From positions 1-59,887 of the forward strand of contig JAZLHA010000005.1 in NCBI GenBank assembly GCA_045616625.1: a stretch of 59,887 nucleotides of DNA, read 5' to 3'. The notes beneath the pieces were generated by a model that saw only the letters and a program-made list of their open reading frames with translations, was not told the origin of the DNA and did no database searches. This DNA comes from Candidatus Enterousia sp. Its GTDB lineage: Bacteria > Pseudomonadota > Alphaproteobacteria > Rs-D84. Positions 1 through 59,887 of the stretch are shown here, piece by piece. A program made the translations under genes and the position numbers. Numbering within the stretch: position 1 is the first letter of the stretch; each line of letters begins with the position of its first letter.

Positions 1-138
1 ACGAAGTGAAGCAATCCAGTTATAATAAAGTATAAATACATATTTACTAGATTGGCTGCGGGCGTTATACTCCTGTGCGATGACAAAAGTTGTTGGACAC
101 AGGTTATAAGTCCCTGTTATGGCCTACGCCGGAATGAC
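1..138. repeat. Rickettsia-palindromic-element (RPE/REP)-like repeat, truncated at window start
   Basis: ACGAAGTGAAGCAATCCAGT at 1-20 is identical to 59685-59704. It is followed by degenerate right arms ending ...GCGATGAC and ...GGAATGAC, typical of alphaproteobacterial GTCATTGCG/CGCAATGAC palindromic elements. Confidence 0.6.
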
Positions 139-173
139 AAAAAGAAAACAATAATGTACTATCTAACAGAAGT

Positions 174-785
174 TTATTTACTTGCTTTATATTTCCGCAT
201 GCCGGTTTTGCTATCAATCCATACTTGCTCGTCGGCAATATCCATAATTGGTTTGTCGGAATTACTATCGGAATATGCACGCACAATATGTGGAATATAT
301 TTATGTTCACGCGCCCAATTATCTAATGCAATAACTTTGTTTTTTCCATAGCATAAAAATTTATATTTCCATGGTTTGTCTTTATACATTTGTGATGTAA
401 GAATCGCATCAAATTTTATATCGCGCACTAAATCTGGAATTAAATAATCAGGACTCGCCGAAATTAAAATGACTAAATTCCCAGCGTCTTGTTCTTTTTT
501 TATGTGCTCTTTGGCCCAGCCAAAACGATTCGTTTTGTGATATTTAATAAATTCGGACTTAAATTTTTTTACCATATTGTTTGTTGTAAAACGGCGACAC
601 ATTTGGCGCCACCAAACACCAGCACGATTAAACATGCGACACAATGTAAATATTCCGATCAATGGCAGGTATGGCCAAATACGCCAATCATGCTTAAAAC
701 ACCAAAGACCAAATGCATAATTCGTGTCTGGCCACGATATCGTTCCGTCAAAATCAAAAACAACAACATTTACTTTTTTTAACAT
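174..785 (-). CDS. HAD-IB family phosphatase (YfhB/PgpC-like)
   Basis: Motif I VFDFDGT, motif II ISASP, motif IV AYSDSNSD. Confidence 0.8.
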   Translation of the reverse strand: MLKKVNVVVFDFDGTISWPDTNYAFGLWCFKHDWRIWPYLPLIGIFTLCRMFNRAGVWWRQMCRRFTTNNMVKKFKSEFIKYHKTNRFGWAKEHIKKEQDAGNLVILISASPDYLIPDLVRDIKFDAILTSQMYKDKPWKYKFLCYGKNKVIALDNWAREHKYIPHIVRAYSDSNSDKPIMDIADEQVWIDSKTGMRKYKASK

Positions 786-794
786 TTTTTATCC

Positions 795-1667
795 TTAATC
801 AAAATTCATATCACGTATTTTTTCAGCCCTGGGCGTAATTTTACCAATGGATGTTTGAATCTGTTCAATGTCTGCATTCGTTTGATTAAAATGCCGCCCC
901 AGGTTGTCTGTGCGTTCCGCCAAACGTGATAAGTCGGTAAGCAATGCGTCCAGTTCTTTCTTTATCTGACCCGCAACGCGTTTGATTTTTATGTCGGACA
1001 ATACCGCACGCACAGTGTTTAATGTTGCCCATAATGTAGATGGTGAAACAATAAATACTTTTTTACGTGCGCCATAATCCACCGTCTTTGGAAAATCACG
1101 ATGCAATGTTTCAAATATAGATTCTGATGCAATAAACATCATCGCAGATTCAGCCGTCACACCGGCGATGATATATTTTTCTGCGATTGCATCGATGTGT
1201 TTTCTGACATCCAATTCAAATTGCTTTTTTGCGCCGTCGTCGTTCTTGTTTTCGCACATACGATTATATGATTCTAATGGAAATTTAGAATCTATTATCA
1301 TGTCGCCCGGTGGATACGGCAGTCGAATAATACAATCAGGTCGCACCCCTGTTTCCATTACACGCTGAAAATCATAAGATTCTGGGGGCATAATGTCTGC
1401 AACCAAATCTTCCAATTGTCTTTCACCGAAAGAACCACGTGCCTGTTTGTTTCCCATTAAAATATCTTTGAAATTAGCAATGTCGGCGCTGATAGTACGC
1501 AATTCATTGGCGTTTTGGCTAAGCGCACCCAGGCGCGTTGCCAATGCTTCACGCAGGCGGGTATTATCTTCGCGAATGCTTGATAAATCAACTTTTTGAT
1601 GCCTGCACAATATCGCAACCAGTAAAATAATTATAATTCCTAATAAAATGAAAATATAAGTTGTCAT
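795..1667 (-). CDS. rmuC: DNA recombination protein RmuC
   Basis: N-terminal TM and coiled coil, ARGSFGERQL, RPDCII..IIDSKFPL, MFIASESIF, VSPSTL motifs; start taken at MTTYIF. Confidence 0.9.
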   Translation of the reverse strand: MTTYIFILLGIIIILLVAILCRHQKVDLSSIREDNTRLREALATRLGALSQNANELRTISADIANFKDILMGNKQARGSFGERQLEDLVADIMPPESYDFQRVMETGVRPDCIIRLPYPPGDMIIDSKFPLESYNRMCENKNDDGAKKQFELDVRKHIDAIAEKYIIAGVTAESAMMFIASESIFETLHRDFPKTVDYGARKKVFIVSPSTLWATLNTVRAVLSDIKIKRVAGQIKKELDALLTDLSRLAERTDNLGRHFNQTNADIEQIQTSIGKITPRAEKIRDMNFD

Positions 1668-1711
1668 TCCAGATTCCTTTGATACAATCGTATTATAAAG
1701 GGCTAAAAGCA

Positions 1712-2212
1712 ATGTTGCAAATGAAACTTTGTGGCGATTTGGTTTTGCGGACCAAATGTGACGCTGTTGAAAATATAGATAAAGAATTGTTGGACACCAT
1801 GAATGAAATGGTGGATATGATGCGTGCGCAAAACGGTGTTGGTTTGGCCGCCCCCCAGGTTGGAATATTAAAACGTTTTCTGGTTATGATGGATCCAGAA
1901 TCTGAACAGATTTTTAAAATGATAAACCCTGAAATCGTATCACACAGTGATAATACCTGTGTTATGGAAGAAGGATGTTTATCTGTATTGGGTTCTGACG
2001 GATTGCCGGTATATTCAAATGTCGTGCGTCCTGAAAGTGTTGTTGTGAAATGGACTGATGAAAACGGTAAAGAATTACAGGCGGAAATGTCGGGCGTTCC
2101 GGCGCGTATTGTTCAACATGAAACAGATCACTTGGACGGGATATTGTTTGTTGATTATTTACCATCGGTTAGACGTGAAATGCTTATGCGCAAAGTGCGG
2201 AGGAAAAAGTAA
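1712..2212 (+). CDS. def: peptide deformylase
   Basis: GVGLAAPQVG, EGCLS, QHETDHLDG motifs. Confidence 0.97.
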   Translation: MLQMKLCGDLVLRTKCDAVENIDKELLDTMNEMVDMMRAQNGVGLAAPQVGILKRFLVMMDPESEQIFKMINPEIVSHSDNTCVMEEGCLSVLGSDGLPVYSNVVRPESVVVKWTDENGKELQAEMSGVPARIVQHETDHLDGILFVDYLPSVRREMLMRKVRRKK

Positions 2213-3021
2213 TGTCAAAATTGATACTGATGGGAACAAATGATTTTGTTGTGCCTGTATTTGATGCATTAAAAAACAAGCACGAAATTTTGGCGGTATA
2301 TACCCGCGCACCAAAACCTATTGGTCGAAAACATATTTTAACTCGCTCACCCGTACACGTTTGGGCGGACGAAAATAATATTCCTGTGCATACTTCTATT
2401 CGTGAATATGAAAATGTCGGTGCAGATTATATCGTTGTAATGTCTTATGGTGTGATATTGCGTGATAATGTTCTTGATTCTGCGCATTGCATAAATATTC
2501 ACCCGAGTTCGCTACCCAAATATCGTGGGCCATCACCAATTAGAACGGCTATATTTAATGGCGACGATAATTTAGATGTCTGTTTGATGACTATGACGAC
2601 TGAAATGGATGCGGGCGATGTTTTGTTGCGTAAAAATATTAAAATAGGCGAAAACGATACTAATAAAATTGTTGAACATAATGTGTCACTTGCCGCCATA
2701 GATGTATTAGATCAATTCTTGGAATCACCAAATGATTTTACTGGTGTTCCGCAGACTGGTACACCAACATTTACACGTAAATTTACTGGTGACGATGAAA
2801 TAATTGATTGGAACAAAAATGCTCGTCAGATTCATAATCAAATTAGGGCGTTGGGGGCGGGTCGCACAAAAATAAATGGGATGGATGTAAAAATCCTTGA
2901 AACGCGCGTAAACAATGGTATCTTGGATATTGTTCGTCTGCAACCGGCGGGTAAAAAACCAATGGATTGGAAGAGTTTTGTAAATGGTCTGCATGGTGCA
3001 AAAATAGAAATAGGAAAATAA
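2212..3021 (+). CDS. fmt: methionyl-tRNA formyltransferase
   Basis: NIHPSSLPKYRGPSPI motif, follows def. Confidence 0.95.
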   Translation: MSKLILMGTNDFVVPVFDALKNKHEILAVYTRAPKPIGRKHILTRSPVHVWADENNIPVHTSIREYENVGADYIVVMSYGVILRDNVLDSAHCINIHPSSLPKYRGPSPIRTAIFNGDDNLDVCLMTMTTEMDAGDVLLRKNIKIGENDTNKIVEHNVSLAAIDVLDQFLESPNDFTGVPQTGTPTFTRKFTGDDEIIDWNKNARQIHNQIRALGAGRTKINGMDVKILETRVNNGILDIVRLQPAGKKPMDWKSFVNGLHGAKIEIGK

Positions 3022-3022
3022 A

Positions 3023-3217
3023 ATGGCAGAATTTAAATGTGATAGTTGTTTAGTACATTGCAATGCAACTGTTAATGATTTTAATGTGGTAATAAAATGG
3101 TGTCCTTGTGTTAAATGCTTAGGTTATCAAACAGAAAATTGTCCACACCAAGATAAGGATAAATCAATTGCAGAATTAGTAAAAATTCAGTGCTCAAATT
3201 GTTATTGTAGAAAATGA
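3023..3217 (+). CDS. small Cys-rich hypothetical protein (64 aa, 10 Cys)
   Basis: Fills the fmt-truA gap exactly; its stop overlaps the truA start (ATGA). Confidence 0.7.
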   Translation: MAEFKCDSCLVHCNATVNDFNVVIKWCPCVKCLGYQTENCPHQDKDKSIAELVKIQCSNCYCRK

Positions 3218-3957
3218 CGCGTTATAAAGTAATTCTTGAATATAATGGTACAGATTTAATAGGGTGGCAGAAAAACGCTCAGGGACCGTCGGTACAATCT
3301 TTGCTAACAGACGCTATTTATAATTTCTGTGGTGAAACGGTTGATGTGACTGGTGCAGGTCGTACAGATTCCGGTGTTCATGCAATTGCAATGTGTGCGC
3401 ATTTTGATTTGGAAAAATCACCAGATGCAAATACTGTGATGCGGGCATTAAATTTTTATTTAAATGACAAGCCTGTATCTGTCCTTGATTGTGAAATAGT
3501 TGATGATGATTTTAATGCGCGTTTTTCATGTGTCGCACGACATTACAAATATGTTGTGTTAAATCGTAATGCCAAACCTGTTTTGGATAATAATCGTGTT
3601 TGGTGGGTTCCGCGTAAATTAAATATTGATGCAATGCGTAATGCCGGACAAAAGTTGGTTGGTAAGCATGACTTTACATCTTTTCGTTCCATAGAGTGCC
3701 AGGCAAAAAGCCCAATTAAAACACTTGATGTTTGCAATATAACACAAAATGGTGATGAAATAATTTTTGAATTTTCTGCGCGTTCTTTCCTGCATCACCA
3801 GGTAAGAAATATGGTTGGAACTTTGGTTGAAATTGGACTTGGTAAACCATACGATATTGATAAAATTTTTGAAGCGAAAAATCGTAGTGCTGCAGGTCCA
3901 ACCGCGCCAGCATCAGGACTATTTTTTGTTAAGGCATCTTATGCCACAGGCGATTAG
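3214..3957 (+). CDS. truA: tRNA pseudouridine(38-40) synthase
   Basis: GAGRTDSGVHA, HDFTSFR, FLHHQVRNMVG motifs. Confidence 0.97.
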   Translation: MTRYKVILEYNGTDLIGWQKNAQGPSVQSLLTDAIYNFCGETVDVTGAGRTDSGVHAIAMCAHFDLEKSPDANTVMRALNFYLNDKPVSVLDCEIVDDDFNARFSCVARHYKYVVLNRNAKPVLDNNRVWWVPRKLNIDAMRNAGQKLVGKHDFTSFRSIECQAKSPIKTLDVCNITQNGDEIIFEFSARSFLHHQVRNMVGTLVEIGLGKPYDIDKIFEAKNRSAAGPTAPASGLFFVKASYATGD

Positions 3958-5872
3958 TTTGGGTATATTTTATTTTTCCAGATTTGTAAATTACAAAGCC
4001 GTTTTTTAAGAGTTTGTTTGGACATATGGGCGATTGAATATCAAAATATGATACAATATAATCTATGGAATTATCACGACACAGTGAATTAAAATGCTTT
4101 TGCAGTGGAACAAATTTCTGAATATATACGATTGTAAATTTATCTGATTTATATAAACATAATCCGTCTGGACATTTGCGACGAATGTTTTTGTCTGATG
4201 GGGCCTCAGTATTTAATTGTCTAAAAGTATTAAACGCAAAATAATGATTAGATGCGCGTGCTTTATTAAATTCTAATTTTCCATTATATACCATACCAAT
4301 TAGTTCGTGATCGGGGGTGATAAAGAAAACTGGTTTTGGGGTGATTATCACAATACTAATTCCGATAAATATAAATATGGATGCAATCAAATAATTTATA
4401 TTGCGCAAAACCCAAGTCTTAGATTTTTTGTCGGGAATAATAAATATCAAACTAAATAATCCAAATACAATTATAGATAATGCGTTGGATGATATGTGTG
4501 GCATAGTGATAGTTGCGTGTGGCAGGTTTGAAATATATTCTGCAATTGATAAACTGTACAGATAAACAGTATTTGTAAAATCTAGTAATATATTAAATCC
4601 AAACATAGATAAAATAGTTCCAATCATAACAATTGGCATTATTACAAATGAAAATATCGGAACTAAAATTAAATTGCCCAATAAAGAATACAATGGAACA
4701 CTATTAAAATGTGCCATAATAAATGGTAGTGTAAATAATGTCGCAATAATAGTTGTGAGGGTCGCAACATATATTCCATGTAAAATTTTATTGTGTTCTT
4801 CATCTTGGATAAATGCTGATTTATTATCACGATTCCAATACCATATAATTCCGAATATTGCGGCAAAAGATAATTGGAAACCTGCATGAACAACAAAATA
4901 CGGATTAAAAAGAATTATTGCTAAAAATGCTAAACATACATTACGCAGTGATATAGCATTGCGTCCGAATAAAATTGCTGTGAACATTAAAGAAGCCATT
5001 AAAAACGCGCGCAAAGTTGCAACACCAAATCCAGATATTGCTAAATACGAACCTAATCCAATCCATGCGCAAATTGTTGCTGGTATGCGTGCAGGAATTC
5101 TTTTTGTAATGTATCCAACACAACGAAATATAGAATAAAATATAATAAACAACCATCCACCAACGAGTGTCATATGAAAACCACTAATTGACCAAATGTG
5201 TGCAATACCTGCATTTGTCCATGTTTGTTTTTCAGATTCTGATAATGCATTTTTATAACCTAATACCAACGCATCAACTAATTTTGAATTTGTGGTATTG
5301 TGTAAATTTGTACGAATGTTATTTTTCGTATTCGTTGATATTGTGTTATATTCAGAAATAAAACCAGTTGCACTAAGGTGATTAAAATATGCCCAACGCG
5401 AATAATCAAATGTGTCGGGTGCTTCTTGCGACGATGGTGGAAAGATATTTGCAATTATATGGGCCTTGTCACCAATGGAAATGTTTTGAACGCCTTGGGG
5501 CAGGTTCAGGCGGACTTTGGTAGGTGTGCCATCAATATCAATTTGTGCAATTATTCTGGTTTTGTCGGATGTATAATCAATATCTTGGACAATCGCATCT
5601 GTTTCATAGTCACGCAGGTCATATTGTAAAATAGGGGTGTTTATTAAATGTGTAAACATTGCCGCATATACAAAACCAAATAGAAATGTGAAAATTGTGC
5701 GTATAAATTTCGGCACATATTTAGATAATGCGATTATTGCGATACAAACTGTGGATAAAATCGGAGCAGTAATTACTGGTTCGGTTGGAACGGTAAAATA
5801 AGTTGCCATACCAAACGCAATTATAACAGGGATCCAATACCAAAAATTTTGATTTTTCCAAAACTGTGTCAT
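3929..5872 (-). CDS. comEC: ComEC/Rec2 competence channel protein
   Basis: Multi-TM protein with GIAHIWSISGFHM, ATLRAFLM, GFQLSFAA; no obvious C-terminal metallo-beta-lactamase motif. Confidence 0.9.
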   Translation of the reverse strand: MTQFWKNQNFWYWIPVIIAFGMATYFTVPTEPVITAPILSTVCIAIIALSKYVPKFIRTIFTFLFGFVYAAMFTHLINTPILQYDLRDYETDAIVQDIDYTSDKTRIIAQIDIDGTPTKVRLNLPQGVQNISIGDKAHIIANIFPPSSQEAPDTFDYSRWAYFNHLSATGFISEYNTISTNTKNNIRTNLHNTTNSKLVDALVLGYKNALSESEKQTWTNAGIAHIWSISGFHMTLVGGWLFIIFYSIFRCVGYITKRIPARIPATICAWIGLGSYLAISGFGVATLRAFLMASLMFTAILFGRNAISLRNVCLAFLAIILFNPYFVVHAGFQLSFAAIFGIIWYWNRDNKSAFIQDEEHNKILHGIYVATLTTIIATLFTLPFIMAHFNSVPLYSLLGNLILVPIFSFVIMPIVMIGTILSMFGFNILLDFTNTVYLYSLSIAEYISNLPHATITMPHISSNALSIIVFGLFSLIFIIPDKKSKTWVLRNINYLIASIFIFIGISIVIITPKPVFFITPDHELIGMVYNGKLEFNKARASNHYFAFNTFRQLNTEAPSDKNIRRKCPDGLCLYKSDKFTIVYIQKFVPLQKHFNSLCRDNSIDYIVSYFDIQSPICPNKLLKNGFVIYKSGKIKYTQTNRLWHKMP

Positions 5873-5913
5873 ACAAAAAGTATAGGAATTAAAATGATAT
5901 TCGGTCAAGTGGC

Positions 5914-6228
5914 TTATTCGCCGAAAATAAAATCAGAATTGACGGTCAGTTTTATAAGTTCGTCATTATTGTCGTTTTCAGAACTATGCTGACGTTTAAT
6001 CTTCCCACACTTTTGGCATTTGTGGGTAATTATAAAACCGTTTTTATCAGGAATTGCAGATACAGGTTCCATCATACCCAAACATTCTGACGCGCGGTCG
6101 CCCGGATTGTTGTCAACATGACGTGACCACAGGCAATTTGGACAATGGTTTGTATAACCATTTCCATGAACAACTGCGCCACAATGGGCGCAGTTAAAAT
6201 CTTCAACATTTTTTGTAAATGTTTTCAT
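5914..6228 (-). CDS. RNHCP-domain zinc-binding protein
   Basis: F-x-C-x2-CG...TNHCPNCLWSRHVD...PGDRAS...HKCQKCG. Confidence 0.85.
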   Translation of the reverse strand: MKTFTKNVEDFNCAHCGAVVHGNGYTNHCPNCLWSRHVDNNPGDRASECLGMMEPVSAIPDKNGFIITHKCQKCGKIKRQHSSENDNNDELIKLTVNSDFIFGE

Positions 6229-6231
6229 AAA

Positions 6232-6480
6232 TTAAATACCCAATGCGTTGCGATACATTTGTGTCAATTCGTCTGCTTCATCCAGTTCATCCGGATCCAA
6301 TTTACGCAACCGTATCATTTGGCGAATATATTTTGGATCAAAACCTGCGGATTTAGCCTCGCTATAAATTTCCTTTATATCTGCGGCGATAGCGGCAGTT
6401 TCTTCATTTAATTTTTCAATACGTTCAATAATGCTAAGCAGTTGTGTATTATCAATTGCACCGTGATTTGCATTTTTCAT
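6232..6480 (-). CDS. gapR: DUF2312/GapR-like nucleoid-associated protein
   Basis: QLLSIIERIEKLNEE..DIKEIYSEAKSAGFD..IIRLRK pattern; next to pyk as in other alphaproteobacteria. Confidence 0.85.
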   Translation of the reverse strand: MKNANHGAIDNTQLLSIIERIEKLNEETAAIAADIKEIYSEAKSAGFDPKYIRQMIRLRKLDPDELDEADELTQMYRNALGI

Positions 6481-6563
6481 GTTTGTTTTCCCCTTGTTTA
6501 TTTCACGATAATATGATATACAATAAATCATAAAAATCAAGAGCAGAGAGAATATAAAAACAA

Positions 6564-7934
6564 ATGCAAAAATTTACAAAGATTACGGCGTCTATTGGTC
6601 CGCGTTCATCAGATGAAAACACTTTAATGAATATGATGAATTCTGGCGCGTGTGCGTTTCGCCTGAATTTTAGTCATGATACTGGCGATGTCCAGGGGGC
6701 CAAGATAGATACGATTCGCGCGTTGTCCAAAAAGTTAAATATGCCGGTCGCGATAATTGTTGACCTACAGGGACCAAAACACAGAATTGGTGATTTTGCA
6801 ACGGACGAGAAATATAAATTAAAGATTGGACAACAGTTTACTTTTGATACTGATTCAAAGCCTGGAAATCTGGCGCGCGTTTGTTTACCACATCCTGATG
6901 TGATTGCATCTTTACATGTTGGCGATAGAATTTTGCTTAATGATGGTAAGTTGGAAATGCGTGTTGATAAGGTTGCAAAAAATCGTGTTGATACAACCGT
7001 TGTTCGTGGCGATGAAATTTGGTCGCGTCGTGGATTTAATTTACCTGATACTTTGATAGATACACCGATTTTGACAGATAAAGATAAGCAAGATTTAGAA
7101 TATGCAATTACAAAAAATCCTGATTATGTCGCGGTTAGTTTTGTGCAAAGACCAACTGATATTGAATCTGTGCGTGATTTTATTCTCGCCAGAACATCGC
7201 ATCCAATAAAAATAATTGCCAAAATAGAACGTCCCCAGGCTGTGGATAGACTGGCTGATATTATTTCTGTATCTGACGCGATAATGATTGCACGTGGTGA
7301 TTTGGCGGTTGAAATGCCGTTTGAACAGGTTCCATCTGTATCCAGAAAAATTATCAGAATGTGTAGAGTAGCGAACAGGCCTGTGATTATGGCGACACAA
7401 ATGTTGGCATCTATGGTTGATAACGAATTTCCAACGCGTGCTGAAATTTCAGATGTTGCGACATCTGCGTATCTGCGTGTTGATTCAACCATGACATCCG
7501 AAGAAACAACTGTCGGTATGAATCCAGTAAATACAATAAATGTTATGGGGCGTATTTTATCTTATGCAGATATGGATACAATTATAAATCCATACGATTG
7601 GTCGCGTATTGATAATGTTCCAGAAAACGATTGGTCGCGTTCTGTATCATCTATGGCACATTTGAACAAGGCGGCCGCTATCGTTGTTTTTGATAGGGAC
7701 GGTCAAATGACAACTGAAATATCTTGTCGTCGTCCAGATGTTCCAATAATTGCGATTTGTAATAATGAAGTAATCGCAAATCAATTATGTTTGTCGCGTG
7801 GTGTATATCCAATCTATAATCCTGAGATGTTTGGTATGCGTGATGCATTTGCTGCGGTTCGTGCATTCGGCATAACATACGGCGATATAGTAATCGCCGA
7901 TGATAGAAAAATTAGCCTGCGAACATTGATTTAA
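6564..7934 (+). CDS. pyk: pyruvate kinase
   Basis: RLNFSH, DLQGPK, IIAKIE, IMIARGDL, ATQML, PTRAE motifs. Confidence 0.95.
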   Translation: MQKFTKITASIGPRSSDENTLMNMMNSGACAFRLNFSHDTGDVQGAKIDTIRALSKKLNMPVAIIVDLQGPKHRIGDFATDEKYKLKIGQQFTFDTDSKPGNLARVCLPHPDVIASLHVGDRILLNDGKLEMRVDKVAKNRVDTTVVRGDEIWSRRGFNLPDTLIDTPILTDKDKQDLEYAITKNPDYVAVSFVQRPTDIESVRDFILARTSHPIKIIAKIERPQAVDRLADIISVSDAIMIARGDLAVEMPFEQVPSVSRKIIRMCRVANRPVIMATQMLASMVDNEFPTRAEISDVATSAYLRVDSTMTSEETTVGMNPVNTINVMGRILSYADMDTIINPYDWSRIDNVPENDWSRSVSSMAHLNKAAAIVVFDRDGQMTTEISCRRPDVPIIAICNNEVIANQLCLSRGVYPIYNPEMFGMRDAFAAVRAFGITYGDIVIADDRKISLRTLI

Positions 7935-7979
7935 TAATTTATTGACCTGGGTTAGTGTTTTTTACTAACCTAAACAAAT

Positions 7980-9092
7980 ATGAGGAAGTTATTCGTTTTT
8001 TTGTCTATGTTTTTGTTTTGTGCGACCGTCTATGCGGGTGGATATCGTGCAGCGTTGGTTGCAGATATGGATAGTGGCGAAGTATTATATTCTGAAAACG
8101 CAAATACCGCTAATTACCCAGCGAGTTTGACCAAGATAATGACTCTGTATTTAACTTTTGATGCGTTGGAACATGGGCGACTTCGTTTGGATGATTATTT
8201 AATTGTATCCAAGATTGCGGCAAATGCAGAACCAGTAAAACTTGGGATTAGTGCCGGCAGTAAAATCAGTGTAGAAGATGCTATCAAGGCGGTAGCGGTG
8301 CTTAGTGCTAATGATGTTGCACGCGTGTTGGCTGAAAACCTGCAGGGGGGTAAAGAGGGTAATTTTGCAGAGTTAATGACCCGTGTTGCACGCCAGATTG
8401 GTCTTAGCAATGTGACAAATTTTGAAAATTCATCTGGTCTGCCTAATGATGATCATATGTCCACCGCGCGTGATATTGCTCTGTTGTCGGTTGCTATATA
8501 TCGTCATTTCCCACAATATTGGAAATACTTTGGGATAAAAACTTGGACATTTGGTGGTAAAACATATACAAACGGAAATCGGTTGCTGGGAACTTATCCT
8601 GGGTGCGATGGTATGAAGACCGGATATACAAACAAATCGCGTTATTCGTTGGTCGCAACTGCAAGTCGTGACAATCGTCATTTGGTTGCGGTGGTGTTGG
8701 GTGCTGATGACAAGGATATACGCGCATCGGTCGCAACAAATATGTTGAACAAGGGTTTTAAAATGTCTGGGGTGGATGTATCTAGCGCACCACAAAAAAC
8801 ATACGCAATAACCGAATCTAATCCAATGGCAAAATATGCAACAGACGTGCCAAAATCAAAACCGGTTGTGTCGTCTGGAAATGCTGGTGTTCAGTTTGGT
8901 GCGTTTTCTACGCGTGATAGTGCTTTGACCCAGGTTAAAAATGTTCAATCAAAATTGGGTGTGTCGCCAACAATTGAACAGGCATCAAATGGATTATATC
9001 GTGTGCGTTTAACGGGACTTTCTGAATCATCCGCACAAACAATAAAAAATAAAGCATCTGCGAACGGTATTGATAGTTATGTTTTTCATTAA
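7980..9092 (+). CDS. D-alanyl-D-alanine carboxypeptidase (S11) with C-terminal SPOR domain
   Basis: PASLTK (SxxK), SAN, KTG motifs; C-terminal VQFGAF...YRVRL SPOR signature; signal peptide. Confidence 0.9.
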   Translation: MRKLFVFLSMFLFCATVYAGGYRAALVADMDSGEVLYSENANTANYPASLTKIMTLYLTFDALEHGRLRLDDYLIVSKIAANAEPVKLGISAGSKISVEDAIKAVAVLSANDVARVLAENLQGGKEGNFAELMTRVARQIGLSNVTNFENSSGLPNDDHMSTARDIALLSVAIYRHFPQYWKYFGIKTWTFGGKTYTNGNRLLGTYPGCDGMKTGYTNKSRYSLVATASRDNRHLVAVVLGADDKDIRASVATNMLNKGFKMSGVDVSSAPQKTYAITESNPMAKYATDVPKSKPVVSSGNAGVQFGAFSTRDSALTQVKNVQSKLGVSPTIEQASNGLYRVRLTGLSESSAQTIKNKASANGIDSYVFH

Positions 9093-9102
9093 GGTTTAAT
9101 AG

Positions 9103-9696
9103 ATGAATTCACAAATTGAAAAATTGATAAAGATGTTTGCAAAATTACCACGCGTAGGTTCGCGTGCAGCACAACGTATTGTGTTGGCACTCTTGCAGGA
9201 TAAAACAGGTCGCGCTAATATCCTCGCACAAACACTTTCTGATACGGCGTCGTGTATTCATCCGTGTAAAAATTGTGGTGTTTTGACTGATAAAGATACA
9301 TGTGATTTTTGTAATTCGTCTGAACGTGCAAATGGTCAGTTATGCGTTGTGCGTGATATGGCGGATGTTTGGGTTATTGAAAAGTCTGGATTTTATTCTG
9401 GGCGTTATCATATAACGGGTGGTGTTATTTCTGGAACAAATGGTACTATGCCGGATGATTTGAATATCGCACCAATTATGTCGCGCGTAAACCAAGAAAA
9501 CATAAATGAAATTATTTTTGCATTGCCCAATACTATTGAGGGTAAAACAACGCAAAGCTATATTATGTCGGTTGTTGGAAGTGATTCTGGGATTACGTTT
9601 TCTGAACTTGCATCGGGAATGCCACTGGGGGGTGACCTTGATTATATTGATGATGGAACATTGACTTTGGCATTTGGGGGGCGTAAAAAATTATGA
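9103..9696 (+). CDS. recR: recombination mediator RecR
   Basis: LPRVGSRAAQR HhH, C4 zinc finger, TOPRIM, GMPLGGDLDYID. Confidence 0.95.
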   Translation: MNSQIEKLIKMFAKLPRVGSRAAQRIVLALLQDKTGRANILAQTLSDTASCIHPCKNCGVLTDKDTCDFCNSSERANGQLCVVRDMADVWVIEKSGFYSGRYHITGGVISGTNGTMPDDLNIAPIMSRVNQENINEIIFALPNTIEGKTTQSYIMSVVGSDSGITFSELASGMPLGGDLDYIDDGTLTLAFGGRKKL

Positions 9697-10526
9697 CTGA
9701 TATGATTGCGTCTTTACCGCCGGTATCAACGATGATGCGTGATGCAGGGATGGAACCCAAGAAACAATTTGGACAGAATTTTTTGTTTGATTTAAATTTA
9801 ACTGGTCGTATTGCACGCAGTGTCCCAGATATAAAAAATACAACGGTCATAGAGGTTGGACCGGGACCCGCTGGCCTAACACGTGCGTTGTTATTGGCGG
9901 GGGCAGAGCGCGTTATCGCAATAGAAAAAGATAAAACAACTGAACCAATTTTATCAAAAGTTGTTGACGCATCAAATGGTCGTCTGGCTGTTATTTATGG
10001 TGATGCGTTAAAAGTTGATTTTACAGAATTTGGAATCGACGAATATGCACTGTGTTCTAATTTGCCGTATAATGTTGGAACAGAATTGTTAATAAATTGG
10101 TTGCATATTATTGCACAAAATAAAAAGCCAAAAATAAAATCTATGACATTGATGTTTCAGCGTGAGGTTGCAGAAAGAATCGTAGCAAACGTTGGTGATA
10201 AACAATACGGACGACTTTCGGTTTTAACATCGCTTGTTGCCGATGCAAAAATTTTATTTAATGTTCCGAATACTGCATTCGTACCAAGCCCCAAGGTTCA
10301 ATCGGCGGTTGTTCAAATTATTCCGAATGAAAATAAAGTAAAAAATTTAGGCGATATAAATAAAATTGAAAAACTAACTGCAAAATTATTTTCCGGGCGT
10401 CGTAAAATGATACGCGGAATAATGCGTGATATTGATTGGAATATGTACGGTTTATCCGGAACAGAACGTGCAGAAAATATTTCGGCTGAAAAATTTTTAG
10501 AAATATCAAAAAATATATTGATATAG
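9693..10526 (+). CDS. rsmA: 16S rRNA m6,2A dimethyltransferase KsgA/RsmA
   Basis: GQNFL, EVGPGPAGLT, NLPYN, MFQREVAERI. Confidence 0.95.
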   Translation: MTDMIASLPPVSTMMRDAGMEPKKQFGQNFLFDLNLTGRIARSVPDIKNTTVIEVGPGPAGLTRALLLAGAERVIAIEKDKTTEPILSKVVDASNGRLAVIYGDALKVDFTEFGIDEYALCSNLPYNVGTELLINWLHIIAQNKKPKIKSMTLMFQREVAERIVANVGDKQYGRLSVLTSLVADAKILFNVPNTAFVPSPKVQSAVVQIIPNENKVKNLGDINKIEKLTAKLFSGRRKMIRGIMRDIDWNMYGLSGTERAENISAEKFLEISKNILI

Positions 10527-10575
10527 AATTTCTTTTTGTGCAATAGTGTAATAGACAGAGGAGAGAGAGTACCAT

Positions 10576-12279
10576 ATGTCATTATCCATGATATTGTTTT
10601 TTGTTTTTATATTTGCATTAATTTGTATTTTTCGTGTTGCAAAAATTGGTGCGTTGGTTGCGTTTTTAATTGCCGGTATTTTGGCAGGACCACATGGTTT
10701 TGGCTTGTTCCAATTAAATGATACATGGGATTTGTTGGGCAATTTAGGTGTATTATTCTTGTGGTTTATGGTCGGTTTAGAAATGGATATGTCGCGTATT
10801 TGGACATCGCGTAAAACATTGCTTGGGTTTGGTGTGGCCCAGGTTTTAATGGTTGTATTTATGGCTTTTCCTATATTTGCTGGCGTGACTGGTTGGTCGG
10901 TGACGGGTGCTATGATGGCGGCGTTAATGCTCGCACTATCCAGTTCATCCCAAGATATGACAATAATGGCAGATAGGGGACAATTAAATACTGTTGTTGG
11001 TCATCAAATATCTTCGGTTTTATTATTCCAAGATTTATTAGTTGTGCCATTAATGGTTTTGTTGCCGGTTATTTCTGGTAAATCTTTTCAAATAGGTGCA
11101 ACCGCCGTTGATGTCTTGGTAATTTCTATTTTGTTAATTGGTGCGATACTTATAGTTAGCCGTTTGGTTTTAACACCACTTCTTAAAAAAATAGCACGTT
11201 TGAAATCGCGTGAGGCTATGTTGTTGACAGTATTGCTAAGTATTTTAATTTGTGCATATGTTATGAATTTGGTTGGGTTGCCGATGGGGCTTGGTGGATT
11301 TTTGGCGGGACTATTGATGTCTGAAACAATTTATCATCATCAAATTAGTGTTGATGTTAACCCATATACGATGTTGTTCTTGGCGTTTTTCTTTATAGCA
11401 CTTGGAATGGGGCTGGATATAACATTGTTAGCAAACAAATGGTATTTTATATTGTTGGGTGTTGTAATGTTGGTTGGAATAAAGTTTTCTGCGATATTTA
11501 TGGTCGCGCGTATTCGCAAAATTCCAATTGCAGATGCTGCGTTTATTGGTTTGATTTTATCCCAGGGCAGTGAATTTGCATTATTATTTCTGCATATGAT
11601 GCGTGAAAGTGGTGTTGATATTATTCCTTTGCTACACCAAGAAATTCTTATTGCTGTAATTGTTTTATCTATGGTGACAACACCTTTGGTACTATGGATA
11701 TTTGATATTTTGAATCGTAATGGCAAATTCGGTAATAAAAATCAGATGCATATTATCCAAGATTCTTTGCATGTTGAAAAACCGCGTGTTGTGATTTGTG
11801 GATTTGGTCGCGTTGGTCAGATTGTATCACGTATGTTGGACGCTAAAAACATTCCATATATTGCGATTGACACAAATGTAAATTCTGTGATGTCTGGGCG
11901 TGAACAGGGATTAAACGTTGTTTATGGGGATGTTAGAAATATTGAAACTCTTCGTCGTTTTGGACTATCGTCGCGTAATACACGTGCGGTGGTTATGACA
12001 TTAAACAATGAACATACTGCGTACAAGGCTATATTATCAATTCATGCGATTGCACCACGTGTCAAAATTTTTGCGCGTGCCCGTAATTTGGACGATTCGA
12101 AAACTATGTTGCGTATGGGGGTTAGTCAATCTTTCCCAGAAACCATAGAATCTTCGTTCTGGTTGGGTTATAGTGTTTTAAGCCAACTCGGTTTTTCCCG
12201 TGAAGAAGTGCGAATAATGTTGCACGATATGCGTAAAAATAATTATGAACAATTGAGTAATTTGCCAGAACATAATTAA
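10576..12279 (+). CDS. CPA2 family cation:proton antiporter (KefB/KefC-like) with TrkA-N domain
   Basis: Multi-TM N-terminal part, LLFQDL, SQGSEF, C-terminal ICGFGRVGQ Rossmann motif. Confidence 0.88.
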   Translation: MSLSMILFFVFIFALICIFRVAKIGALVAFLIAGILAGPHGFGLFQLNDTWDLLGNLGVLFLWFMVGLEMDMSRIWTSRKTLLGFGVAQVLMVVFMAFPIFAGVTGWSVTGAMMAALMLALSSSSQDMTIMADRGQLNTVVGHQISSVLLFQDLLVVPLMVLLPVISGKSFQIGATAVDVLVISILLIGAILIVSRLVLTPLLKKIARLKSREAMLLTVLLSILICAYVMNLVGLPMGLGGFLAGLLMSETIYHHQISVDVNPYTMLFLAFFFIALGMGLDITLLANKWYFILLGVVMLVGIKFSAIFMVARIRKIPIADAAFIGLILSQGSEFALLFLHMMRESGVDIIPLLHQEILIAVIVLSMVTTPLVLWIFDILNRNGKFGNKNQMHIIQDSLHVEKPRVVICGFGRVGQIVSRMLDAKNIPYIAIDTNVNSVMSGREQGLNVVYGDVRNIETLRRFGLSSRNTRAVVMTLNNEHTAYKAILSIHAIAPRVKIFARARNLDDSKTMLRMGVSQSFPETIESSFWLGYSVLSQLGFSREEVRIMLHDMRKNNYEQLSNLPEHN

Positions 12280-12337
12280 CTTATTTTGATTGCTTTTGAT
12301 GTCGTGTATTGCTATATTCAAACGACAGGGGAATAAT

Positions 12338-12874
12338 ATGAAGAAAGCAATTAAATATATCGCTGTAATATTTGGTGTTATATTACTGGATCAAATAACA
12401 AAATCTATATTGTTGATTGCGATAACTGGTGGTTTGCCACTCTTTGAAAATGCATGGTTGGTTGTGCCGTATCCTTATTTGATGGGGCGTATCGCTAATT
12501 GGTTTAATGTTGTGTTTACTTGGAATCCGGGAACTTCTTTTTCATTATTGCGAAATGTCGGTAATGCGGCGCCGTGGATAATTAGTATTATAACTGGTTT
12601 GATTATAGTTGTGATATTACGTTATTTATTTAAACGTGCATCAAAGTATGAAATGTTGCCTTTGGCATTAATTGCTGGTGGTGCGTTGGGTAATTTAATA
12701 GATCGTGTCCGTTTCGGTGCAGTTATTGATTTCATAGATTGGCATATTGGTGGTCTGCATTGGCCTGCATTTAATATTGCTGATGCTTGTATTGTGATTG
12801 GTGTGGGGTTATACATTTTAAATTGGTTAATCGTGCGCCATAATTGTTTAAAAAAATGTAAAGGTGAAGACTAA
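12338..12874 (+). CDS. lspA: lipoprotein signal peptidase II
   Basis: DQITK, NPGTSF, GGALGNLIDR, VIDFI, FNIAD. Confidence 0.95.
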   Translation: MKKAIKYIAVIFGVILLDQITKSILLIAITGGLPLFENAWLVVPYPYLMGRIANWFNVVFTWNPGTSFSLLRNVGNAAPWIISIITGLIIVVILRYLFKRASKYEMLPLALIAGGALGNLIDRVRFGAVIDFIDWHIGGLHWPAFNIADACIVIGVGLYILNWLIVRHNCLKKCKGED

Positions 12875-14436
12875 TGGTTGAATATTTAAATAATAATTCT
12901 GGGTTTAATCAGTGGAATGCAAATAAAAACGCAACAGCAAAACCAAAACGTGGCGGATTTTTTGCGTGGGCAATTATATTCTTTGCATCATGGTGGTTGT
13001 TATCTTCATGGTTGAATCCACAATCAAAAAACACCGTAACTGTATCCGAACCCACGGAAATAGAGGTCGTTGATTTGTCGTCTGTTCCAACATCTGAAAT
13101 ATCAAACGATAAAATTTCTGCAATTGTTCAGGGATTGCGTATAGATGATATTAAATTGCATTATGAAAATGATGAAATTATAAACCTTGTTGCAGATGAT
13201 ACTGGGTTTATAGAGGTTGGATTTAATGCGGCTGGAACAAATGCACCCAATGTTAAAACAGTGTGGAAAAAATCTGGTGATGTGTCCACATGGCGTAATT
13301 CTGATGGCGTGAGTTTTACGCGTAATATAAAGGTTGATAATTATTTAATAACCGTGACCGATGAAATTAAAAATAAATCTGGGCGTTCTATATCTGTTGC
13401 GCCATATGTTAGATTAAATCGTGAAAATAATATCAAATCTGCGGCTGGAATATATACGGGATCTGTCGCATATACTCAATCAAAATTGGATCATAATGAT
13501 TGGACATCGTTCAAGAAAAAGTCATATGATTACACAACCGCATCGGGTTCTGCTTTTGCAGGATTCGTTGATCAGTATTGGGAAACAATCGCATCCATAA
13601 ATGCAACCGATCAAAACATTCATATTCAAAAGAATGGTGATTTATATTCTGTGGATATCAAGGCGGGGTATATGGAAATCCCAGCTGGTGGCACAAAAAT
13701 AATAACAACAAATCTGTATGTTGGTCCACGCGATAGTCGTGTTTTATCATCTGTAAATAGTGTTATCCCGGGCATATCAAAAACAGTTGATTATGGTTGG
13801 TTTTGGTTTTTGGCACAACCAATGCTTTGGGCATTAAATGGATTACACGCATTTGTTGGAAATTATGGAATTGCGATAATTCTATTCACAATTTTGGTGC
13901 GTTTGTTGATGTGGCCATTGACACGTAAATCGTATGCATCAATGATGGATATGCAGAAATTGCAACCTGAAATGCAACGTATTCAAAAGTTGTATGCAAA
14001 CGATAAACAGCGTCAGCAAATTGAGATTGCTCGCCTATACCAGACACACAAAACTTCACCAATGTCGGGTTGTTTACCAATGTTGATTCAGTTGCCGATA
14101 TTCTTTGCATTGTATAAAGCATTGCTTATATCGTCACAGATGCGTAATGCACATTTCCTGTGGATGTCTGATTTATCTGTGATGGATCCGTATTTTATTC
14201 TGCCGATATTGATGGGTGTGACAATGTGGTTGCAGCAGTATTTGCAAAGCCCAAAGAATAAAAATACAGATAAAAACGATCCTGCGTCACAAACAGCGCG
14301 TGCGATGAAATGGATGCCGATATTCTTTACGATAATGTTTGCGTGGATGCCGGCTGGTTTGGTTTTGTATTGGACTGTATCAAATGTGTTTGGTATCGGA
14401 CAAATGTATTTGATAAAGCGTTCAACCAAGAAATAA
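12874..14436 (+). CDS. yidC: membrane protein insertase YidC
   Basis: VDYGWFWF, GNYGIAII, GCLPMLIQLPIF, PAGLVLYW. Confidence 0.95.
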   Translation: MVEYLNNNSGFNQWNANKNATAKPKRGGFFAWAIIFFASWWLLSSWLNPQSKNTVTVSEPTEIEVVDLSSVPTSEISNDKISAIVQGLRIDDIKLHYENDEIINLVADDTGFIEVGFNAAGTNAPNVKTVWKKSGDVSTWRNSDGVSFTRNIKVDNYLITVTDEIKNKSGRSISVAPYVRLNRENNIKSAAGIYTGSVAYTQSKLDHNDWTSFKKKSYDYTTASGSAFAGFVDQYWETIASINATDQNIHIQKNGDLYSVDIKAGYMEIPAGGTKIITTNLYVGPRDSRVLSSVNSVIPGISKTVDYGWFWFLAQPMLWALNGLHAFVGNYGIAIILFTILVRLLMWPLTRKSYASMMDMQKLQPEMQRIQKLYANDKQRQQIEIARLYQTHKTSPMSGCLPMLIQLPIFFALYKALLISSQMRNAHFLWMSDLSVMDPYFILPILMGVTMWLQQYLQSPKNKNTDKNDPASQTARAMKWMPIFFTIMFAWMPAGLVLYWTVSNVFGIGQMYLIKRSTKK

Positions 14437-14437
14437 T

Positions 14438-14463
14438 AAAACGCACCCTCTGGTGCGTTTTTT
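14438..14463. terminator. bidirectional intrinsic terminator
   Basis: AAAACGCACC-ctct-GGTGCGTTTT between convergent genes. Confidence 0.7.
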
Positions 14464-14800
14464 AATGGACTAGACATTTATATAAACTATCAGGCGTTTG
14501 AATAGATATTTTCTTTATACCAATTGCATTCTTTACCATATCAACGCACGTTTTTGCGGTATATGGATTAAAATCCAAACATATATCAATCGGCAAATAA
14601 ATAAAAGACCAACCAAATTTGCGTAATTGTGTAATAGATTGTTCAGATATATTTATTTTTGCAACATTACCACGTCTTATAAATTGATATAACAAAAGGC
14701 GTTTTTTATATGGTGTGATAATTGCACAATGTTTAAAATGTTTGCACAAAATGCGCGGAATAATAAAAGAAGATTTTGTTGAAAAACCTATAATAACCAT
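14462..14800 (-). CDS. conserved alphaproteobacterial hypothetical protein (FKHC...TCV..VK..G...TP..LY)
   Basis: Co-oriented with the upstream ORF, RBS present; His/Cys arrangement reminiscent of permuted NlpC/P60 folds (weak). Confidence 0.6.
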   Translation of the reverse strand: MVIIGFSTKSSFIIPRILCKHFKHCAIITPYKKRLLLYQFIRRGNVAKINISEQSITQLRKFGWSFIYLPIDICLDFNPYTAKTCVDMVKNAIGIKKISIQTPDSLYKCLVH

Positions 14801-14812
14801 TCTTTTTTCTCC

Positions 14813-15160
14813 TTATTCAATCCAACCATTTTTGCGTGCTGCATTATCAATAGTTTCCATTGCGCAATGCCATTGATATGCATCGTGATTTTCAGCCCAG
14901 ATATATTGATGTGGGGCACGTCTTTTATCGCCATATTTTTTCATAATCAATAATTGTTCTTCGGTTAATTGACCGGATAAATAGAGTTTTGTTATCATTG
15001 TTTCCACATCTAATAATTCACAAATTCGTTTTGCAGAATGTGTTTGACGATAAGCAAAATTATTCTGTACAGATTTGGAATAAATAAACCAAAACCATAA
15101 TTGTTCCGAACTGTGGAACAATTCAAGAGTGTTGGTATTTTCTTGTATTTTTGTATTCAT
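14813..15160 (-). CDS. conserved alphaproteobacterial hypothetical protein (F-x-S-x-E-x-x-WFWF)
   Basis: Strong RBS (AAGGAG); motif recalled from Rhodospirillales phage-relic neighbourhoods. Confidence 0.65.
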   Translation of the reverse strand: MNTKIQENTNTLELFHSSEQLWFWFIYSKSVQNNFAYRQTHSAKRICELLDVETMITKLYLSGQLTEEQLLIMKKYGDKRRAPHQYIWAENHDAYQWHCAMETIDNAARKNGWIE

Positions 15161-15249
15161 TTTTTATCTCCTTTTTTGTTGTTGTGTTAAGTTTTAAATA
15201 AAAATGGGAATATATTCAAACGCTACAACCAAAGGTTGAAATCCGAATC

Positions 15250-15302
15250 AGAAAACCGATTCGCTATGTAGTTTTGTTTTTGATATAGCGAATCGGTTTT
15301 CT
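15250..15302. repeat. perfect 18-bp inverted repeat containing GANTC sites
   Basis: AGAAAACCGATTCGCTAT (15250-15267) / ATAGCGAATCGGTTTTCT (15285-15302). Confidence 0.85.
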
Positions 15303-15329
15303 AACCATTTTTATTCAATTTATTTAACG

Positions 15330-15359
15330 AAAAAAAGCGCACAAGATGTGCGCTTTTTT
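15330..15359 (-). terminator. intrinsic terminator after virB10-like gene
   Basis: AAAAAAGCGCACA-aga-TGTGCGCTTTTTT. Confidence 0.75.
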
Positions 15360-15377
15360 ATCATTAAATTTTGGCGT

Positions 15378-17720
15378 TTATTTTATAGGTGGAAAACAAT
15401 CGCCACCGCCAGCAGGGCAACAATTAAATCCTTGATCACCCATGTCTTCATATGTTTCCCCTGGACAACATCCGTTTGCATCAGGCAGAGAGCCACCTTC
15501 GCATGTGATAACATTTGCAGCAGCCCCAGTGTCAGCAGACGATGGCTTTACAAATGGATTGTCTATCTTATCATCAGTATAGGTTAAACCAAGTACATTT
15601 GTGTTGTAATCTTTAGTGCCAACATCATATGTAATGCTTGTTGCTTGTTGATTTTGATACAACGCTTCCTGTTTGGCATTGTTAATTGCCTGATACTGAT
15701 TAGATTGACAATAGAAAGCCAATGTTCTGTAATCGTACTGTTTACAATTAGGGTTACTAGATTGTTCGTCTGGTTTACCATCCTTACAGCAACCACTTAA
15801 ATTAAATGAACGGGACTGACCAATCCAAGATTCATCACCATAGTTTACTCTTAATAGGTCTTTCTCGGCACCACCCATAACTTTACTCCATTCGCGACGC
15901 TTTCTTTGCCCATATTCAGAAATTGCACATTTAGAATCGCCATCCTTACCACATGTGACAATTAAATCAACTGGTGAATATACGGTTATACGTGTTCCTG
16001 CGGCAATTGAAAATGGTGGGACAGTATTATTTAATGCATCAACCAATAATTTTTGGGCAACCTGATTCCATGCAGATATAACCTCTTGCTTGGCGAGTTC
16101 TGATGACCTTACCTTGCCACTTTGTACAACTGTGTTATTATCCAAATCAATTTGGTTTACAAACGAATCAGCAATTGGTGCAATCATATTTACCGCCGCT
16201 GGAACAATCGCTGTAAGCAGTGGCATAACAATTTGTTCAACATAATCGGTACTGCCATGACCTGGAACACCAACGCGCCCCTGGGCATCCGCAGAATATG
16301 GATCCTGATCGGCAGCAAAATTAAATTCAACACCATCTGGACGAATAAATTGATACCAATTTATTTTCATACGACCAATTGCCTTGTACGGCCCAGGCAA
16401 TTCGCCAGTTAAATATCCCAAAAGTAATGTTCCAGCCGGCAATATAATTGTACGACCATTGTCAGAATAAACATTTCTATCTACGGTTGCACGTACTGGA
16501 ACACCACCACCCGTACACTCTCCATCAGCAGTGCAATTATATGTACTTGGATCAGCGCGAACCTCTGATACAATTGTTGCAGGAATTGGTTTAAATTGGC
16601 GTAATATAAATGTTCTGTCATATGGCATAGAAGATGTTACAGATTCTGTTTCTTCAGCAGAACCTTTAAATTTGGCTTCATCAAAATCATTTTTTATCAA
16701 ATGTAATCCACCATTAGTAGAAAATACTTTTTTTAAACTTGCCATCTTACCACTAGGGATATAGTCTGATACTGGTGTGGTCGTAGTGTTTGGACGTGAA
16801 CGCAGGTTTGGTAATGTCCCAGAACCAACAATAGAATAACCAATATGTTCCGCATCAGTTCCGATTTTTTTACCACTATCATCTATATCAGTAATGATAC
16901 CATTGTCAGGATTATAAATACCGGTTGGGCTATCGCAATTAACATCTGAAAATGGATGAAAATAATATGTCCCTTTTTCTGGTTTTATCCAACCTGTTTG
17001 GGTTCCGGATAAACCATATCCAGCCAGTGCGAAATCTGAACACGCCTCTGATGGTGTAACTGACGCTGGTTCCGATTCTGGTTCAAAAATTGGCATTGGT
17101 GGTGCAATTTGTTCAACTGCTTCTTTTACTGGTTCTGGTTCAATGTATTCTTCTTCAATTTCTTTTTCATAAACAGGTTCAACCTTTACCGGTTCGGGCG
17201 TGGTTGTTTTTTTTACTGGAATAATCGCACCCAACTTTATGTTGATTGGAGTTTTGTTTGTCATATTTTCAGCATCGTTAACGTCACGCCATACAATATT
17301 TGCAACCATATCTGTATTCTGTTTTGCTGATTTTGGTTTGTATTCAATGGTAATTTTACATGTCGTTTCAGAATCAATAGATGTACGTGGAGTGCAAGTA
17401 TCTTTGATATTCAAACCGTCTATCGTATTATCGTATTCAACATTTGTTATTTTAACAGGTGCACTAGCGGATACAACAATGTTCTCTGACGTATTAGGTG
17501 ATTCAACGTTTGTACCAGAAAAATCAACCGTATTGGGTACTGCGTTTACAGCAATTGGTTGTGCTATCTCTGTTGAATTATCGGTTTGTTTTTTATCATG
17601 TGTTAGCAACAGTGTTAATAAAATCAACACAACAACAAACGCAGCCGTCAACAACAGCCACATAGAAGCCTTTGGCATATTTTTGCGCATGTTATTAAAT
17701 TGGTCTTTTATTCCACTCAT
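15378..17720 (-). CDS. virB10: VirB10/TrbI-like T4SS core protein with extra Ig-like and Cys-rich domains
   Basis: N-terminal TM, Pro/Glu linker, TrbI core (IPATIVSEV, ATVDRNVYS..ILPAGTLLLG, DAQGRVG, PPFSIAAGTRITV); downstream of virB8/9-like genes. Confidence 0.85.
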   Translation of the reverse strand: MSGIKDQFNNMRKNMPKASMWLLLTAAFVVVLILLTLLLTHDKKQTDNSTEIAQPIAVNAVPNTVDFSGTNVESPNTSENIVVSASAPVKITNVEYDNTIDGLNIKDTCTPRTSIDSETTCKITIEYKPKSAKQNTDMVANIVWRDVNDAENMTNKTPINIKLGAIIPVKKTTTPEPVKVEPVYEKEIEEEYIEPEPVKEAVEQIAPPMPIFEPESEPASVTPSEACSDFALAGYGLSGTQTGWIKPEKGTYYFHPFSDVNCDSPTGIYNPDNGIITDIDDSGKKIGTDAEHIGYSIVGSGTLPNLRSRPNTTTTPVSDYIPSGKMASLKKVFSTNGGLHLIKNDFDEAKFKGSAEETESVTSSMPYDRTFILRQFKPIPATIVSEVRADPSTYNCTADGECTGGGVPVRATVDRNVYSDNGRTIILPAGTLLLGYLTGELPGPYKAIGRMKINWYQFIRPDGVEFNFAADQDPYSADAQGRVGVPGHGSTDYVEQIVMPLLTAIVPAAVNMIAPIADSFVNQIDLDNNTVVQSGKVRSSELAKQEVISAWNQVAQKLLVDALNNTVPPFSIAAGTRITVYSPVDLIVTCGKDGDSKCAISEYGQRKRREWSKVMGGAEKDLLRVNYGDESWIGQSRSFNLSGCCKDGKPDEQSSNPNCKQYDYRTLAFYCQSNQYQAINNAKQEALYQNQQATSITYDVGTKDYNTNVLGLTYTDDKIDNPFVKPSSADTGAAANVITCEGGSLPDANGCCPGETYEDMGDQGFNCCPAGGGDCFPPIK

Positions 17721-17739
17721 CCTTTACCCCAAATTTTAT

Positions 17740-19230
17740 TTACTGTATTCTAACGACATGACATGTTGTTCCGCTAAACTTTAACAACTGGTCACATAAT
17801 TTTTGTGCAGTATCAATATCAGCCATTGGTCCAATACGCAAACGATACAGACGCGCCGTTGATGATGTAGAACCCAATTCACCAACACCCTGTTCATCAA
17901 CCGCAAAGAATACCATGTTTTTGTATGGTGTTAAAACACCGCTACCCGAATCGCCACTAAATTTAGCAAGTAGGTTTGTCCAATAATCATCCAAAGCCTT
18001 GACTGATGTGTCAGATTTTAATTCAACCGCAACACCAGATTGATTACTTGTTATTAGCGGTATGTTTGATTGTGGTAAATAAGAACCAGCTGTTTCACGA
18101 ACAGATGGCATCATTGCCAAGCCCACAGTTGTCGCACCTTGATAACCGCCTTGGACGTATGCCGGCATAGCGTATTGACCGTTTGTATCAACATATACCG
18201 GTGTTCCATTCATTCCAGCCATAGAATTGTCCATCGCATACATATCGGCATTATAGGCAACGTTGCCAAGTGATTGACCTGACATCATACTTTGTGCAAC
18301 ATTTGCCTCTGCCAGCGCCATAACACTTGCGGTATCAGCAATCAAGAAAGGTTTAGCACGTTTCTTGATACATACAATACGTTGACCGCTGCGCAAGACC
18401 ATATCGCCAACGGCTTCTACTATCAATAACCGACTATCTTCGCCATCGGTACGGAAACTAACTGGGGATTCGCCACCTTCAACCAGTAATGAAACCACAG
18501 GACGTTGTGTCATTGAAATAACCTTGTCACCGAAATCAATATATGTAAATACGCGATCGCGCCATACGCGTTCCGGTGCAATAACATAATCATCAGGGTT
18601 TGGAACAAATATATCCAAATCGAATCTGAATTCAGATGGATCAATTTTCATTGTTTTAATCCAACCATAATCTTCGCCGTCAACCCCAACCATATTTGAA
18701 GAAGACGTTTTCTTATTAAATATAGAACCCATTGTTCCAGTTGTTGTTGGGACATTGTTTGATGCAATAACATTATTACCATCTAATGTGACATCAACCT
18801 GGGAATAAGCAACCTCGCTTGAATTAGTAGGAACAGCCGTCAGATAAAATATATATCTGTTTCCAGATTGACCAATGACAATCATATTTGTACTAACACC
18901 TTCTGTACCGCCAGTTGGTGTTATAAACATTGTTCTATCGCCCTGGGTTGATTCGATATTAAATAAACCATTATCACCAACGACCGCATCAGCAATTTGT
19001 TCACCATTAGGTAATGTCAACATTGTCACCATTCCGGCGCGTAATTTTATGGGTAATACAGAACCCTGGGACCATGATAATTGTGCATAGCCTGGTTTAG
19101 TGCTGCCGGCGGTCATATTCGCATTCGCATCATCCCATGAAAAACTATATTCCTCGGCAGATGCCGAACCAACAACAGATAGTATGCAAATCAAAGATAC
19201 ACTTAATAATGTTTTTGATAATTTCATCAT
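17740..19230 (-). CDS. virB9: VirB9/TrbG-like T4SS protein with C-terminal SPOR-like domain
   Basis: Signal peptide, TMLTLPNGEQI, TNMIVIG..RYIFYL, PERVWRDRVFTYIDF; C-terminal YRLRIGP..AQKLC..L..C. Confidence 0.82.
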   Translation of the reverse strand: MMKLSKTLLSVSLICILSVVGSASAEEYSFSWDDANANMTAGSTKPGYAQLSWSQGSVLPIKLRAGMVTMLTLPNGEQIADAVVGDNGLFNIESTQGDRTMFITPTGGTEGVSTNMIVIGQSGNRYIFYLTAVPTNSSEVAYSQVDVTLDGNNVIASNNVPTTTGTMGSIFNKKTSSSNMVGVDGEDYGWIKTMKIDPSEFRFDLDIFVPNPDDYVIAPERVWRDRVFTYIDFGDKVISMTQRPVVSLLVEGGESPVSFRTDGEDSRLLIVEAVGDMVLRSGQRIVCIKKRAKPFLIADTASVMALAEANVAQSMMSGQSLGNVAYNADMYAMDNSMAGMNGTPVYVDTNGQYAMPAYVQGGYQGATTVGLAMMPSVRETAGSYLPQSNIPLITSNQSGVAVELKSDTSVKALDDYWTNLLAKFSGDSGSGVLTPYKNMVFFAVDEQGVGELGSTSSTARLYRLRIGPMADIDTAQKLCDQLLKFSGTTCHVVRIQ

Positions 19231-19253
19231 CTTTTCCTTACCTTAAATTACTT

Positions 19254-19931
19254 TTAATAACCTTGAACCCAGCCCTTGGGATCCAAAGGATCGCCGGTGT
19301 TATCCAGATTATCGTATTCCACAACCTTTATACCTAATGGATTTTCCAATCTTTCGGAAAATTTAATGGTTTGGTTGTCAGAAACTTCTATTTTTATTCT
19401 TATCTTATAATCTTTTGTATATGTTTGTCCATCTAAATCGCAATCATAATAAAAATGAACCTCGTACTCATTGTCCCCACGTGCAGATCGATATGGAATA
19501 ACAGCATAAGAATCAGGAAAATTCACACGACATGTAAACATTGGTGGAATGTCGCCCTGCATAACCGCCGCCCACATATCTGTATTGGAAAAAGCATTAA
19601 ATACCCGTGGGGTGGACATAGTATGAACGATGCCGTCTAAATCGTTCCATTTTCGTTGCATTAGGAAAATATTTGGCGAAACCTCGTTACGAACCTTGAT
19701 ATATTCTTTGATAAACTCTATTTTATACCTAGCCAAATTTTTAGGCATTTCGGTTAGTTTTACATCAATATTGTTACGTTGAACTGCCTCTAAGAAAAAT
19801 ACCTCTGGGTGTTCAAGGGGAAACATTTTTCCGAGTGTAATTATGAGCGCAACCAACACAACCACCGCAGTTGCCAGAACAAACGTCAAAATGCGCGACA
19901 TCAAAAATGGCGGTTCTATGCGGTTTTGCAC
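19254..19931 (-). CDS. virB8: VirB8-like T4SS protein
   Basis: GTG start with RBS, single N-terminal TM, FIKEYIKVRNE helix, C-terminal NPLGIKVVEY signature. Confidence 0.8.
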   Translation of the reverse strand: MQNRIEPPFLMSRILTFVLATAVVVLVALIITLGKMFPLEHPEVFFLEAVQRNNIDVKLTEMPKNLARYKIEFIKEYIKVRNEVSPNIFLMQRKWNDLDGIVHTMSTPRVFNAFSNTDMWAAVMQGDIPPMFTCRVNFPDSYAVIPYRSARGDNEYEVHFYYDCDLDGQTYTKDYKIRIKIEVSDNQTIKFSERLENPLGIKVVEYDNLDNTGDPLDPKGWVQGY

Positions 19932-19957
19932 AGGTTTCTCCCCCTTTTATTAAAATG

Positions 19958-19987
19958 ATTGTAGAAAAAATATATATACTTGTGCAA
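19958..19987 (-). promoter_or_regulatory. candidate sigma70 promoter of virB8-10 operon
   Basis: TTGCAC-18-TACAAT on the minus strand. Confidence 0.5.
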
Positions 19988-20043
19988 GTAAAAAAAGCAT
20001 ATTTTTTATAAAAAAGTATTTGTTTGTTTTTGTTAAAATTCTC

Positions 20044-20072
20044 TTGCACCATTTTTATAAAAATATTATAAT
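20044..20072 (+). promoter_or_regulatory. candidate sigma70 promoter for tRNA-Trp/secE
   Basis: TTGCAC-17-TATAAT. Confidence 0.55.
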
Positions 20073-20151
20073 ATTTCCGCTTGATTTTTTATATAGGTGT
20101 GCTATCTTAAACCGGACTATCGGGGTATTAAGATCGTATACAGCAGGTAAA

Positions 20152-20225
20152 AGGGGCATAGTTCAACGGTAGAATATCGGTCTCCAAAACCGCGGATAAG
20201 GGTTCGATTCCTTTTGCCCCTGCCA
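20152..20225 (+). tRNA. trnW: tRNA-Trp (CCA)
   Basis: Cloverleaf AGGGGCA/TGCCCCT acceptor stem, anticodon loop CT-CCA-AA, GGTTCGATTCC, encoded CCA; precedes secE. Confidence 0.95.
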
Positions 20226-20290
20226 GATTTTGAACCGGTGATATGGTTAAAAAAAATTAGGCAAAGCGGTCGCGAAATATTGGGAAAAAT

Positions 20291-20470
20291 ATGAAAAAAA
20301 TAATAGAGTATATTAAATCGGTACGCGGTGAATGGTTTAAAATAGTATGGCCATCACGTGATACAGTTGTGCGTTCTACGATTATGATATTGGTTTTTTC
20401 TGGTTTGGCGGCACTGTTCTTCTTTTTGGTCGATTGGGTGTTGAGCACAATCGTTAACTGGATTTTTTAA
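20291..20470 (+). CDS. secE: preprotein translocase SecE (59 aa, missed by ORF track)
   Basis: MKKIIEYIKSVRGEWFKIVWPSR...one TM; between tRNA-Trp and nusG. Confidence 0.92.
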   Translation: MKKIIEYIKSVRGEWFKIVWPSRDTVVRSTIMILVFSGLAALFFFLVDWVLSTIVNWIF

Positions 20471-20488
20471 AACAACAGAGGATATGCA

Positions 20489-21022
20489 ATGGAAGAAAAA
20501 ATGCAATGGTTTGTTGTAAATGTTCATACAGGCTGTGAAGACAAGGTCGCACGTGGTATTCGTGAACAGATTGATAAACGTCGCTTGAATGCTTATTTTG
20601 GTGAAATTTTGGTTCCAACACGTGAAGTTATGGAAGTAAAAGGTGGTAAACGTGTTAAATCTGAAAAAAAGTTCTTTCCGGGATACATTGTTGTTCAAAT
20701 GGTTATGAATAATGAAACTTTCTCGCTGATTAAATTGATGCCTCAGGTTGTAATGTTTTTGGGTGCAAAACAAAAACCAATCGCCGTTACCGAAGAAGAG
20801 GCGCGTCGCTTATTGAAACAGGTCGAAGAAGGTTCTGTTGTTACTGACGAAACAGTGTACGAGGTTGGACAAGAGATTCATGTTATTGATGGTCCATTTA
20901 ATGGCTTTAATGGTATTGTAGCAGAAGTGGACAATCTGAAACAAAAAATGACTGCGACTATTTTGGTATTTGGTCGTGAAACTAGTGTGGAACTTGATTT
21001 TACACAGGTAGAAAGAGTCTAA
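20489..21022 (+). CDS. nusG: transcription factor NusG
   Basis: WFVVNV, FFPGYI, KOW DGPFNGF, FGRET. Confidence 0.97.
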   Translation: MEEKMQWFVVNVHTGCEDKVARGIREQIDKRRLNAYFGEILVPTREVMEVKGGKRVKSEKKFFPGYIVVQMVMNNETFSLIKLMPQVVMFLGAKQKPIAVTEEEARRLLKQVEEGSVVTDETVYEVGQEIHVIDGPFNGFNGIVAEVDNLKQKMTATILVFGRETSVELDFTQVERV

Positions 21023-21131
21023 AAAAGAGTTTTTGCAGTTGATAATGACTGCAGGAATTGTGGTAGATACGCCATATCGAACCACAACACAACCAAAGGT
21101 GCAAAACGCATCGTAACAAATGGAGTGAAAC

Positions 21132-21563
21132 ATGGCAAAAAAAGAAGTTAAGGGACTTGTAAAACTTGTTGTCCCTGCAAAACAAGCAAATCCTGCGCCA
21201 CCGATTGGTCCTGCGTTGGGTGCAGCGGGTGTAAACATCGCTGAATTCTGCAAACAATTTAATGACAAGACTGCTGATAAAGAACCTGGAATGCCAATTC
21301 CATGTATCATCACGGTTTATACAGACCGCAGCTTTGAATTTATTATGAAGTTGCCACCTGTGTCATACTATATTAAAAAGGCATTGAAATTAAAAATTGG
21401 TTCACATAAACCAGGTCGTGATTTTGTTGGTATAATAACCAAAGACCAAATTAAACAAATCGCACAAGATAAAATGCCTGACTTAAATTGCTCTACCATT
21501 GAATCTGCAATGAATATCGTTGCTGGTCAATGCCGTTCTATGGGCGTAAAGGTGGAGGATTAA
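21132..21563 (+). CDS. rplK: 50S ribosomal protein L11
   Basis: [18 protein letters not shown]. Confidence 0.98.
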
Positions 21564-21566
21564 GAT

Positions 21567-22241
21567 ATGAAACAGACTAAAAAACAACAGACATGGGCGA
21601 ATTTAGATAGAGAAAAAGTCTATACAATGGCTGACGCTATTGAGGCTTTGCGTCCATATTGTTCAAAAAAGTTTGACGAAACATTGGAAATCGCTATCCG
21701 TTTGGGTATTGATGTTACCAAGAATGATCAAAATATTCGTGGTATGTTGTCTTTGCCAAATGGTACAGGTAAAACTGTTCGTGTTGCTGTATTTACTATC
21801 AATAACCAAGAAGATGCCAAAAAAGCTGGCGCAGATGTTGTTGGTGGCGAAGAATTGATTGAACAGGTTGCATCTGGTAATGTGAATTTTGACCGTGTTA
21901 TTGCAACACCTGATATGATGCCAAAGATGTCTAAAGTGGCACGTGTTTTGGGCCCAAAAGGTTTGATGCCAAATCCAAAATTAGGTACCGTCACAAACAA
22001 TGTTGCAGAGGCTGTTAAAATTGCTAAAGCTGGCCAAATTGAATACCGTGCTGAAAAGAAAGGTATTATCCACGCTGGTTTGGGCAAAATGTCATTTGCA
22101 ACAGACAAATTGGTCGAAAATGCAAACGCATTGATTGAACAATTGAAAAAAGTTAAACCTGCATCATCCAAGGGGCAATATATCCTAGGGTGCAGTGTTG
22201 CTACAACCCAGGGCCCTGGCTTAAAGGTTGAAGCAAAATAA
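21567..22241 (+). CDS. rplA: 50S ribosomal protein L1
   Basis: KFDET, LGPKGLMPNPKLGT. Confidence 0.98.
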   Translation: MKQTKKQQTWANLDREKVYTMADAIEALRPYCSKKFDETLEIAIRLGIDVTKNDQNIRGMLSLPNGTGKTVRVAVFTINNQEDAKKAGADVVGGEELIEQVASGNVNFDRVIATPDMMPKMSKVARVLGPKGLMPNPKLGTVTNNVAEAVKIAKAGQIEYRAEKKGIIHAGLGKMSFATDKLVENANALIEQLKKVKPASSKGQYILGCSVATTQGPGLKVEAK

Positions 22242-22280
22242 TTAAATGTACGCGCGCAAGCGTGTGCATAAGCAGATTTC

Positions 22281-22330
22281 TGTCCAAGACTGATGGTGCG
22301 ACAACGCTTAATTTCCATCATAGACAAAGA
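22281..22330 (+). promoter_or_regulatory. L10 leader (rplJ autoregulatory RNA)
   Basis: TGTCCAAGACTGATGG...TTAA..CCATCATAGACA stem/kink pattern upstream of rplJ. Confidence 0.75.
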
Positions 22331-22415
22331 AAATTCTTTGGGGCAGGAACATCAAGCCCCACCTGGGTAAAACCAGATGGAAAGTTAACAAATGAAGAAG
22401 TAAGGGTATGATATA

Positions 22416-22892
22416 ATGAAACGCGAAGAAAAATCAGATTTGATTTCAGCGTTGCAGTCATCCTTGAAAGACGCGAACGGTGTTTTCGTTGTTGAAAACC
22501 ATGGTTTGACAGTACAAGAATTTGAATCTTTGCGTAATGAATTACGTGATAAAGTTTCTTTATTCAAGGTTGTCAAAAACCGTTTGATGAAATTGGCATT
22601 GAAAGATACTGATTTCGAACCTGTGTCCGACATGATGAAACGTCCAACTGCGGTTGCTGTTGCAACAGACGGTTTGGCAGTTACCAAAGTATTGGCTAAA
22701 TTTGCGGAAGCACATCCAAATTTAACAATCGTTGGTGGTAAAATGGATGCAGACGTTTTGAACGTGGATGGCATCGTGCAATTATCCAAGCTTCCTTCCC
22801 TGTTGGAAATTCGTTCCACTATCGCGCGTATTTTGGTTGAACCAGCATCGCGTTTGGCGCGTGTTTCAGCAGAGTATGGAAAAAAGAATTAA
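22416..22892 (+). CDS. rplJ: 50S ribosomal protein L10
   Basis: GLTV..LR..VVKNRL..LPS; operon position. Confidence 0.96.
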   Translation: MKREEKSDLISALQSSLKDANGVFVVENHGLTVQEFESLRNELRDKVSLFKVVKNRLMKLALKDTDFEPVSDMMKRPTAVAVATDGLAVTKVLAKFAEAHPNLTIVGGKMDADVLNVDGIVQLSKLPSLLEIRSTIARILVEPASRLARVSAEYGKKN

Positions 22893-22917
22893 CTTAAAAC
22901 TCTAAAGGAGTATTAAA

Positions 22918-23283
22918 ATGGCAGACATTCAAAAAATAGTTGAAGAATTGTCAAAATTGACTGTCCAAGAAGCAGTTGAATTGTCCAAAGCATTGGAAGA
23001 AACATGGGGCGTTAGCGCTGCTGCTGCTGTTGCAGTTGCTGCGGGTCCTGCTGCTGCTGCTGCTGAAGAAAAGTCTGAATTTGATGTTGTATTGGCTGAT
23101 GCTGGTGCAAACAAATTGGCTGTTATCAAAGCAGTTAAAGACATTACTGGTTTAGGTTTGGGCGAAGCAAAAGCTTTGGTTGAATCTGCACCAAAGGCCG
23201 TTAAAGAAGCGGTTGCCAAAGATGAAGCTGAAAAAATGAAAGCAACTTTGGAAGCTGCTGGCGCAAAAGTAGAATTGAAATAA
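22918..23283 (+). CDS. rplL: 50S ribosomal protein L7/L12
   Basis: Ala hinge, [20 protein letters not shown]. Confidence 0.98.
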
Positions 23284-23425
23284 TTTCTACACAATAAAAA
23301 ATCGTTACGGGAAACCGTAATGTCACCAACCGCCCGTCATGGTAAAAACTATGGCGGGCATAGGTGCGAAATAAAATACAAACAGTTTCGTTTGCAAAAC
23401 GCATAGAAAAAAAGGATTGATACCC

Positions 23426-26400
23426 ATGGCAGTTATCCAGAAACTTAGAAAATCTTTCGGTAAAAGTTTTTTGCAAACTCCACTTCCTGATTTAGTTGAG
23501 ATACAATACAATTCTTACAAAGATTTTTTGCAGGCTGATGTTGAACCAGCAAACCGCAAAAATATCGGTTTACAGAATGTTTTTTCATCTATGTTCCCAA
23601 TCAAAGATTATGCCGGTGTGGCAGATTTGGAATTTGTGGAATATAAATTGGAAGAACCTATATATAATGTAAAAGAATGTATGCTGCGTAATATGAATTA
23701 TTCACGCAGATTGAAATTGAAGTTGAGATTGATTTTGTGGGATGTCGCAGAAGATGGCAAAAAAACTCTGCGTGACATCAAAGAACAAGAAATATTTATG
23801 GGCGAAGTGCCGTTGATGACCGAACGCGGTAGTTTTATTGCTGCAGGTGTTGAACGTGTTATCGTTTCACAAATGCATCGTGCCCAAGGTGTTGTGTTCG
23901 CCACAACAAAAGAAGCCAAGATTGCAGGTAACCCAATAACATATACTGCGCGTATTATTCCAGAACACGGCAGTTGGATTGACTTTGAAGAATCTAAGGG
24001 TGTTATTTATGTCCGTATTGACCGTCGTCGTAAAGTTCCTGCAACTGTATTGTTGCGTTGCTTGCCGGCCGCCGAAGACGAAAAGAAGTGGGCATCCGAC
24101 CCACGCAAATTGGGCATTCGTGGAATGTCTGACGCTGAGATCTTGGGTGCGTTTTACAAACGATTGGCGTTAAAGTTTAACGGTAAAATGTGGATTGGTC
24201 AAACCGCTGATTTCGCAGGTTTGGATAAATTCCGTTTGAATTATGACTTGTTGGGTGTAAAGGATAAAAAGCCTTTGTTATCCAAGGGTGACCGTTTGAA
24301 CGCAAAACGTATGTCTAAATTGACAGATAGCACCAAAGAATATGGAATTGAATCAGAATCTATGTTGGGCGAATTTTTGTTTGATCCAATCATGAATGGT
24401 GAAGAGGTTTTATATCCAGCAGGTACAGAAATCACAGAAGAGGTTTTGTCTGATATCGCAAAATTAGGTGTCAAAGAACTTTCTTTGATTGCGATTGATA
24501 ATGCTACTGTTACTGCACACATGCGCAATACATTGGTTGCTGATAAAATTACAAATCGTGATGATGCTTTGATTGAAATTTACAATATTATCAGACCGGG
24601 CGAACGTCCAACAGTAGAAGCAGCAACAAATCTGTTCTTGCGTCAAGGTTTTGATCCAGCATATTATGATTTGTCGGCAGTTGGTCGTTTCAAATTAAAC
24701 AAACGTTTGAAAATTGATTCTGGTAAACGTCCAGAAGATGATCGTTTGTTGACCAAATCTGATTTCTTGGCTGTATTAAAAACATTAACAAACATCATTG
24801 ATCACAAGGATACAATTGATGATATTGATAACCTGTCAAATCGTCGTGTTCGTACAGTTGGTGAATTGTTAGAACAGACTTTCCGTACAGGTATGTTGCG
24901 TATAGATCGTTTGGTTCGTGAAAGTTTATCTTCACCAAATATTGCTAATATGCAACCCCAGGATGTTATCAATGTTAAACCTTTGATGTCTTTGATTTCT
25001 GAATTCTTAGGCACATCCCAGTTGTCTCAGTTTATGGATGCCTATAACCCATTGGCAGAATTGGAACACAAACGTCGTATTTCTGCTTTGGGTCCTGGGG
25101 GATTAAATCGTGAACGTGCTGGTATTGATGTTCGTGACGTTCATCCAACACACTATGGTCGTTTGTGCCCAATTCACACCCCCGAAGGTGCGAACATTGG
25201 TTTGATTAACCATTTGGCAACATATGCGCGTGTTAATCCATACGGATTTATTGAAACACCATATTATGAGGTTAAAAATGGTAAAGTGACCGATAAAATG
25301 GTGTATTTAACCTCTGATGAAGAATTAGGACATAAAATTGCCCAGGGTAATACTCCAACAAATGCAGCTGGTGTTTTGACCGAAGATATGGTTACTGCGC
25401 GTGTTGATGGTGAATTTACCATGATTCCAAAGTTGGATGTTGACTTAATCGACGTTGAACCACGTCAGGTGGTATCAATTGCAACAGGTTTGATACCGTT
25501 CGTTGAAAACGACGACGCTAACCGTGCTTTGATGGGATCAAACATGCAACGTCAGGGTGTTCCACTATTGCGTGTCCAGGCACCATTGGTTGGTACAGGT
25601 ATTGAACGCGAAGTAGCACGTGATTCCCGTACAGGTAAAATTGCGAAACACAGTGGTGTGGTTGAATCTGTGGATGCAAATCGTATTGTGGTAAAATGTA
25701 TGAATTCACGTAACGTTGTGACTGGTGTTGATATTTATAACCTTGAAAAGTTTGAACGTTCAAACAGTGAAACTTTGATTCATCAAAAACCATTGGTCCA
25801 TGTTGGTGACCGTATTTCTGCGGGCGATATCATTGCTGATGGTTCGTCTATGAATTACGGTGAATTGGCTTTGGGTCGTAACGTTTTGGTCGCATTTGTG
25901 CCATGGCGTGGTTATAACTATGAAGACGCTATTGTGATTTCTGAACGTATTTCACGCGATGATGCGTTCACGTCGGTTAAGATTGTTGAAAAAGAAATCA
26001 AGGTTCGTGATACACAATTGGGGCCAGAAAGTTTGACACGTGATATTCCAAATGTTAGTGAAGAATCGTTAAAGAATTTGGATGAATCTGGAATTATCTA
26101 TGTTGGTGCGCGTGTAAAACAGGGTGATATTTTGGTTGGTCGTGTTTCACCAAAATCTGAAACATTATTGACACCAGAAGAGGCGCTGTTGCGTAACATC
26201 TTTGGTGAAAAGGCATTGAACGTTAAAGATTCTTCATTAAAGGTTGGACCAAATGAAGAAGGAACAGTTATCGGCGTTAATGTTTTGACTCGTCATGGTG
26301 TTAAGAAAGATGAGCGTACCCAGATGATTGAATTGGAAAAGATTGCAAAAATCAACAAGGATCGCGAAGAAGAAACCGCGATTACTGAAAAGGGTTTTGC

Positions 26401-27562
26401 GGATCAAATTTTCCAAATCGTTGAAGGTCAAACCGTTGAATCTGGAACTGGATCTATTAAACCATTTATTGGTAAAAAGATTACAGTCGAAGTATTTGAA
26501 GGCATAAAACCATCTGATGTTAAAAAATTGGTTGTTAAAAATAAAGAAATTCAGACCAAGGTTGATGAATTGGCTGAACAATTGACAATCAAATTGAAAC
26601 AATTGAACGACAGGGCAGATGCTGAAATTGCCAAGGCCACAGAAAGCAATTCTTTGGGCGCAAGTGTCTTGAAAGAAGTCAAAGTTTACATTGCACACAA
26701 AATGAAATTACAGCCTGGTGATAAAATGGCTGGACGTCATGGAAACAAGGGTATTGTATCCAAGGTTGTCCCAATCGAAGATATGCCACATATGGAAGAC
26801 GGAACCCCAGTTGATATCGTATTGAATCCTTTGGGTGTGCCATCCCGTATGAATATTGGTCAGATTTTAGAAACCCACCTTGGTATGGCTGCACGTACAT
26901 TGGGTCAACAGATTGGTGCTGTTTTAGATGAGGTAAAACAGAAACGTGCTGTGACTGATGATTTGCGCAATATCATGGGTAAAATCTATGGCAAAGAAAC
27001 ATCTGAAAAGTTAGCAAAAATGACTGATACAGACGTTCGTGCAGAGGCAGCATTGTTGCGCGACGGTGTTCCGATGGCAACCCCAACATTTGACGGGGCA
27101 AGTCCAGAAGACATTCGTGCGATGCTGAAATTGGCAAAATTACCAGAAACAGGTCAGTTTACATTGTATGACGGTATGACTGGTGAAAAGTTTGCACGTC
27201 CTGTGACAGTTGGTGTTATGTACATGATGAAATTGCATCACTTTGTTGATGAAAAGATTCACGCCCGTTCTGTTGGTAGCTATTCGTTAGTTACACAACA
27301 ACCATTGTCTGGTAAAGCCCATATGGGTGGCCAGCGTTTGGGTGAAATGGAAGTATGGGCACTGGAAGCACACGGTGCAGCACACTTGTTGCGTGAAATG
27401 TTAACAGTAAAGTCTGATGATATTGTTGGCCGTAATAAAATGTATGAAGCAATCATATCGGGCAGCAACGATATTCAGACAGGTACACCAGAAGCATTTA
27501 ACGTATTCGTTCGCGAATTGCGTGGATTGGGTCTGGCGATGACACCAAAGAAAATAGACTAG
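23426..27562 (+). CDS. rpoB: RNA polymerase beta subunit
   Basis: SQLSQFMD, HKRRISALGPGG, GDKMAGRHGNKG, GGQRLGEME. Confidence 0.99.
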   Translation: MAVIQKLRKSFGKSFLQTPLPDLVEIQYNSYKDFLQADVEPANRKNIGLQNVFSSMFPIKDYAGVADLEFVEYKLEEPIYNVKECMLRNMNYSRRLKLKLRLILWDVAEDGKKTLRDIKEQEIFMGEVPLMTERGSFIAAGVERVIVSQMHRAQGVVFATTKEAKIAGNPITYTARIIPEHGSWIDFEESKGVIYVRIDRRRKVPATVLLRCLPAAEDEKKWASDPRKLGIRGMSDAEILGAFYKRLALKFNGKMWIGQTADFAGLDKFRLNYDLLGVKDKKPLLSKGDRLNAKRMSKLTDSTKEYGIESESMLGEFLFDPIMNGEEVLYPAGTEITEEVLSDIAKLGVKELSLIAIDNATVTAHMRNTLVADKITNRDDALIEIYNIIRPGERPTVEAATNLFLRQGFDPAYYDLSAVGRFKLNKRLKIDSGKRPEDDRLLTKSDFLAVLKTLTNIIDHKDTIDDIDNLSNRRVRTVGELLEQTFRTGMLRIDRLVRESLSSPNIANMQPQDVINVKPLMSLISEFLGTSQLSQFMDAYNPLAELEHKRRISALGPGGLNRERAGIDVRDVHPTHYGRLCPIHTPEGANIGLINHLATYARVNPYGFIETPYYEVKNGKVTDKMVYLTSDEELGHKIAQGNTPTNAAGVLTEDMVTARVDGEFTMIPKLDVDLIDVEPRQVVSIATGLIPFVENDDANRALMGSNMQRQGVPLLRVQAPLVGTGIEREVARDSRTGKIAKHSGVVESVDANRIVVKCMNSRNVVTGVDIYNLEKFERSNSETLIHQKPLVHVGDRISAGDIIADGSSMNYGELALGRNVLVAFVPWRGYNYEDAIVISERISRDDAFTSVKIVEKEIKVRDTQLGPESLTRDIPNVSEESLKNLDESGIIYVGARVKQGDILVGRVSPKSETLLTPEEALLRNIFGEKALNVKDSSLKVGPNEEGTVIGVNVLTRHGVKKDERTQMIELEKIAKINKDREEETAITEKGFADQIFQIVEGQTVESGTGSIKPFIGKKITVEVFEGIKPSDVKKLVVKNKEIQTKVDELAEQLTIKLKQLNDRADAEIAKATESNSLGASVLKEVKVYIAHKMKLQPGDKMAGRHGNKGIVSKVVPIEDMPHMEDGTPVDIVLNPLGVPSRMNIGQILETHLGMAARTLGQQIGAVLDEVKQKRAVTDDLRNIMGKIYGKETSEKLAKMTDTDVRAEAALLRDGVPMATPTFDGASPEDIRAMLKLAKLPETGQFTLYDGMTGEKFARPVTVGVMYMMKLHHFVDEKIHARSVGSYSLVTQQPLSGKAHMGGQRLGEMEVWALEAHGAAHLLREMLTVKSDDIVGRNKMYEAIISGSNDIQTGTPEAFNVFVRELRGLGLAMTPKKID

Positions 27563-27639
27563 TGGCAGCGGCCGCATGCTGTGTAAATCCACAGCACGCT
27601 GCCACACGCACTTTTACTTGACTAAAAGGAGCAGAATAA

Positions 27640-30600
27640 ATGGCAAATATGTTGCAAAAGATATTTGGACAAATTGAAACAAAAGAACAGTTTGATGCAT
27701 TGCGTATTACTATTGCATCACCCGAAGAAATACTGTCTTGGTCACATGGTGAGGTTAAAAAGCCTGAAACTATTAACTATCACTCTTTGAAACCAGAAGC
27801 AGAAGGTTTGTTCTGTCAGCAGATTTTCGGACCTGTAAAGGATTATGAATGCGCATGCGGTAAATATAAAAGAATCAAATACCGTGGTGTTGTTTGTGAA
27901 CGTTGCGGGGTAGAGGTTGGACCATCATCTGTTCGTCGTGAACGTATGGGGCATATTAAATTAGCAATGCCTGTGGCGCATACTTGGTTTTTGCGTGAAG
28001 GTAAAATTGCTACATTGTTGAATAATTTGCCACAAAAGAAATTGGAACAGGTTATTTCATATGATGCTTATATCGTTATTGAACCTGGCCTTACCAGTTT
28101 GAAATTGTATGACGTCATCAGCGAAGATGAATATCAAGCAAAGAAGGAAGAATTTGGTGAAGATTCTTTCCGTGTTGGTATTGGTGCCGAAGGTGTTCGT
28201 TCAATAATTGCGAATCTTGATATGGGCGATGAACGTACACGTTTGCGTGCAGAATTGGCTGAAACAAAATCTGAAGCAAAACGTAAATCAATTATCAAAC
28301 AATTGAAATTAGTGGAAGCATTCCTTGATTCTAAAACAGAACCAGCATGGATGTTGCCTGATATTATTCCGGTTATTCCACCAGATATGCGTCCATTGGT
28401 TACTTTGGATGCTGGTCATGTTGCGGCATCTGATTTGAATGATTTGTATCGTCGTGTAATTATCCGTAACAATCGTTTGAAAAGATTTATGGAAATGCAT
28501 GCACCTGATATCATCGTTCGTAACGAAAAACGTATGTTGCAGGAAGCAGTTGATTCATTGTTCGATAACGGACACAAGGCACGTCCAATGGTGTCCCAGA
28601 ATCGTCGTCCATTGAAGTCATTATCTGATTCATTGCGCGGTAAATCTGGACGTTTCCGTATGAATATGTTGGGTAAACGTGTAGATTATTCTGGTCGTTC
28701 TGTAATTGTGTCTGGGCCAACATTGAAAATGCATCAGGTTGGTTTGCCAAAAATTATGGCATTGGAATTGTTTAAACCATTTGTGTTTGCGCGTCTATTG
28801 TCTGGCGGTTATGCAAATACTTTAAAAACTGCACGTAAAATGGTTGAAAACGGTGAAGATATCGTATGGGAAATTTTGGAAAAGGTTATTTACCAACATC
28901 CTGTATTATTAAACCGTGCACCAACATTGCACAGACTTTCATTATTGGCGTTTGAACCAGTATTGATAGAAGGTAAGGCAATTCGTTTGCATCCATTGGT
29001 GTGTAAAGGATTTAATGCCGACTTTGATGGTGACCAGATGTCTGTTCATGTGCCAATTTCATTAGAGGCACAATTGGAAGCACGTACATTGATGTTATCA
29101 ACAAATAATATTTTGTCACCTGCAAATGGTGAGCCTATGACTGTGTTGTCCCAGGACATGGTGTTGGGTATTTACTATATTTCGTTGATGAACGGCGAAC
29201 ATACTGATAAATCACCACGTTTTTCTGGTATGGACGAAGTGCAATTGGCATTGCAAAATAAAACAATTACTTTGCATACACCGATTGTTGCACGTGTCAA
29301 TGGTAAAACTTACAAAACAACTGCTGGTCGTATGATTTTGGGCGAATTATTACCAAAGTCTGACAATATGCCATTTGATTTGGTTAATAAAGTTATGCCA
29401 TCTGGCGAAATAAAATCATTGCTTGCAACAACATATGAACGTTGTGGCGATAAAGCGATGGTATTGTTGGCCGATGCGTTAAAGAATACTGGTTTTGAAC
29501 AGGCTGCACGCAGTGGTATTTCAATTGGATTTGATGATATCGTTATTCCTGATGAAAAGGGTGATATTATTAAAGAAACTGAAAAACAGGCATCAGAAAT
29601 TGAAAACCAATATCAAAGTGGTTTGTTATCCAGTGGTGAACGTCATAATAAATTGATTGATTTGTGGCAGAAAACCACAGATAAATTGGGTGATTTGGCT
29701 TATGCTGCGCTGGGTAAGACAGAGGGTGATAAATGGAACTCTATCTATATGATGGCTGTGTCCAAGGCTCGTGGTTCCAAGGGTCAGATTCAGCAGTTAG
29801 CAGGTATGCGTGGTATGATGCAGAAGCCAGACGGTTCTATTATTGAAGTTCCTATTATTTCGAACTTTAAAGAAGGTTTAACCATGTCTGAATACTTTAC
29901 GTCAACACACGGTGCGCGTAAAGGTATGTCGGATACCGCGTTGAAAACAGCTGAGGCAGGTTATCTAACCCGTCGTTTGGTTGAATTGGCACAAAATACT
30001 GTTATTACCGAACATGATTGTGGCACAACAGAATTTATTACTGCGAAACCTGTATACCAGGGTTCAACATTGTCTGTTGCGTTGGGTGATGTTGTTTTGG
30101 GTCGTACCGCGGCACATGATATCGTTCATCCTGTGACCAAAGAAGTCATTGTAAAGGCGGGCGATTTAATTAACAAGGCACACGCAAAACAGATTAATGA
30201 ATCTGGTTTGCCAAGTGTTGATGTCCGCAGTGTTTTGACATGTTGCAGTAATGGTTTGTGTGCAAAATGTTATGGTATGGATTTGTCACGTGGAACATTG
30301 GTCCATGTTGGTGAAGCGGTTGGTGTTGTTGCAGGTCAATCTATTGGTGAACCAGGAACACAGTTGACTTTGCGTACCTTCCACATTGGTGGTATTGCTG
30401 AGGGTGGATCTGAAAGTCACTTTATAGAAGTTCCTGTTTCAGGTACAATCAAATTTAATGGTGTGAATACAATTAAAAATTCTGCTGGTCGTGTTATCGT
30501 TTTGTCACGTAACGGTGAAATATCTGTTGTTGGCAACAAGGGCGAAACATTGTTCAGCATGGCGTTACCATACGCATCTATGTTGATTGTAAGCGAAGGC

Positions 30601-31749
30601 GACAAAGTGGCCAAGGGTGATAAGGTTGCAGAATGGGATCCATATTCTAATACAATTATCGCTGAAAAAGACGGAACAGTATGCTTTAATGATTTGATTG
30701 AAAATGTATCATTCTTGGAAGAAGTAGATGCTATGACCGGTATCGTTTCTCGCAAGGTTGTTAATTGGAAAACAAATACCAAGAAAGCGTTGAATCCATC
30801 TGTCACATTGGTTGATGACAAGGGCCAGGTAATTTCACTGGGCGGCAAAAAAATTGCTGAATACTTATTGCCAATATATTCTGTATTGAATGTAAATAAT
30901 GGTGATGCAGTAAAAGCTGGTGATATTTTGGCACGTATTCCTGTGCAAACCAAAAAGACAAGCGATATTACAGGTGGCTTGCCACGTGTAGAAGAATTGT
31001 TGGAGGTTCGTCGTCCATCTAACCCGGCATTGTTGGCAGAGGTTGACGGAACAATTGAACTTGAAGATGCTAAAAATAAAATCATCGTTCGTATTGAACC
31101 AACAGACGGCACAGCGCCAGTTGAATACGCGGTGCCAAAGGGAACAAACTTGTTGGTGCGCAGTGGTGATGTTGTGCACAAGGCTGATAAATTGGTTGAC
31201 GGTGAACCTGTACCTCAGGATATTTTGCGTATTTTGGGTCAAAAGGCACTTACAACATTTATGGTTGAACAAGTTCAGCAAGTTTACCGCTTGCAGGGTG
31301 TGGCAATTAACGACAAACATATTGAAATTTTGATTCGTGAAATGACACGTCGTGTTGAAATCGGTAATCCTGGTGATACTGGATTCTTGATGGGTCAGGT
31401 TGTTGACCGTGTTGATTTCGAAGAAGAAAACGCACGCGTTGTTCATGATGGTGGTCGCCCAGCAGAGGCTTCACAAGTCTTGGTTGGTTTGACACGTGCT
31501 TCATTGACATCACGTTCATTTATTTCTAACGCTTCGTTCCAACAAACAACGAAAGTATTGGTTGATGCCGCAATTAGTGGTTCAACAGATAAATTAGTTG
31601 GTGTTAACGAAAACTTGATTGTTGGTCGTTTGATTCCAATGGGAACAGGTGCATACGTTCGTCGTGTGCGCGAAATTGCCAAGGAAGAAGAACGTGCTGA
31701 AAAACTTGCACGCGAAGGTGGCGAACAACAACAGTTGTTGGACATATAA
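27640..31749 (+). CDS. rpoC: RNA polymerase beta' subunit
   Basis: Zn finger, NADFDGDQM catalytic motif, GEPGTQLT. Confidence 0.99.
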   Translation: MANMLQKIFGQIETKEQFDALRITIASPEEILSWSHGEVKKPETINYHSLKPEAEGLFCQQIFGPVKDYECACGKYKRIKYRGVVCERCGVEVGPSSVRRERMGHIKLAMPVAHTWFLREGKIATLLNNLPQKKLEQVISYDAYIVIEPGLTSLKLYDVISEDEYQAKKEEFGEDSFRVGIGAEGVRSIIANLDMGDERTRLRAELAETKSEAKRKSIIKQLKLVEAFLDSKTEPAWMLPDIIPVIPPDMRPLVTLDAGHVAASDLNDLYRRVIIRNNRLKRFMEMHAPDIIVRNEKRMLQEAVDSLFDNGHKARPMVSQNRRPLKSLSDSLRGKSGRFRMNMLGKRVDYSGRSVIVSGPTLKMHQVGLPKIMALELFKPFVFARLLSGGYANTLKTARKMVENGEDIVWEILEKVIYQHPVLLNRAPTLHRLSLLAFEPVLIEGKAIRLHPLVCKGFNADFDGDQMSVHVPISLEAQLEARTLMLSTNNILSPANGEPMTVLSQDMVLGIYYISLMNGEHTDKSPRFSGMDEVQLALQNKTITLHTPIVARVNGKTYKTTAGRMILGELLPKSDNMPFDLVNKVMPSGEIKSLLATTYERCGDKAMVLLADALKNTGFEQAARSGISIGFDDIVIPDEKGDIIKETEKQASEIENQYQSGLLSSGERHNKLIDLWQKTTDKLGDLAYAALGKTEGDKWNSIYMMAVSKARGSKGQIQQLAGMRGMMQKPDGSIIEVPIISNFKEGLTMSEYFTSTHGARKGMSDTALKTAEAGYLTRRLVELAQNTVITEHDCGTTEFITAKPVYQGSTLSVALGDVVLGRTAAHDIVHPVTKEVIVKAGDLINKAHAKQINESGLPSVDVRSVLTCCSNGLCAKCYGMDLSRGTLVHVGEAVGVVAGQSIGEPGTQLTLRTFHIGGIAEGGSESHFIEVPVSGTIKFNGVNTIKNSAGRVIVLSRNGEISVVGNKGETLFSMALPYASMLIVSEGDKVAKGDKVAEWDPYSNTIIAEKDGTVCFNDLIENVSFLEEVDAMTGIVSRKVVNWKTNTKKALNPSVTLVDDKGQVISLGGKKIAEYLLPIYSVLNVNNGDAVKAGDILARIPVQTKKTSDITGGLPRVEELLEVRRPSNPALLAEVDGTIELEDAKNKIIVRIEPTDGTAPVEYAVPKGTNLLVRSGDVVHKADKLVDGEPVPQDILRILGQKALTTFMVEQVQQVYRLQGVAINDKHIEILIREMTRRVEIGNPGDTGFLMGQVVDRVDFEEENARVVHDGGRPAEASQVLVGLTRASLTSRSFISNASFQQTTKVLVDAAISGSTDKLVGVNENLIVGRLIPMGTGAYVRRVREIAKEEERAEKLAREGGEQQQLLDI

Positions 31750-31768
31750 AATAAAACACGAGGGGGGC

Positions 31769-31809
31769 TTTTACCCGTGCCCCAATTTTAGGGACACGGG
31801 TAAATTTTT
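31769..31809 (+). terminator. hairpin/terminator after rpoC
   Basis: TTTACCCGTG.CCC...GGG.CACGGGTAAA followed by T-run. Confidence 0.6.
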
Positions 31810-31812
31810 ACT

Positions 31813-32211
31813 ATGACTGAAATACCTGCAATCTTTTGTGATATTGATGGTGTGGTAAGCAAAAAGTTTGCTGTGCCTAACTATGATAGGTTTGGTGAAC
31901 CAAATCTAAATATGATACGTGTCTTGGAAACGCTTGGACGTGATTTTACAATCGTATTTATCACTGGACGTTGGGCGATGGGCCAGACAAAAGTTGATGC
32001 GTTCATGGATAGATTATTACCAAATATAAAAAAACGTGTGTTTTGTAAGGCACATGATTATCCAGGTACAACGGCTGAATTTAAATTAGCAACTATAAAA
32101 GAACTGGAAAGTCAGGGTTATAAATTTTATTTTGGTTTGGATGATCATGATGCTGTGATTGGTCTGATGCATAATCACGGAATGTTCGTGGCGCGTGTAA
32201 TATCTGAATAA
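31813..32211 (+). CDS. HAD-superfamily phosphatase (PNKP/class III-like)
   Basis: FCDIDG, FITGR, conserved K, GLDD motifs. Confidence 0.75.
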   Translation: MTEIPAIFCDIDGVVSKKFAVPNYDRFGEPNLNMIRVLETLGRDFTIVFITGRWAMGQTKVDAFMDRLLPNIKKRVFCKAHDYPGTTAEFKLATIKELESQGYKFYFGLDDHDAVIGLMHNHGMFVARVISE

Positions 32212-32275
32212 AATTTACTTGCAAATCAGGAATAATAGAATAAAATATAAACGCTATAAATAAAAGGATAGAAAA

Positions 32276-32425
32276 ATGGCAACGCCAAGAAGTAAAACAA
32301 GTAAAGCACGTAGCGCACAACGCCGTTCTCATGACGCAATCGCAGTTATGCCATGCAGCGTATGCAAATCATGTGGTGAAAAGAAACGTCCACATCATGT
32401 TTGTCCTGCGTGTGGTGCAAAATAA
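32276..32425 (+). CDS. rpmF: 50S ribosomal protein L32 (49 aa, missed by ORF track)
   Basis: MATPRSKTSKARSAQRRSH...CKSCGEKKRPHHVCPACG; upstream of plsX. Confidence 0.95.
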   Translation: MATPRSKTSKARSAQRRSHDAIAVMPCSVCKSCGEKKRPHHVCPACGAK

Positions 32426-32488
32426 GAACATATAGAATAATAACAGAGCAGGGCACAAAATAGTGCCTTTCTGTTTTTTAGATTAGAT

Positions 32489-33559
32489 ATGACAACCACA
32501 GAAAAGAAAATTATCGCAATAGACGCATTTGGTGGTGATAACGGCCCGGTGGCTGTTTTAGGCGGAATGAATCAGTATTTGTATCAAAATGGCGAAGACA
32601 AGGTTTTCTTTCGTCTTTTTGGTGATGCAAAAAAACTCGGAAAACTTCTTGCTAAATATCCGCGCGTAATGCGAAATTGTGTTGTTATTGACGCCCCTGA
32701 TGTTATAAAGGGAACAGATAAGATACGTGATGTAATTCGTCATGCTCAAAATACATCTATGTATATGGCGATTGACGATGTTAGGGCTGGTAATTCTTCT
32801 GCGGTTATTAGTGCGGGTAATACTGGTGTTTTGATGTCTTTATCAAAATTGGCATTAAAAACAATTGATGGTATTTCGCGTCCTGCAATTACAACAATGT
32901 TACCGTCTGGTTTGGGTGATAGTCGTGTTGTTGGCCTAGATTTGGGTGCAAATGTTCAATGTAGTGCTGAAAACTTATTTGACTTTGCAATTTTGGGCAG
33001 TGTGTATGCTGAGGTTATAGGCCATATGTCAAAGCCCAAGGTTGGTATTTTAAATATTGGTGAAGAAAGCACCAAGGGTAAAGAAGCATTAATGCAGTTA
33101 AACGATTTACTTACAAAATATCATGATGTTTTACCTTATGACTATATCGGATTTGTTGAAGGAAACGATGTGACTGCCGGTGTGGTCCAGGTTGTTGTCA
33201 CAGATGGCTTTACAGGTAATGTTATGTTAAAGACGGTTGAGGGTACCGCAAAACTGATAACACGCGTTCTAAAGGCGAATTTAAAACAATCTTTGCTGGC
33301 TGTGATCGGTGCGTTTTTCTTGGTTCATGTCTTTAAGCGCCTAAAACATAAAATTGATCCACGCTCTTATGCTGGTGCAACATTTTTGGGGTTAAAGGGA
33401 TTTTCGGTAAAAACCCACGGTAATAGTGATGCGTTGGCATTTGCAAATGCGATTAAATTTGCATCTGATTTGTCGTTGGCGAATTTGAACGATATTATTG
33501 CGGCACGTGCATCATCTTTGGCACAAATCCGTTCTGAATTACAGTCTGTCACAGAATAG
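32489..33559 (+). CDS. plsX: phosphate acyltransferase PlsX
   Basis: AIDAFGGD, SAGNTG, DLGAN, LNIGEE, DGFTGN, KTHG. Confidence 0.96.
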   Translation: MTTTEKKIIAIDAFGGDNGPVAVLGGMNQYLYQNGEDKVFFRLFGDAKKLGKLLAKYPRVMRNCVVIDAPDVIKGTDKIRDVIRHAQNTSMYMAIDDVRAGNSSAVISAGNTGVLMSLSKLALKTIDGISRPAITTMLPSGLGDSRVVGLDLGANVQCSAENLFDFAILGSVYAEVIGHMSKPKVGILNIGEESTKGKEALMQLNDLLTKYHDVLPYDYIGFVEGNDVTAGVVQVVVTDGFTGNVMLKTVEGTAKLITRVLKANLKQSLLAVIGAFFLVHVFKRLKHKIDPRSYAGATFLGLKGFSVKTHGNSDALAFANAIKFASDLSLANLNDIIAARASSLAQIRSELQSVTE

Positions 33560-33632
33560 GTATTCATACAGATAGAACCTTTATTATATTCAATTATAAT
33601 TTATTGTGCATAAACACCAAAGGAGTATGCAT

Positions 33633-33743
33633 ATGAAAAAAGAATGTAATAAAATCAAAACAGCCGAAACAAAAGTAAAAAAGGCTATTAAAAAAGAAGA
33701 AAAAAAATTATTACCATGTGGTTGTTTCCATCATGATAAATAA
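33633..33743 (+). CDS. 36-aa Lys-rich small protein ending CGCFHHDK
   Basis: AAGGAG RBS, clean ORF, own terminator AAAACGCGC-tgacg-GCGCGTTTT at 33747-33769. Confidence 0.55.
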   Translation: MKKECNKIKTAETKVKKAIKKEEKKLLPCGCFHHDK

Positions 33744-33834
33744 TATAAAACGCGCTGACGGCGCGTTTTATATTAGAAATCGCCGTGATTACTCACGGCG
33801 ACTTTCCCCTCCTTCCAGATAGACTGGAAACTTT

Positions 33835-34170
33835 TTATGCGGCCATAACTGTTTTAGATTTTGTGGTTATGTTGTCAGCATCTAATATCTTTTTAGCCTC
33901 TACAAATACCATGCTTTTTACCTGTAATGCCAAATCTTTGGTATCCAAAGTTTCAGCGGCGGTATCAAAATTGTCGGTACGAATTTGCAATGAAACATAG
34001 GCACCAATCAACGATGCACGTGGCAAATCTTCGATAGAACGTGGTGCATTATTATTTCCGATATGTAATTCGTCACTTAATGAAACGATTTGACGGTCCT
34101 GATTAACCCAAACGGTTGTGGTCAGAACTTGGTCCAAGGCAATCATAATGTCTTTAATATTTTTTTGCAT
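33835..34170 (-). CDS. hypothetical protein with C-terminal Ala-Ala
   Basis: GGGGGG RBS, host-like codon usage, downstream hairpins. Confidence 0.7.
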   Translation of the reverse strand: MQKNIKDIMIALDQVLTTTVWVNQDRQIVSLSDELHIGNNNAPRSIEDLPRASLIGAYVSLQIRTDNFDTAAETLDTKDLALQVKSMVFVEAKKILDADNITTKSKTVMAA

Positions 34171-34450
34171 TTGTATTCCCCCCTTTCGGTATTGTTGTAA
34201 AAGATTTTAATGTTTTTGTATTTACATGCGTATTTACAAAATCACATAAAAACCTTTTGTTTGTTAACTGTTTTTTTATTAAAAATCGCCGGTTTTCAGG
34301 GATTTTTAACAAAATTAAAACTTTTCTCCTTGTCTATACAAATATCTTAGAACAAAAACGAATCGGGGGTCAAGAAAAAAATAAAAAAAAATTAAAATTT
34401 TTTTACAAATAGGAATAGAAACAAAAAAAACGCCCTAAAACGGGCGTTTC

Positions 34451-36427
34451 TTAATTACTTCCTGTGCTAGACTTTGGATAAATTTTATCAATCCAATCTG
34501 TTAGTCCTTCGGCATCACCTATTTCATTAACAGATTTACATGTGGTAATTAACTTACGACATGCGTTTATAGCAACTTGACGTCCTGTATCTGTATTATT
34601 ACCCGCAGGTAAATTTGTTGCCATACATGATTGAACGTCTGTGATACAATCTTCGGCGTAATCAGCCAATATAGTATCCTGGGACGCTTTAATTTGTGGC
34701 ATAATACGGTTCAGGTATTCAGTTATAACCATATTGTTTGGCAGATACTGTGCCGTCTGACTACCTGTTGCCTTTTTATAAGTATAATTCTGGCACTGAT
34801 TCAATACAGATATGCACATGCCATAGTTTCTGTTGTCAGTATTGTTGTGATAACCAATCTTGTATTGCAAGAATTCTGACATACTATCTGATGTTTTGTT
34901 TATCGGATTGTTTGGGCCAGTTGGCATAGTGTTGTTTATGTATTCCGCCAAAGTATCTTCTGGTGTATTACCCCAAGCATAATGGTCATCAAAATTCCAA
35001 GTCGCATATAAACCACTCTCTTTTGAATTTTCTTTTTCCATCGGCTCGGAACCGATAACAATTTCGCCGTTTACGATATATTTACCTGTTGGGTCTAAAC
35101 ATCCTTCGTAATCAGAACCGCAAACGAAATCAGAACGCATACAAGAATCCAAAGCCTCCACGCATCCGCGCAAATCATACTGGTTCTTGTTTTGTGCAAC
35201 CATCAAACGTGCCTTTTGTAATACAGATTTTGCATTACGTACTGTTGATTCCATTTGAGTGTTTGCGTCTTTCAAATTACGTTCGTAAGCCATACATGCT
35301 TTGTCTATCTGCAGGTCGTATGCGTTTGTAATAATAGATGGGTCAACACCCTGGGCACTGCAAGAATTTAATACCGACGCTTTACAACGTGCAGCGGCTG
35401 TTTTATAAAGATTTGCACCACGTTGATTAGAAATACTGGACGTATTGGCTGTATTTGTTGTTGCCATAAATGAAGACAAATCAAAACCGGTATTGTCAAA
35501 CGAGAAATCTAACAATCCAGACAAATCCATATTCAAAGAACCCGTAGATGTCGAAGAAGAGGCTGTGCCAGACTTTACGTCTACAATCATGCGTTTAATT
35601 TTATCCAAATCAGTTTTTAATTGTGTTGAATCAGATGACGTTGATAATTTTGCTTCTGCTTCTGTTTCTGTGAATAGAGTATCTATATCTTCGGCATTTA
35701 GACCAATATATTGAATTTGTTGTGCAACATCCTGTAAAGACTCAGTTGCTTCATTTAAGGCTTCTTCTGTTTTTGCATAGTTGGCAATATTTGCAGAACA
35801 AGAACAACGACCTTCATTATCATCTAATACATTGCAGTAATTATCCATACATGCCGCATATTGTGCTTTGCAATAATCGGTCATTTCGGCCAACTGATCC
35901 AATTCATTTGCAGAATTTGTTTGTGTTGTGGGTGTCGAAATACCAATATTGTTACTACTACGAAATGACATGGCAGAACTACGTGTGCTTACACGTGCGT
36001 TTGGATTATATAGAGTGCTACCAGAACCACGAAGGGTCGCTGCACGTGCTGTTACAGCACGTTGAGTATTTGTGTTACGAGAGGTGACCACACTATTACG
36101 TGGGGAAATATTAGAACGACCTGAAACAGAGTTTGTACGTGTGGCTGTTCCGCGTGTGCTCGCTTGTGTGGCGCCCCCCCTGGTTGTGCGTCCACGCGCA
36201 GTTGCTGTTGTTCGTGCAGATTTATTCTGGACTGTGTTTGTAGGTTTTGCATTTGGTGTTGACGCGGTTTGTTCAGCAACAGGTTCAACCGCCTGTTCTG
36301 TTTCCTCTGGAACAACAACAAATTCATCATCAAACTCAATAGAATTGTCGGGCAAGTATTGTGGCAAAACCTCTGCAAATGCGGGCAAAACCAACAGACT
36401 GCCAATAACAACGAACAACCTTTTCAT
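34451..36427 (-). CDS. secreted Cys-rich protein with Ser/Thr/Arg-rich N-terminal region
   Basis: Signal peptide, low-complexity RST tract, repeated C-x6-C helical motifs; GGAG RBS before MKRLF. Confidence 0.8.
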   Translation of the reverse strand: MKRLFVVIGSLLVLPAFAEVLPQYLPDNSIEFDDEFVVVPEETEQAVEPVAEQTASTPNAKPTNTVQNKSARTTATARGRTTRGGATQASTRGTATRTNSVSGRSNISPRNSVVTSRNTNTQRAVTARAATLRGSGSTLYNPNARVSTRSSAMSFRSSNNIGISTPTTQTNSANELDQLAEMTDYCKAQYAACMDNYCNVLDDNEGRCSCSANIANYAKTEEALNEATESLQDVAQQIQYIGLNAEDIDTLFTETEAEAKLSTSSDSTQLKTDLDKIKRMIVDVKSGTASSSTSTGSLNMDLSGLLDFSFDNTGFDLSSFMATTNTANTSSISNQRGANLYKTAAARCKASVLNSCSAQGVDPSIITNAYDLQIDKACMAYERNLKDANTQMESTVRNAKSVLQKARLMVAQNKNQYDLRGCVEALDSCMRSDFVCGSDYEGCLDPTGKYIVNGEIVIGSEPMEKENSKESGLYATWNFDDHYAWGNTPEDTLAEYINNTMPTGPNNPINKTSDSMSEFLQYKIGYHNNTDNRNYGMCISVLNQCQNYTYKKATGSQTAQYLPNNMVITEYLNRIMPQIKASQDTILADYAEDCITDVQSCMATNLPAGNNTDTGRQVAINACRKLITTCKSVNEIGDAEGLTDWIDKIYPKSSTGSN

Positions 36428-36496
36428 GTGTATCTCCACTCTCTTGTTATGTTAATTTTATCACATTTTGAGTGTAAAAACAAACGAAAAATTTGT

Positions 36497-36829
36497 TTAA
36501 TGATGTGCAAATATGTGCAGGGCAATACTAACAACAAAAAGTATCGTTATCGCAGTCAAAATAATTTTTTGGGTTTTGTGGTTTTCATTTCCATGACAAT
36601 GCGCACACTTGCATTTGCAATCACGAACAACCAAAGTCCAAGAAAACCCGAGCATCAACGCTGAAAATACGAAAATCCATGGTTCAATCCATTCGGGGAT
36701 AAAATGACCACTATGTGCGAATTCAGGGGCAAACAAACTGATTATTGATAAAACAATAGGTAACACACAACAGAATAGGTGTGGTAACACAGATGCGATA
36801 ATTCCGATTTTAATAGCTTTGTTTTTCAT
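36497..36829 (-). CDS. MerC/MerT-like small membrane protein (possible metal transport)
   Basis: Three TM segments, HLFCCVLP in TM1, CKCKCAHCH loop; start at MKNKAIK with RBS. Confidence 0.6.
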   Translation of the reverse strand: MKNKAIKIGIIASVLPHLFCCVLPIVLSIISLFAPEFAHSGHFIPEWIEPWIFVFSALMLGFSWTLVVRDCKCKCAHCHGNENHKTQKIILTAITILFVVSIALHIFAHH

Positions 36830-36843
36830 AGTTTGTCCTTTGT

Positions 36844-37057
36844 ATAATTTATTGGTATCCCCAGTGGATTGTAATTCCCATTGCTGTTTGCAATGGGCCC
36901 CTTTCCACACGTAAGGTGCGAACTGCGCATTGCTTGTTCGCCCCAACTATCGTGTCGAACCTGTCGTGCCCGAAATAGTGCACTTTATCGGTTCGCTTCC
37001 AACTGGGAATAAATTATCCAATACATCCGCATTGGATAATTTATTGGTATCCCCAGT
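36844..37057 (-). mobile_element. miniature element at tRNA-Arg 3' end flanked by 22-bp direct repeats
   Basis: ATAATTTATTGGTATCCCCAGT at 36844-36865 and 37036-37057; internal inverted tRNA-3'-like copy and several hairpins. Confidence 0.6.
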
Positions 37058-37120
37058 AGGAATCGAACCTGCATCAAGGGTTTAGGAAACCCCTATTCTA
37101 TCCAGTTGAACTATGGGGAC
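37045..37120 (-). tRNA. trnR: tRNA-Arg (CCT)
   Basis: Minus strand GTCCCCATAGTTCAACTGGATAGAATAGGGGT-TTCCTAA-ACCCTTGATGCAGGTTCGATTCCTACTGGGGATACCA. Confidence 0.93.
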
Positions 37121-37221
37121 AGGTAATATAAATAATATATTAAAAAAAATGTTTTGCAATAAACAATACCCAGGAAATAAATTCCTGGGTATCGTGCTTT
37201 AACAACAACTTTAGAGAGTTT

Positions 37222-38646
37222 TTAGAACAATTTAAACTTGTAATTTGTTCCAATACGGAAAGACGCTTTTGTGCCTTTGCCGAATCCAAAACCAACACCA
37301 GCATTAGCGGACCAGTTATCGGTAATACCCATAGCTGCACCCAATGCCATTGCTGATTTAGAGTTGTAGTTGCCGTAACCACCACCGACAGACATTTCGC
37401 CTTTCTTTACATTGGAAACTTCAACAGCGGATAAAGCAACAGAACTTGCGATACCAGCAGATAGGTTTTCATCTAAGTCGTTAACCTTAGAATCCAACGC
37501 AGCAATATCGTTACGGGTTGCATCAATTGCAGAACGTAATTTAGCATCTTCGGCTGCGCGTGTTTCTGCTTCACCTGCAATTTGCAAATCAGTATAAGAA
37601 TTTGCAGATACCAAAGTCATAGCGTCACCTGTATCAATAGCTGTTTTGATTGCACCACCTTCGCCTAAAGCAAGTTCTATTCTGCTATCTGCTTCGTTAT
37701 CAATAGTGTCTAAGATTGGCGCATTATATACATCTAGTGCAATATTTGATGATTCAAAGTCTCTATAGTCATTTTCAAAGGATTGTTTTGCATCAACTAA
37801 TGATTGCCATTTATCGTTCAGGTTGCCCAATGTGTTTTGATCTGTCGTATATACATTAAAGGCAGCTGATGCTATGTCTAGTTCTTCTGCAACTAAATCT
37901 CCTGTATGGTCTTTTGCGTTTTCTACCAAGGATACAGCATCGTTATAATAACCTTTTGCTTCTTCAAATAAAGAAACTAAATCGCCAGTAGGTGTAATTT
38001 GTTCATTTGTTCCTTTCTTGACTAAAATGATTTCACCATCTTGATCTTTCAATGAGTATTCTTGTCCGCTATTTGTTATAACAAACATATCCGGAATGAA
38101 CTCTTCTGCATCACCGTTTGTAGCAACAATAGAAGATTTTGTTACAGAAATAGCCTCATCATGTTCGTCTGGCAATAAATCTACTGTTTCTGTAAATTGA
38201 TTATTTGCAACAACACCTGTTCCTGCTTCATTTAATTTTAACTCAAATGTTTTTGCATCTTCACCTTCTCCAAGTATATATTGATAGTTTGATGCCTCCA
38301 TTTTCATACCAGCAATTAATTCAGTATTTTTTACACTAATACCATTTTCGTCTGGTTCAACTGTAGCAGAGCTTTCGCCTTTATAATCAGATTGAACTAT
38401 ATTATCTGTCCCTTCTGAATCCAAAGCGACTTCGTCACCATTTGGATTTGTATAATTGTAAGCAACATCAGATTTGGTTGGTTCTGCTATAGGAGAATTT
38501 ACATCACCTGTTTTTCCCGTTTCTTCTGTATCAGTTGCTCTTGAAAACTTACCAGCAAAAGTTACGTCTGTTGTTGCAGCACCTGCAGTGCCCATCATCA
38601 AGATAGATGCCATTGCACCACAGAAAACAATATTTTTTACTTTCAT
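37222..38646 (-). CDS. trimeric autotransporter adhesin (YadA-like anchor)
   Basis: Signal peptide, acidic passenger, coiled-coil stalk, C-terminal AGIASSVAL..SVGGGYGNY..ALGA..four beta strands ending in F. Confidence 0.9.
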   Translation of the reverse strand: MKVKNIVFCGAMASILMMGTAGAATTDVTFAGKFSRATDTEETGKTGDVNSPIAEPTKSDVAYNYTNPNGDEVALDSEGTDNIVQSDYKGESSATVEPDENGISVKNTELIAGMKMEASNYQYILGEGEDAKTFELKLNEAGTGVVANNQFTETVDLLPDEHDEAISVTKSSIVATNGDAEEFIPDMFVITNSGQEYSLKDQDGEIILVKKGTNEQITPTGDLVSLFEEAKGYYNDAVSLVENAKDHTGDLVAEELDIASAAFNVYTTDQNTLGNLNDKWQSLVDAKQSFENDYRDFESSNIALDVYNAPILDTIDNEADSRIELALGEGGAIKTAIDTGDAMTLVSANSYTDLQIAGEAETRAAEDAKLRSAIDATRNDIAALDSKVNDLDENLSAGIASSVALSAVEVSNVKKGEMSVGGGYGNYNSKSAMALGAAMGITDNWSANAGVGFGFGKGTKASFRIGTNYKFKLF

Positions 38647-38721
38647 TTTTTTCCCTTTTATTTTTGGTTAACCAAAGAAGGTTATGAAATTTCACATCCC
38701 TCTTGTTGAAACGAATGATAC

Positions 38722-38737
38722 AAAAACCTAGGTTTTT
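38722..38737. repeat. palindromic site A (AAAAACCTAGGTTTTT), candidate recombinase crossover site
   Basis: Seen directly; centre TA at 38729-38730. Confidence 0.65.
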
Positions 38738-38856
38738 TTTGTGCTCCCCTGCGGGCATTTTGAAAAAATTACAAAAAATCGTCGTAGTTCTTAGAAATCT
38801 GGGTAAAATAACAGGTTTTATAAAAAACAAAAAAAGTAAAAATATTGGTTGACATT

Positions 38857-38868
38857 AAACCTAGGTTT
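38857..38868. repeat. palindromic site B (AAACCTAGGTTT), candidate recombinase crossover site
   Basis: Seen directly; centre TA at 38862-38863; TTGACA at 38849-38854 just inside. Confidence 0.65.
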
Positions 38869-38899
38869 TTTATGCACCACCATAGAAAATATGAATTGC

Positions 38900-38928
38900 T
38901 TGAATTTAAAGGGTTTTTATGATATAAT
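38900..38928 (+). promoter_or_regulatory. sigma70 promoter of the invertase gene
   Basis: TTGAAT-17-TATAAT. Confidence 0.6.
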
Positions 38929-39022
38929 GACTTTTAAGAAAGGGGCATTTTTGTGCCTTTTTTATTTTTTCTAAATATAAAAAAATTACAAATTTTTTTA
39001 ACTATAATTAAGGAGATAAAGT

Positions 39023-39628
39023 ATGATTTATGGGTATTGTCGTGTATCAACAACACATCAACATGAAGAAAATCAGCACTTTGTTATAGAACAATTTGCG
39101 CATAAAAATGATATAAAAATAGATGTTTGGATAGAAGAAAAAATTTCAAGTAGTCGTAAATTATCAGAACGTAAATTGGGAGGATTATTAAAAAAATTGA
39201 AATCTGGTGATATTTTAATTACAACCGAAATATCGCGTTTAGGTCGCAGTTTATTAGAGGTTATGTCAATTTTGCAAACGTGTATGGAAAAGGGGTGTCA
39301 GGTCTGGACTTTAAAGGAAAATTTTAGATTGGGGTCTGATATTCAATCAAAAGTATTGGCTTTCGCATTTGGGCTAACTGCAGAATTATCCAAAGGTTTG
39401 CTCCAGGCACGCGTGCGTGAAAGTTTAGCACGTTTAAAAGCGGCTGGAATAAAACTCGGACGGCCACATGGTGCAAAATCAAAAAAATTAAAATTGGATA
39501 AAAACCGCGAAAAAATAAAAGTTATGCTTTCTTGTGGAATTAGCAGAAATCAAATTTGCAAAATAATGGATATAGATAAAAGAACTTTAAACTCTTTTAT
39601 TGAACGTGAAATAATAAAACGCAGATAA
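39023..39628 (+). CDS. serine recombinase, Mpi (master DNA invertase)-like
   Basis: MIYGYCRVST catalytic Ser, EISRLGRSL, RLGSDIQSKVLAFAFGL (Mpi-type segment), LGRP and C-terminal HTH. Confidence 0.9.
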   Translation: MIYGYCRVSTTHQHEENQHFVIEQFAHKNDIKIDVWIEEKISSSRKLSERKLGGLLKKLKSGDILITTEISRLGRSLLEVMSILQTCMEKGCQVWTLKENFRLGSDIQSKVLAFAFGLTAELSKGLLQARVRESLARLKAAGIKLGRPHGAKSKKLKLDKNREKIKVMLSCGISRNQICKIMDIDKRTLNSFIEREIIKRR

Positions 39629-39690
39629 AAAGTAAATTTGTTGATTTTTTAGCTCGTGTTCGCTATAATCATCTTATAAAGGAATATGAT

Positions 39691-39975
39691 ATGGCAACAG
39701 TGACAAGAAATGATTTTGCAAACCGTTTGCGTGAACGTTTTGGTTTGACTATGGCTGATGCATATAAATTAGTCGACCTTGTGTTTGCCGAAATTGGTGA
39801 GGCTTTAATCCGTGATGAAGAGGTTAAGTTCGCAGGACTTGGTACTTTTAAAATATTAACAAAATCTGCGCGTATTGGACGCAACCCAAAAACTGGCGCG
39901 CCTGCGGTAATTTCTGCACGTCGTGTGGCAACATTTCGCCCATCGGCTGAATTTCGTGCGCGCGTTGCTAAATGA
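39691..39975 (+). CDS. ihfA: IHF/HU family DNA-bending protein (IHF-alpha-like)
   Basis: GLGTF..RIGRNPKTG..ISARRVATFRPS. Confidence 0.85.
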   Translation: MATVTRNDFANRLRERFGLTMADAYKLVDLVFAEIGEALIRDEEVKFAGLGTFKILTKSARIGRNPKTGAPAVISARRVATFRPSAEFRARVAK

Positions 39976-39987
39976 AAGGGTGATTAT

Positions 39988-40257
39988 ATGACTCAAAAAA
40001 TTAATACAAGTGCAACCATTTTTGACCAAATAGAATGGAATAAACAAGATTTACAGAAAAAATTAAAACAGGCCGAAATCAGAATCCAAGAAGCGAATGC
40101 AAGATTAAAAGCAGAAAGAGAGGCACTGGAAAATTGCAGTTTTAGAAATGAAAGACGTGAATACGAACAGGATGTTCAAGAAGCACAAGTTTTAGCACAT
40201 GAAGCTTATAAAGAACGCGAAAAAATTTTGCATGAACTACAAAATTTAGAAAAATAA
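39988..40257 (+). CDS. coiled-coil hypothetical protein
   Basis: RBS, Glu/Gln/Lys-rich heptads, followed by bidirectional terminator at 40258-40282. Confidence 0.65.
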   Translation: MTQKINTSATIFDQIEWNKQDLQKKLKQAEIRIQEANARLKAEREALENCSFRNERREYEQDVQEAQVLAHEAYKEREKILHELQNLEK

Positions 40258-40283
40258 AAAAAACGCCGAATTGGCGTTTTTTA

Positions 40284-42266
40284 TTACCATATTTTTACAC
40301 GTTTTTCTGGTGCAACATACAATGTGTTTTTTTCTGTCACGCTAAACGCATCATACCATGCATCAATATGTGGTAAAATTCCATTTACGCGCCAACGCGA
40401 TAAAGAATGTGGATCGGTTTTTGTCCTGCGTAAAATTTCTGAATCACGAATATTGCCTGCTTCGGTCATTGCGTATGCGATAAAAAACCGTTGGTCTGGT
40501 GTTAAATTATTTTCTGTATCTGAATCTTTCCCAAAATGTTTGTATGCTGTATATGCAACTGTCACACCACCATAATCAGCCAAATTTTCACCTAATGTAA
40601 ATTCACCATTCGCATGTGTTTTTGGGGCAACCAAAATATTATTAAAGAAATCACGCATAACATTTGCACGTTCTGTAAAATTATCAGCATCTGATTTTGT
40701 CCACCAATCACGCATATTTCCGCTTTTATCAAATTGGCGTCCTTGGTCGTCAAAACCATGTGTCATTTCATGCCCAATCACAGAGCCAATCGCACCATAA
40801 TTAAACGCATCATCTGCATCCATATCAAAAAATGGATACTGCAAAATTCCCGCAGGAAAACAAATTTCATTTGTTGACGGATCATAATACGCGTTTACTT
40901 CGTGTGCGTTCATATACCAAATTGTCGGGTCTTTGATTTCACCAATTTTATCAAGCCAAAATCTGTCTTCGAATTCATCAACACGCATCATGTTTTCAAA
41001 AAGCGAATCGTTTTTGATAACCAGTTTTGAATAATCACGCCATTTGTCAGGGTATCCAATTTTCGCATGGAAAGTGTTTAATTTTTCAAGTGCTTGTTCT
41101 TTGGTTTCATCCGACATCCATGATAAATTCTGAATACGCATACCCAATGCAGATTGTAAATTTTTTACCAGATTTTGCATGCGTTCTTTGGCCTGGGGTG
41201 AAAAATACTTTTCAACATATAAATGCCCAACCTCTTCGTCGAGTGATGCATCAATCATACCAACCGCGCGTTTCCAACGTGGTTTCTTTTCGTTTTGACC
41301 GGATAATGTACGATTGTAAAAGTCAAACGCAATGTCGTACGTTGTGTCATCTAAAACACCAGTTGCAGAATTCACAACAACATATTTCAAATATGTCTTG
41401 ATTAAATCTAAATCAGTATCATTTATAATCGCAATAGATTCAGCAATTGCTTCTGGTTGATTTACATTTATATATTCTGGATTTATTTTACGTGCTGCAA
41501 AATATGTTTTCCAATTAAAATTTGGAAATTCTGCCTTGAACTGAGTCATCGGCATTTTGTGATAATTTGCATGTGGATCGCGCAATTTTTCTTTTGGGTA
41601 AAATGATTTTGCCATACGTTCTTCGATAGCATATAATTTTTCTGTATCAACATTTATTCCAAAATTAGCCATTTGTTTTGTGATGTATTCACGATATTTT
41701 TTGCGAACCTCCACAGATTTTTCATCCGTATCAAAATAATAATCACGTGATAGACCAGTACCAGATTGACCAATGTTATACAGGTAATGTTCACTATCCA
41801 TTTCGTCCAATGCAACACCATCACCCCAAAATGCAGATATAAAAGCATGTGCTTTGCCAAGATATGTAGCAATTTGGTCGCGTGAATTTATTGCATCTAT
41901 TTCAGCAATATATTTTTTTACGGGTGTTGTTTTTTCAGCATTCAATTTTTTTTCGTCCATTGCAATTTTGTATAACTGACCGATTTTGCCTTTATCGGAT
42001 TCAGCAATTTTGCGAACGCGTTCTAAATTTGTGTTGCCTAATACATCAAAAGAACCATATCTAACATAATCATCTGGTATTGGATTGTTTGCACGCCAAC
42101 CGCCCGTTGCATAATCGTAGAAATCATTTCCCGCCACAGCAGTCAAATCCATATTCTTTATATCTAATCCAATGTTCATATCTTTCCCCTTTAATAATAT
42201 AGTCGCACCAATTGTTGCAATAACAACAGATGTCGCAGCGATTATGTTTAATATTTTGTGTTCCAT
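40284..42266 (-). CDS. pepO: M13 family metallopeptidase (PepO/neprilysin-like)
   Basis: VNAYY, HEMTHGFD, GENLAD, DPHS motifs; N-terminal signal anchor. Confidence 0.93.
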   Translation of the reverse strand: MEHKILNIIAATSVVIATIGATILLKGKDMNIGLDIKNMDLTAVAGNDFYDYATGGWRANNPIPDDYVRYGSFDVLGNTNLERVRKIAESDKGKIGQLYKIAMDEKKLNAEKTTPVKKYIAEIDAINSRDQIATYLGKAHAFISAFWGDGVALDEMDSEHYLYNIGQSGTGLSRDYYFDTDEKSVEVRKKYREYITKQMANFGINVDTEKLYAIEERMAKSFYPKEKLRDPHANYHKMPMTQFKAEFPNFNWKTYFAARKINPEYINVNQPEAIAESIAIINDTDLDLIKTYLKYVVVNSATGVLDDTTYDIAFDFYNRTLSGQNEKKPRWKRAVGMIDASLDEEVGHLYVEKYFSPQAKERMQNLVKNLQSALGMRIQNLSWMSDETKEQALEKLNTFHAKIGYPDKWRDYSKLVIKNDSLFENMMRVDEFEDRFWLDKIGEIKDPTIWYMNAHEVNAYYDPSTNEICFPAGILQYPFFDMDADDAFNYGAIGSVIGHEMTHGFDDQGRQFDKSGNMRDWWTKSDADNFTERANVMRDFFNNILVAPKTHANGEFTLGENLADYGGVTVAYTAYKHFGKDSDTENNLTPDQRFFIAYAMTEAGNIRDSEILRRTKTDPHSLSRWRVNGILPHIDAWYDAFSVTEKNTLYVAPEKRVKIW

Positions 42267-42268
42267 TT

Positions 42269-43345
42269 TTACTTCACCAAATTTAATAACAAATTATCTA
42301 GCATCAAAATACCATTATCTGTTAAAGACAATCTGTCGTTTCTAATGGTTATAAGATAAGGATTTTGTTTTATAAAGTCCATAGAAATTATATCACGCAC
42401 ATTTTGTGTGAGTAAAACACCGTGTTTCGTGCGCAGTCCGGTAATAACGCATTCAATGGCACGAGTTTTATCGTCTATTTTTTCAAATTTTTGGTTTGCA
42501 CCCATCTGTTCGTACCAAATATTGTCTATGTTTATTCTGCCGGCTGCACCACGACCAATACCAATATATGCGTCACCATCCCAAATGTTTTGGTTGTGTT
42601 TACATTCGTTGCCCGGAATTGCATAATTAGAAACCTCATATCGTGGCAAATCTAAGTTGTTGCTTATAGCTATATACATATCAGCCATAGTATCATTTGA
42701 TGGCATTTCTAAATTCATTTTTCCAAATGGTGTTGTTGGTTCTATGGTTAGTTCATACATTGATACATGGTTTAGTCCCAGCAAATTTATTTGTTTACAC
42801 ATTTTTATTACATCGTCTGTCGTTTGGTGGGGTATGCCATAAATAAAATCTGCACTTAAATTTATGTTATATCTTTGTGCGTTTTCTAATAGTTGTAGTG
42901 CGGTTTTAACATTGTGTATTCGCCCCATAAATTTTAATGTTTCATCATCTAAAGATTGCACGCCAACAGATAATCTAGTAATGCCAGCACTAATAAAATC
43001 AGCAAGTTTTGCGTTGTCTATTGTTCCAGGGTTAGATTCAATTGTAATTTCGCAATTTGGTAATACATGAAACTGTTTCGTAATTTGATTTATAATTTTT
43101 GAAAAAATATTAACCGGCATAAGCGATGGTGTTCCGCCACCAAAAAATATGGTTGGCACATCGCAGTGGTCTAATTTATTGCCCCAATAATTTATTTCAG
43201 AAATAATTTCAGATAAATATGTTTCCCAATCTGGTGAAATATTCGCAGTTGAAAAAAAAGCACAGTATTTACACTTAGAAATACAAAACGGAACATGAAT
43301 ATAAATGTTGTGTTTTAGTGTCATGAGAACAATCATAAACGTCAT
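42269..43345 (-). CDS. hemW: radical SAM heme chaperone HemW (HemN-like)
   Basis: YIHVPFCISKCKYC, FFGGGTPS, YEVSNYA, HNQNIW; start may be 43324. Confidence 0.9.
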   Translation of the reverse strand: MTFMIVLMTLKHNIYIHVPFCISKCKYCAFFSTANISPDWETYLSEIISEINYWGNKLDHCDVPTIFFGGGTPSLMPVNIFSKIINQITKQFHVLPNCEITIESNPGTIDNAKLADFISAGITRLSVGVQSLDDETLKFMGRIHNVKTALQLLENAQRYNINLSADFIYGIPHQTTDDVIKMCKQINLLGLNHVSMYELTIEPTTPFGKMNLEMPSNDTMADMYIAISNNLDLPRYEVSNYAIPGNECKHNQNIWDGDAYIGIGRGAAGRINIDNIWYEQMGANQKFEKIDDKTRAIECVITGLRTKHGVLLTQNVRDIISMDFIKQNPYLITIRNDRLSLTDNGILMLDNLLLNLVK

Positions 43346-43413
43346 GTTAAAAAAATCAAATTACAAATTGCTTTTATTTATCGATTTGTGATATAATCGT
43401 GTTGAAGGGTAAT

Positions 43414-44871
43414 ATGAAAAAGAAAATAAATCTATTATTAGCCGGTTTTTTGACACCTTTGACGGTTTTTGCTGCGGGTGAGGGTGTGCCATCATATTAT
43501 CAAAAAAATGCAGCGAATGGTTCAAAATATACAACTTATGTTGGTAATTCTGGGCAAAAACAGGTTGTGGGTAGTCGTACATACAATTATCGTGTCCCCG
43601 TTCAAAATAATAGTTATGTGCAAAAAACTGGACAAATGACACCAAATGGTATTGCTGTTCCGGTTGAAGATGAAAAAAAGACGACGATTTATGGTGGTTA
43701 TGCGCGTCGTTTTGCCGATTTTGAATTTGAAACAGGTGTAAATTCTGTTCTTGAATGGGACGATATGGTTTTTAATGAGTTTACTGCTGGACTTAGTCAT
43801 AATTTTTCACTCGGTAGTTTTGATTTAAATGTATTTGGTGAATATACATATGGTTCTATGACAAGTGGTGGCTTGTCAATGGACTATGACTTAAAACCTT
43901 ATGATGCGGCATATCCCGAAGAAGGAATATTCACAATTTCTATGGGTGATCAAAGTGGTAAAAGTCATCATATAAAATTTGGTTTGTCTGCACATCATGT
44001 TTGGGATATCGGTGGCTGGAAATTGTCGCCAACAATTGGGTATGAAATATTTAAACATAACTTGGAAATGTCGGACCATTATTATCCGAATCCTGGGGTC
44101 TATGTTCCTTTGTTGACTAATGGCGGAACTTATGTGTTTGGTAACGGTAAAGATTATTATTCTGTTCCATATGGTATGACAAATGAAGCAATTGAGATGG
44201 GACTTTACCAGGTTTGTATGTCGCCTGAAGATATTGGTTTAGTTCCAGGTGGTAGTTCTAGTATTGTTCCTTTGTCATGGAGTGGAGGATTGGTGCCTTA
44301 TGACTCTGGAATGGGGTATATTCCATGGGGTGTTGGACCGAATGAATGTGTAATTATTGGTGGTGATGGTCCAATAGTTGTCGGTGGAACAACACATATT
44401 TACGAAACAACATGGAGTGGTTTTTACGTCGGTCTAGAAGTTGAAAAACAAATGACGTGGTCTGACAAGGTGCGCTTGTATGTTCAGTTTGGTTTGCCAA
44501 AATATTCATCCGAAGGAACATGGCCAAATCGTACGGATTGGCAGCAGAACCCGAGTTTCTTGGACGAAGGTTCTAATGGCGCCTATTCGTACGAGGCTGA
44601 ATTAGAATATCTGCTTAAATTGTCTGATCGTTTACATTTATCTTTAAAGGTTGATACTAATTATTTTCATGTTGGTGAAATACCTGGTGAATTATATGTT
44701 GCAGAATATGTAGATTGGTTATATGACGAAAATGGTAGTATTATTACTGATAAAGATGGTGTACCACAGATAGATGTTCAGAATGCGCATACTGAATACA
44801 TACCTCAATCTTTGAAGAAAGCAAAATGGCAATCGTTTGGATTGCATCTGGGGCTTAATTTTGCATTTTAA
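43414..44871 (+). CDS. outer-membrane beta-barrel protein (omptin-like fold suspected) with large loop insertions
   Basis: Signal peptide, amphipathic strands, C-terminal LHLGLNFAF Bam signal. Confidence 0.7.
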   Translation: MKKKINLLLAGFLTPLTVFAAGEGVPSYYQKNAANGSKYTTYVGNSGQKQVVGSRTYNYRVPVQNNSYVQKTGQMTPNGIAVPVEDEKKTTIYGGYARRFADFEFETGVNSVLEWDDMVFNEFTAGLSHNFSLGSFDLNVFGEYTYGSMTSGGLSMDYDLKPYDAAYPEEGIFTISMGDQSGKSHHIKFGLSAHHVWDIGGWKLSPTIGYEIFKHNLEMSDHYYPNPGVYVPLLTNGGTYVFGNGKDYYSVPYGMTNEAIEMGLYQVCMSPEDIGLVPGGSSSIVPLSWSGGLVPYDSGMGYIPWGVGPNECVIIGGDGPIVVGGTTHIYETTWSGFYVGLEVEKQMTWSDKVRLYVQFGLPKYSSEGTWPNRTDWQQNPSFLDEGSNGAYSYEAELEYLLKLSDRLHLSLKVDTNYFHVGEIPGELYVAEYVDWLYDENGSIITDKDGVPQIDVQNAHTEYIPQSLKKAKWQSFGLHLGLNFAF

Positions 44872-44888
44872 TAAAGGGCCAAACATAT

Positions 44889-45929
44889 ATGCTGTGTCAT
44901 AGGCGCTATATTGTCGCTTTTATTTTGAGTTTAGTTTGTTGTCGTGCATTTGCTGACACAGGGGCTTTTGATATAGATAGATGGGCTGCTGTGTTGGATG
45001 ATGTGCGTGCACGTGCAGGTGCGATGGCAATTTCTTCTTCTGTGATTGATTCTGTGACTAAATCACCATCTTTTATACCATCTGTTATAAAACATGATAG
45101 ACACCAGGCTGAATTTAAGATGACGTTGGATGGTTATTTGGCTCGGACGGTTTCAGATAAGCGCGTTCGTCAGGGTCGTTTGATGTATAAAAAATATCCA
45201 ACAATGTTAACTAATGTTGAAAAAAAGTTTGGTATTCAGCCACATGTTATGTTAGCATTTTGGGGTATGGAATCTAATTATGGTGAAGTAAAATCAAAAT
45301 ATAAATTAACAGATTCTTTCCTTACATTGATGTATGATGGTCGGCGTGAGGTTTTCTTTCGCGACCAGTTATTGTCACTTATGAAAACCGCTGATAAAAA
45401 TAAATTAGATGCTTGTTCTATTTATGGTAGTTGGGCTGGTGCAATGGGGCATTTTCAATTTATCCCGACGACATTGGCGCAATATGGTGTGGATGGGAAT
45501 TATGATGGTCGTATTGATATTATAAATAGCGTTGGTGACGCTATGTTTAGTGCTGGTAATTATCTAAATAAACTTGGGTGGAACCCACATGAACGCATTG
45601 TTCGTCGTGTTGTATTGCCTGCTGGTTTTGATGTGTCGTTGCTTGACGGTAAAACAAAAAAGACTTTGGCTGAATGGTCGTATATGGGTATTCTCAATCC
45701 GGATGGAACCCCAATCCCAGATGGTGATATGTTGGCGGGTTTGGTTGGTGATGTGAATTCTTTTGATAATGTATCAGAGGGTGATATAAATCCTGATATG
45801 GATATCCAGGCACAGCCTGTCTATGTCGCGTATTTAACATATCCAAATTTTTATAGAATAAAAAAATGGAATAATTCTAATTGGTATGCAATAGCAATTG
45901 CTACATTGGCAGATAAATTAAAAAAATAA
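44889..45929 (+). CDS. lytic murein transglycosylase (MltB/SLT_2 family)
   Basis: WGMESNYG, GSWAGAMGHFQFIP, DGNYDGRID EF-hand, WNNSNWYA. Confidence 0.92.
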   Translation: MLCHRRYIVAFILSLVCCRAFADTGAFDIDRWAAVLDDVRARAGAMAISSSVIDSVTKSPSFIPSVIKHDRHQAEFKMTLDGYLARTVSDKRVRQGRLMYKKYPTMLTNVEKKFGIQPHVMLAFWGMESNYGEVKSKYKLTDSFLTLMYDGRREVFFRDQLLSLMKTADKNKLDACSIYGSWAGAMGHFQFIPTTLAQYGVDGNYDGRIDIINSVGDAMFSAGNYLNKLGWNPHERIVRRVVLPAGFDVSLLDGKTKKTLAEWSYMGILNPDGTPIPDGDMLAGLVGDVNSFDNVSEGDINPDMDIQAQPVYVAYLTYPNFYRIKKWNNSNWYAIAIATLADKLKK

Positions 45930-45992
45930 TTGAAAATCTGCTATTTCTCTGATACCCTTTACCATATTGTATAACATAAGAAAGGTAAAGAT

Positions 45993-46946
45993 ATGGCTAT
46001 TAAAGTGCGTGATTATGAAGTTCGCTTAACTCGCAACAAAGAAGAACGCAGATTGGTGCGTCAATTACGGTACGAGGTTTTTTGCGAAGAAGAAAACGCG
46101 TCTCCAACCGAAGAACAAAAAAATTTACGTGAAGAATATGACGCGTATGATACTTTTGCTGAATATATGGCGGTGTTTCATAATGGCAAGATAGTTGGAA
46201 CTTATCGCATTATTGATAGAAATGCTGCTGAAAAAATGGGCGGATTTTTTACTGAAACAGAATTTAATATTACGAAAATAAAAAAGATAAAGGGCAATAT
46301 TGCTGAAATGTCACGTGCCTGTGTTAATGCAGAATATCGTGAAAATGGTTTGGTTATGCGCCTGCTATGGGCTGGTTTGTGTGAATATGTTGTAAAGCGC
46401 AAGATTGCAATTTTATTTGGTGTACCATCGTGGGTTGGAACAAATCCTGCGGATTCTGCCCAGGCTATTTCATATTTGTATTATAATCATTTGTCACCTT
46501 TGCATTTGCGTGCAACTGTGGATACAACTTATTTTGCGCCTGGGGTAAACCCAAAAATGTCTCAGATGAATATTTTGCCACGTGCATTTGTTGATGAAGA
46601 AGTTGCTAAAAAACAAATGACCCCGTTGATAAAGGGTTACTTGCGTCTGGGGGCAACATTTGGTCGTGGTGTGTTTGTTGATAAACAGTTTGGAACATAT
46701 GATGTATTCGTTATGGTTCAGACCAAGAATGTTGATAAAGCATATCAAAAACATTTCGCGGGTAGTGAAAACGCATTTGAACATTTGGATGTCAAAGACG
46801 GTCCATTGCATACGTTGGCCAAGATATTGGTTTCACCGGTGACTGGCGCGTTCAAGGCTATGCGTTCTGTGTTTGATTTCTTGCTGCGCGAAGATGCTGC
46901 TGATGCAGAGTTAGTAAATGACAACCCATCCGAAGATGATAAATAA
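45993..46946 (+). CDS. olsB: OlsB-like N-acyltransferase (ornithine lipid synthesis)
   Basis: QLRYEVF..D.YD..VGTYR..EMSRACV..LLWAGL..PLIKGYLRLGA; coupled to an acyltransferase. Confidence 0.8.
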   Translation: MAIKVRDYEVRLTRNKEERRLVRQLRYEVFCEEENASPTEEQKNLREEYDAYDTFAEYMAVFHNGKIVGTYRIIDRNAAEKMGGFFTETEFNITKIKKIKGNIAEMSRACVNAEYRENGLVMRLLWAGLCEYVVKRKIAILFGVPSWVGTNPADSAQAISYLYYNHLSPLHLRATVDTTYFAPGVNPKMSQMNILPRAFVDEEVAKKQMTPLIKGYLRLGATFGRGVFVDKQFGTYDVFVMVQTKNVDKAYQKHFAGSENAFEHLDVKDGPLHTLAKILVSPVTGAFKAMRSVFDFLLREDAADAELVNDNPSEDDK

Positions 46947-47776
46947 TGCCAAGAAAACAAAACTTTTTTAATACATTATTTGCAGTAATAAAATTCGTTT
47001 TATTTTGGTTGATGGTTATTGCGCAATTACCAATCATATTTATTATTCCAACAGGCAGGTTGTCTGTTAAATATATGCGTGTATTTATGGCAATTGCTGC
47101 TTTTTGGGCTGGGGTTCGTGTCCGTGTAAATGGTAAATTATCTGATGCGCGTCCGTTGTTATGTGTTTGTAATCATATATCGGTATTTGAATTTATATCT
47201 ATGCCGATTGCCTTTGGGGCGTCATTTTTTGGCAAGGCTGATATAGCACATTATCCTTTGGTTGGTTGGATTGCTAAAAAGTTTGGTGTTATATTTGTGG
47301 ACCGTCGTCCATCACACGCGATGGATGCTTTATCGGTTGTTCAAAAACAAATGCAAAATGCACATTATCCAATGTTTTTATTTCCAGAAGGAACAACAAC
47401 AAACGGCGCTTATGTAAAAACTTTTAAAAGCACTCTGTTTAATATAGTAGAAGATAACAAAGATTTAACAATTCAACCTGTTGTTATGAATTATCGATAT
47501 CGTAACGGAAATGTAATAAGTGATACAGATATGGCAAATCATTTCGCTTATTTTGATAATGCAAAACAAGATATGGGACCATTATGTGAACGTGAACGCA
47601 GTGCATTTGGTCAGATTTTTCACATTATGGTTTTGGGTGGTTTCTTGGTTGATATAACTGTATTGCCTGTGCCCCGTTTGGGTAATGTTGATAGAAAAGA
47701 AATTGCATTGAAACTGCATGAAATTGTTTCAGATAAATATATGGAATTAAAAAACAAAAAATATAAAGAGAAGTAA
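46946..47776 (+). CDS. PlsC/OlsA-family acyltransferase
   Basis: NHISVFE (HX4D variant), FVDR, FPEGTT motifs. Confidence 0.85.
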   Translation: MPRKQNFFNTLFAVIKFVLFWLMVIAQLPIIFIIPTGRLSVKYMRVFMAIAAFWAGVRVRVNGKLSDARPLLCVCNHISVFEFISMPIAFGASFFGKADIAHYPLVGWIAKKFGVIFVDRRPSHAMDALSVVQKQMQNAHYPMFLFPEGTTTNGAYVKTFKSTLFNIVEDNKDLTIQPVVMNYRYRNGNVISDTDMANHFAYFDNAKQDMGPLCERERSAFGQIFHIMVLGGFLVDITVLPVPRLGNVDRKEIALKLHEIVSDKYMELKNKKYKEK

Positions 47777-47778
47777 AA

Positions 47779-49215
47779 ATGAAAACAGCAATTACACCAA
47801 CGCGTGCAGAAAATTTTAATGAATGGTATCAGAATTTAATTGTTGCCGCTGATTTAGCAGAAAATTCACCTGTACGTGGTTGTATGACGATTAAACCGTA
47901 TGGTTGGGCAATTTGGGAACTGATGCGTGATGAAATGGATAAAAGAATTAAAGCGTGTGGCGTTTTGAACGCAAATTTCCCATTGCTGATACCTGTGGAT
48001 TTTTTTACGCGTGAAGCAGAACACGTTGCTGGCTTTGCCAAGGAATGTGCTGTTGTTACACACCACAGATTAAAAATGATAGATGGTAAATTACAACCAG
48101 ATCCAGATTCAGAATTAACAGACCCATATGTTATTCGTCCAACATCAGAAACTATAATTGGTGATGCGATGTCGCGTTGGGTTCAATCGTGGCGTGATTT
48201 GCCAATGAAATTGAATCAGTGGGTAAATGTTATGCGCTGGGAAATGCGTCCAAGATTGTTCTTGCGTACTGCTGAATTTAATTGGCAAGAAGGGCATAAT
48301 GTTTTTGCTACGCACGAAGAAGCAAACGCTGATGCGCGCAAGATGCACAAATTATATGCTGATTACATGGAACAGATTTTGGCGATACCTGTAATTATGG
48401 GTGAAAAAACGCCAGAGGAAAGATTTGCCGGAGCGGATCATACATATACCACAGAACAAATTATGCAGGATGGTAAGGCTCTGCAGGCTGGAACATCACA
48501 TGATTTAGGTCAGCATTTTTCCAAATCATTTAATATTCAATTTTTAGGAACAGATGGGAAATTACAACACGCATGGACAACCAGTTGGGGAACATCAACA
48601 CGTATGATGGGTGGTTTGTTTATGACACATTCTGATGATGATGGTTTGATTTTACCACCGGCAATTGCACCTTATCAAATTGTGATTATTCCAATTGTTC
48701 GTGATGAAAATTCAGATGCATTGAATGATTATGCTGAAAAATTAGGTGAACAATTGTGTGGTTTGGGTATTCGTGTATTGGTTGATACATCTGATATGCG
48801 TGCACCGGATAAAATGTGGAAATGGATTAAACGTGGCGTGCCATTACGTGTTGAAATTGGTGCGCGTGAAATGGAATCAGATTCTGTCACAATTACGCGT
48901 CGTGATTTAGGCAAAGATTCTAAACGCACAATAGCGGTTTCTGAATTGCTTTCATCTGTGAACACTATGTTATCAGATATGCAGACTGAAATGTTGCACG
49001 CGGCCCAGGAACGCAATGCAAAGATGATGCATAATGTTGATTCCTTATCAGAACTAGAACAAGAATTAGATAAGGGGACAATTGGATTTTTCCGTATTAA
49101 ATACGAACAGACAACAAATGATGAATTTGATGGCTTGATTGAAAAGTATAAAATATCACGTCGTTGTTTGGATGATAAAGATCCAAGTTATGTATTTGTT
49201 GCAAAGTCATATTAA
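47779..49215 (+). CDS. proS: proline--tRNA ligase, archaeal/eukaryote-like type
   Basis: IRPTSET, RWEMRPRLFLRT.EF.WQEGH, KALQAGTSH; no editing insertion, C-terminal ..AKSY. Confidence 0.95.
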   Translation: MKTAITPTRAENFNEWYQNLIVAADLAENSPVRGCMTIKPYGWAIWELMRDEMDKRIKACGVLNANFPLLIPVDFFTREAEHVAGFAKECAVVTHHRLKMIDGKLQPDPDSELTDPYVIRPTSETIIGDAMSRWVQSWRDLPMKLNQWVNVMRWEMRPRLFLRTAEFNWQEGHNVFATHEEANADARKMHKLYADYMEQILAIPVIMGEKTPEERFAGADHTYTTEQIMQDGKALQAGTSHDLGQHFSKSFNIQFLGTDGKLQHAWTTSWGTSTRMMGGLFMTHSDDDGLILPPAIAPYQIVIIPIVRDENSDALNDYAEKLGEQLCGLGIRVLVDTSDMRAPDKMWKWIKRGVPLRVEIGAREMESDSVTITRRDLGKDSKRTIAVSELLSSVNTMLSDMQTEMLHAAQERNAKMMHNVDSLSELEQELDKGTIGFFRIKYEQTTNDEFDGLIEKYKISRRCLDDKDPSYVFVAKSY

Positions 49216-49257
49216 AAAAACAGCACCAATTTGGTGCTGTTTTTTTAATTTGTTTTT

Positions 49258-49977
49258 TTATTGTTCTTGTTCTGCTTCGAATGCTTCCTGTGCGGCAGCT
49301 GCAGTTTCTATTTGTAATAACTGATTTTCCAAAGCGTCACGTTCAGATGTTTTATATCCAGTATCAGAATCTTCATTTGTTTGTTTGTCATCCGTATTGT
49401 GTATAGCAGGATTTATCAAGTTTTGATAAATTTCTATTGCTTCCTTGGTACCTGCAACATCACGTTGTAACAGTTTACTTTCATCGCCCGGTATAAACCA
49501 ATCATCTAACTTTACGGCGGTCATTTGCATAATTGGGCGTGTACGCGCGTTTGTGAGCCAGTTTGGTGTAGTTGGTGTATCAGAATAATACCACAACGCA
49601 CACCAATAAATAACACCCATAACAAGGATACCACGAACGATACCAAAAATAACCCCCAATGTTTTATCTGTGACATTTAAAATGCTGCGTTGAATTTTTT
49701 CGCGCAGGCGTTGGTTTATAAAACTCGTTAAAATAAGTATTATAAAGAATACTATAAAATAAGATGCAACAGTTGTCCCAACAGTCGATTCAGATAATTT
49801 AAACCACGACTGTAATAATGTATCCAACCAGGGGGAGGCAAATCGTGCAGCCACCGCCGCAACAACCCACGCGAGTGTTGCGATGGTTTCGTAAACACCA
49901 CCACGAATTGTTGCCCATACAGTAGATAACAATATAATACCAATGTAAATATAATCTAAAATCGTTAAGTCAAACAT
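49258..49977 (-). CDS. CvpA family membrane protein
   Basis: LDYI..RGG..E, DKTLGVIFGIVRG. Confidence 0.85.
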   Translation of the reverse strand: MFDLTILDYIYIGIILLSTVWATIRGGVYETIATLAWVVAAVAARFASPWLDTLLQSWFKLSESTVGTTVASYFIVFFIILILTSFINQRLREKIQRSILNVTDKTLGVIFGIVRGILVMGVIYWCALWYYSDTPTTPNWLTNARTRPIMQMTAVKLDDWFIPGDESKLLQRDVAGTKEAIEIYQNLINPAIHNTDDKQTNEDSDTGYKTSERDALENQLLQIETAAAAQEAFEAEQEQ

Positions 49978-50068
49978 ATTTCACCACCCGATTATTTTTT
50001 CTTTGATGCAGAAACGATTGCAATTCCAGCAATTAACAATATACCGCCCAAAACAAACCAAATACTAT

Positions 50069-50527
50069 TTAGTTTTTTTTTGAGCCTTCATCGTTGATAA
50101 TTTCTGCTGATTTATTGTTTTTACGAAATTCCTTGGCGTCTTTTTTCATTTCATCTTGAACTTTTTTTGCGCTTTCTTTATCAGCGTCTGATAAATCAGC
50201 GGCAACCGCATCACGTAATTCAGATTGCATAGAATCAGCATAACCTTGGAAACATTTTTCGCCGATTATCATCACTGGAACACCACCGGTTGTATAACCA
50301 CATTTTGTTAACGCTGTTAAAAAGCCTGCCTGGTTATCCCTTTTGGAAACATTGATTTCTGTCACAGAAATAGATGGAAATTCATACGCGATATAGTCTG
50401 AAATAAAATCGCGTGCATGATGACAATGTGGACATGTTGGCATATAATAAACAGTTATATCAGCAGCATTCGCAAATCCAGTAAATGCAACACCCGCGAC
50501 AATTCCAAGTACAGAAAACTTTTTCAT
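50069..50527 (-). CDS. exported thioredoxin/glutaredoxin-fold protein (CPHC)
   Basis: Signal peptide, TCPHC, GGVP cis-Pro loop; possible -1 frameshift extension to 49992. Confidence 0.85.
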   Translation of the reverse strand: MKKFSVLGIVAGVAFTGFANAADITVYYMPTCPHCHHARDFISDYIAYEFPSISVTEINVSKRDNQAGFLTALTKCGYTTGGVPVMIIGEKCFQGYADSMQSELRDAVAADLSDADKESAKKVQDEMKKDAKEFRKNNKSAEIINDEGSKKN

Positions 50528-50591
50528 AATATCTCCTTTTCTTATTTAGAAAGATATTATAAAAATCATTGTTATCTGGTGCAAGAGTTTT

Positions 50592-50885
50592 TTAATGTGA
50601 CAATCTAACATCGTCAAATTCAGAATATCTGTTGAACATAGCGCGTGCAAAAGGGCAAAGTGGCATAATTTTTTTATTTTGATTGCGTGCTAAATCTGCA
50701 ACGCAACGAAGTAAATTCAGCCCGATTTGCAGATGCCTATAATTTTCAATAACAGCGGTGTGGTCTATTATTATTTTATTCGTACCTGTTTTCGCAAAGG
50801 TTATTTCGCCGATATGTTGTCCATATACTTCGGCGACAAAGCCCAGTCCGTCTGGATATATAGTATATTGAATTTGGTATGCCAT
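50592..50885 (-). CDS. YjdJ-like GNAT acetyltransferase
   Basis: IIIDHTAV..G..L..A..KIMPLCPFA. Confidence 0.85.
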   Translation of the reverse strand: MAYQIQYTIYPDGLGFVAEVYGQHIGEITFAKTGTNKIIIDHTAVIENYRHLQIGLNLLRCVADLARNQNKKIMPLCPFARAMFNRYSEFDDVRLSH

Positions 50886-50952
50886 ATAATCCACCCTTTG
50901 TTATAGAATAAATTATATAACATTATTTGCGAATAGTTATAAGATTGAATTA

Positions 50953-51885
50953 CTATTCTATCGGTCTATCTATTATCTTAAAATTGCGTTTAATAATGCG
51001 TGAACTTTCGCGTAAGCTAGAGGATTCATCAGATGTCATTTTTGGCATCAGTGTTGCAACAATACCATTTGATGAAACGATACGCGGTAAAGATATAGCG
51101 ATATTTTTTTCAACAATACTAACTGTTAAAATTTTATGTTCGTCATTTATAATGCAACGCATCAAATCAGAAACTGCGGCGGCAATACCGTCCCATGTTG
51201 CACCACGTCCCTGAATAATTTCGTATGCCGCCCGATGAACGCGGTGTAAAATAGTATTTTTTGCGGCCTGGGTTAACGGCGTTTTTGTTTGTTTTGCAAA
51301 ATCATTTAATGCCAACGAACCGATTGTTGCAGATGACCAATTTATCATACTTGAATCACCATGTTCCCCCAACACATACGCGTTTACCGATTGTGTTGAT
51401 ACATCAAAATGCCGTGCGAGTAAAGTCCGCAACCGCGCCGAATCAAGCATTGTTCCCGTTCCAATAACGCGACTAGCCGGCAGACCAGACAACTTTTGTG
51501 CCAGCATAACCATCGCATCCAACGGATTTGTCACAATAACCAAGATAACTTTTTTAGAATCAACATTTGCCATAACGCGCGGAACAATATCAGAAATAAC
51601 ATTTGCGTTGGCGGTGACCAGTTCTGAACGTGGTTGTCCCGGTTTTTGATTTGCACCGGCCGATATAATAACAATATCAGAACCGCGTATTCCGCGATAA
51701 TTACTGACCGCGGAAATTTTAACATCGCGATCAAATGCAGATGCGTGACCCAAATCTTCGGCGGCGGCACGTGCGCGAACACCGTCACGATCAAATAAAA
51801 CAATTTCGTTAATTAACCCCGTAGATTTCACCGCGGTTGCAACCGCAGAACCAACCGTTCCAATACCAATTATTGCGACTTTCAT
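50953..51885 (-). CDS. ldh: L-lactate dehydrogenase
   Basis: GIGTVG, AGANQKPG (Gln specificity residue), VTNPLD, LDSARL, GEHGDS. Confidence 0.9.
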   Translation of the reverse strand: MKVAIIGIGTVGSAVATAVKSTGLINEIVLFDRDGVRARAAAEDLGHASAFDRDVKISAVSNYRGIRGSDIVIISAGANQKPGQPRSELVTANANVISDIVPRVMANVDSKKVILVIVTNPLDAMVMLAQKLSGLPASRVIGTGTMLDSARLRTLLARHFDVSTQSVNAYVLGEHGDSSMINWSSATIGSLALNDFAKQTKTPLTQAAKNTILHRVHRAAYEIIQGRGATWDGIAAAVSDLMRCIINDEHKILTVSIVEKNIAISLPRIVSSNGIVATLMPKMTSDESSSLRESSRIIKRNFKIIDRPIE

Positions 51886-52084
51886 ATTTCCATCCTTTTT
51901 ACAATAGTATATCACAAAAAACAGATGTTTTCATTTCATATTTGAACATTTTGGCGATTCGTATGTAAAAACACTTTTTGTAAATTTGCTCGTAAAATAA
52001 GTGTTTATATCAACTTATACTAGATATGATTTTAGTTGTGAGAATAAATGACTATAATGCAAATACACACAAAAGGATGAACAT

Positions 52085-52315
52085 ATGTTGCATGAAAAAG
52101 TATGGCACGCCATAGATAAATTGGCAGAATCAAAAAATATAACATGTTCTGGACTTGCGCGATTGAGTGGTCTGGACGCGACAGTATTTAACAAAAGTAA
52201 ACGGTTTTCGCCATTGGGGCAACCGCGGTGGCTTTCCACCGAAACAATAGCCAAAGTATTGGTTGCAACGCACACAACAATCAGACAATTTGTTGAACTT
52301 TTTTACAAGAAATAA
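52085..52315 (+). CDS. stand-alone XRE/Cro-type HTH protein
   Basis: WHAIDKLAE..SGLARLSGLDATVFNKSKR...RWLSTETIAKVL, the N-domain of alphaproteobacterial HTH-S24 repressors, without the S24 domain. Confidence 0.8.
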   Translation: MLHEKVWHAIDKLAESKNITCSGLARLSGLDATVFNKSKRFSPLGQPRWLSTETIAKVLVATHTTIRQFVELFYKK

Positions 52316-52332
52316 CAAAACCGATTTTTTTA

Positions 52333-52362
52333 TTGCGCACCGAAAATATATTTTGCTACACT
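52333..52362 (+). promoter_or_regulatory. candidate promoter (TTGCGC-18-TACACT, extended TG)
   Basis: Directly upstream of the structured leader. Confidence 0.5.
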
Positions 52363-52368
52363 CTGAAA

Positions 52369-52543
52369 TGACAACAGGTGTTCTGTTGTTGGGCTTAAGA
52401 ACCCTTTGTAGTGCGTCAATAAAAAGACGAAAAATACCTCAGCCAATTGGTTGGGGTGTGCAGAATATAAAGAATAATGCACGCAATTCACTACAATTGT
52501 TCTTAAACCCCAACCACCTAAATTTTATTTAGGTGATTTTTTT
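52369..52543 (+). ncRNA. structured leader/attenuator RNA with intrinsic terminator
   Basis: Long-range helices 52388-52402/52499-52514 and 52406-52413/52489-52496, three internal hairpins, terminator 52515-52543. Confidence 0.6.
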
Positions 52544-52563
52544 ATAACCAATGGGGGGTAATT

Positions 52564-53460
52564 TTGCGGCGCTTTTTATGCGTATTTTGTATGCTGTTTC
52601 CATTATCTGTATCCGCCACAGATACTTGCCCCGCTGGTTATTACCCCGCCGAATATGTTGAATTGGAATATATAAAAAGCACCGGAACACAGTGGATTGA
52701 TTTTAATTACCGTATTTCTGCTGGTATTTCATTCAAAGCAATTGTAGAAGTAGAAATTAAAAGTGGCGGTGTTTATTCTTTTTATCAAGATTGGTCTGGT
52801 AATTTTATTTTATTAGATTCAAATGGAATAAGAATAGGTGGTACATCAACTCAATATATGCCTTATGATGGTACAAGAAAAAGATTGGTTTTAAATATGG
52901 AATCTGATGGGGTGCATTGTTCATTGACTGATGGTGTAAATACTATTCAGTTTACAAAACCAGTAGCTCGATATCCATACTCATCAGAGTCTTATATCAA
53001 TACAATTGGTCGTGTATATGATAAAATGGGACAAGCAATTTATTATCGTATACAACAATTTGAAGATGGTATTAAAGTTCGTGATTTTATCCCCGTCCGA
53101 AGAATATCCGATGGTGCGGTTGGTATGTATGATATGGTTGAGGATAAATTTTATGGAAATGATGGTACGGGTGAATTTATCGCTGGACCAGTTGTTGGCG
53201 ACACCCAAACAACACAACATCATATTTGTGTATCGTGTCCCGCAAATACCTATAAACCAAATACTGGGAATGAAAGTTGCACAAAATGTCCGACGGGGAC
53301 ATTTTCACCGATTGGATCAACGCAACTAAGCGATTGTGCCAAGATTCTGCGTGTAAAAGATTATGTTGTTTATATGCCATTGGGCAAACGGACCGAACAT
53401 GGTTTATGTGTAATGTCGGACGGTAAAAAATACTGCGCTGATGTTTACGAACGACAATAA
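52564..53460 (+). CDS. secreted protein with beta-rich (lectin-like) domain and ephrin-receptor/GCC2-GCC3-like Cys repeat
   Basis: Signal peptide, CPAGYY, EYIKSTGTQWID, CVSCPANTYK...CTKCPTGTFS...SDC. Confidence 0.75.
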   Translation: MRRFLCVFCMLFPLSVSATDTCPAGYYPAEYVELEYIKSTGTQWIDFNYRISAGISFKAIVEVEIKSGGVYSFYQDWSGNFILLDSNGIRIGGTSTQYMPYDGTRKRLVLNMESDGVHCSLTDGVNTIQFTKPVARYPYSSESYINTIGRVYDKMGQAIYYRIQQFEDGIKVRDFIPVRRISDGAVGMYDMVEDKFYGNDGTGEFIAGPVVGDTQTTQHHICVSCPANTYKPNTGNESCTKCPTGTFSPIGSTQLSDCAKILRVKDYVVYMPLGKRTEHGLCVMSDGKKYCADVYERQ

Positions 53461-53485
53461 AAAAAGAGGGAACACATCCCTCTTT

Positions 53486-54484
53486 TTATATCAATTTTCC
53501 AATTGCGACAGCGGTGTCACACATACGGTTTGAAAATCCCCATTCGTTGTCATACCATGCCGTCACATGAATCAGGTGCTCATCTATTACTTTTGTTTGT
53601 GCAGCATCCAAAATAGAACTGTGTGCATCGTGCGTAAAGTCAATGGATACAAGTGGCTTGTCATTATACGCAAATATATCTGACTGTGCGCGTTTCATAA
53701 TTTTATTTACCGCATCAGCGTTTGTTTTCTTTTCTACATTTACAACCAATTCAACAACCGAAACATCTGGTGTTGGAACGCGAATCGCAATACCGTCCAA
53801 TTTGCCGTCCAGTTTTGGTAATACCAAACCAATTGCCTTGGCGGCGCCGGTACTGGTTGGAATCATTGACAATCCGGCGGCACGTGCACGACGTGGATCC
53901 TTGTGTGTTTTATCCAATAATTGTTGATCGCCAGTATATGAATGAACCGTTGTCATCCAGCCGTCAATAATACCAAAAGCATCATCAAGTATTTTTACAA
54001 CCGGGGCCAAACAATTCGTTGTGCAAGATGCGTTTGAAATTATTTTATGTGATTTTTTTAAGGTATCTTGGTTTACACCATAAACAATTGTTGCGTCCGC
54101 GCCCACCGATGGTGCAGATACCAGTACGCGTTTTGCGCCGGCGGTCAAATGCACGCGTGCCTTGTCCGCAGATGTGAATAGACCCGTACATTCCATAACA
54201 ACATCCACCCCTAATTTTTTCCATGGTAATTTTGATGGGTCGCGTTCAGCCAAACATTTTATTTTCTGTTTTCCTGCAACAATATATTCGCCGGAAATTT
54301 TGACATCCATTGGCAATTTATCGTGCACAGAATCATACTGTAATAAATAAGCATTTTGGTCAATTGGTGCCAAATCATTTATAGCAACAAATTCAATATC
54401 TTTGCGACCTGATTCCAAAGCGGCACGCAATACCATACGACCAATACGACCAAAGCCGTTTATAGCAACTTTTACTTTTGACAT
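53486..54484 (-). CDS. gap: glyceraldehyde-3-phosphate dehydrogenase
   Basis: INGFGRIGR, SNASCTTNCL, WYDNEWG. Confidence 0.98.
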   Translation of the reverse strand: MSKVKVAINGFGRIGRMVLRAALESGRKDIEFVAINDLAPIDQNAYLLQYDSVHDKLPMDVKISGEYIVAGKQKIKCLAERDPSKLPWKKLGVDVVMECTGLFTSADKARVHLTAGAKRVLVSAPSVGADATIVYGVNQDTLKKSHKIISNASCTTNCLAPVVKILDDAFGIIDGWMTTVHSYTGDQQLLDKTHKDPRRARAAGLSMIPTSTGAAKAIGLVLPKLDGKLDGIAIRVPTPDVSVVELVVNVEKKTNADAVNKIMKRAQSDIFAYNDKPLVSIDFTHDAHSSILDAAQTKVIDEHLIHVTAWYDNEWGFSNRMCDTAVAIGKLI

Positions 54485-54569
54485 ATTCCTATCCTTTATT
54501 TATATACGCTTATTTTATCACGATTTTATTATACTTGCAAATGGGACAGCGCGGTTTATAATCCGTATT

Positions 54570-55451
54570 ATGCATACACAATCTTATATTATTACTGGAC
54601 CGACCGCATCTGGCAAATCTGATTTTGCCCATCGTTTAGCGCTACAAAAAAACGGCATAATTATAAATTGCGATAGTGTCCAGATTTATAAGGGTATTGA
54701 AAGCATTTCAGCGAGTCCGTTTGTCGGTCGCGACACTACCGATGAAATAGATGGTATAGAATATCGCTTGTTTTCAATTTTATCGTTAGACGAACAAATT
54801 AGTGTTGTTGATTATTTGCATTTGGCAAAACAAGAATATGACAGGGCTATTTCGTTAAACAAAACACCAATTTTTGTTGGTGGAACGGGGTATTATATAA
54901 ACGCACTGGTAAACGGTATTTCACAAATGCCAGATGTGTCCGATGAAAATCGTGCGCGTGCGCGTGATTTGGTTGCGTCTGATATTATATCCGCCCGTGC
55001 AATGTTGCCAGATGATTTTAAGGCAACTGACCCGCAACGTGTTGCGCGCGCACTGGAAGTATTCTTTGAAACAGGAAAACATATTACTGAATTTCAAAAC
55101 CTGCCACGTGTTGGTATGGTTGCGCCGAATGCGACCAAGATTTTAATAAATCCGCCATTGGATGTTTTGCATAATCGTATTGCAGAGCGCATTCCAAAAA
55201 TGATTGAGCAGGGCGCATTACAAGAGGCTGAAAATATCATTGCGTCAAATTGGAATCCTGAACGTGCAATTGGCGCGGTGCAAATAGTTGATTATATTTC
55301 TGGCAAAATAAGTTTTGATGAATGTATAAAAAATTGGATTGTAAAAACAAACCAATATGCAAAACGGCAAAGAACTTGGTTCAGGACACAGTTCTCTGCT
55401 GATTATGTAATTGACAATTTACCATCAGATTCAGATATATTAAATTGTTGA
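54570..55451 (+). CDS. miaA: tRNA dimethylallyltransferase
   Basis: GPTASGKS, DSVQIY, VGGTGYY, YAKRQRTWFR. Confidence 0.95.
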   Translation: MHTQSYIITGPTASGKSDFAHRLALQKNGIIINCDSVQIYKGIESISASPFVGRDTTDEIDGIEYRLFSILSLDEQISVVDYLHLAKQEYDRAISLNKTPIFVGGTGYYINALVNGISQMPDVSDENRARARDLVASDIISARAMLPDDFKATDPQRVARALEVFFETGKHITEFQNLPRVGMVAPNATKILINPPLDVLHNRIAERIPKMIEQGALQEAENIIASNWNPERAIGAVQIVDYISGKISFDECIKNWIVKTNQYAKRQRTWFRTQFSADYVIDNLPSDSDILNC

Positions 55452-55482
55452 AAATTTTACATAAAATGTTTATGGTTTGCTT

Positions 55483-57675
55483 ATGTTTAGCGCAGGAACC
55501 ATTGTCAAAGTTTTAATACCAAATGTAGTAAATAGTGGTTATGATTACCGCCTGAATAGTGATGCGCGCCTTGGTCAATTTGTTGCGGTCACCGTCATGA
55601 ATCGCAAATATATTGGCGTGATTGTTGGTGTGGGTGATAGTGGCCTGGATGAAAACAAAATCAAAAATGTTATAGAGGTTTATGCGTGCGGTTTATCGCC
55701 TGATGATTTAAGTTGGATTTATCGTATGGCTGAATGGACACTAATGGCACCGGGTGCGGTATTGCGTTTGATTGTTAATGTCCCTGATGCTTTTTTGCCA
55801 CCGCGCGCAGAACAATTATTCAACTTTAATTTTGATGCACATGTTCGCATGACTGATAATCGTCAGATGGTTGCAGATGCATTTTCATCCAATGATAACG
55901 ATGTGATGTCAGTGCCCGACATAAAAAATATCGCGCATGTTTCGTCAAGCGTTATAAATACAATGATAAAAAACGGAACTTTGGTTCCTGTTTGCTTGCG
56001 TGAAAAAAATGCTGATGAATTTGTTTATAAATATTTTGATACGGGTAATGTTAAATTAAATACCGAACAACAAAATGCCGCGAACGAAATTGCAAATGCA
56101 TTGAAATCTGGTGGTTTTTCGGCGTATTTGTTGGACGGCATAACGGGTTCCGGCAAGACCCAGGTTTATTTTGATTCTGTGTTGCGTGCATATAACAATG
56201 GTAAATCAGTTTTGTTGATGATGCCTGAAATTGCATTGACTGCGCAATTTATGAATAGGTTTAAATCGCGCTTTGGTGCGAATCCTGTTGTGTGGCACAG
56301 TAATTTAACCGCGGCTCGCCGGCGTGAAATTTGGCGTGGTGTTGCAAATGGAAAAATTCGTATTGTTGTCGGAACGCGCAGTGCGTTGTTTTTGCCATGG
56401 CAAAATTTAGGTTTAATCGTTGTGGACGAAGAACACGATACTTCATATAAACAGGAAGATATGGGAAATTATCATGCGCGCGATATGGCGGTTCTGCGTG
56501 CCAAGATTTCTAAATTCCCGATAGTATTGGCATCCGCAACCCCATCCGAAGAAACCCTGCAAAATGTTGCGCTTGGTAAATACAAACAGTTGAAATTGAC
56601 ATCGCGTTTTGGTGGTGCACAATTACCAACAATTTCAACAATTGATTTGCGTGAGAACCGACCAACCGAATATACGGTGAATTCGGAAAGTGTCGCCGGC
56701 AATTTATCAGAACCGTTGTGTGATGCAATTGGTGAAACTATTTCAGCCGGACAACAGGTTATGCTGTTTATAAATCGTCGTGGTTTTGCCCCAATTGTTC
56801 AGTGTAAAAAATGTGGCTTTGTTGCACAGTGTCCTGATTGTTCTGTGGGTATGACTTATCATAAAAGACTTGGTAAATTATTATGTCACATGTGTGGTCG
56901 CACAATGGAAATGCCAAAAAAGTGTCCTGAATGTGGTAATGAATTTTCTATGCGTGGGGCGGGACTTGAAAAAATACAGCAAGAGGTTAACGCGCGTTTC
57001 CCAACTGCACGAACTGCATTGGTGTCCAGTGATACGATTATGACGCGTCAAACATTGGAACGCATTGTTGATAAAATGGAAAACGGTGAAATAGATATTG
57101 TTATCGGAACACAGATATTGGCCAAGGGACATCATTTTCCAAATTTGACTTTGGTTGGTGTGGTGGATGCAGATATGGGATTGTTTGGAACAGACTTTCG
57201 CGCCGCAGAACACACTTTCCAGCAATTGTTTCAGGTCGCGGGCAGGGCTGGTCGTGGCGAAATACCGGGGCGCGTTTTAATGCAAACTTATCAGCCTGAT
57301 AATGATGTGTTAAATGCGATTTGTGCCGGCAATAGGGATAGTTTTATAAATGCAGATATGGCATCACGTCGGGCCGCCAAAATGCCACCATTTGGAAATT
57401 TGATTGCGGTTATTATAGAGGTGCAAAAAGAAGATGTATTAAAAAAATATGCATCTGCGCTGGCGAATTCTGCGCCGAAATTAAACGGTGCAAAAATTAT
57501 GGGGCCGATTGCTGCACAAATATATCAGGTTCGGAATTGGTATCGTATGCGATTTTTGGTCGCTGGTGATGTAAAGTCTGATTTACAAAGTGTTGTTAAA
57601 ACATGGTTGTCATGTGTAAAACAACCCGTAAATATCAGGGTCAAAATTGATGTCGGCCCAGTGAATTTTATGTAA
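55483..57675 (+). CDS. priA: primosomal protein N'
   Basis: GITGSGKT, DEEH, two CxxC pairs, GTQILAKGHHFP, QVAGRAGR. Confidence 0.97.
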   Translation: MFSAGTIVKVLIPNVVNSGYDYRLNSDARLGQFVAVTVMNRKYIGVIVGVGDSGLDENKIKNVIEVYACGLSPDDLSWIYRMAEWTLMAPGAVLRLIVNVPDAFLPPRAEQLFNFNFDAHVRMTDNRQMVADAFSSNDNDVMSVPDIKNIAHVSSSVINTMIKNGTLVPVCLREKNADEFVYKYFDTGNVKLNTEQQNAANEIANALKSGGFSAYLLDGITGSGKTQVYFDSVLRAYNNGKSVLLMMPEIALTAQFMNRFKSRFGANPVVWHSNLTAARRREIWRGVANGKIRIVVGTRSALFLPWQNLGLIVVDEEHDTSYKQEDMGNYHARDMAVLRAKISKFPIVLASATPSEETLQNVALGKYKQLKLTSRFGGAQLPTISTIDLRENRPTEYTVNSESVAGNLSEPLCDAIGETISAGQQVMLFINRRGFAPIVQCKKCGFVAQCPDCSVGMTYHKRLGKLLCHMCGRTMEMPKKCPECGNEFSMRGAGLEKIQQEVNARFPTARTALVSSDTIMTRQTLERIVDKMENGEIDIVIGTQILAKGHHFPNLTLVGVVDADMGLFGTDFRAAEHTFQQLFQVAGRAGRGEIPGRVLMQTYQPDNDVLNAICAGNRDSFINADMASRRAAKMPPFGNLIAVIIEVQKEDVLKKYASALANSAPKLNGAKIMGPIAAQIYQVRNWYRMRFLVAGDVKSDLQSVVKTWLSCVKQPVNIRVKIDVGPVNFM

Positions 57676-58635
57676 TTACACTACTTCGGTGACGGCACGC
57701 AGGGAACCATCGCGGGCGAGTTGCACAACGCGAATTTTCTTTTTCATTTCTTGTATTAAATCTGTGCGGTCGTATGCAGGTTGCGTGTGTAAAATGCGGT
57801 CAGCAAATGCGGCGTATGCGGCTTCGGCACTTTCGGCATGAATTGTTGTATAGAAATGGTCGTGACCTGTCCCCAGCATTTCCCACAAAACCGCGGCATT
57901 ATCAGTTGAAATTTCACCACCGATTATTACATCGGGTGTCATACGCACAACCAAATCCAACAGGCGTGCATAGTTAAATTCGTTGCTTTGTTCTGTGCGG
58001 GACAAAACAAAGTGAACACGATTCGCTTGTGGAACGTGGATTTCGCGCGCATCTTCAACGGTAATAACGCGACTATTTTGGTCAATCTGTTTTAACATGT
58101 GGTTCAGGAAAGTCGTTTTTCCGGTTGCAGTTGCACCGCTTATTAAAATAGGACTGCCATCATTTATTGCGGACATCAACCTTTCGTATGGGTCGTCTGG
58201 GCGTTCTTTTTTACGCTTTTTGACTTTTAATAAATCTTTACCTTTGACCAGGTGATAGTTTTCGAAACTAGTTTCTGGTGCGTTTCCACCACGAATATTC
58301 ATTGCGACACCACCTGTCACATCATTGTCATCGTATTGAACATTTGGCCCCGCAATTGCAGAAAAACGATGACTGCCGGGCAGGGTGGCATAAACCACCG
58401 GCACACCATGTGTTGGATTAAATGGCAATTCATAAATGTTTGCAATTGTATGAATCAGGTCAACTAAGTATTGTTTAGTTAAGTGTGGTGCAGGATATGA
58501 AACCCAAGGCACGCGTGCACCATGCAGTCGCATCCATACCTCGCCTGCGTGATTTATAGCAATTTCTTCTACAAACTCGGGCTTGTAAAATTCTTCCAAT
58601 GGTTTTAATAAAGAATCAAGAACTACATTTGACAT
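57676..58635 (-). CDS. virB11: VirB11/CpaF-family secretion ATPase
   Basis: Walker A SGATATGKTT, Asp box TVEDARE, RMTPDVIIGGE, His box GH..TTIHAES. Confidence 0.88.
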   Translation of the reverse strand: MSNVVLDSLLKPLEEFYKPEFVEEIAINHAGEVWMRLHGARVPWVSYPAPHLTKQYLVDLIHTIANIYELPFNPTHGVPVVYATLPGSHRFSAIAGPNVQYDDNDVTGGVAMNIRGGNAPETSFENYHLVKGKDLLKVKKRKKERPDDPYERLMSAINDGSPILISGATATGKTTFLNHMLKQIDQNSRVITVEDAREIHVPQANRVHFVLSRTEQSNEFNYARLLDLVVRMTPDVIIGGEISTDNAAVLWEMLGTGHDHFYTTIHAESAEAAYAAFADRILHTQPAYDRTDLIQEMKKKIRVVQLARDGSLRAVTEVV

Positions 58636-58719
58636 CAATATCATTTTATCACAAATCCCTGCTTGAATCAAAATAGTTTATTTGGTAAAATTAAAATAAA
58701 TTTGAAAAGAGAGATAATC

Positions 58720-59271
58720 ATGACTAAAAAAATTTTTGTTGCATTGGCATCTATGTTTTTACTTGCTGCGTGTGGAGTGGCTTATAATGAATCTGATTTT
58801 GCAAATGGTGGTGATGATGCGCCATTGTATAATGAACGTACGGCTCAATTCATAAATGCTAACAATGAATACGCTGATATCGATTCGCATAAACCAATCA
58901 GGGGTGCGGATATGGAAGCACAAAACGAGAAATGGAATACATCGCGTATGGAAACCCATTGGCAGGAATACAAGGGAACAATGGTTCGTGTTCAGATTTT
59001 ATTGGGTGATACCGATGTTCGTGAAATGCGCTTGCGCTTGATGCAGAATGCCGACGGAATGGATGTTGATGGTGATGCACGCACCATTTTGGACAAGGTT
59101 GCAGATTACGAAATGAAACGTGTTTGCGGTCGAAATGCTGATAACATTGCAGTGATTTACGACAATCCATCTTTTGATGTTATGCGTCCAACACCGTATT
59201 TTGATTACAGAATAGAATCAGCCGGTTCAACAATGCGTGAATACGGATTCCGTTGCGTTTATAATAAATAA
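58720..59271 (+). CDS. hypothetical lipoprotein
   Basis: Lipobox LAAC after MTKKIF signal peptide. Confidence 0.75.
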   Translation: MTKKIFVALASMFLLAACGVAYNESDFANGGDDAPLYNERTAQFINANNEYADIDSHKPIRGADMEAQNEKWNTSRMETHWQEYKGTMVRVQILLGDTDVREMRLRLMQNADGMDVDGDARTILDKVADYEMKRVCGRNADNIAVIYDNPSFDVMRPTPYFDYRIESAGSTMREYGFRCVYNK

Positions 59272-59285
59272 GAAAGGAGAAATAA

Positions 59286-59615
59286 ATGAAAAAAATAGCA
59301 ATCATTTTAGGTGTCTGTGGAACATTTATGTTGGGTGCATGTGGCAACAATGATGTTGCGAAACTTGGCGATACTGTAATAATTGATTTTGCAGGTTTTG
59401 ATGAAAATGGTGTTCAGTTTGATGGTGGTACCGCAACCGGATATCCATTAAAATTGGGTAGTGGTCAATTTGTTCCAGGGTTTGAAGAACAATTGGTTGG
59501 TGCAAAAATCGGTGAAAGTCGTGATGTAAATATAACATTCCCAAAACAATATGTTCCTGCATTGGCGGGCAAGGATGTCGTGTTTAAGGTGACCGTGACC
59601 GATATTGTGAAATAA
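59286..59615 (+). CDS. FKBP-type PPIase lipoprotein (trigger-factor-like FKBP domain)
   Basis: Lipobox LGAC; GDTVIIDFAG..FDGG..LGSGQFVPGFEEQL..FP..Y..LAGK. Confidence 0.88.
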   Translation: MKKIAIILGVCGTFMLGACGNNDVAKLGDTVIIDFAGFDENGVQFDGGTATGYPLKLGSGQFVPGFEEQLVGAKIGESRDVNITFPKQYVPALAGKDVVFKVTVTDIVK

Positions 59616-59674
59616 AGAATAATATAAAACAACACCCATTTGGGTGTTTTTTTATGTCGCACTTACTCACCTTT

Positions 59675-59716
59675 GTCATTGCGAACGAAGTGAAGCAATC
59701 CAGTCATAATAATGAC
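59675..59716. repeat. RPE/REP-like repeat, left arm
   Basis: GTCATTGCGAACGAAGTGAAGCAATCCAGT...AATGAC; shares 20 nt with the window start. Confidence 0.6.
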
Positions 59717-59782
59717 AAAGAAGAGTAATTCAGGTATTTATTGCTTTAAATATAGTAAAATCAAATAATTATAATACCTAAC

Positions 59783-59887
59783 TGGTACATAAAAAACCTA
59801 GGTTTATGTCCATGATAAAAATTGACTTTTTTCACATTTTTCAAAATTCGTAATTTTATGCAGATTTGTGCGTCTTTGCACAATTTT
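59783..59887. repeat. second copy of the CCTAGG cassette (site C), truncated by window end
   Basis: TGGTACATAAAAAACCTAGGTTTATGTC matches the reverse complement of 38851-38879 (TGGTGCATAAAAAACCTAGGTTTAATGTC), with patchy similarity continuing to the end. Confidence 0.7.

Follow-up and report, generated by a model that had tools for sequence, protein, structure and literature searches.

The locus described here comprises a gene for a YadA-type adhesin and a gene for a small serine recombinase, separated by a short DNA segment that carries one half of a candidate promoter. Among relatives within Candidatus Enterousia, the orthologous recombinase-adhesin locus is present in both orientations. We assign a probability of about 0.8 to the interpretation that this segment is an invertible element, that it is flipped by the adjacent recombinase, and that its inversion assembles a split promoter for the adhesin gene. 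The features of the locus (Table 1) were mapped within a stretch of 59,887 nucleotides, hereafter called the window. A sequence-only reading of this DNA had assigned positions to two palindromes, a TTGACA box and a TATCAT box, and all of these coordinates are correct upon checking the sequence.

Table 1. Features of the recombinase-adhesin locus, and a third site in the window.
Feature	Position	Strand	Description
Adhesin gene	37222..38646	-	474 aa; ORF list and Pfam YadA_anchor
Fixed -10 half, TATCAT	38715..38720	-	Outside site A, 3 nt from core; faces adhesin
Crossover site A (putative)	38724..38735		AAACCTAGGTTT; TA center 38729/30
Interior of candidate invertible segment	38736..38856		121 bp, assembled OFF
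A-rich tract	38811..38848	+	Inside segment, directly upstream of -35 box
Mobile -35 half, TTGACA	38849..38854	+	Inside segment, 2 nt from core B; points away from adhesin
Crossover site B (putative)	38857..38868		Palindrome identical to A; center 38862/63
Leader of recombinase gene	38900..38963	+	Promoter-like box, then terminator-like hairpin
Small serine recombinase, presumed invertase	39023..39628	+	201 aa; Pfam Resolvase
IHF-alpha-like (IHF/HU-type) gene	39691..39975	+	NCBIfam IHF alpha, 98.4 bits vs cut-off 111
Third 12-bp site	59794..59805		B-type end of another switch; -35-bearing segment end on right

The segment is bounded by two identical copies of AAACCTAGGTTT, a perfect 12-bp palindrome, whose centers are 133 bp apart. 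Weaker dyad conservation continues for ~4 nucleotides beyond the core on each side, as evident from half-site frequencies. Shuffled versions of the window carry a mean of 0.23 copies of the 12-mer, and the three copies that are present were reached in 1 of 100 shuffles. The third copy escaped the sequence-only reading, which had recognized the two that flank the segment. It belongs to another switch, and the contig stops 82 nucleotides into the segment of that switch.

In the present orientation, the fixed TATCAT box (~62 to 70 nucleotides upstream of the adhesin ATG) is part of the junction CACAAA-17-TATCAT. In a consensus scan, the minus strand from the adhesin start codon to site B contains no promoter-like site, and the interior of the segment lacks a promoter-like pair on both strands. 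Virtual inversion of the segment, performed by script, generates TTGACA-17 nt-TATCAT. A promoter divided into two halves and assembled here in the OFF state had been proposed from the sequence alone, and this proposal is supported by relatives that exhibit the predicted ON junction. The A-rich tract probably contributes an UP-element-like component to the mobile half of the promoter, and similar tracts precede the -35 box in orthologous segments and in those of two further genomes (G075 and G148). Promoter activity in either state is a prediction drawn from the hexamers.

This geometry is conserved. We compared 22 loci from relatives whose recombinases are 67-80% identical to the one described here, 14 of which carry two intact AACCWWGGTT cores. 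For each of the 15 switches with two intact cores (these 14 and that of the window), joining the inside -35 box to the outside -10 box gives the better-scoring junction, which consists of TTGAC[A/T] or TTGATT, a spacer of 16-17 nucleotides that is the crossover site itself, and a TA...T hexamer. The -35 box has the same placement in all 14 relatives' switches, and a TA...T hexamer occupies the position of TATCAT in these 14 and in two other switches of the same genome (on contigs C1 and C7), which share the split layout.

It had been suggested that the flipped orientation be sought in the genomes of relatives, where it indeed occurs at both orthologous and paralogous switches. Loci L028 and L029 share flanks that align on one strand, a stretch of 2218 bp at 91.2% identity and another of 1284 bp at 99.5%; the 123 bp at the center match at 98.4% identity on the opposite strand. 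Similarly, the central 124 bp of L028 and L031 are 96.8% identical and inverted, as are 72 bp at 83% identity between L040 and L033 (TA core). Three of the 15 orthologous switches are assembled ON (L028, L036 and L040) and the other 12 are OFF. All 10 sites in the genome under study have TA at the center of the core, and 10 of the 14 two-core switches of relatives have AA/TT there. Some relatives have a degenerate second site, with one or no exact core (L026, L038 and L044-L047).

For the locus itself, contigs from two public runs (X1 and X2) that span at least positions 38585-38953 are all in the OFF orientation, and no inverted junction is present in the contigs of four public runs (X1, X2, X3 and X5), a form of data that drops rare variants. 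A metagenome scan returned 0 records for the 28-nucleotide adhesin-side junction. The 20-nucleotide string that combines the -35 box with the core was found by a second scan on 3 unrelated contigs, and neither scan gave a copy of the locus. In these contigs, the same 20 letters constitute a -35 box and spacer before a gene that, judged by eye, is MerR-like. The public-run contigs depart from the window upstream of 38585, and thus the passenger part of the adhesin is variable.

The target gene is classified by its C terminus, where residues 414-471 match the YadA anchor domain (PF03895; E 4.1e-10, 40 bits versus a cut-off of 22.7). This anchor places the protein among adhesins of the trimeric-autotransporter (YadA) type, and the N terminus resembles a signal peptide. 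Searches for head or stalk repeats gave no further Pfam family at E values up to 0.01 and no NCBIfam family, leaving the passenger part as an orphan sequence.

The description of the recombinase as an Mpi-like serine invertase, made in the sequence-only reading, agrees with a full-length match to the Mpi-family model NF009949 of NCBIfam (E 2.1e-76, alignment 1-198 of 203 positions), although its score of 256.1 bits by hmmscan, or 255.6 bits in the genome search, is below the equivalog cut-off of 272. Residues 2-142 match Pfam Resolvase (E 2.4e-28), and weak matches to HTH_7 and HTH_29 cover residues 155-195. The best solved relative is the Gin invertase (E 5.8e-11); in this alignment, Ser9 falls at the position of the Gin catalytic serine. 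No other small serine recombinase was found in the genome, in which one further PF00239 match is a 545-aa open frame on contig C13, and the three tyrosine recombinase genes are on site-free contigs or ~65 kb from a site. Upstream of the recombinase gene, the consensus scan identifies TTGAAT-17-TATAAT with an upstream TG (38900-38928), followed directly by a predicted terminator-like hairpin and T-run (38938-38963). By eye, the upstream regions of relatives have a promoter-like box and then a hairpin and T-run in the same place.

The neighboring IHF-like gene had been considered as a source of DNA bending. This role is not sustained by the comparison with relatives, as no such gene occurs within 1.5 kb at any of 29 recombinase loci, and the gene is unlikely to be a component dedicated to the switch. 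Of 33 segments, 7 contain a match to the IHF consensus; all 7 belong to G075, and the three segments of the genome under study have none. A Fis-type protein was also sought, and no PF02954 (HTH_8) match exists in this genome, which is 96% complete. A search for helically phased A-tracts as a source of intrinsic bending found none, with no peak near 10.5 bp in the segments and peaks instead at ~8-8.5 and 12 bp, in an analysis whose shuffle control is poor because shuffling destroys the tracts. The 133 bp between sites A and B would form a very short loop.

The sequence-only reading described a single switch, whereas the genome holds at least six such loci. The 12-mer is present in 10 copies in the 814-kb genome, whereas base composition predicts 0.09 and a reversed control pattern gives 0. 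These ten identical cores are spread over six contigs, as pairs on C1, C5 and C7 and as unpaired sites at C5:59794, C9:83, C13:87475 and C14:88066, and five contig ends are within 280 bp of a site. The 121-bp segment is 74-77% identical to the segments on C1 and C7. The product of the C1 target gene (320 aa), like three targets in G075, matches 0 Pfam families. We evaluated whether C13:87475 might be the C7 switch in inverted form and rejected this, since the two have only 29 bp of segment in common and 4 of 277 flank positions are different. It is read instead as a locked-ON paralog, and another apparent remnant of this kind is L130 in G148. Both remnants have lost all but the -35 end, the site and the -10 box, with 29 bp of segment in the former and ~55 bp in the latter.

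Related genomes can be richer still in these sites, as the pattern AAACCWWGGTTT is present in 11 to 69 copies per ~0.9-Mb genome in 8 of 161 genomes. G148 encodes one ortholog of the recombinase (75% identity) and has 24 sites, including 11 TA-core pairs of which 3 are ON and 8 are OFF; its loci L125 (ON) and L133 (OFF) have the same flank types with the segment reversed. G075 has 67 sites, and no recombinase more than 60% identical to the one described here is present in its assembly. Its two recombinase homologs do not adjoin a TA-core site, so the link between enzyme and site is not seen everywhere. Of its 25 pairs, 20 were examined, yielding 18 OFF, 1 ON (L057) and 1 odd locus (L017), whose two flanks are both of the outer type. 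The switches of G075 precede paralogous families of secreted proteins. Two ideas concerning these genomes were discarded. The end of G075 contig C15 is not the flipped start of C14, because their outer flanks differ, and they represent two loci, one ON and one OFF. Expansion is also not tied to the TA center, since sites are almost all TA in G148, but none are in G204 and G146, and only 2 each are in G188 and G141. Outside Enterousia, a scan of the genome collection for the paired pattern gave only tandem or direct repeats of another kind, with matches in Bacteroidales, Methylococcaceae, Collinsella, Lachnospiraceae and Olivibacter records.

From the anatomy and conservation of the locus, and from the inversions present in relatives, we infer that this copy would also flip, with the adjacent recombinase as the likely agent and the ON state corresponding to transcription. 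The Mpi-family enzyme would bind both AAACCTAGGTTT sites and cut at the central TA, and strand exchange would then flip the 121-bp segment. In the OFF orientation, the adhesin gene would have only its -10 box, whereas inversion would place TTGACA and the A-rich tract 17 nucleotides upstream of TATCAT, such that the spacer of the assembled promoter would be the recombination site itself. The resulting sigma-70-type promoter, now complete, would drive adhesin expression. Five or more additional switches that share this core and precede genes for other secreted proteins are probably operated by the same enzyme, and therefore a population of cells may vary its surface.

The TA center is self-complementary and leaves the sites without polarity, so deletion of the segment should also be chemically possible. 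Moreover, because the crossover site doubles as the spacer, all of the at least 10 sites should be chemically compatible with each other in either orientation. A more ambitious proposal is that one invertase exchanges promoter halves between loci, deletes or fuses cassettes and represses assembled ON promoters by occupying them, thereby operating a genome-wide combinatorial network. Hints in this direction are the odd locus L017, the locked-ON remnants and the contigs that break at switches, but we view the proposal as doubtful.

Several other explanations for the locus were weighed. Ancestral copies of the segment might have flipped while this one no longer does, leaving palindromes that are at most operators for the recombinase or another protein. 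A fossil of this type would account for the recovery of the OFF form alone from the contigs of four runs, and the degenerate second sites in several relatives and the locked remnants also speak for it. However, both 12-bp cores at this locus are perfect and identical, the recombinase reading frame is intact with its catalytic serine, and ten identical cores have been kept throughout the genome. Given also that minority orientations are invisible in contigs, we consider loss of switching unlikely, with only a small chance of being correct. Even smaller is the chance that the segment flips with a different output, such as modulation of the recombinase, a terminator or an antisense transcript, and that the adhesin is transcribed from elsewhere. 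The -35 box and A-tract do point toward the recombinase gene in the OFF state, where TTGACA-16-TATGCA amounts to a very weak promoter-like pair. Opposing this view are the consensus scan, which reveals neither a promoter-like site within the segment nor another adhesin promoter, the -35/-10 geometry, which all 15 orthologous switches and the paralogs retain, and the locked-ON remnants, which preserve exactly the fused promoter.

Abundance might instead suggest a MITE-like repeat, in which the palindromes are terminal inverted repeats spread by transposition and the location upstream of genes is incidental. There are many similar copies per genome (10 here, 24 in G148 and 67 in G075), and contigs break at them. 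We nevertheless regard this as the least credible of the alternatives, as no direct repeat that would mark a target-site duplication is seen by eye bordering the printed copies of this genome (G000) and G075, and no transposase is associated with the element. Furthermore, wherever the gene-side flank is assembled, the cassette keeps a constant spacing to a -10 box and to a gene for a secreted protein, and its interior changes orientation between fixed flanks, which is the signature of inversion rather than transposition.

Invertible promoters are a classic route to surface variation in host-associated bacteria. The switch favored here would be a minimal version, with segments of 94-121 bp in this genome and its relatives that move only a -35 box and the upstream half, and with the recombinase site serving as promoter spacer. 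In Candidatus Enterousia, a gut lineage with reduced genomes that is uncultured and scarcely characterized, the design has reached many genes, and such heavy investment in surface variation suits bacteria that live in close contact with other cells or a host. As a natural recombinase-plus-switch module, the locus would also be very compact and have a clean OFF state. How a serine invertase might achieve synapsis of sites ~106-133 bp apart, with no Fis found, is a mechanistic question raised by this arrangement. If the combinatorial network were real, half-promoter exchange would provide genome-wide surface variation in a 0.8-Mb genome. We found no published case of a promoter that is split by inversion; supplementary catalogs of metagenomic invertons might list Rs-D84/Enterousia loci.

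Three known systems are most similar. Like Hin of Salmonella and the related Gin, Cin and Pin, the enzyme is a serine invertase of ~190-200 aa with a C-terminal helix-turn-helix, and as for Hin and Gin, each crossover site is a short dyad with a 2-bp center, which is an asymmetric AA/TT in many relatives. The A-tract/ACC/center/GGT/T-tract layout of the Enterousia sites resembles that of hix and gix. However, the TA center in the present genome is self-complementary, unlike the asymmetric centers that give Hin and Gin sites their polarity. The hin gene is inside its segment and a complete promoter moves, whereas here the gene is outside and half a promoter moves. Hin requires an enhancer of 65 bp that is bound by Fis, and the formation of a ~100-bp loop is assisted by HU (PMC3798978). 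In the Enterousia genome, no Fis-type HTH_8 protein was found, and the whole segment is 121 bp.

A parallel from a reduced genome is the mpl (P35) lipoprotein gene family of Mycoplasma penetrans, whose members have their own small invertible promoters that are switched independently (PMC2268961, citing Horino et al. 2003). Many surface-protein genes each with its own small invertible promoter also recall the paralogous families of G075. The candidate recombinases of the mycoplasma are tyrosine (Xer-like) enzymes, and its promoters are described as inverting as a unit (PMC2268961).

The overall organization also resembles that of Bacteroides fragilis Mpi and its invertible capsular-polysaccharide promoters, where one small serine recombinase of a gut bacterium acts on many dispersed, short invertible promoter regions of surface-structure genes. 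As described in PMC12632263, Mpi is a single global DNA invertase, and the inverted repeats of Bacteroides flank the promoter region, with the whole promoter between them. The Enterousia recombinase scores below the equivalog cut-off of the Mpi model (256 versus 272 bits), and it belongs to an alphaproteobacterium whose genome measures 0.8 Mb. Only the -35 box and upstream half would move in the Enterousia switch, and the crossover site would form the spacer of the promoter.

Re-reading of the sequence places both palindromes, the TTGACA and the TATCAT where the sequence-only reading had put them, and the features are collected in the table below. A script-made virtual inversion of the segment between sites A and B assembles TTGACA-17 nt-TATCAT as had been proposed, and the junction as assembled reads CACAAA-17-TATCAT. 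Likewise, a consensus scan found no promoter-like site for the adhesin gene in the assembled orientation, in agreement with the same reading. Half-site frequencies reveal that conservation reaches ~4 nt past the 12-mer, and the -35 and -10 hexamers therefore lie at the outer limits of the recombinase site or just beyond them. As a matter of speculation, recombinase bound to its site might also obstruct RNA polymerase.

Features of the switch in the window (contig C5) and copies of the 12-mer palindrome in the genome that holds it
Feature	Position	Strand	Remarks
Site A, palindrome AAACCTAGGTTT	38724-38735		read from sequence
Site B, palindrome AAACCTAGGTTT	38857-38868		read from sequence
-35 half, TTGACA	38849-38854		within segment, 2 nt from site B
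-10 half, TATCAT	38715-38720	minus	3 nt beyond site A, outside segment
Adhesin ORF, 474 aa	37222-38646	-	C-terminal YadA_anchor domain, E 4.1e-10
Recombinase ORF, 201 aa	39023-39628	+	Resolvase domain, E 2.4e-28
HU/IHF-type ORF, 94 aa	39691-39975		from ORF list and domain search
Complete site pair	C1:17714/17844
Complete site pair (window switch)	C5:38724/38857
Complete site pair	C7:266/397
Single site	C5:59794
Single site	C9:83
Single site	C13:87475
Single site	C14:88066

The recombinase gene is preceded by a near-consensus promoter (TTGAAT-17-TATAAT with TG) and, within ~10 nt of it and before the ORF, by a terminator-like hairpin and T-run (window 38900-38963). A comparable box-plus-hairpin leader is visible 5′ of orthologous recombinase genes in relatives, and this leader may limit invertase expression or serve as a 5′ stabiliser. 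On the adhesin side, contigs from three public sequencing runs agree with the window across the switch and the initial ~20 adhesin codons and then diverge at 38585, which indicates that the passenger domain varies among populations and the switch is retained.

The genome comprises 14 contigs (814 kb, 38% G+C, 96% complete), and the recurrence of the 12-mer in it is far from chance. There are three copies in the window, where shuffled versions average 0.23 (one in 100 had as many as three), and ten in the 813,990 bp of the genome, where base composition predicts 0.09 and a reversed control pattern is found 0 times. The three complete pairs have their site starts 130-133 bp apart and share related segments, with identities of 77.4% over 168 bp (C1 vs C5) and 74.1% over 162 bp (C5 vs C7). 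The split layout recurs as well: TTGAAA inside and TACACT outside would be 18 nt apart once the C1 segment is inverted, and TGGACA and TACACT 17 nt apart in the C7 switch. Both target genes encode a signal-peptide-like N-terminus, that of C1 in a 320-aa ORF and that of C7 in an ORF extending off the start of the contig.

Five contig ends lie within 280 bp of a site: one at each of the four single sites, plus the start of C7 with its pair. The end of C14 is the reverse complement of C7:279-418 (100% over 140 bp), and that of C5 matches C9:1-261 in reverse complement (99.6%). Judged by these matches, the contig-end copies are the ends of additional switches with identical or near-identical segments, and the assembly breaks there because the segments repeat. 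In the C1 switch, site B is followed on its right, at a distance of 10 nt, by an extra CCTAGG (C1:17866, within ACAACCTAGGTTC). A dispersed repeat of ~40-100 bp (window 59620-59720) adjoins the third site of the window; its copies recur at 81-96% identity on C1, C2, C4, C9, C13 and C14, while C2 and C5 each begin with a 28-bp piece of it.

Evidence for inversion comes from related genomes. Of 161 genomes of the genus, 119 (this one counted) carry recombinase homologs, often as several paralogs each, and 22 loci of relatives (L026-L047) with recombinase identities of 67-80% form an orthologous set. At 14 of these loci, two intact copies of the AACCWWGGTT core stand directly 5′ of the recombinase gene, separated by 96-111 bp; the other eight carry one exact core or none. 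On the far side of the switch, a signal-peptide-like ORF start is present in 14 of 14 upstream regions inspected, and the window adhesin has a tblastn match at six of the 14 two-core loci. The flanks of L028 and L029 align on one strand (91.2% over 2218 bp and 99.5% over 1284 bp), whereas the core-bounded central 123 bp are 98.4% identical on the opposite strand. Similarly, 124 bp are inverted at 96.8% identity between L028 and L031, and 72 bp at 83% between L040 and L033, members of the subgroup whose cores have a central TA, with co-linear flanks. Related assemblies, where the sequence-only reading advised looking for the flipped orientation, do contain it.

When both junctions of 15 switches (14 from relatives plus that of the window) were scored, the higher score went in every case to the junction placing the inside -35 (TTGACA, TTGACT or TTGATT) next to the outside -10 (TACCAT, TATACT, TAGAAT or TATCAT), with the crossover site serving as a spacer of 16-17 nt. 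Three switches are assembled ON (L028, L036 and L040) and 12, including that of the window, OFF. This geometry and the homologous segments inverted between fixed flanks argue for the inversion switch originally proposed, in which promoter halves are joined across the crossover site.

TA-core sites are expanded in some members of the genus. Genome G148 has one recombinase homolog (75% identical) and 24 such sites, all of which were fetched; its 11 pairs comprise three ON (L121, L125 and L128) and eight OFF, and L125 and L133 have outer and gene flanks of the same kinds with opposite segment orientation. G075, of the same genus, has 67 sites, and 20 of its 25 reported pairs were examined, giving 18 OFF, one ON (L057) and one odd. 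Both outer flanks of the latter (L017, C8:16958-17088 of G075) are of the non-gene type, the layout to be expected from recombination between non-partner sites, by deletion or by exchange between loci. The G075 targets form one protein family (~410-450 aa) in which the signal-peptide-like start is conserved and the bodies vary, and three proteins tested yielded no Pfam family. Counts of AAACCWWGGTTT are at least 11 in eight of the 161 genomes (11, 12, 15, 16, 25, 38, 50 and 69) and at most 4 in each of the others, with a reversed-control maximum of 8. Because expanded genomes use TA or other centres, expansion is not linked to the symmetric core.

Two loci appear to have lost the ability to switch while keeping the fused promoter. 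At C13:87475 (C13:87446-87751), the segment is reduced to 29 bp from its -35 end, ahead of the site, the -10 and a copy of the C7 target gene (4 of 277 positions differ), an arrangement which we read as a paralog locked ON. L130 of G148, with an ON junction and ~55 bp of segment, is by its layout a second locked-ON remnant. The two are independent, each combines the -35 end of a segment, one site, a -10 and a secreted-protein gene, and a second site is absent from both.

The recombinase has its best solved relative in the Gin invertase (E 5.8e-11), ahead of the Tn3 and gamma-delta resolvases, and its Ser9 is aligned to the position of the catalytic serine. It also gives a full-length match (E 2.1e-76) to the NCBIfam model 'master DNA invertase Mpi family', but the 256 bits fall below the curated cut-off of 272. 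It is the only small serine recombinase of the genome. The other resolvase-domain hit (C13:27353-27805) lies in a 545-aa open frame, by size a large serine recombinase, that is not near any switch site, and the three tyrosine recombinase genes are on site-free contigs or ~65 kb from a site. The AACCWWGGTT core is absent from the 420 nt upstream of paralogous recombinases that are 56-60% identical (L048-L054). By eye, a different short inverted repeat is visible upstream at four of these seven loci (L048-L050 and L052), in L050 and L052 with a TTGATT box beside one arm; both of these also match the adhesin. L053 has no such repeat by eye, and L051 and L054 are at contig starts. These observations suggest parallel, orthogonal switch systems within one genus. 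Counting against a simple one-enzyme-one-site picture, the G075 assembly holds no recombinase homolog above 60% identity, and its two homologs are not beside any TA-core site.

Serine recombinases cut at a central dinucleotide. Strand cleavage would thus fall at the central TA. The window recombinase presumably acts on all ten sites, and the fused promoter would be transcribed. A TA centre abolishes site polarity. For Hin, an enhancer-bound invertasome makes inversion the exclusive outcome (excerpt of PMC3798978). No Fis-type protein was found in this 96%-complete genome, the segment is only 121 bp, and helical phasing of A-tracts is absent. The IHF-like neighbour matches IHF-alpha models below their cut-offs, two more HU/IHF-type hits occur elsewhere in the genome, and the gene is not syntenic with the recombinase in any of 29 relatives. 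It may assist, though probably not as a dedicated partner.

Similar palindromes occur in other settings. In three unrelated metagenome contigs (L118-L120), the same 20 letters as in the switch (TTGACA, two letters and the 12-bp palindrome) supply the -35 box and the spacer for a promoter-like site before a gene with a product that looks MerR-like by eye; they probably represent an operator in a long spacer, with no relation to the switch. Palindromes containing AACCTAGGTT in Bacteroidales bacterium MAG records (L076, L089, L093 and others) stand in long tandem arrays with ~22-bp spacing, at many loci of one MAG, and are a different repeat from the switch sites.

Candidatus Enterousia is filed by NCBI under Alphaproteobacteria. 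Members of this genus (order Rs-D84) are farm-animal gut bacteria with genomes mostly <1 Mb, according to passages of PMC12306168, a paper in which 'recombinase', 'invert-', 'phase varia-', 'adhesin' and 'autotransporter' do not occur. Runs labelled gut and horse metagenome contain parts of the window (sampled-word shares 0.50 for X1 and 0.40 for X2). Neither a split promoter of this kind nor phase variation in Enterousia was found in the article texts searched.

The window switch is very probably real, judging from these comparisons, and a variation on known invertible-promoter switches. Its closest functional match is Mpi of Bacteroides, in which one global serine invertase serves many invertible promoters (excerpt of PMC12632263). 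The mpl family of Mycoplasma penetrans is alike in genome logic, each gene having its own invertible promoter and the genome being reduced, but uses tyrosine recombinases (excerpt of PMC2268961). Enterousia differs from both of these systems in moving only half of the promoter, in using the crossover site as the spacer and in having very short segments. To this class the window contributes a TA-centred variant, a multi-locus view within one genome, and locked-ON remnants.

Follow-up and report, generated by a model that had tools for sequence, protein, structure and literature searches.

A family of probable split-promoter flip-switches and one Mpi-like invertase in a Candidatus Enterousia genome, with one copy cut by a contig end

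The window analyzed here, a stretch of 59,887 nt, is the entire contig C5 of a Candidatus Enterousia genome (G000; 814 kb in 14 contigs, 96% complete by marker genes, ca. 38% G+C); the sister genomes with which it was compared are G007, G058, G119, and G224, and L numbers denote numbered loci. Near its right end lies a housekeeping gene for an FKBP-type peptidyl-prolyl isomerase (59286–59615, plus strand; PF00254, 2e-16), the 3′ end of which adjoins a short cassette that runs off the contig. Between the two stands a bidirectional terminator-like hairpin (59631–59648), followed by a flank that was duplicated along with the cassette (59656–59793) and includes a 28-nt dispersed repeat (59685–59712). 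The outer half-site on this gene-less side, GGTACATAAA (59784–59793), is common to the copies on contigs C7, C9, and C14, and the putative recombination core, AAACCTAGGTTT (59794–59805), is a perfect 12-bp palindrome that recurs at 38724 and 38857. To the right of the core follows ATGTCCATGA, and the first 82 of the 119 nt of the putatively invertible interior, its promoter end (59806–59887, minus strand), extend to the contig end.

A preliminary description of this DNA had proposed that the window end carries a second copy of a switch cassette, and its observations held up on reanalysis. The segment 59784–59812 aligned with the reverse complement of the site there termed B and its flanks, with one A/G substitution and one 1-nt core-adjacent gap. 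The −35-like hexamer TGGACA reported just inside the palindrome was found on the minus strand at 59807–59812, one base inside the site, and the similarity to the interior of the first cassette continued, at 74% over 86 columns when 59783–59867 was compared with the reverse complement. No recombinase gene was adjacent; the open reading frames in 56000–59887 encode a PriA-like protein (a label taken solely from a reading of the frame), a VirB11-like protein, an unknown lipoprotein, and the FKBP protein. The −35-like hexamer points left, at the terminator hairpin, as in an OFF-type junction, and the promoter scan of the window end found no promoter-like site across the palindrome in the assembled state. 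By this arrangement, the copy is in the OFF-type orientation, in which the hairpin would halt leftward transcripts.

The first cassette (cassette 1) occupies 38724–38868, with its two sites at 38724–38735 and 38857–38868, the starts of which are 133 bp apart. To its left is its candidate target, a minus-strand gene (37222–38646) whose 474-aa product has a signal peptide as well as a YadA-like membrane anchor of the trimeric autotransporter adhesin type (PF03895, 4.1e-10). A −35 hexamer TTGACA lies on the plus strand at 38849–38854, and a −10 hexamer TATCAT lies on the minus strand at 38715–38720, outside the other site, so that the cassette as assembled is of the OFF type for the left gene; inverted, it would have a spacer of 17 nt. 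Two genes from the adhesin gene, a minus-strand frame (34451–36439) encodes a 662-aa secreted, cysteine-rich protein that is rich in Ser, Thr, and Asn, with no Pfam family and no cassette upstream. Beside cassette 1 on the other side is a plus-strand gene (39023–39628) for a 201-aa small serine recombinase, with Ser9 in the motif YGYCRVST and a PF00239 domain over residues 2–142 (2.4e-28). A gene for an HU-family DNA-bending protein (39691–39975) begins 63 nt after the recombinase gene. HU was considered as a conserved invertase cofactor for a loop of ca. 120 bp and was rejected, as an HU gene within 1.5 kb of the invertase was found in 0 of 19 relatives.

The recombinase product matched the NCBIfam model NF009949, "master DNA invertase Mpi family", with 256.1 bits (E 2.1e-76), residues 1–198 aligning with model positions 1–198 of 203. 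The equivalog cut-off of that model is 272 bits, which the product, a close homologue, missed by 16 bits; the G007 orthologue scored 260.7 bits. The comparison with Mpi made in the preliminary description was thereby borne out as homology rather than mere likeness, because the enzyme matched the Mpi-family model over its full length. A weak HTH_7 match at residues 155–188 marks a C-terminal helix-turn-helix, so that the protein combines a resolvase domain bearing the serine with a C-terminal helix-turn-helix, as small serine recombinases do. Its closest solved relative was the Gin invertase (4m6f; E 5.8e-11), aligned over residues 1–189, with Ser9 opposite the Gin nucleophile. Of 100 genomes sampled within the genus, 79 carried an invertase homologue, and the enzyme shared 50–53% identity with homologues from records that bear the titles Bacteroidaceae, Capnocytophaga, and Pedobacter.

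Two genes with a PF00239 domain were found in G000, namely the 201-aa gene beside cassette 1 and a gene for a 545-aa large serine recombinase on contig C13. The latter, a 545-aa frame with a resolvase domain (L011, C13 27353–27805), probably belongs to an integrated element unrelated to the cassettes. Three tyrosine recombinase genes are also present, none of them near a cassette, and these are possible alternative catalysts. The enzyme encoded at 39023–39628 is presumed, from its family and position, to flip all of the cassettes in trans.

The core palindrome forms a family in G000. Exact copies of AAACCTAGGTTT numbered 10 in the 814-kb genome, against 0 of a reversed control, and only two sites with one mismatch were found elsewhere in it. 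Statistics from the window alone were modest (three matches against 0.23 expected, a count of three being reached in 1 of 100 shuffles). The genome scan that the preliminary description had called for, for palindrome pairs spaced about 130 bp apart, returned three complete pairs with 130–133 bp between site starts: cassette 1, a pair on contig C1 (17714/17844; 130 bp), and a pair on contig C7 (266/397; 131 bp). At these three loci, a short segment stands between inverted repeats, as in an inverton, and the window end shows one repeat. The four unpaired sites all lie 83–277 bp from contig ends. Three belong to cassettes cut by a contig end or start, at C5 59794 and C14 88066 (94 and 130 bases from the end, respectively) and at C9 83 (83 bp from the start), and the fourth is a single-site copy that appears locked, at C13 87475 (277 bases from the end). 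The proposed multi-locus regulon with an invertase acting in trans was therefore supported by seven loci and by the sole small serine recombinase gene, which lies beside cassette 1, and G000 probably has at least seven near-identical flip-switches with one Mpi-like invertase toggling surface-protein genes. At C1 17863–17874 (L002), a third site with two mismatches, CAACCTAGGTTC, was seen 7 nt past the site at the right of the C1 cassette; this copy may have decayed, or it may offer an alternative place for recombination.

The window stops within this repeat family. The segment 59627–59887 was the reverse complement of C9 1–261 save for one base, 59746, and the contig ends exactly 141 nt after this base, the last one that distinguishes C5 from the paralogous copy. 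Likewise, the start of C7 and the end of C13 have 277 nt in common, with the first difference at position 142, and contig overlaps measured exactly 141 nt for C4/C10 and C12/C13, and 100 nt for C1/C10. Since the sequence stops one k-mer after the last unique base, the break at 59887 was a repeat collapse (k = 141) in a repeat longer than k. The preliminary description had suggested that the break could reflect mixed orientations or repeats; the 141-nt signature supports the repeats, and mixed orientation, though it may exist as well, is not needed to explain it. Past the shared 261 nt, the FKBP gene follows in C5 and a MurG-like gene in C9, and with such divergent flanks the two contigs represent two loci rather than one. 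The 28-nt dispersed repeat was found at 59685–59712, at window positions 1–28, and at C2 1–28, C4 822–849, and C9 176–203. It sits inside a longer inverted-repeat element, depth piles up on it in the runs searched, and C2 and C5, both of which begin with it, are 97% alike over their first 155–156 nt. The element looks REP- or MITE-like and looks like another assembly breaker.

What lies past the window end can be predicted from its paralogues. The interior at 59806–59887 was 100% identical to C7 396–315 (reverse complement) and to C14 88078–88159, and identity extended over 59779–59887 with C14 88051–88159 and with the C7 cassette. The C7 copy is a whole element, and the C14 copy has the interior up to one base short of the partner site. 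A partner site had been expected near 59932; because the identical C7 and C14 copies have a 119-nt interior, the partner of the site at 59794 is now predicted at 59925–59936. In an independent run, one contig (X4 record 27) extends beyond 59887: it covers what remains of the interior, then a second site, and then a flank that starts TTGATACACT and bears the −10, an arrangement of the C7 type. Among the 14 contigs of the bin, no far flank was found for the copies on C5, C9, and C14, and the contigs other than those already named bore no site. Synteny after the FKBP gene was not conserved in G007, G119, G224, and G058; in G224, a cassette lies 2.3 kb downstream of the FKBP gene in a different arrangement.

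These last observations would also suit a relic at the window end, meaning a single site or decayed cassette with neither partner nor regulated gene, left on the gene-less side: nothing is assembled past 59887, no bin contig offers a matching far flank, and single-site loci do exist (C13 in G000, L033 in G007, and several in G224 and G058). We consider a relic unlikely, as a decayed copy would have diverged, whereas these 82 nt match both the complete C7 copy and the C14 copy without a single difference. A contig end one k-mer (141 nt) past the last unique base moreover marks a repeat and not the end of homology, and many apparent single sites in the relatives have a one-mismatch partner. The window-end copy is instead likely to have an intact partner and a target gene. 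Beyond the window end would follow the −10-bearing flank and then, probably, a paralogous surface-protein gene that was left unassembled.

The cassettes are built to one plan. In G000, they are ca. 143 bp long, with an A+T-rich interior of 119–121 nt between two copies of AAACCTAGGTTT, the full sites being palindromes of ca. 30 bp. In every complete cassette of the genomes compared, a −35-like hexamer stands 1–2 nt inside one site (TTGACA, TTGAAA, or TGGACA in G000; TTGCAA or TTGACT in G007; mostly TTGCTT in G224 and G058). A −10-like hexamer stands 3–5 nt outside the opposite site, often with TG before it (TATCAT or TACACT; TATAAT or TATATT in G224 and G058), and past it come a ribosome-binding site and a gene for a secreted or outer-membrane protein that starts with a signal peptide. 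The prediction that a −10 would be found outside the far site, followed by a surface-protein gene, was borne out at every complete paralogue in G000 and, over four genomes, in 30 of 31 complete cassettes. These 31 cassettes, from G000 (3), G007 (11), G224 (13), and G058 (4), were classified by rule as 4 ON, 26 OFF, and 1 unclassifiable, the last having the gene-less flank type on both sides. For each of the 30 cassettes that could be classified, the would-be ON spacer measured 17 or 18 nt, a descriptive rather than a blind result, as the −35 and −10 rules were drawn up after the sequences had been viewed.

Two single-site loci, C13 87446–87486 in G000 and L033 in G007, keep exactly the −35 end beside the gene, and look like locked-ON copies judging by this layout. 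At the C13 site, the promoter scan returned TGGACA-17-TACACT with an upstream TG, in a scan of low specificity that gave 7 hits against 2.6 expected. The ON copy in G007, with TTGCAA and TACACT, scores 8/12 by hand count and lies below the threshold of the promoter scan. Upstream of the −35, the interiors of the G007 cassettes L024–L036 each carry a hairpin rich in G+C, CCCCAGAAATCTGGGG, accompanied by runs of T on either strand; this hairpin, which is terminator-like in both directions, would insulate the switch from read-through.

Inversion itself was indicated by comparison among loci, and most of the orientation evidence is between paralogues. In G007, near-identical paralogous loci carried the interior in opposite orientations with unchanged flanks. 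When 91 cassettes from genomes and metagenome contigs were compared, 23 pairs had both flanks alike, and one orthologous pair among them was inverted, L179 (a metagenome contig) and L170 (G058). Their flanks matched at 0.82 and 0.85, their interiors at 0.10 in the forward direction and 0.73 when inverted, and the sites were intact. As read from these alignments, this is an inversion at one orthologous locus between two populations.

Four animal gut or faeces runs were searched as Logan contigs, in which rare variants are dropped. Among the matches listed for these runs, no inverted junction at 59794–59805 was seen; the junction as assembled occurred in X1 record 7 and X3 record 18. The locked C13 locus occurred in X1 and X3 as loose ends, and a C7-type cassette in X4 record 27. 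An exact 30-nt flank-plus-site probe gave 0 hits against the metagenome contigs. The paired-site pattern gave 81 stretches, 23 of which were Enterousia-like by a reading of the cassette ends, and the remainder were mostly unrelated low-G+C repeats that happened to contain the 12-mer; none of the paired-site stretches was close to the G000 cassettes. On metagenome contigs of 18–27% G+C (for example, at L187, L204, L213, and L243), the 12-mer lies inside a longer dispersed repeat (..GTGTAGG-site-CCTCAC..) that is unrelated to the switch and cautions against counting the 12-mer alone.

The same material could be read as the spread of an element without present flipping, either a small, non-autonomous, MITE-like mobile element whose terminal inverted repeats are 12 bp long or a promoter module that was duplicated and is static, inserted in one orientation or the other. 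The cassettes are indeed short, A+T-rich, and multi-copy, with terminal inverted repeats, and four of them match one another at 100%; between the copies on C5 and C9, another 167 nt of flank, including the 28-nt repeat and the hairpin, is shared, much as if a larger module were spreading, and the contigs of the four runs gave no sign of heterogeneity within a population. We nevertheless regard such an element as very unlikely. No transposase was seen in association with the copies, the neighbor being an Mpi-family invertase whose clade co-occurs with the site, and the repeats were present with no direct duplication flanking the copies, as a MITE or insertion sequence would have. The palindrome extends into both flanks, with inner and outer half-sites alike, as for a recombinase dimer site and unlike transposon ends. 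The orthologous locus differs solely by an exact inversion between the sites, and the −35 and −10 keep a spacing of 17–18 nt in the 30 classifiable cassettes of the 31. In relatives, moreover, the only difference between the two sites is their central dinucleotide, which is AA in one site and TT in its partner.

Such a difference at the center is a hallmark of invertase crossover sites. In a set of 80 related loci from named records, a pair of ACCWWGGT motifs 107–111 bp apart and no more than 240 bp upstream accompanied 9 of the 11 invertases that were at least 68% identical, and 0 of the 69 more distant ones. In six of the nine relatives bearing the pair, an AA/TT contrast at the central dinucleotide was the sole difference between the sites, and a symmetric TA center was present in the other three and in G000. 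This variation, together with the chemistry of serine invertases, places the presumed crossover at the central TA.

Taken together, these data make it very probable that the family works by an Mpi-family invertase flipping split-promoter cassettes that control surface-protein genes. The invertase, encoded 20 kb upstream of the window end beside cassette 1, would act on all cassettes in trans and invert the segment that each pair of sites encloses, the central TA being the presumed point of crossover. In the ON state, the −35 would be brought 17–18 nt from the −10, and the recombination site itself would be the promoter spacer; in the OFF state at the window end, the −35 would face the terminator of the housekeeping gene.

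The target genes fit control of the cell surface. A YadA anchor was found not only in the adhesin beside cassette 1 but also in the target of the invertase-adjacent cassette of G007 (L026). Two further G007 targets (L027 and L031) carry a Listeria-Bacteroides repeat, and the others form a paralogous family of proteins of ca. 310–350 aa with a signal peptide, the scanned members of which had no Pfam match. The C7 and C13 targets of G000 start MS(A/V)KPFLTSGLILGLVVSPAI, and both contigs stop 205 nt into the gene. Paralogues of this target on C1 and C2 have no cassette. Ahead of the paralogue on C1 is a leader of ca. 330 nt (C1 8790–9120) that has no recombination site, and directly before this leader the hairpin-plus-repeat element of 59627–59714 recurs.

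Across the genus, the 12-mer was present in 23 of 257 genomes searched, G000 counted, with 67 copies in G119, 30 in G224, 24 in G007, 13 in G058, and 10 in G000. Sites in these four sister genomes were mostly paired, 106–119 bp apart, and many lay at contig ends. Five genomes with AA/TT cores had only the pair beside the invertase, other matches being at the level of the control pattern. Among genomes with TA cores and few sites, G089, G210, G226, and G189 had one pair each, and G020 had one exact site. Given these single local switches in the AA/TT-core genomes and in some TA-core genomes, the local switch is probably ancestral and the regulon a lineage-specific expansion.

A symmetric TA core would leave the sites without intrinsic polarity, which raises the question of exchange between cassettes. 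Two loci, L171 (G058 C5 41844–41964) and L181 (a metagenome contig), have the gene-less flank type on both sides, and these flanks fit the product of recombination between two different cassettes, as inter-locus exchange would give. It is highly improbable, all the same, that the dispersed sites serve mainly for large, shufflon-like rearrangements between cassettes, with the contig breaks reflecting these rather than local flips. Of the 31 complete cassettes, 30 combine a gene flank with a gene-less one, the reciprocal product, a cassette between two gene flanks, was not found, and k-mer-length repeats account for the contig ends. Local flipping remains the preferred reading. A broader scenario, conceivable but rather doubtful, would add exchange to it: the core went from AA/TT to TA and lost its polarity, and a single ancestral local switch of invertase, promoter, and adhesin gene grew to as many as ca. 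30 split-promoter switches in a 0.9-Mb genome, the same enzyme also recombining cassettes, re-pairing promoters and flanks, and rearranging the chromosome. If so, ca. 30 switches in 0.9 Mb would be among the densest known, in a regulon growing and reshuffling through its own recombinase.

The system described here is homologous to the Mpi regulon of Bacteroides and probably its functional analogue; the host lineage is new, and the split-promoter design is distinctive. Like Mpi (Ssr2) of Bacteroides fragilis, it pairs a small serine recombinase, presumably acting globally, with many dispersed, short, putatively invertible promoters that would drive surface structures. The host, in contrast, is an alphaproteobacterium with a genome below 1 Mb, and the targets are individual genes for adhesin-like and repeat proteins rather than the polysaccharide operons under Mpi. 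Unlike Mpi, the invertase gene here has its own adjacent cassette, and the segment is shorter, with 106–133 bp between site starts. The Mpi promoters of Bacteroides lie wholly inside the invertible region, whereas the promoter here appears to be split between the interior, which holds the −35, and the flank, which holds the −10. Among the papers listed by the literature search with inversion terms, none used the phrase "split promoter", a weak hint that the design may be undescribed.

Hin, Gin, and Cin of Salmonella and of phages Mu and P1 belong to the same superfamily and, as here, have the invertase gene beside its own switch; imperfect palindromes of ca. 26–30 bp are also common to both, as are AA/TT central dinucleotides in the relatives of G000. 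Each of those enzymes serves one switch with a segment of ca. 1–3 kb and depends on Fis and an enhancer. By comparison, the present system has many targets, a segment of ca. 120 bp, and a symmetric TA center in G000.

A further parallel is the mpl (P35) system of Mycoplasma penetrans, a reduced genome in which most of 38 surface-protein genes, at several loci, are described as independently switched by adjacent invertible promoters, and tyrosine recombinases as the candidate enzymes (PMC2268961). The reduced genome and, probably, the single invertible promoter for each surface-protein gene are features in common; the serine invertase of the Mpi family and the Gram-negative host set the present system apart. 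The cassette size and 12-bp repeats in M. penetrans, in work by Horino from 2003, are reportedly close to those seen here.

Enterousia, of the order Rs-D84, is described as uncultured, with genomes below 1 Mb and little biosynthesis, probably dependent on partner cells, and living in the guts of farm animals; in that paper, the words invert*, recombinase, adhesin, and phase variation are absent (PMC12306168). Within the literature searched, no paper had both "Enterousia" and "invert*".

If the cassettes form an Mpi-type regulon, Mpi-family master invertases are not confined to Bacteroidota, and organisms with reduced genomes spend a notable share of their intergenic DNA on surface variation. 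If true, the compact design, in which the recombination site doubles as the spacer, should keep the OFF state tight and could be of use as a synthetic switch. As the cassettes break short-read assemblies and variable surface genes are lost from bins, gene inventories of Enterousia-type genomes would under-count this class of genes.
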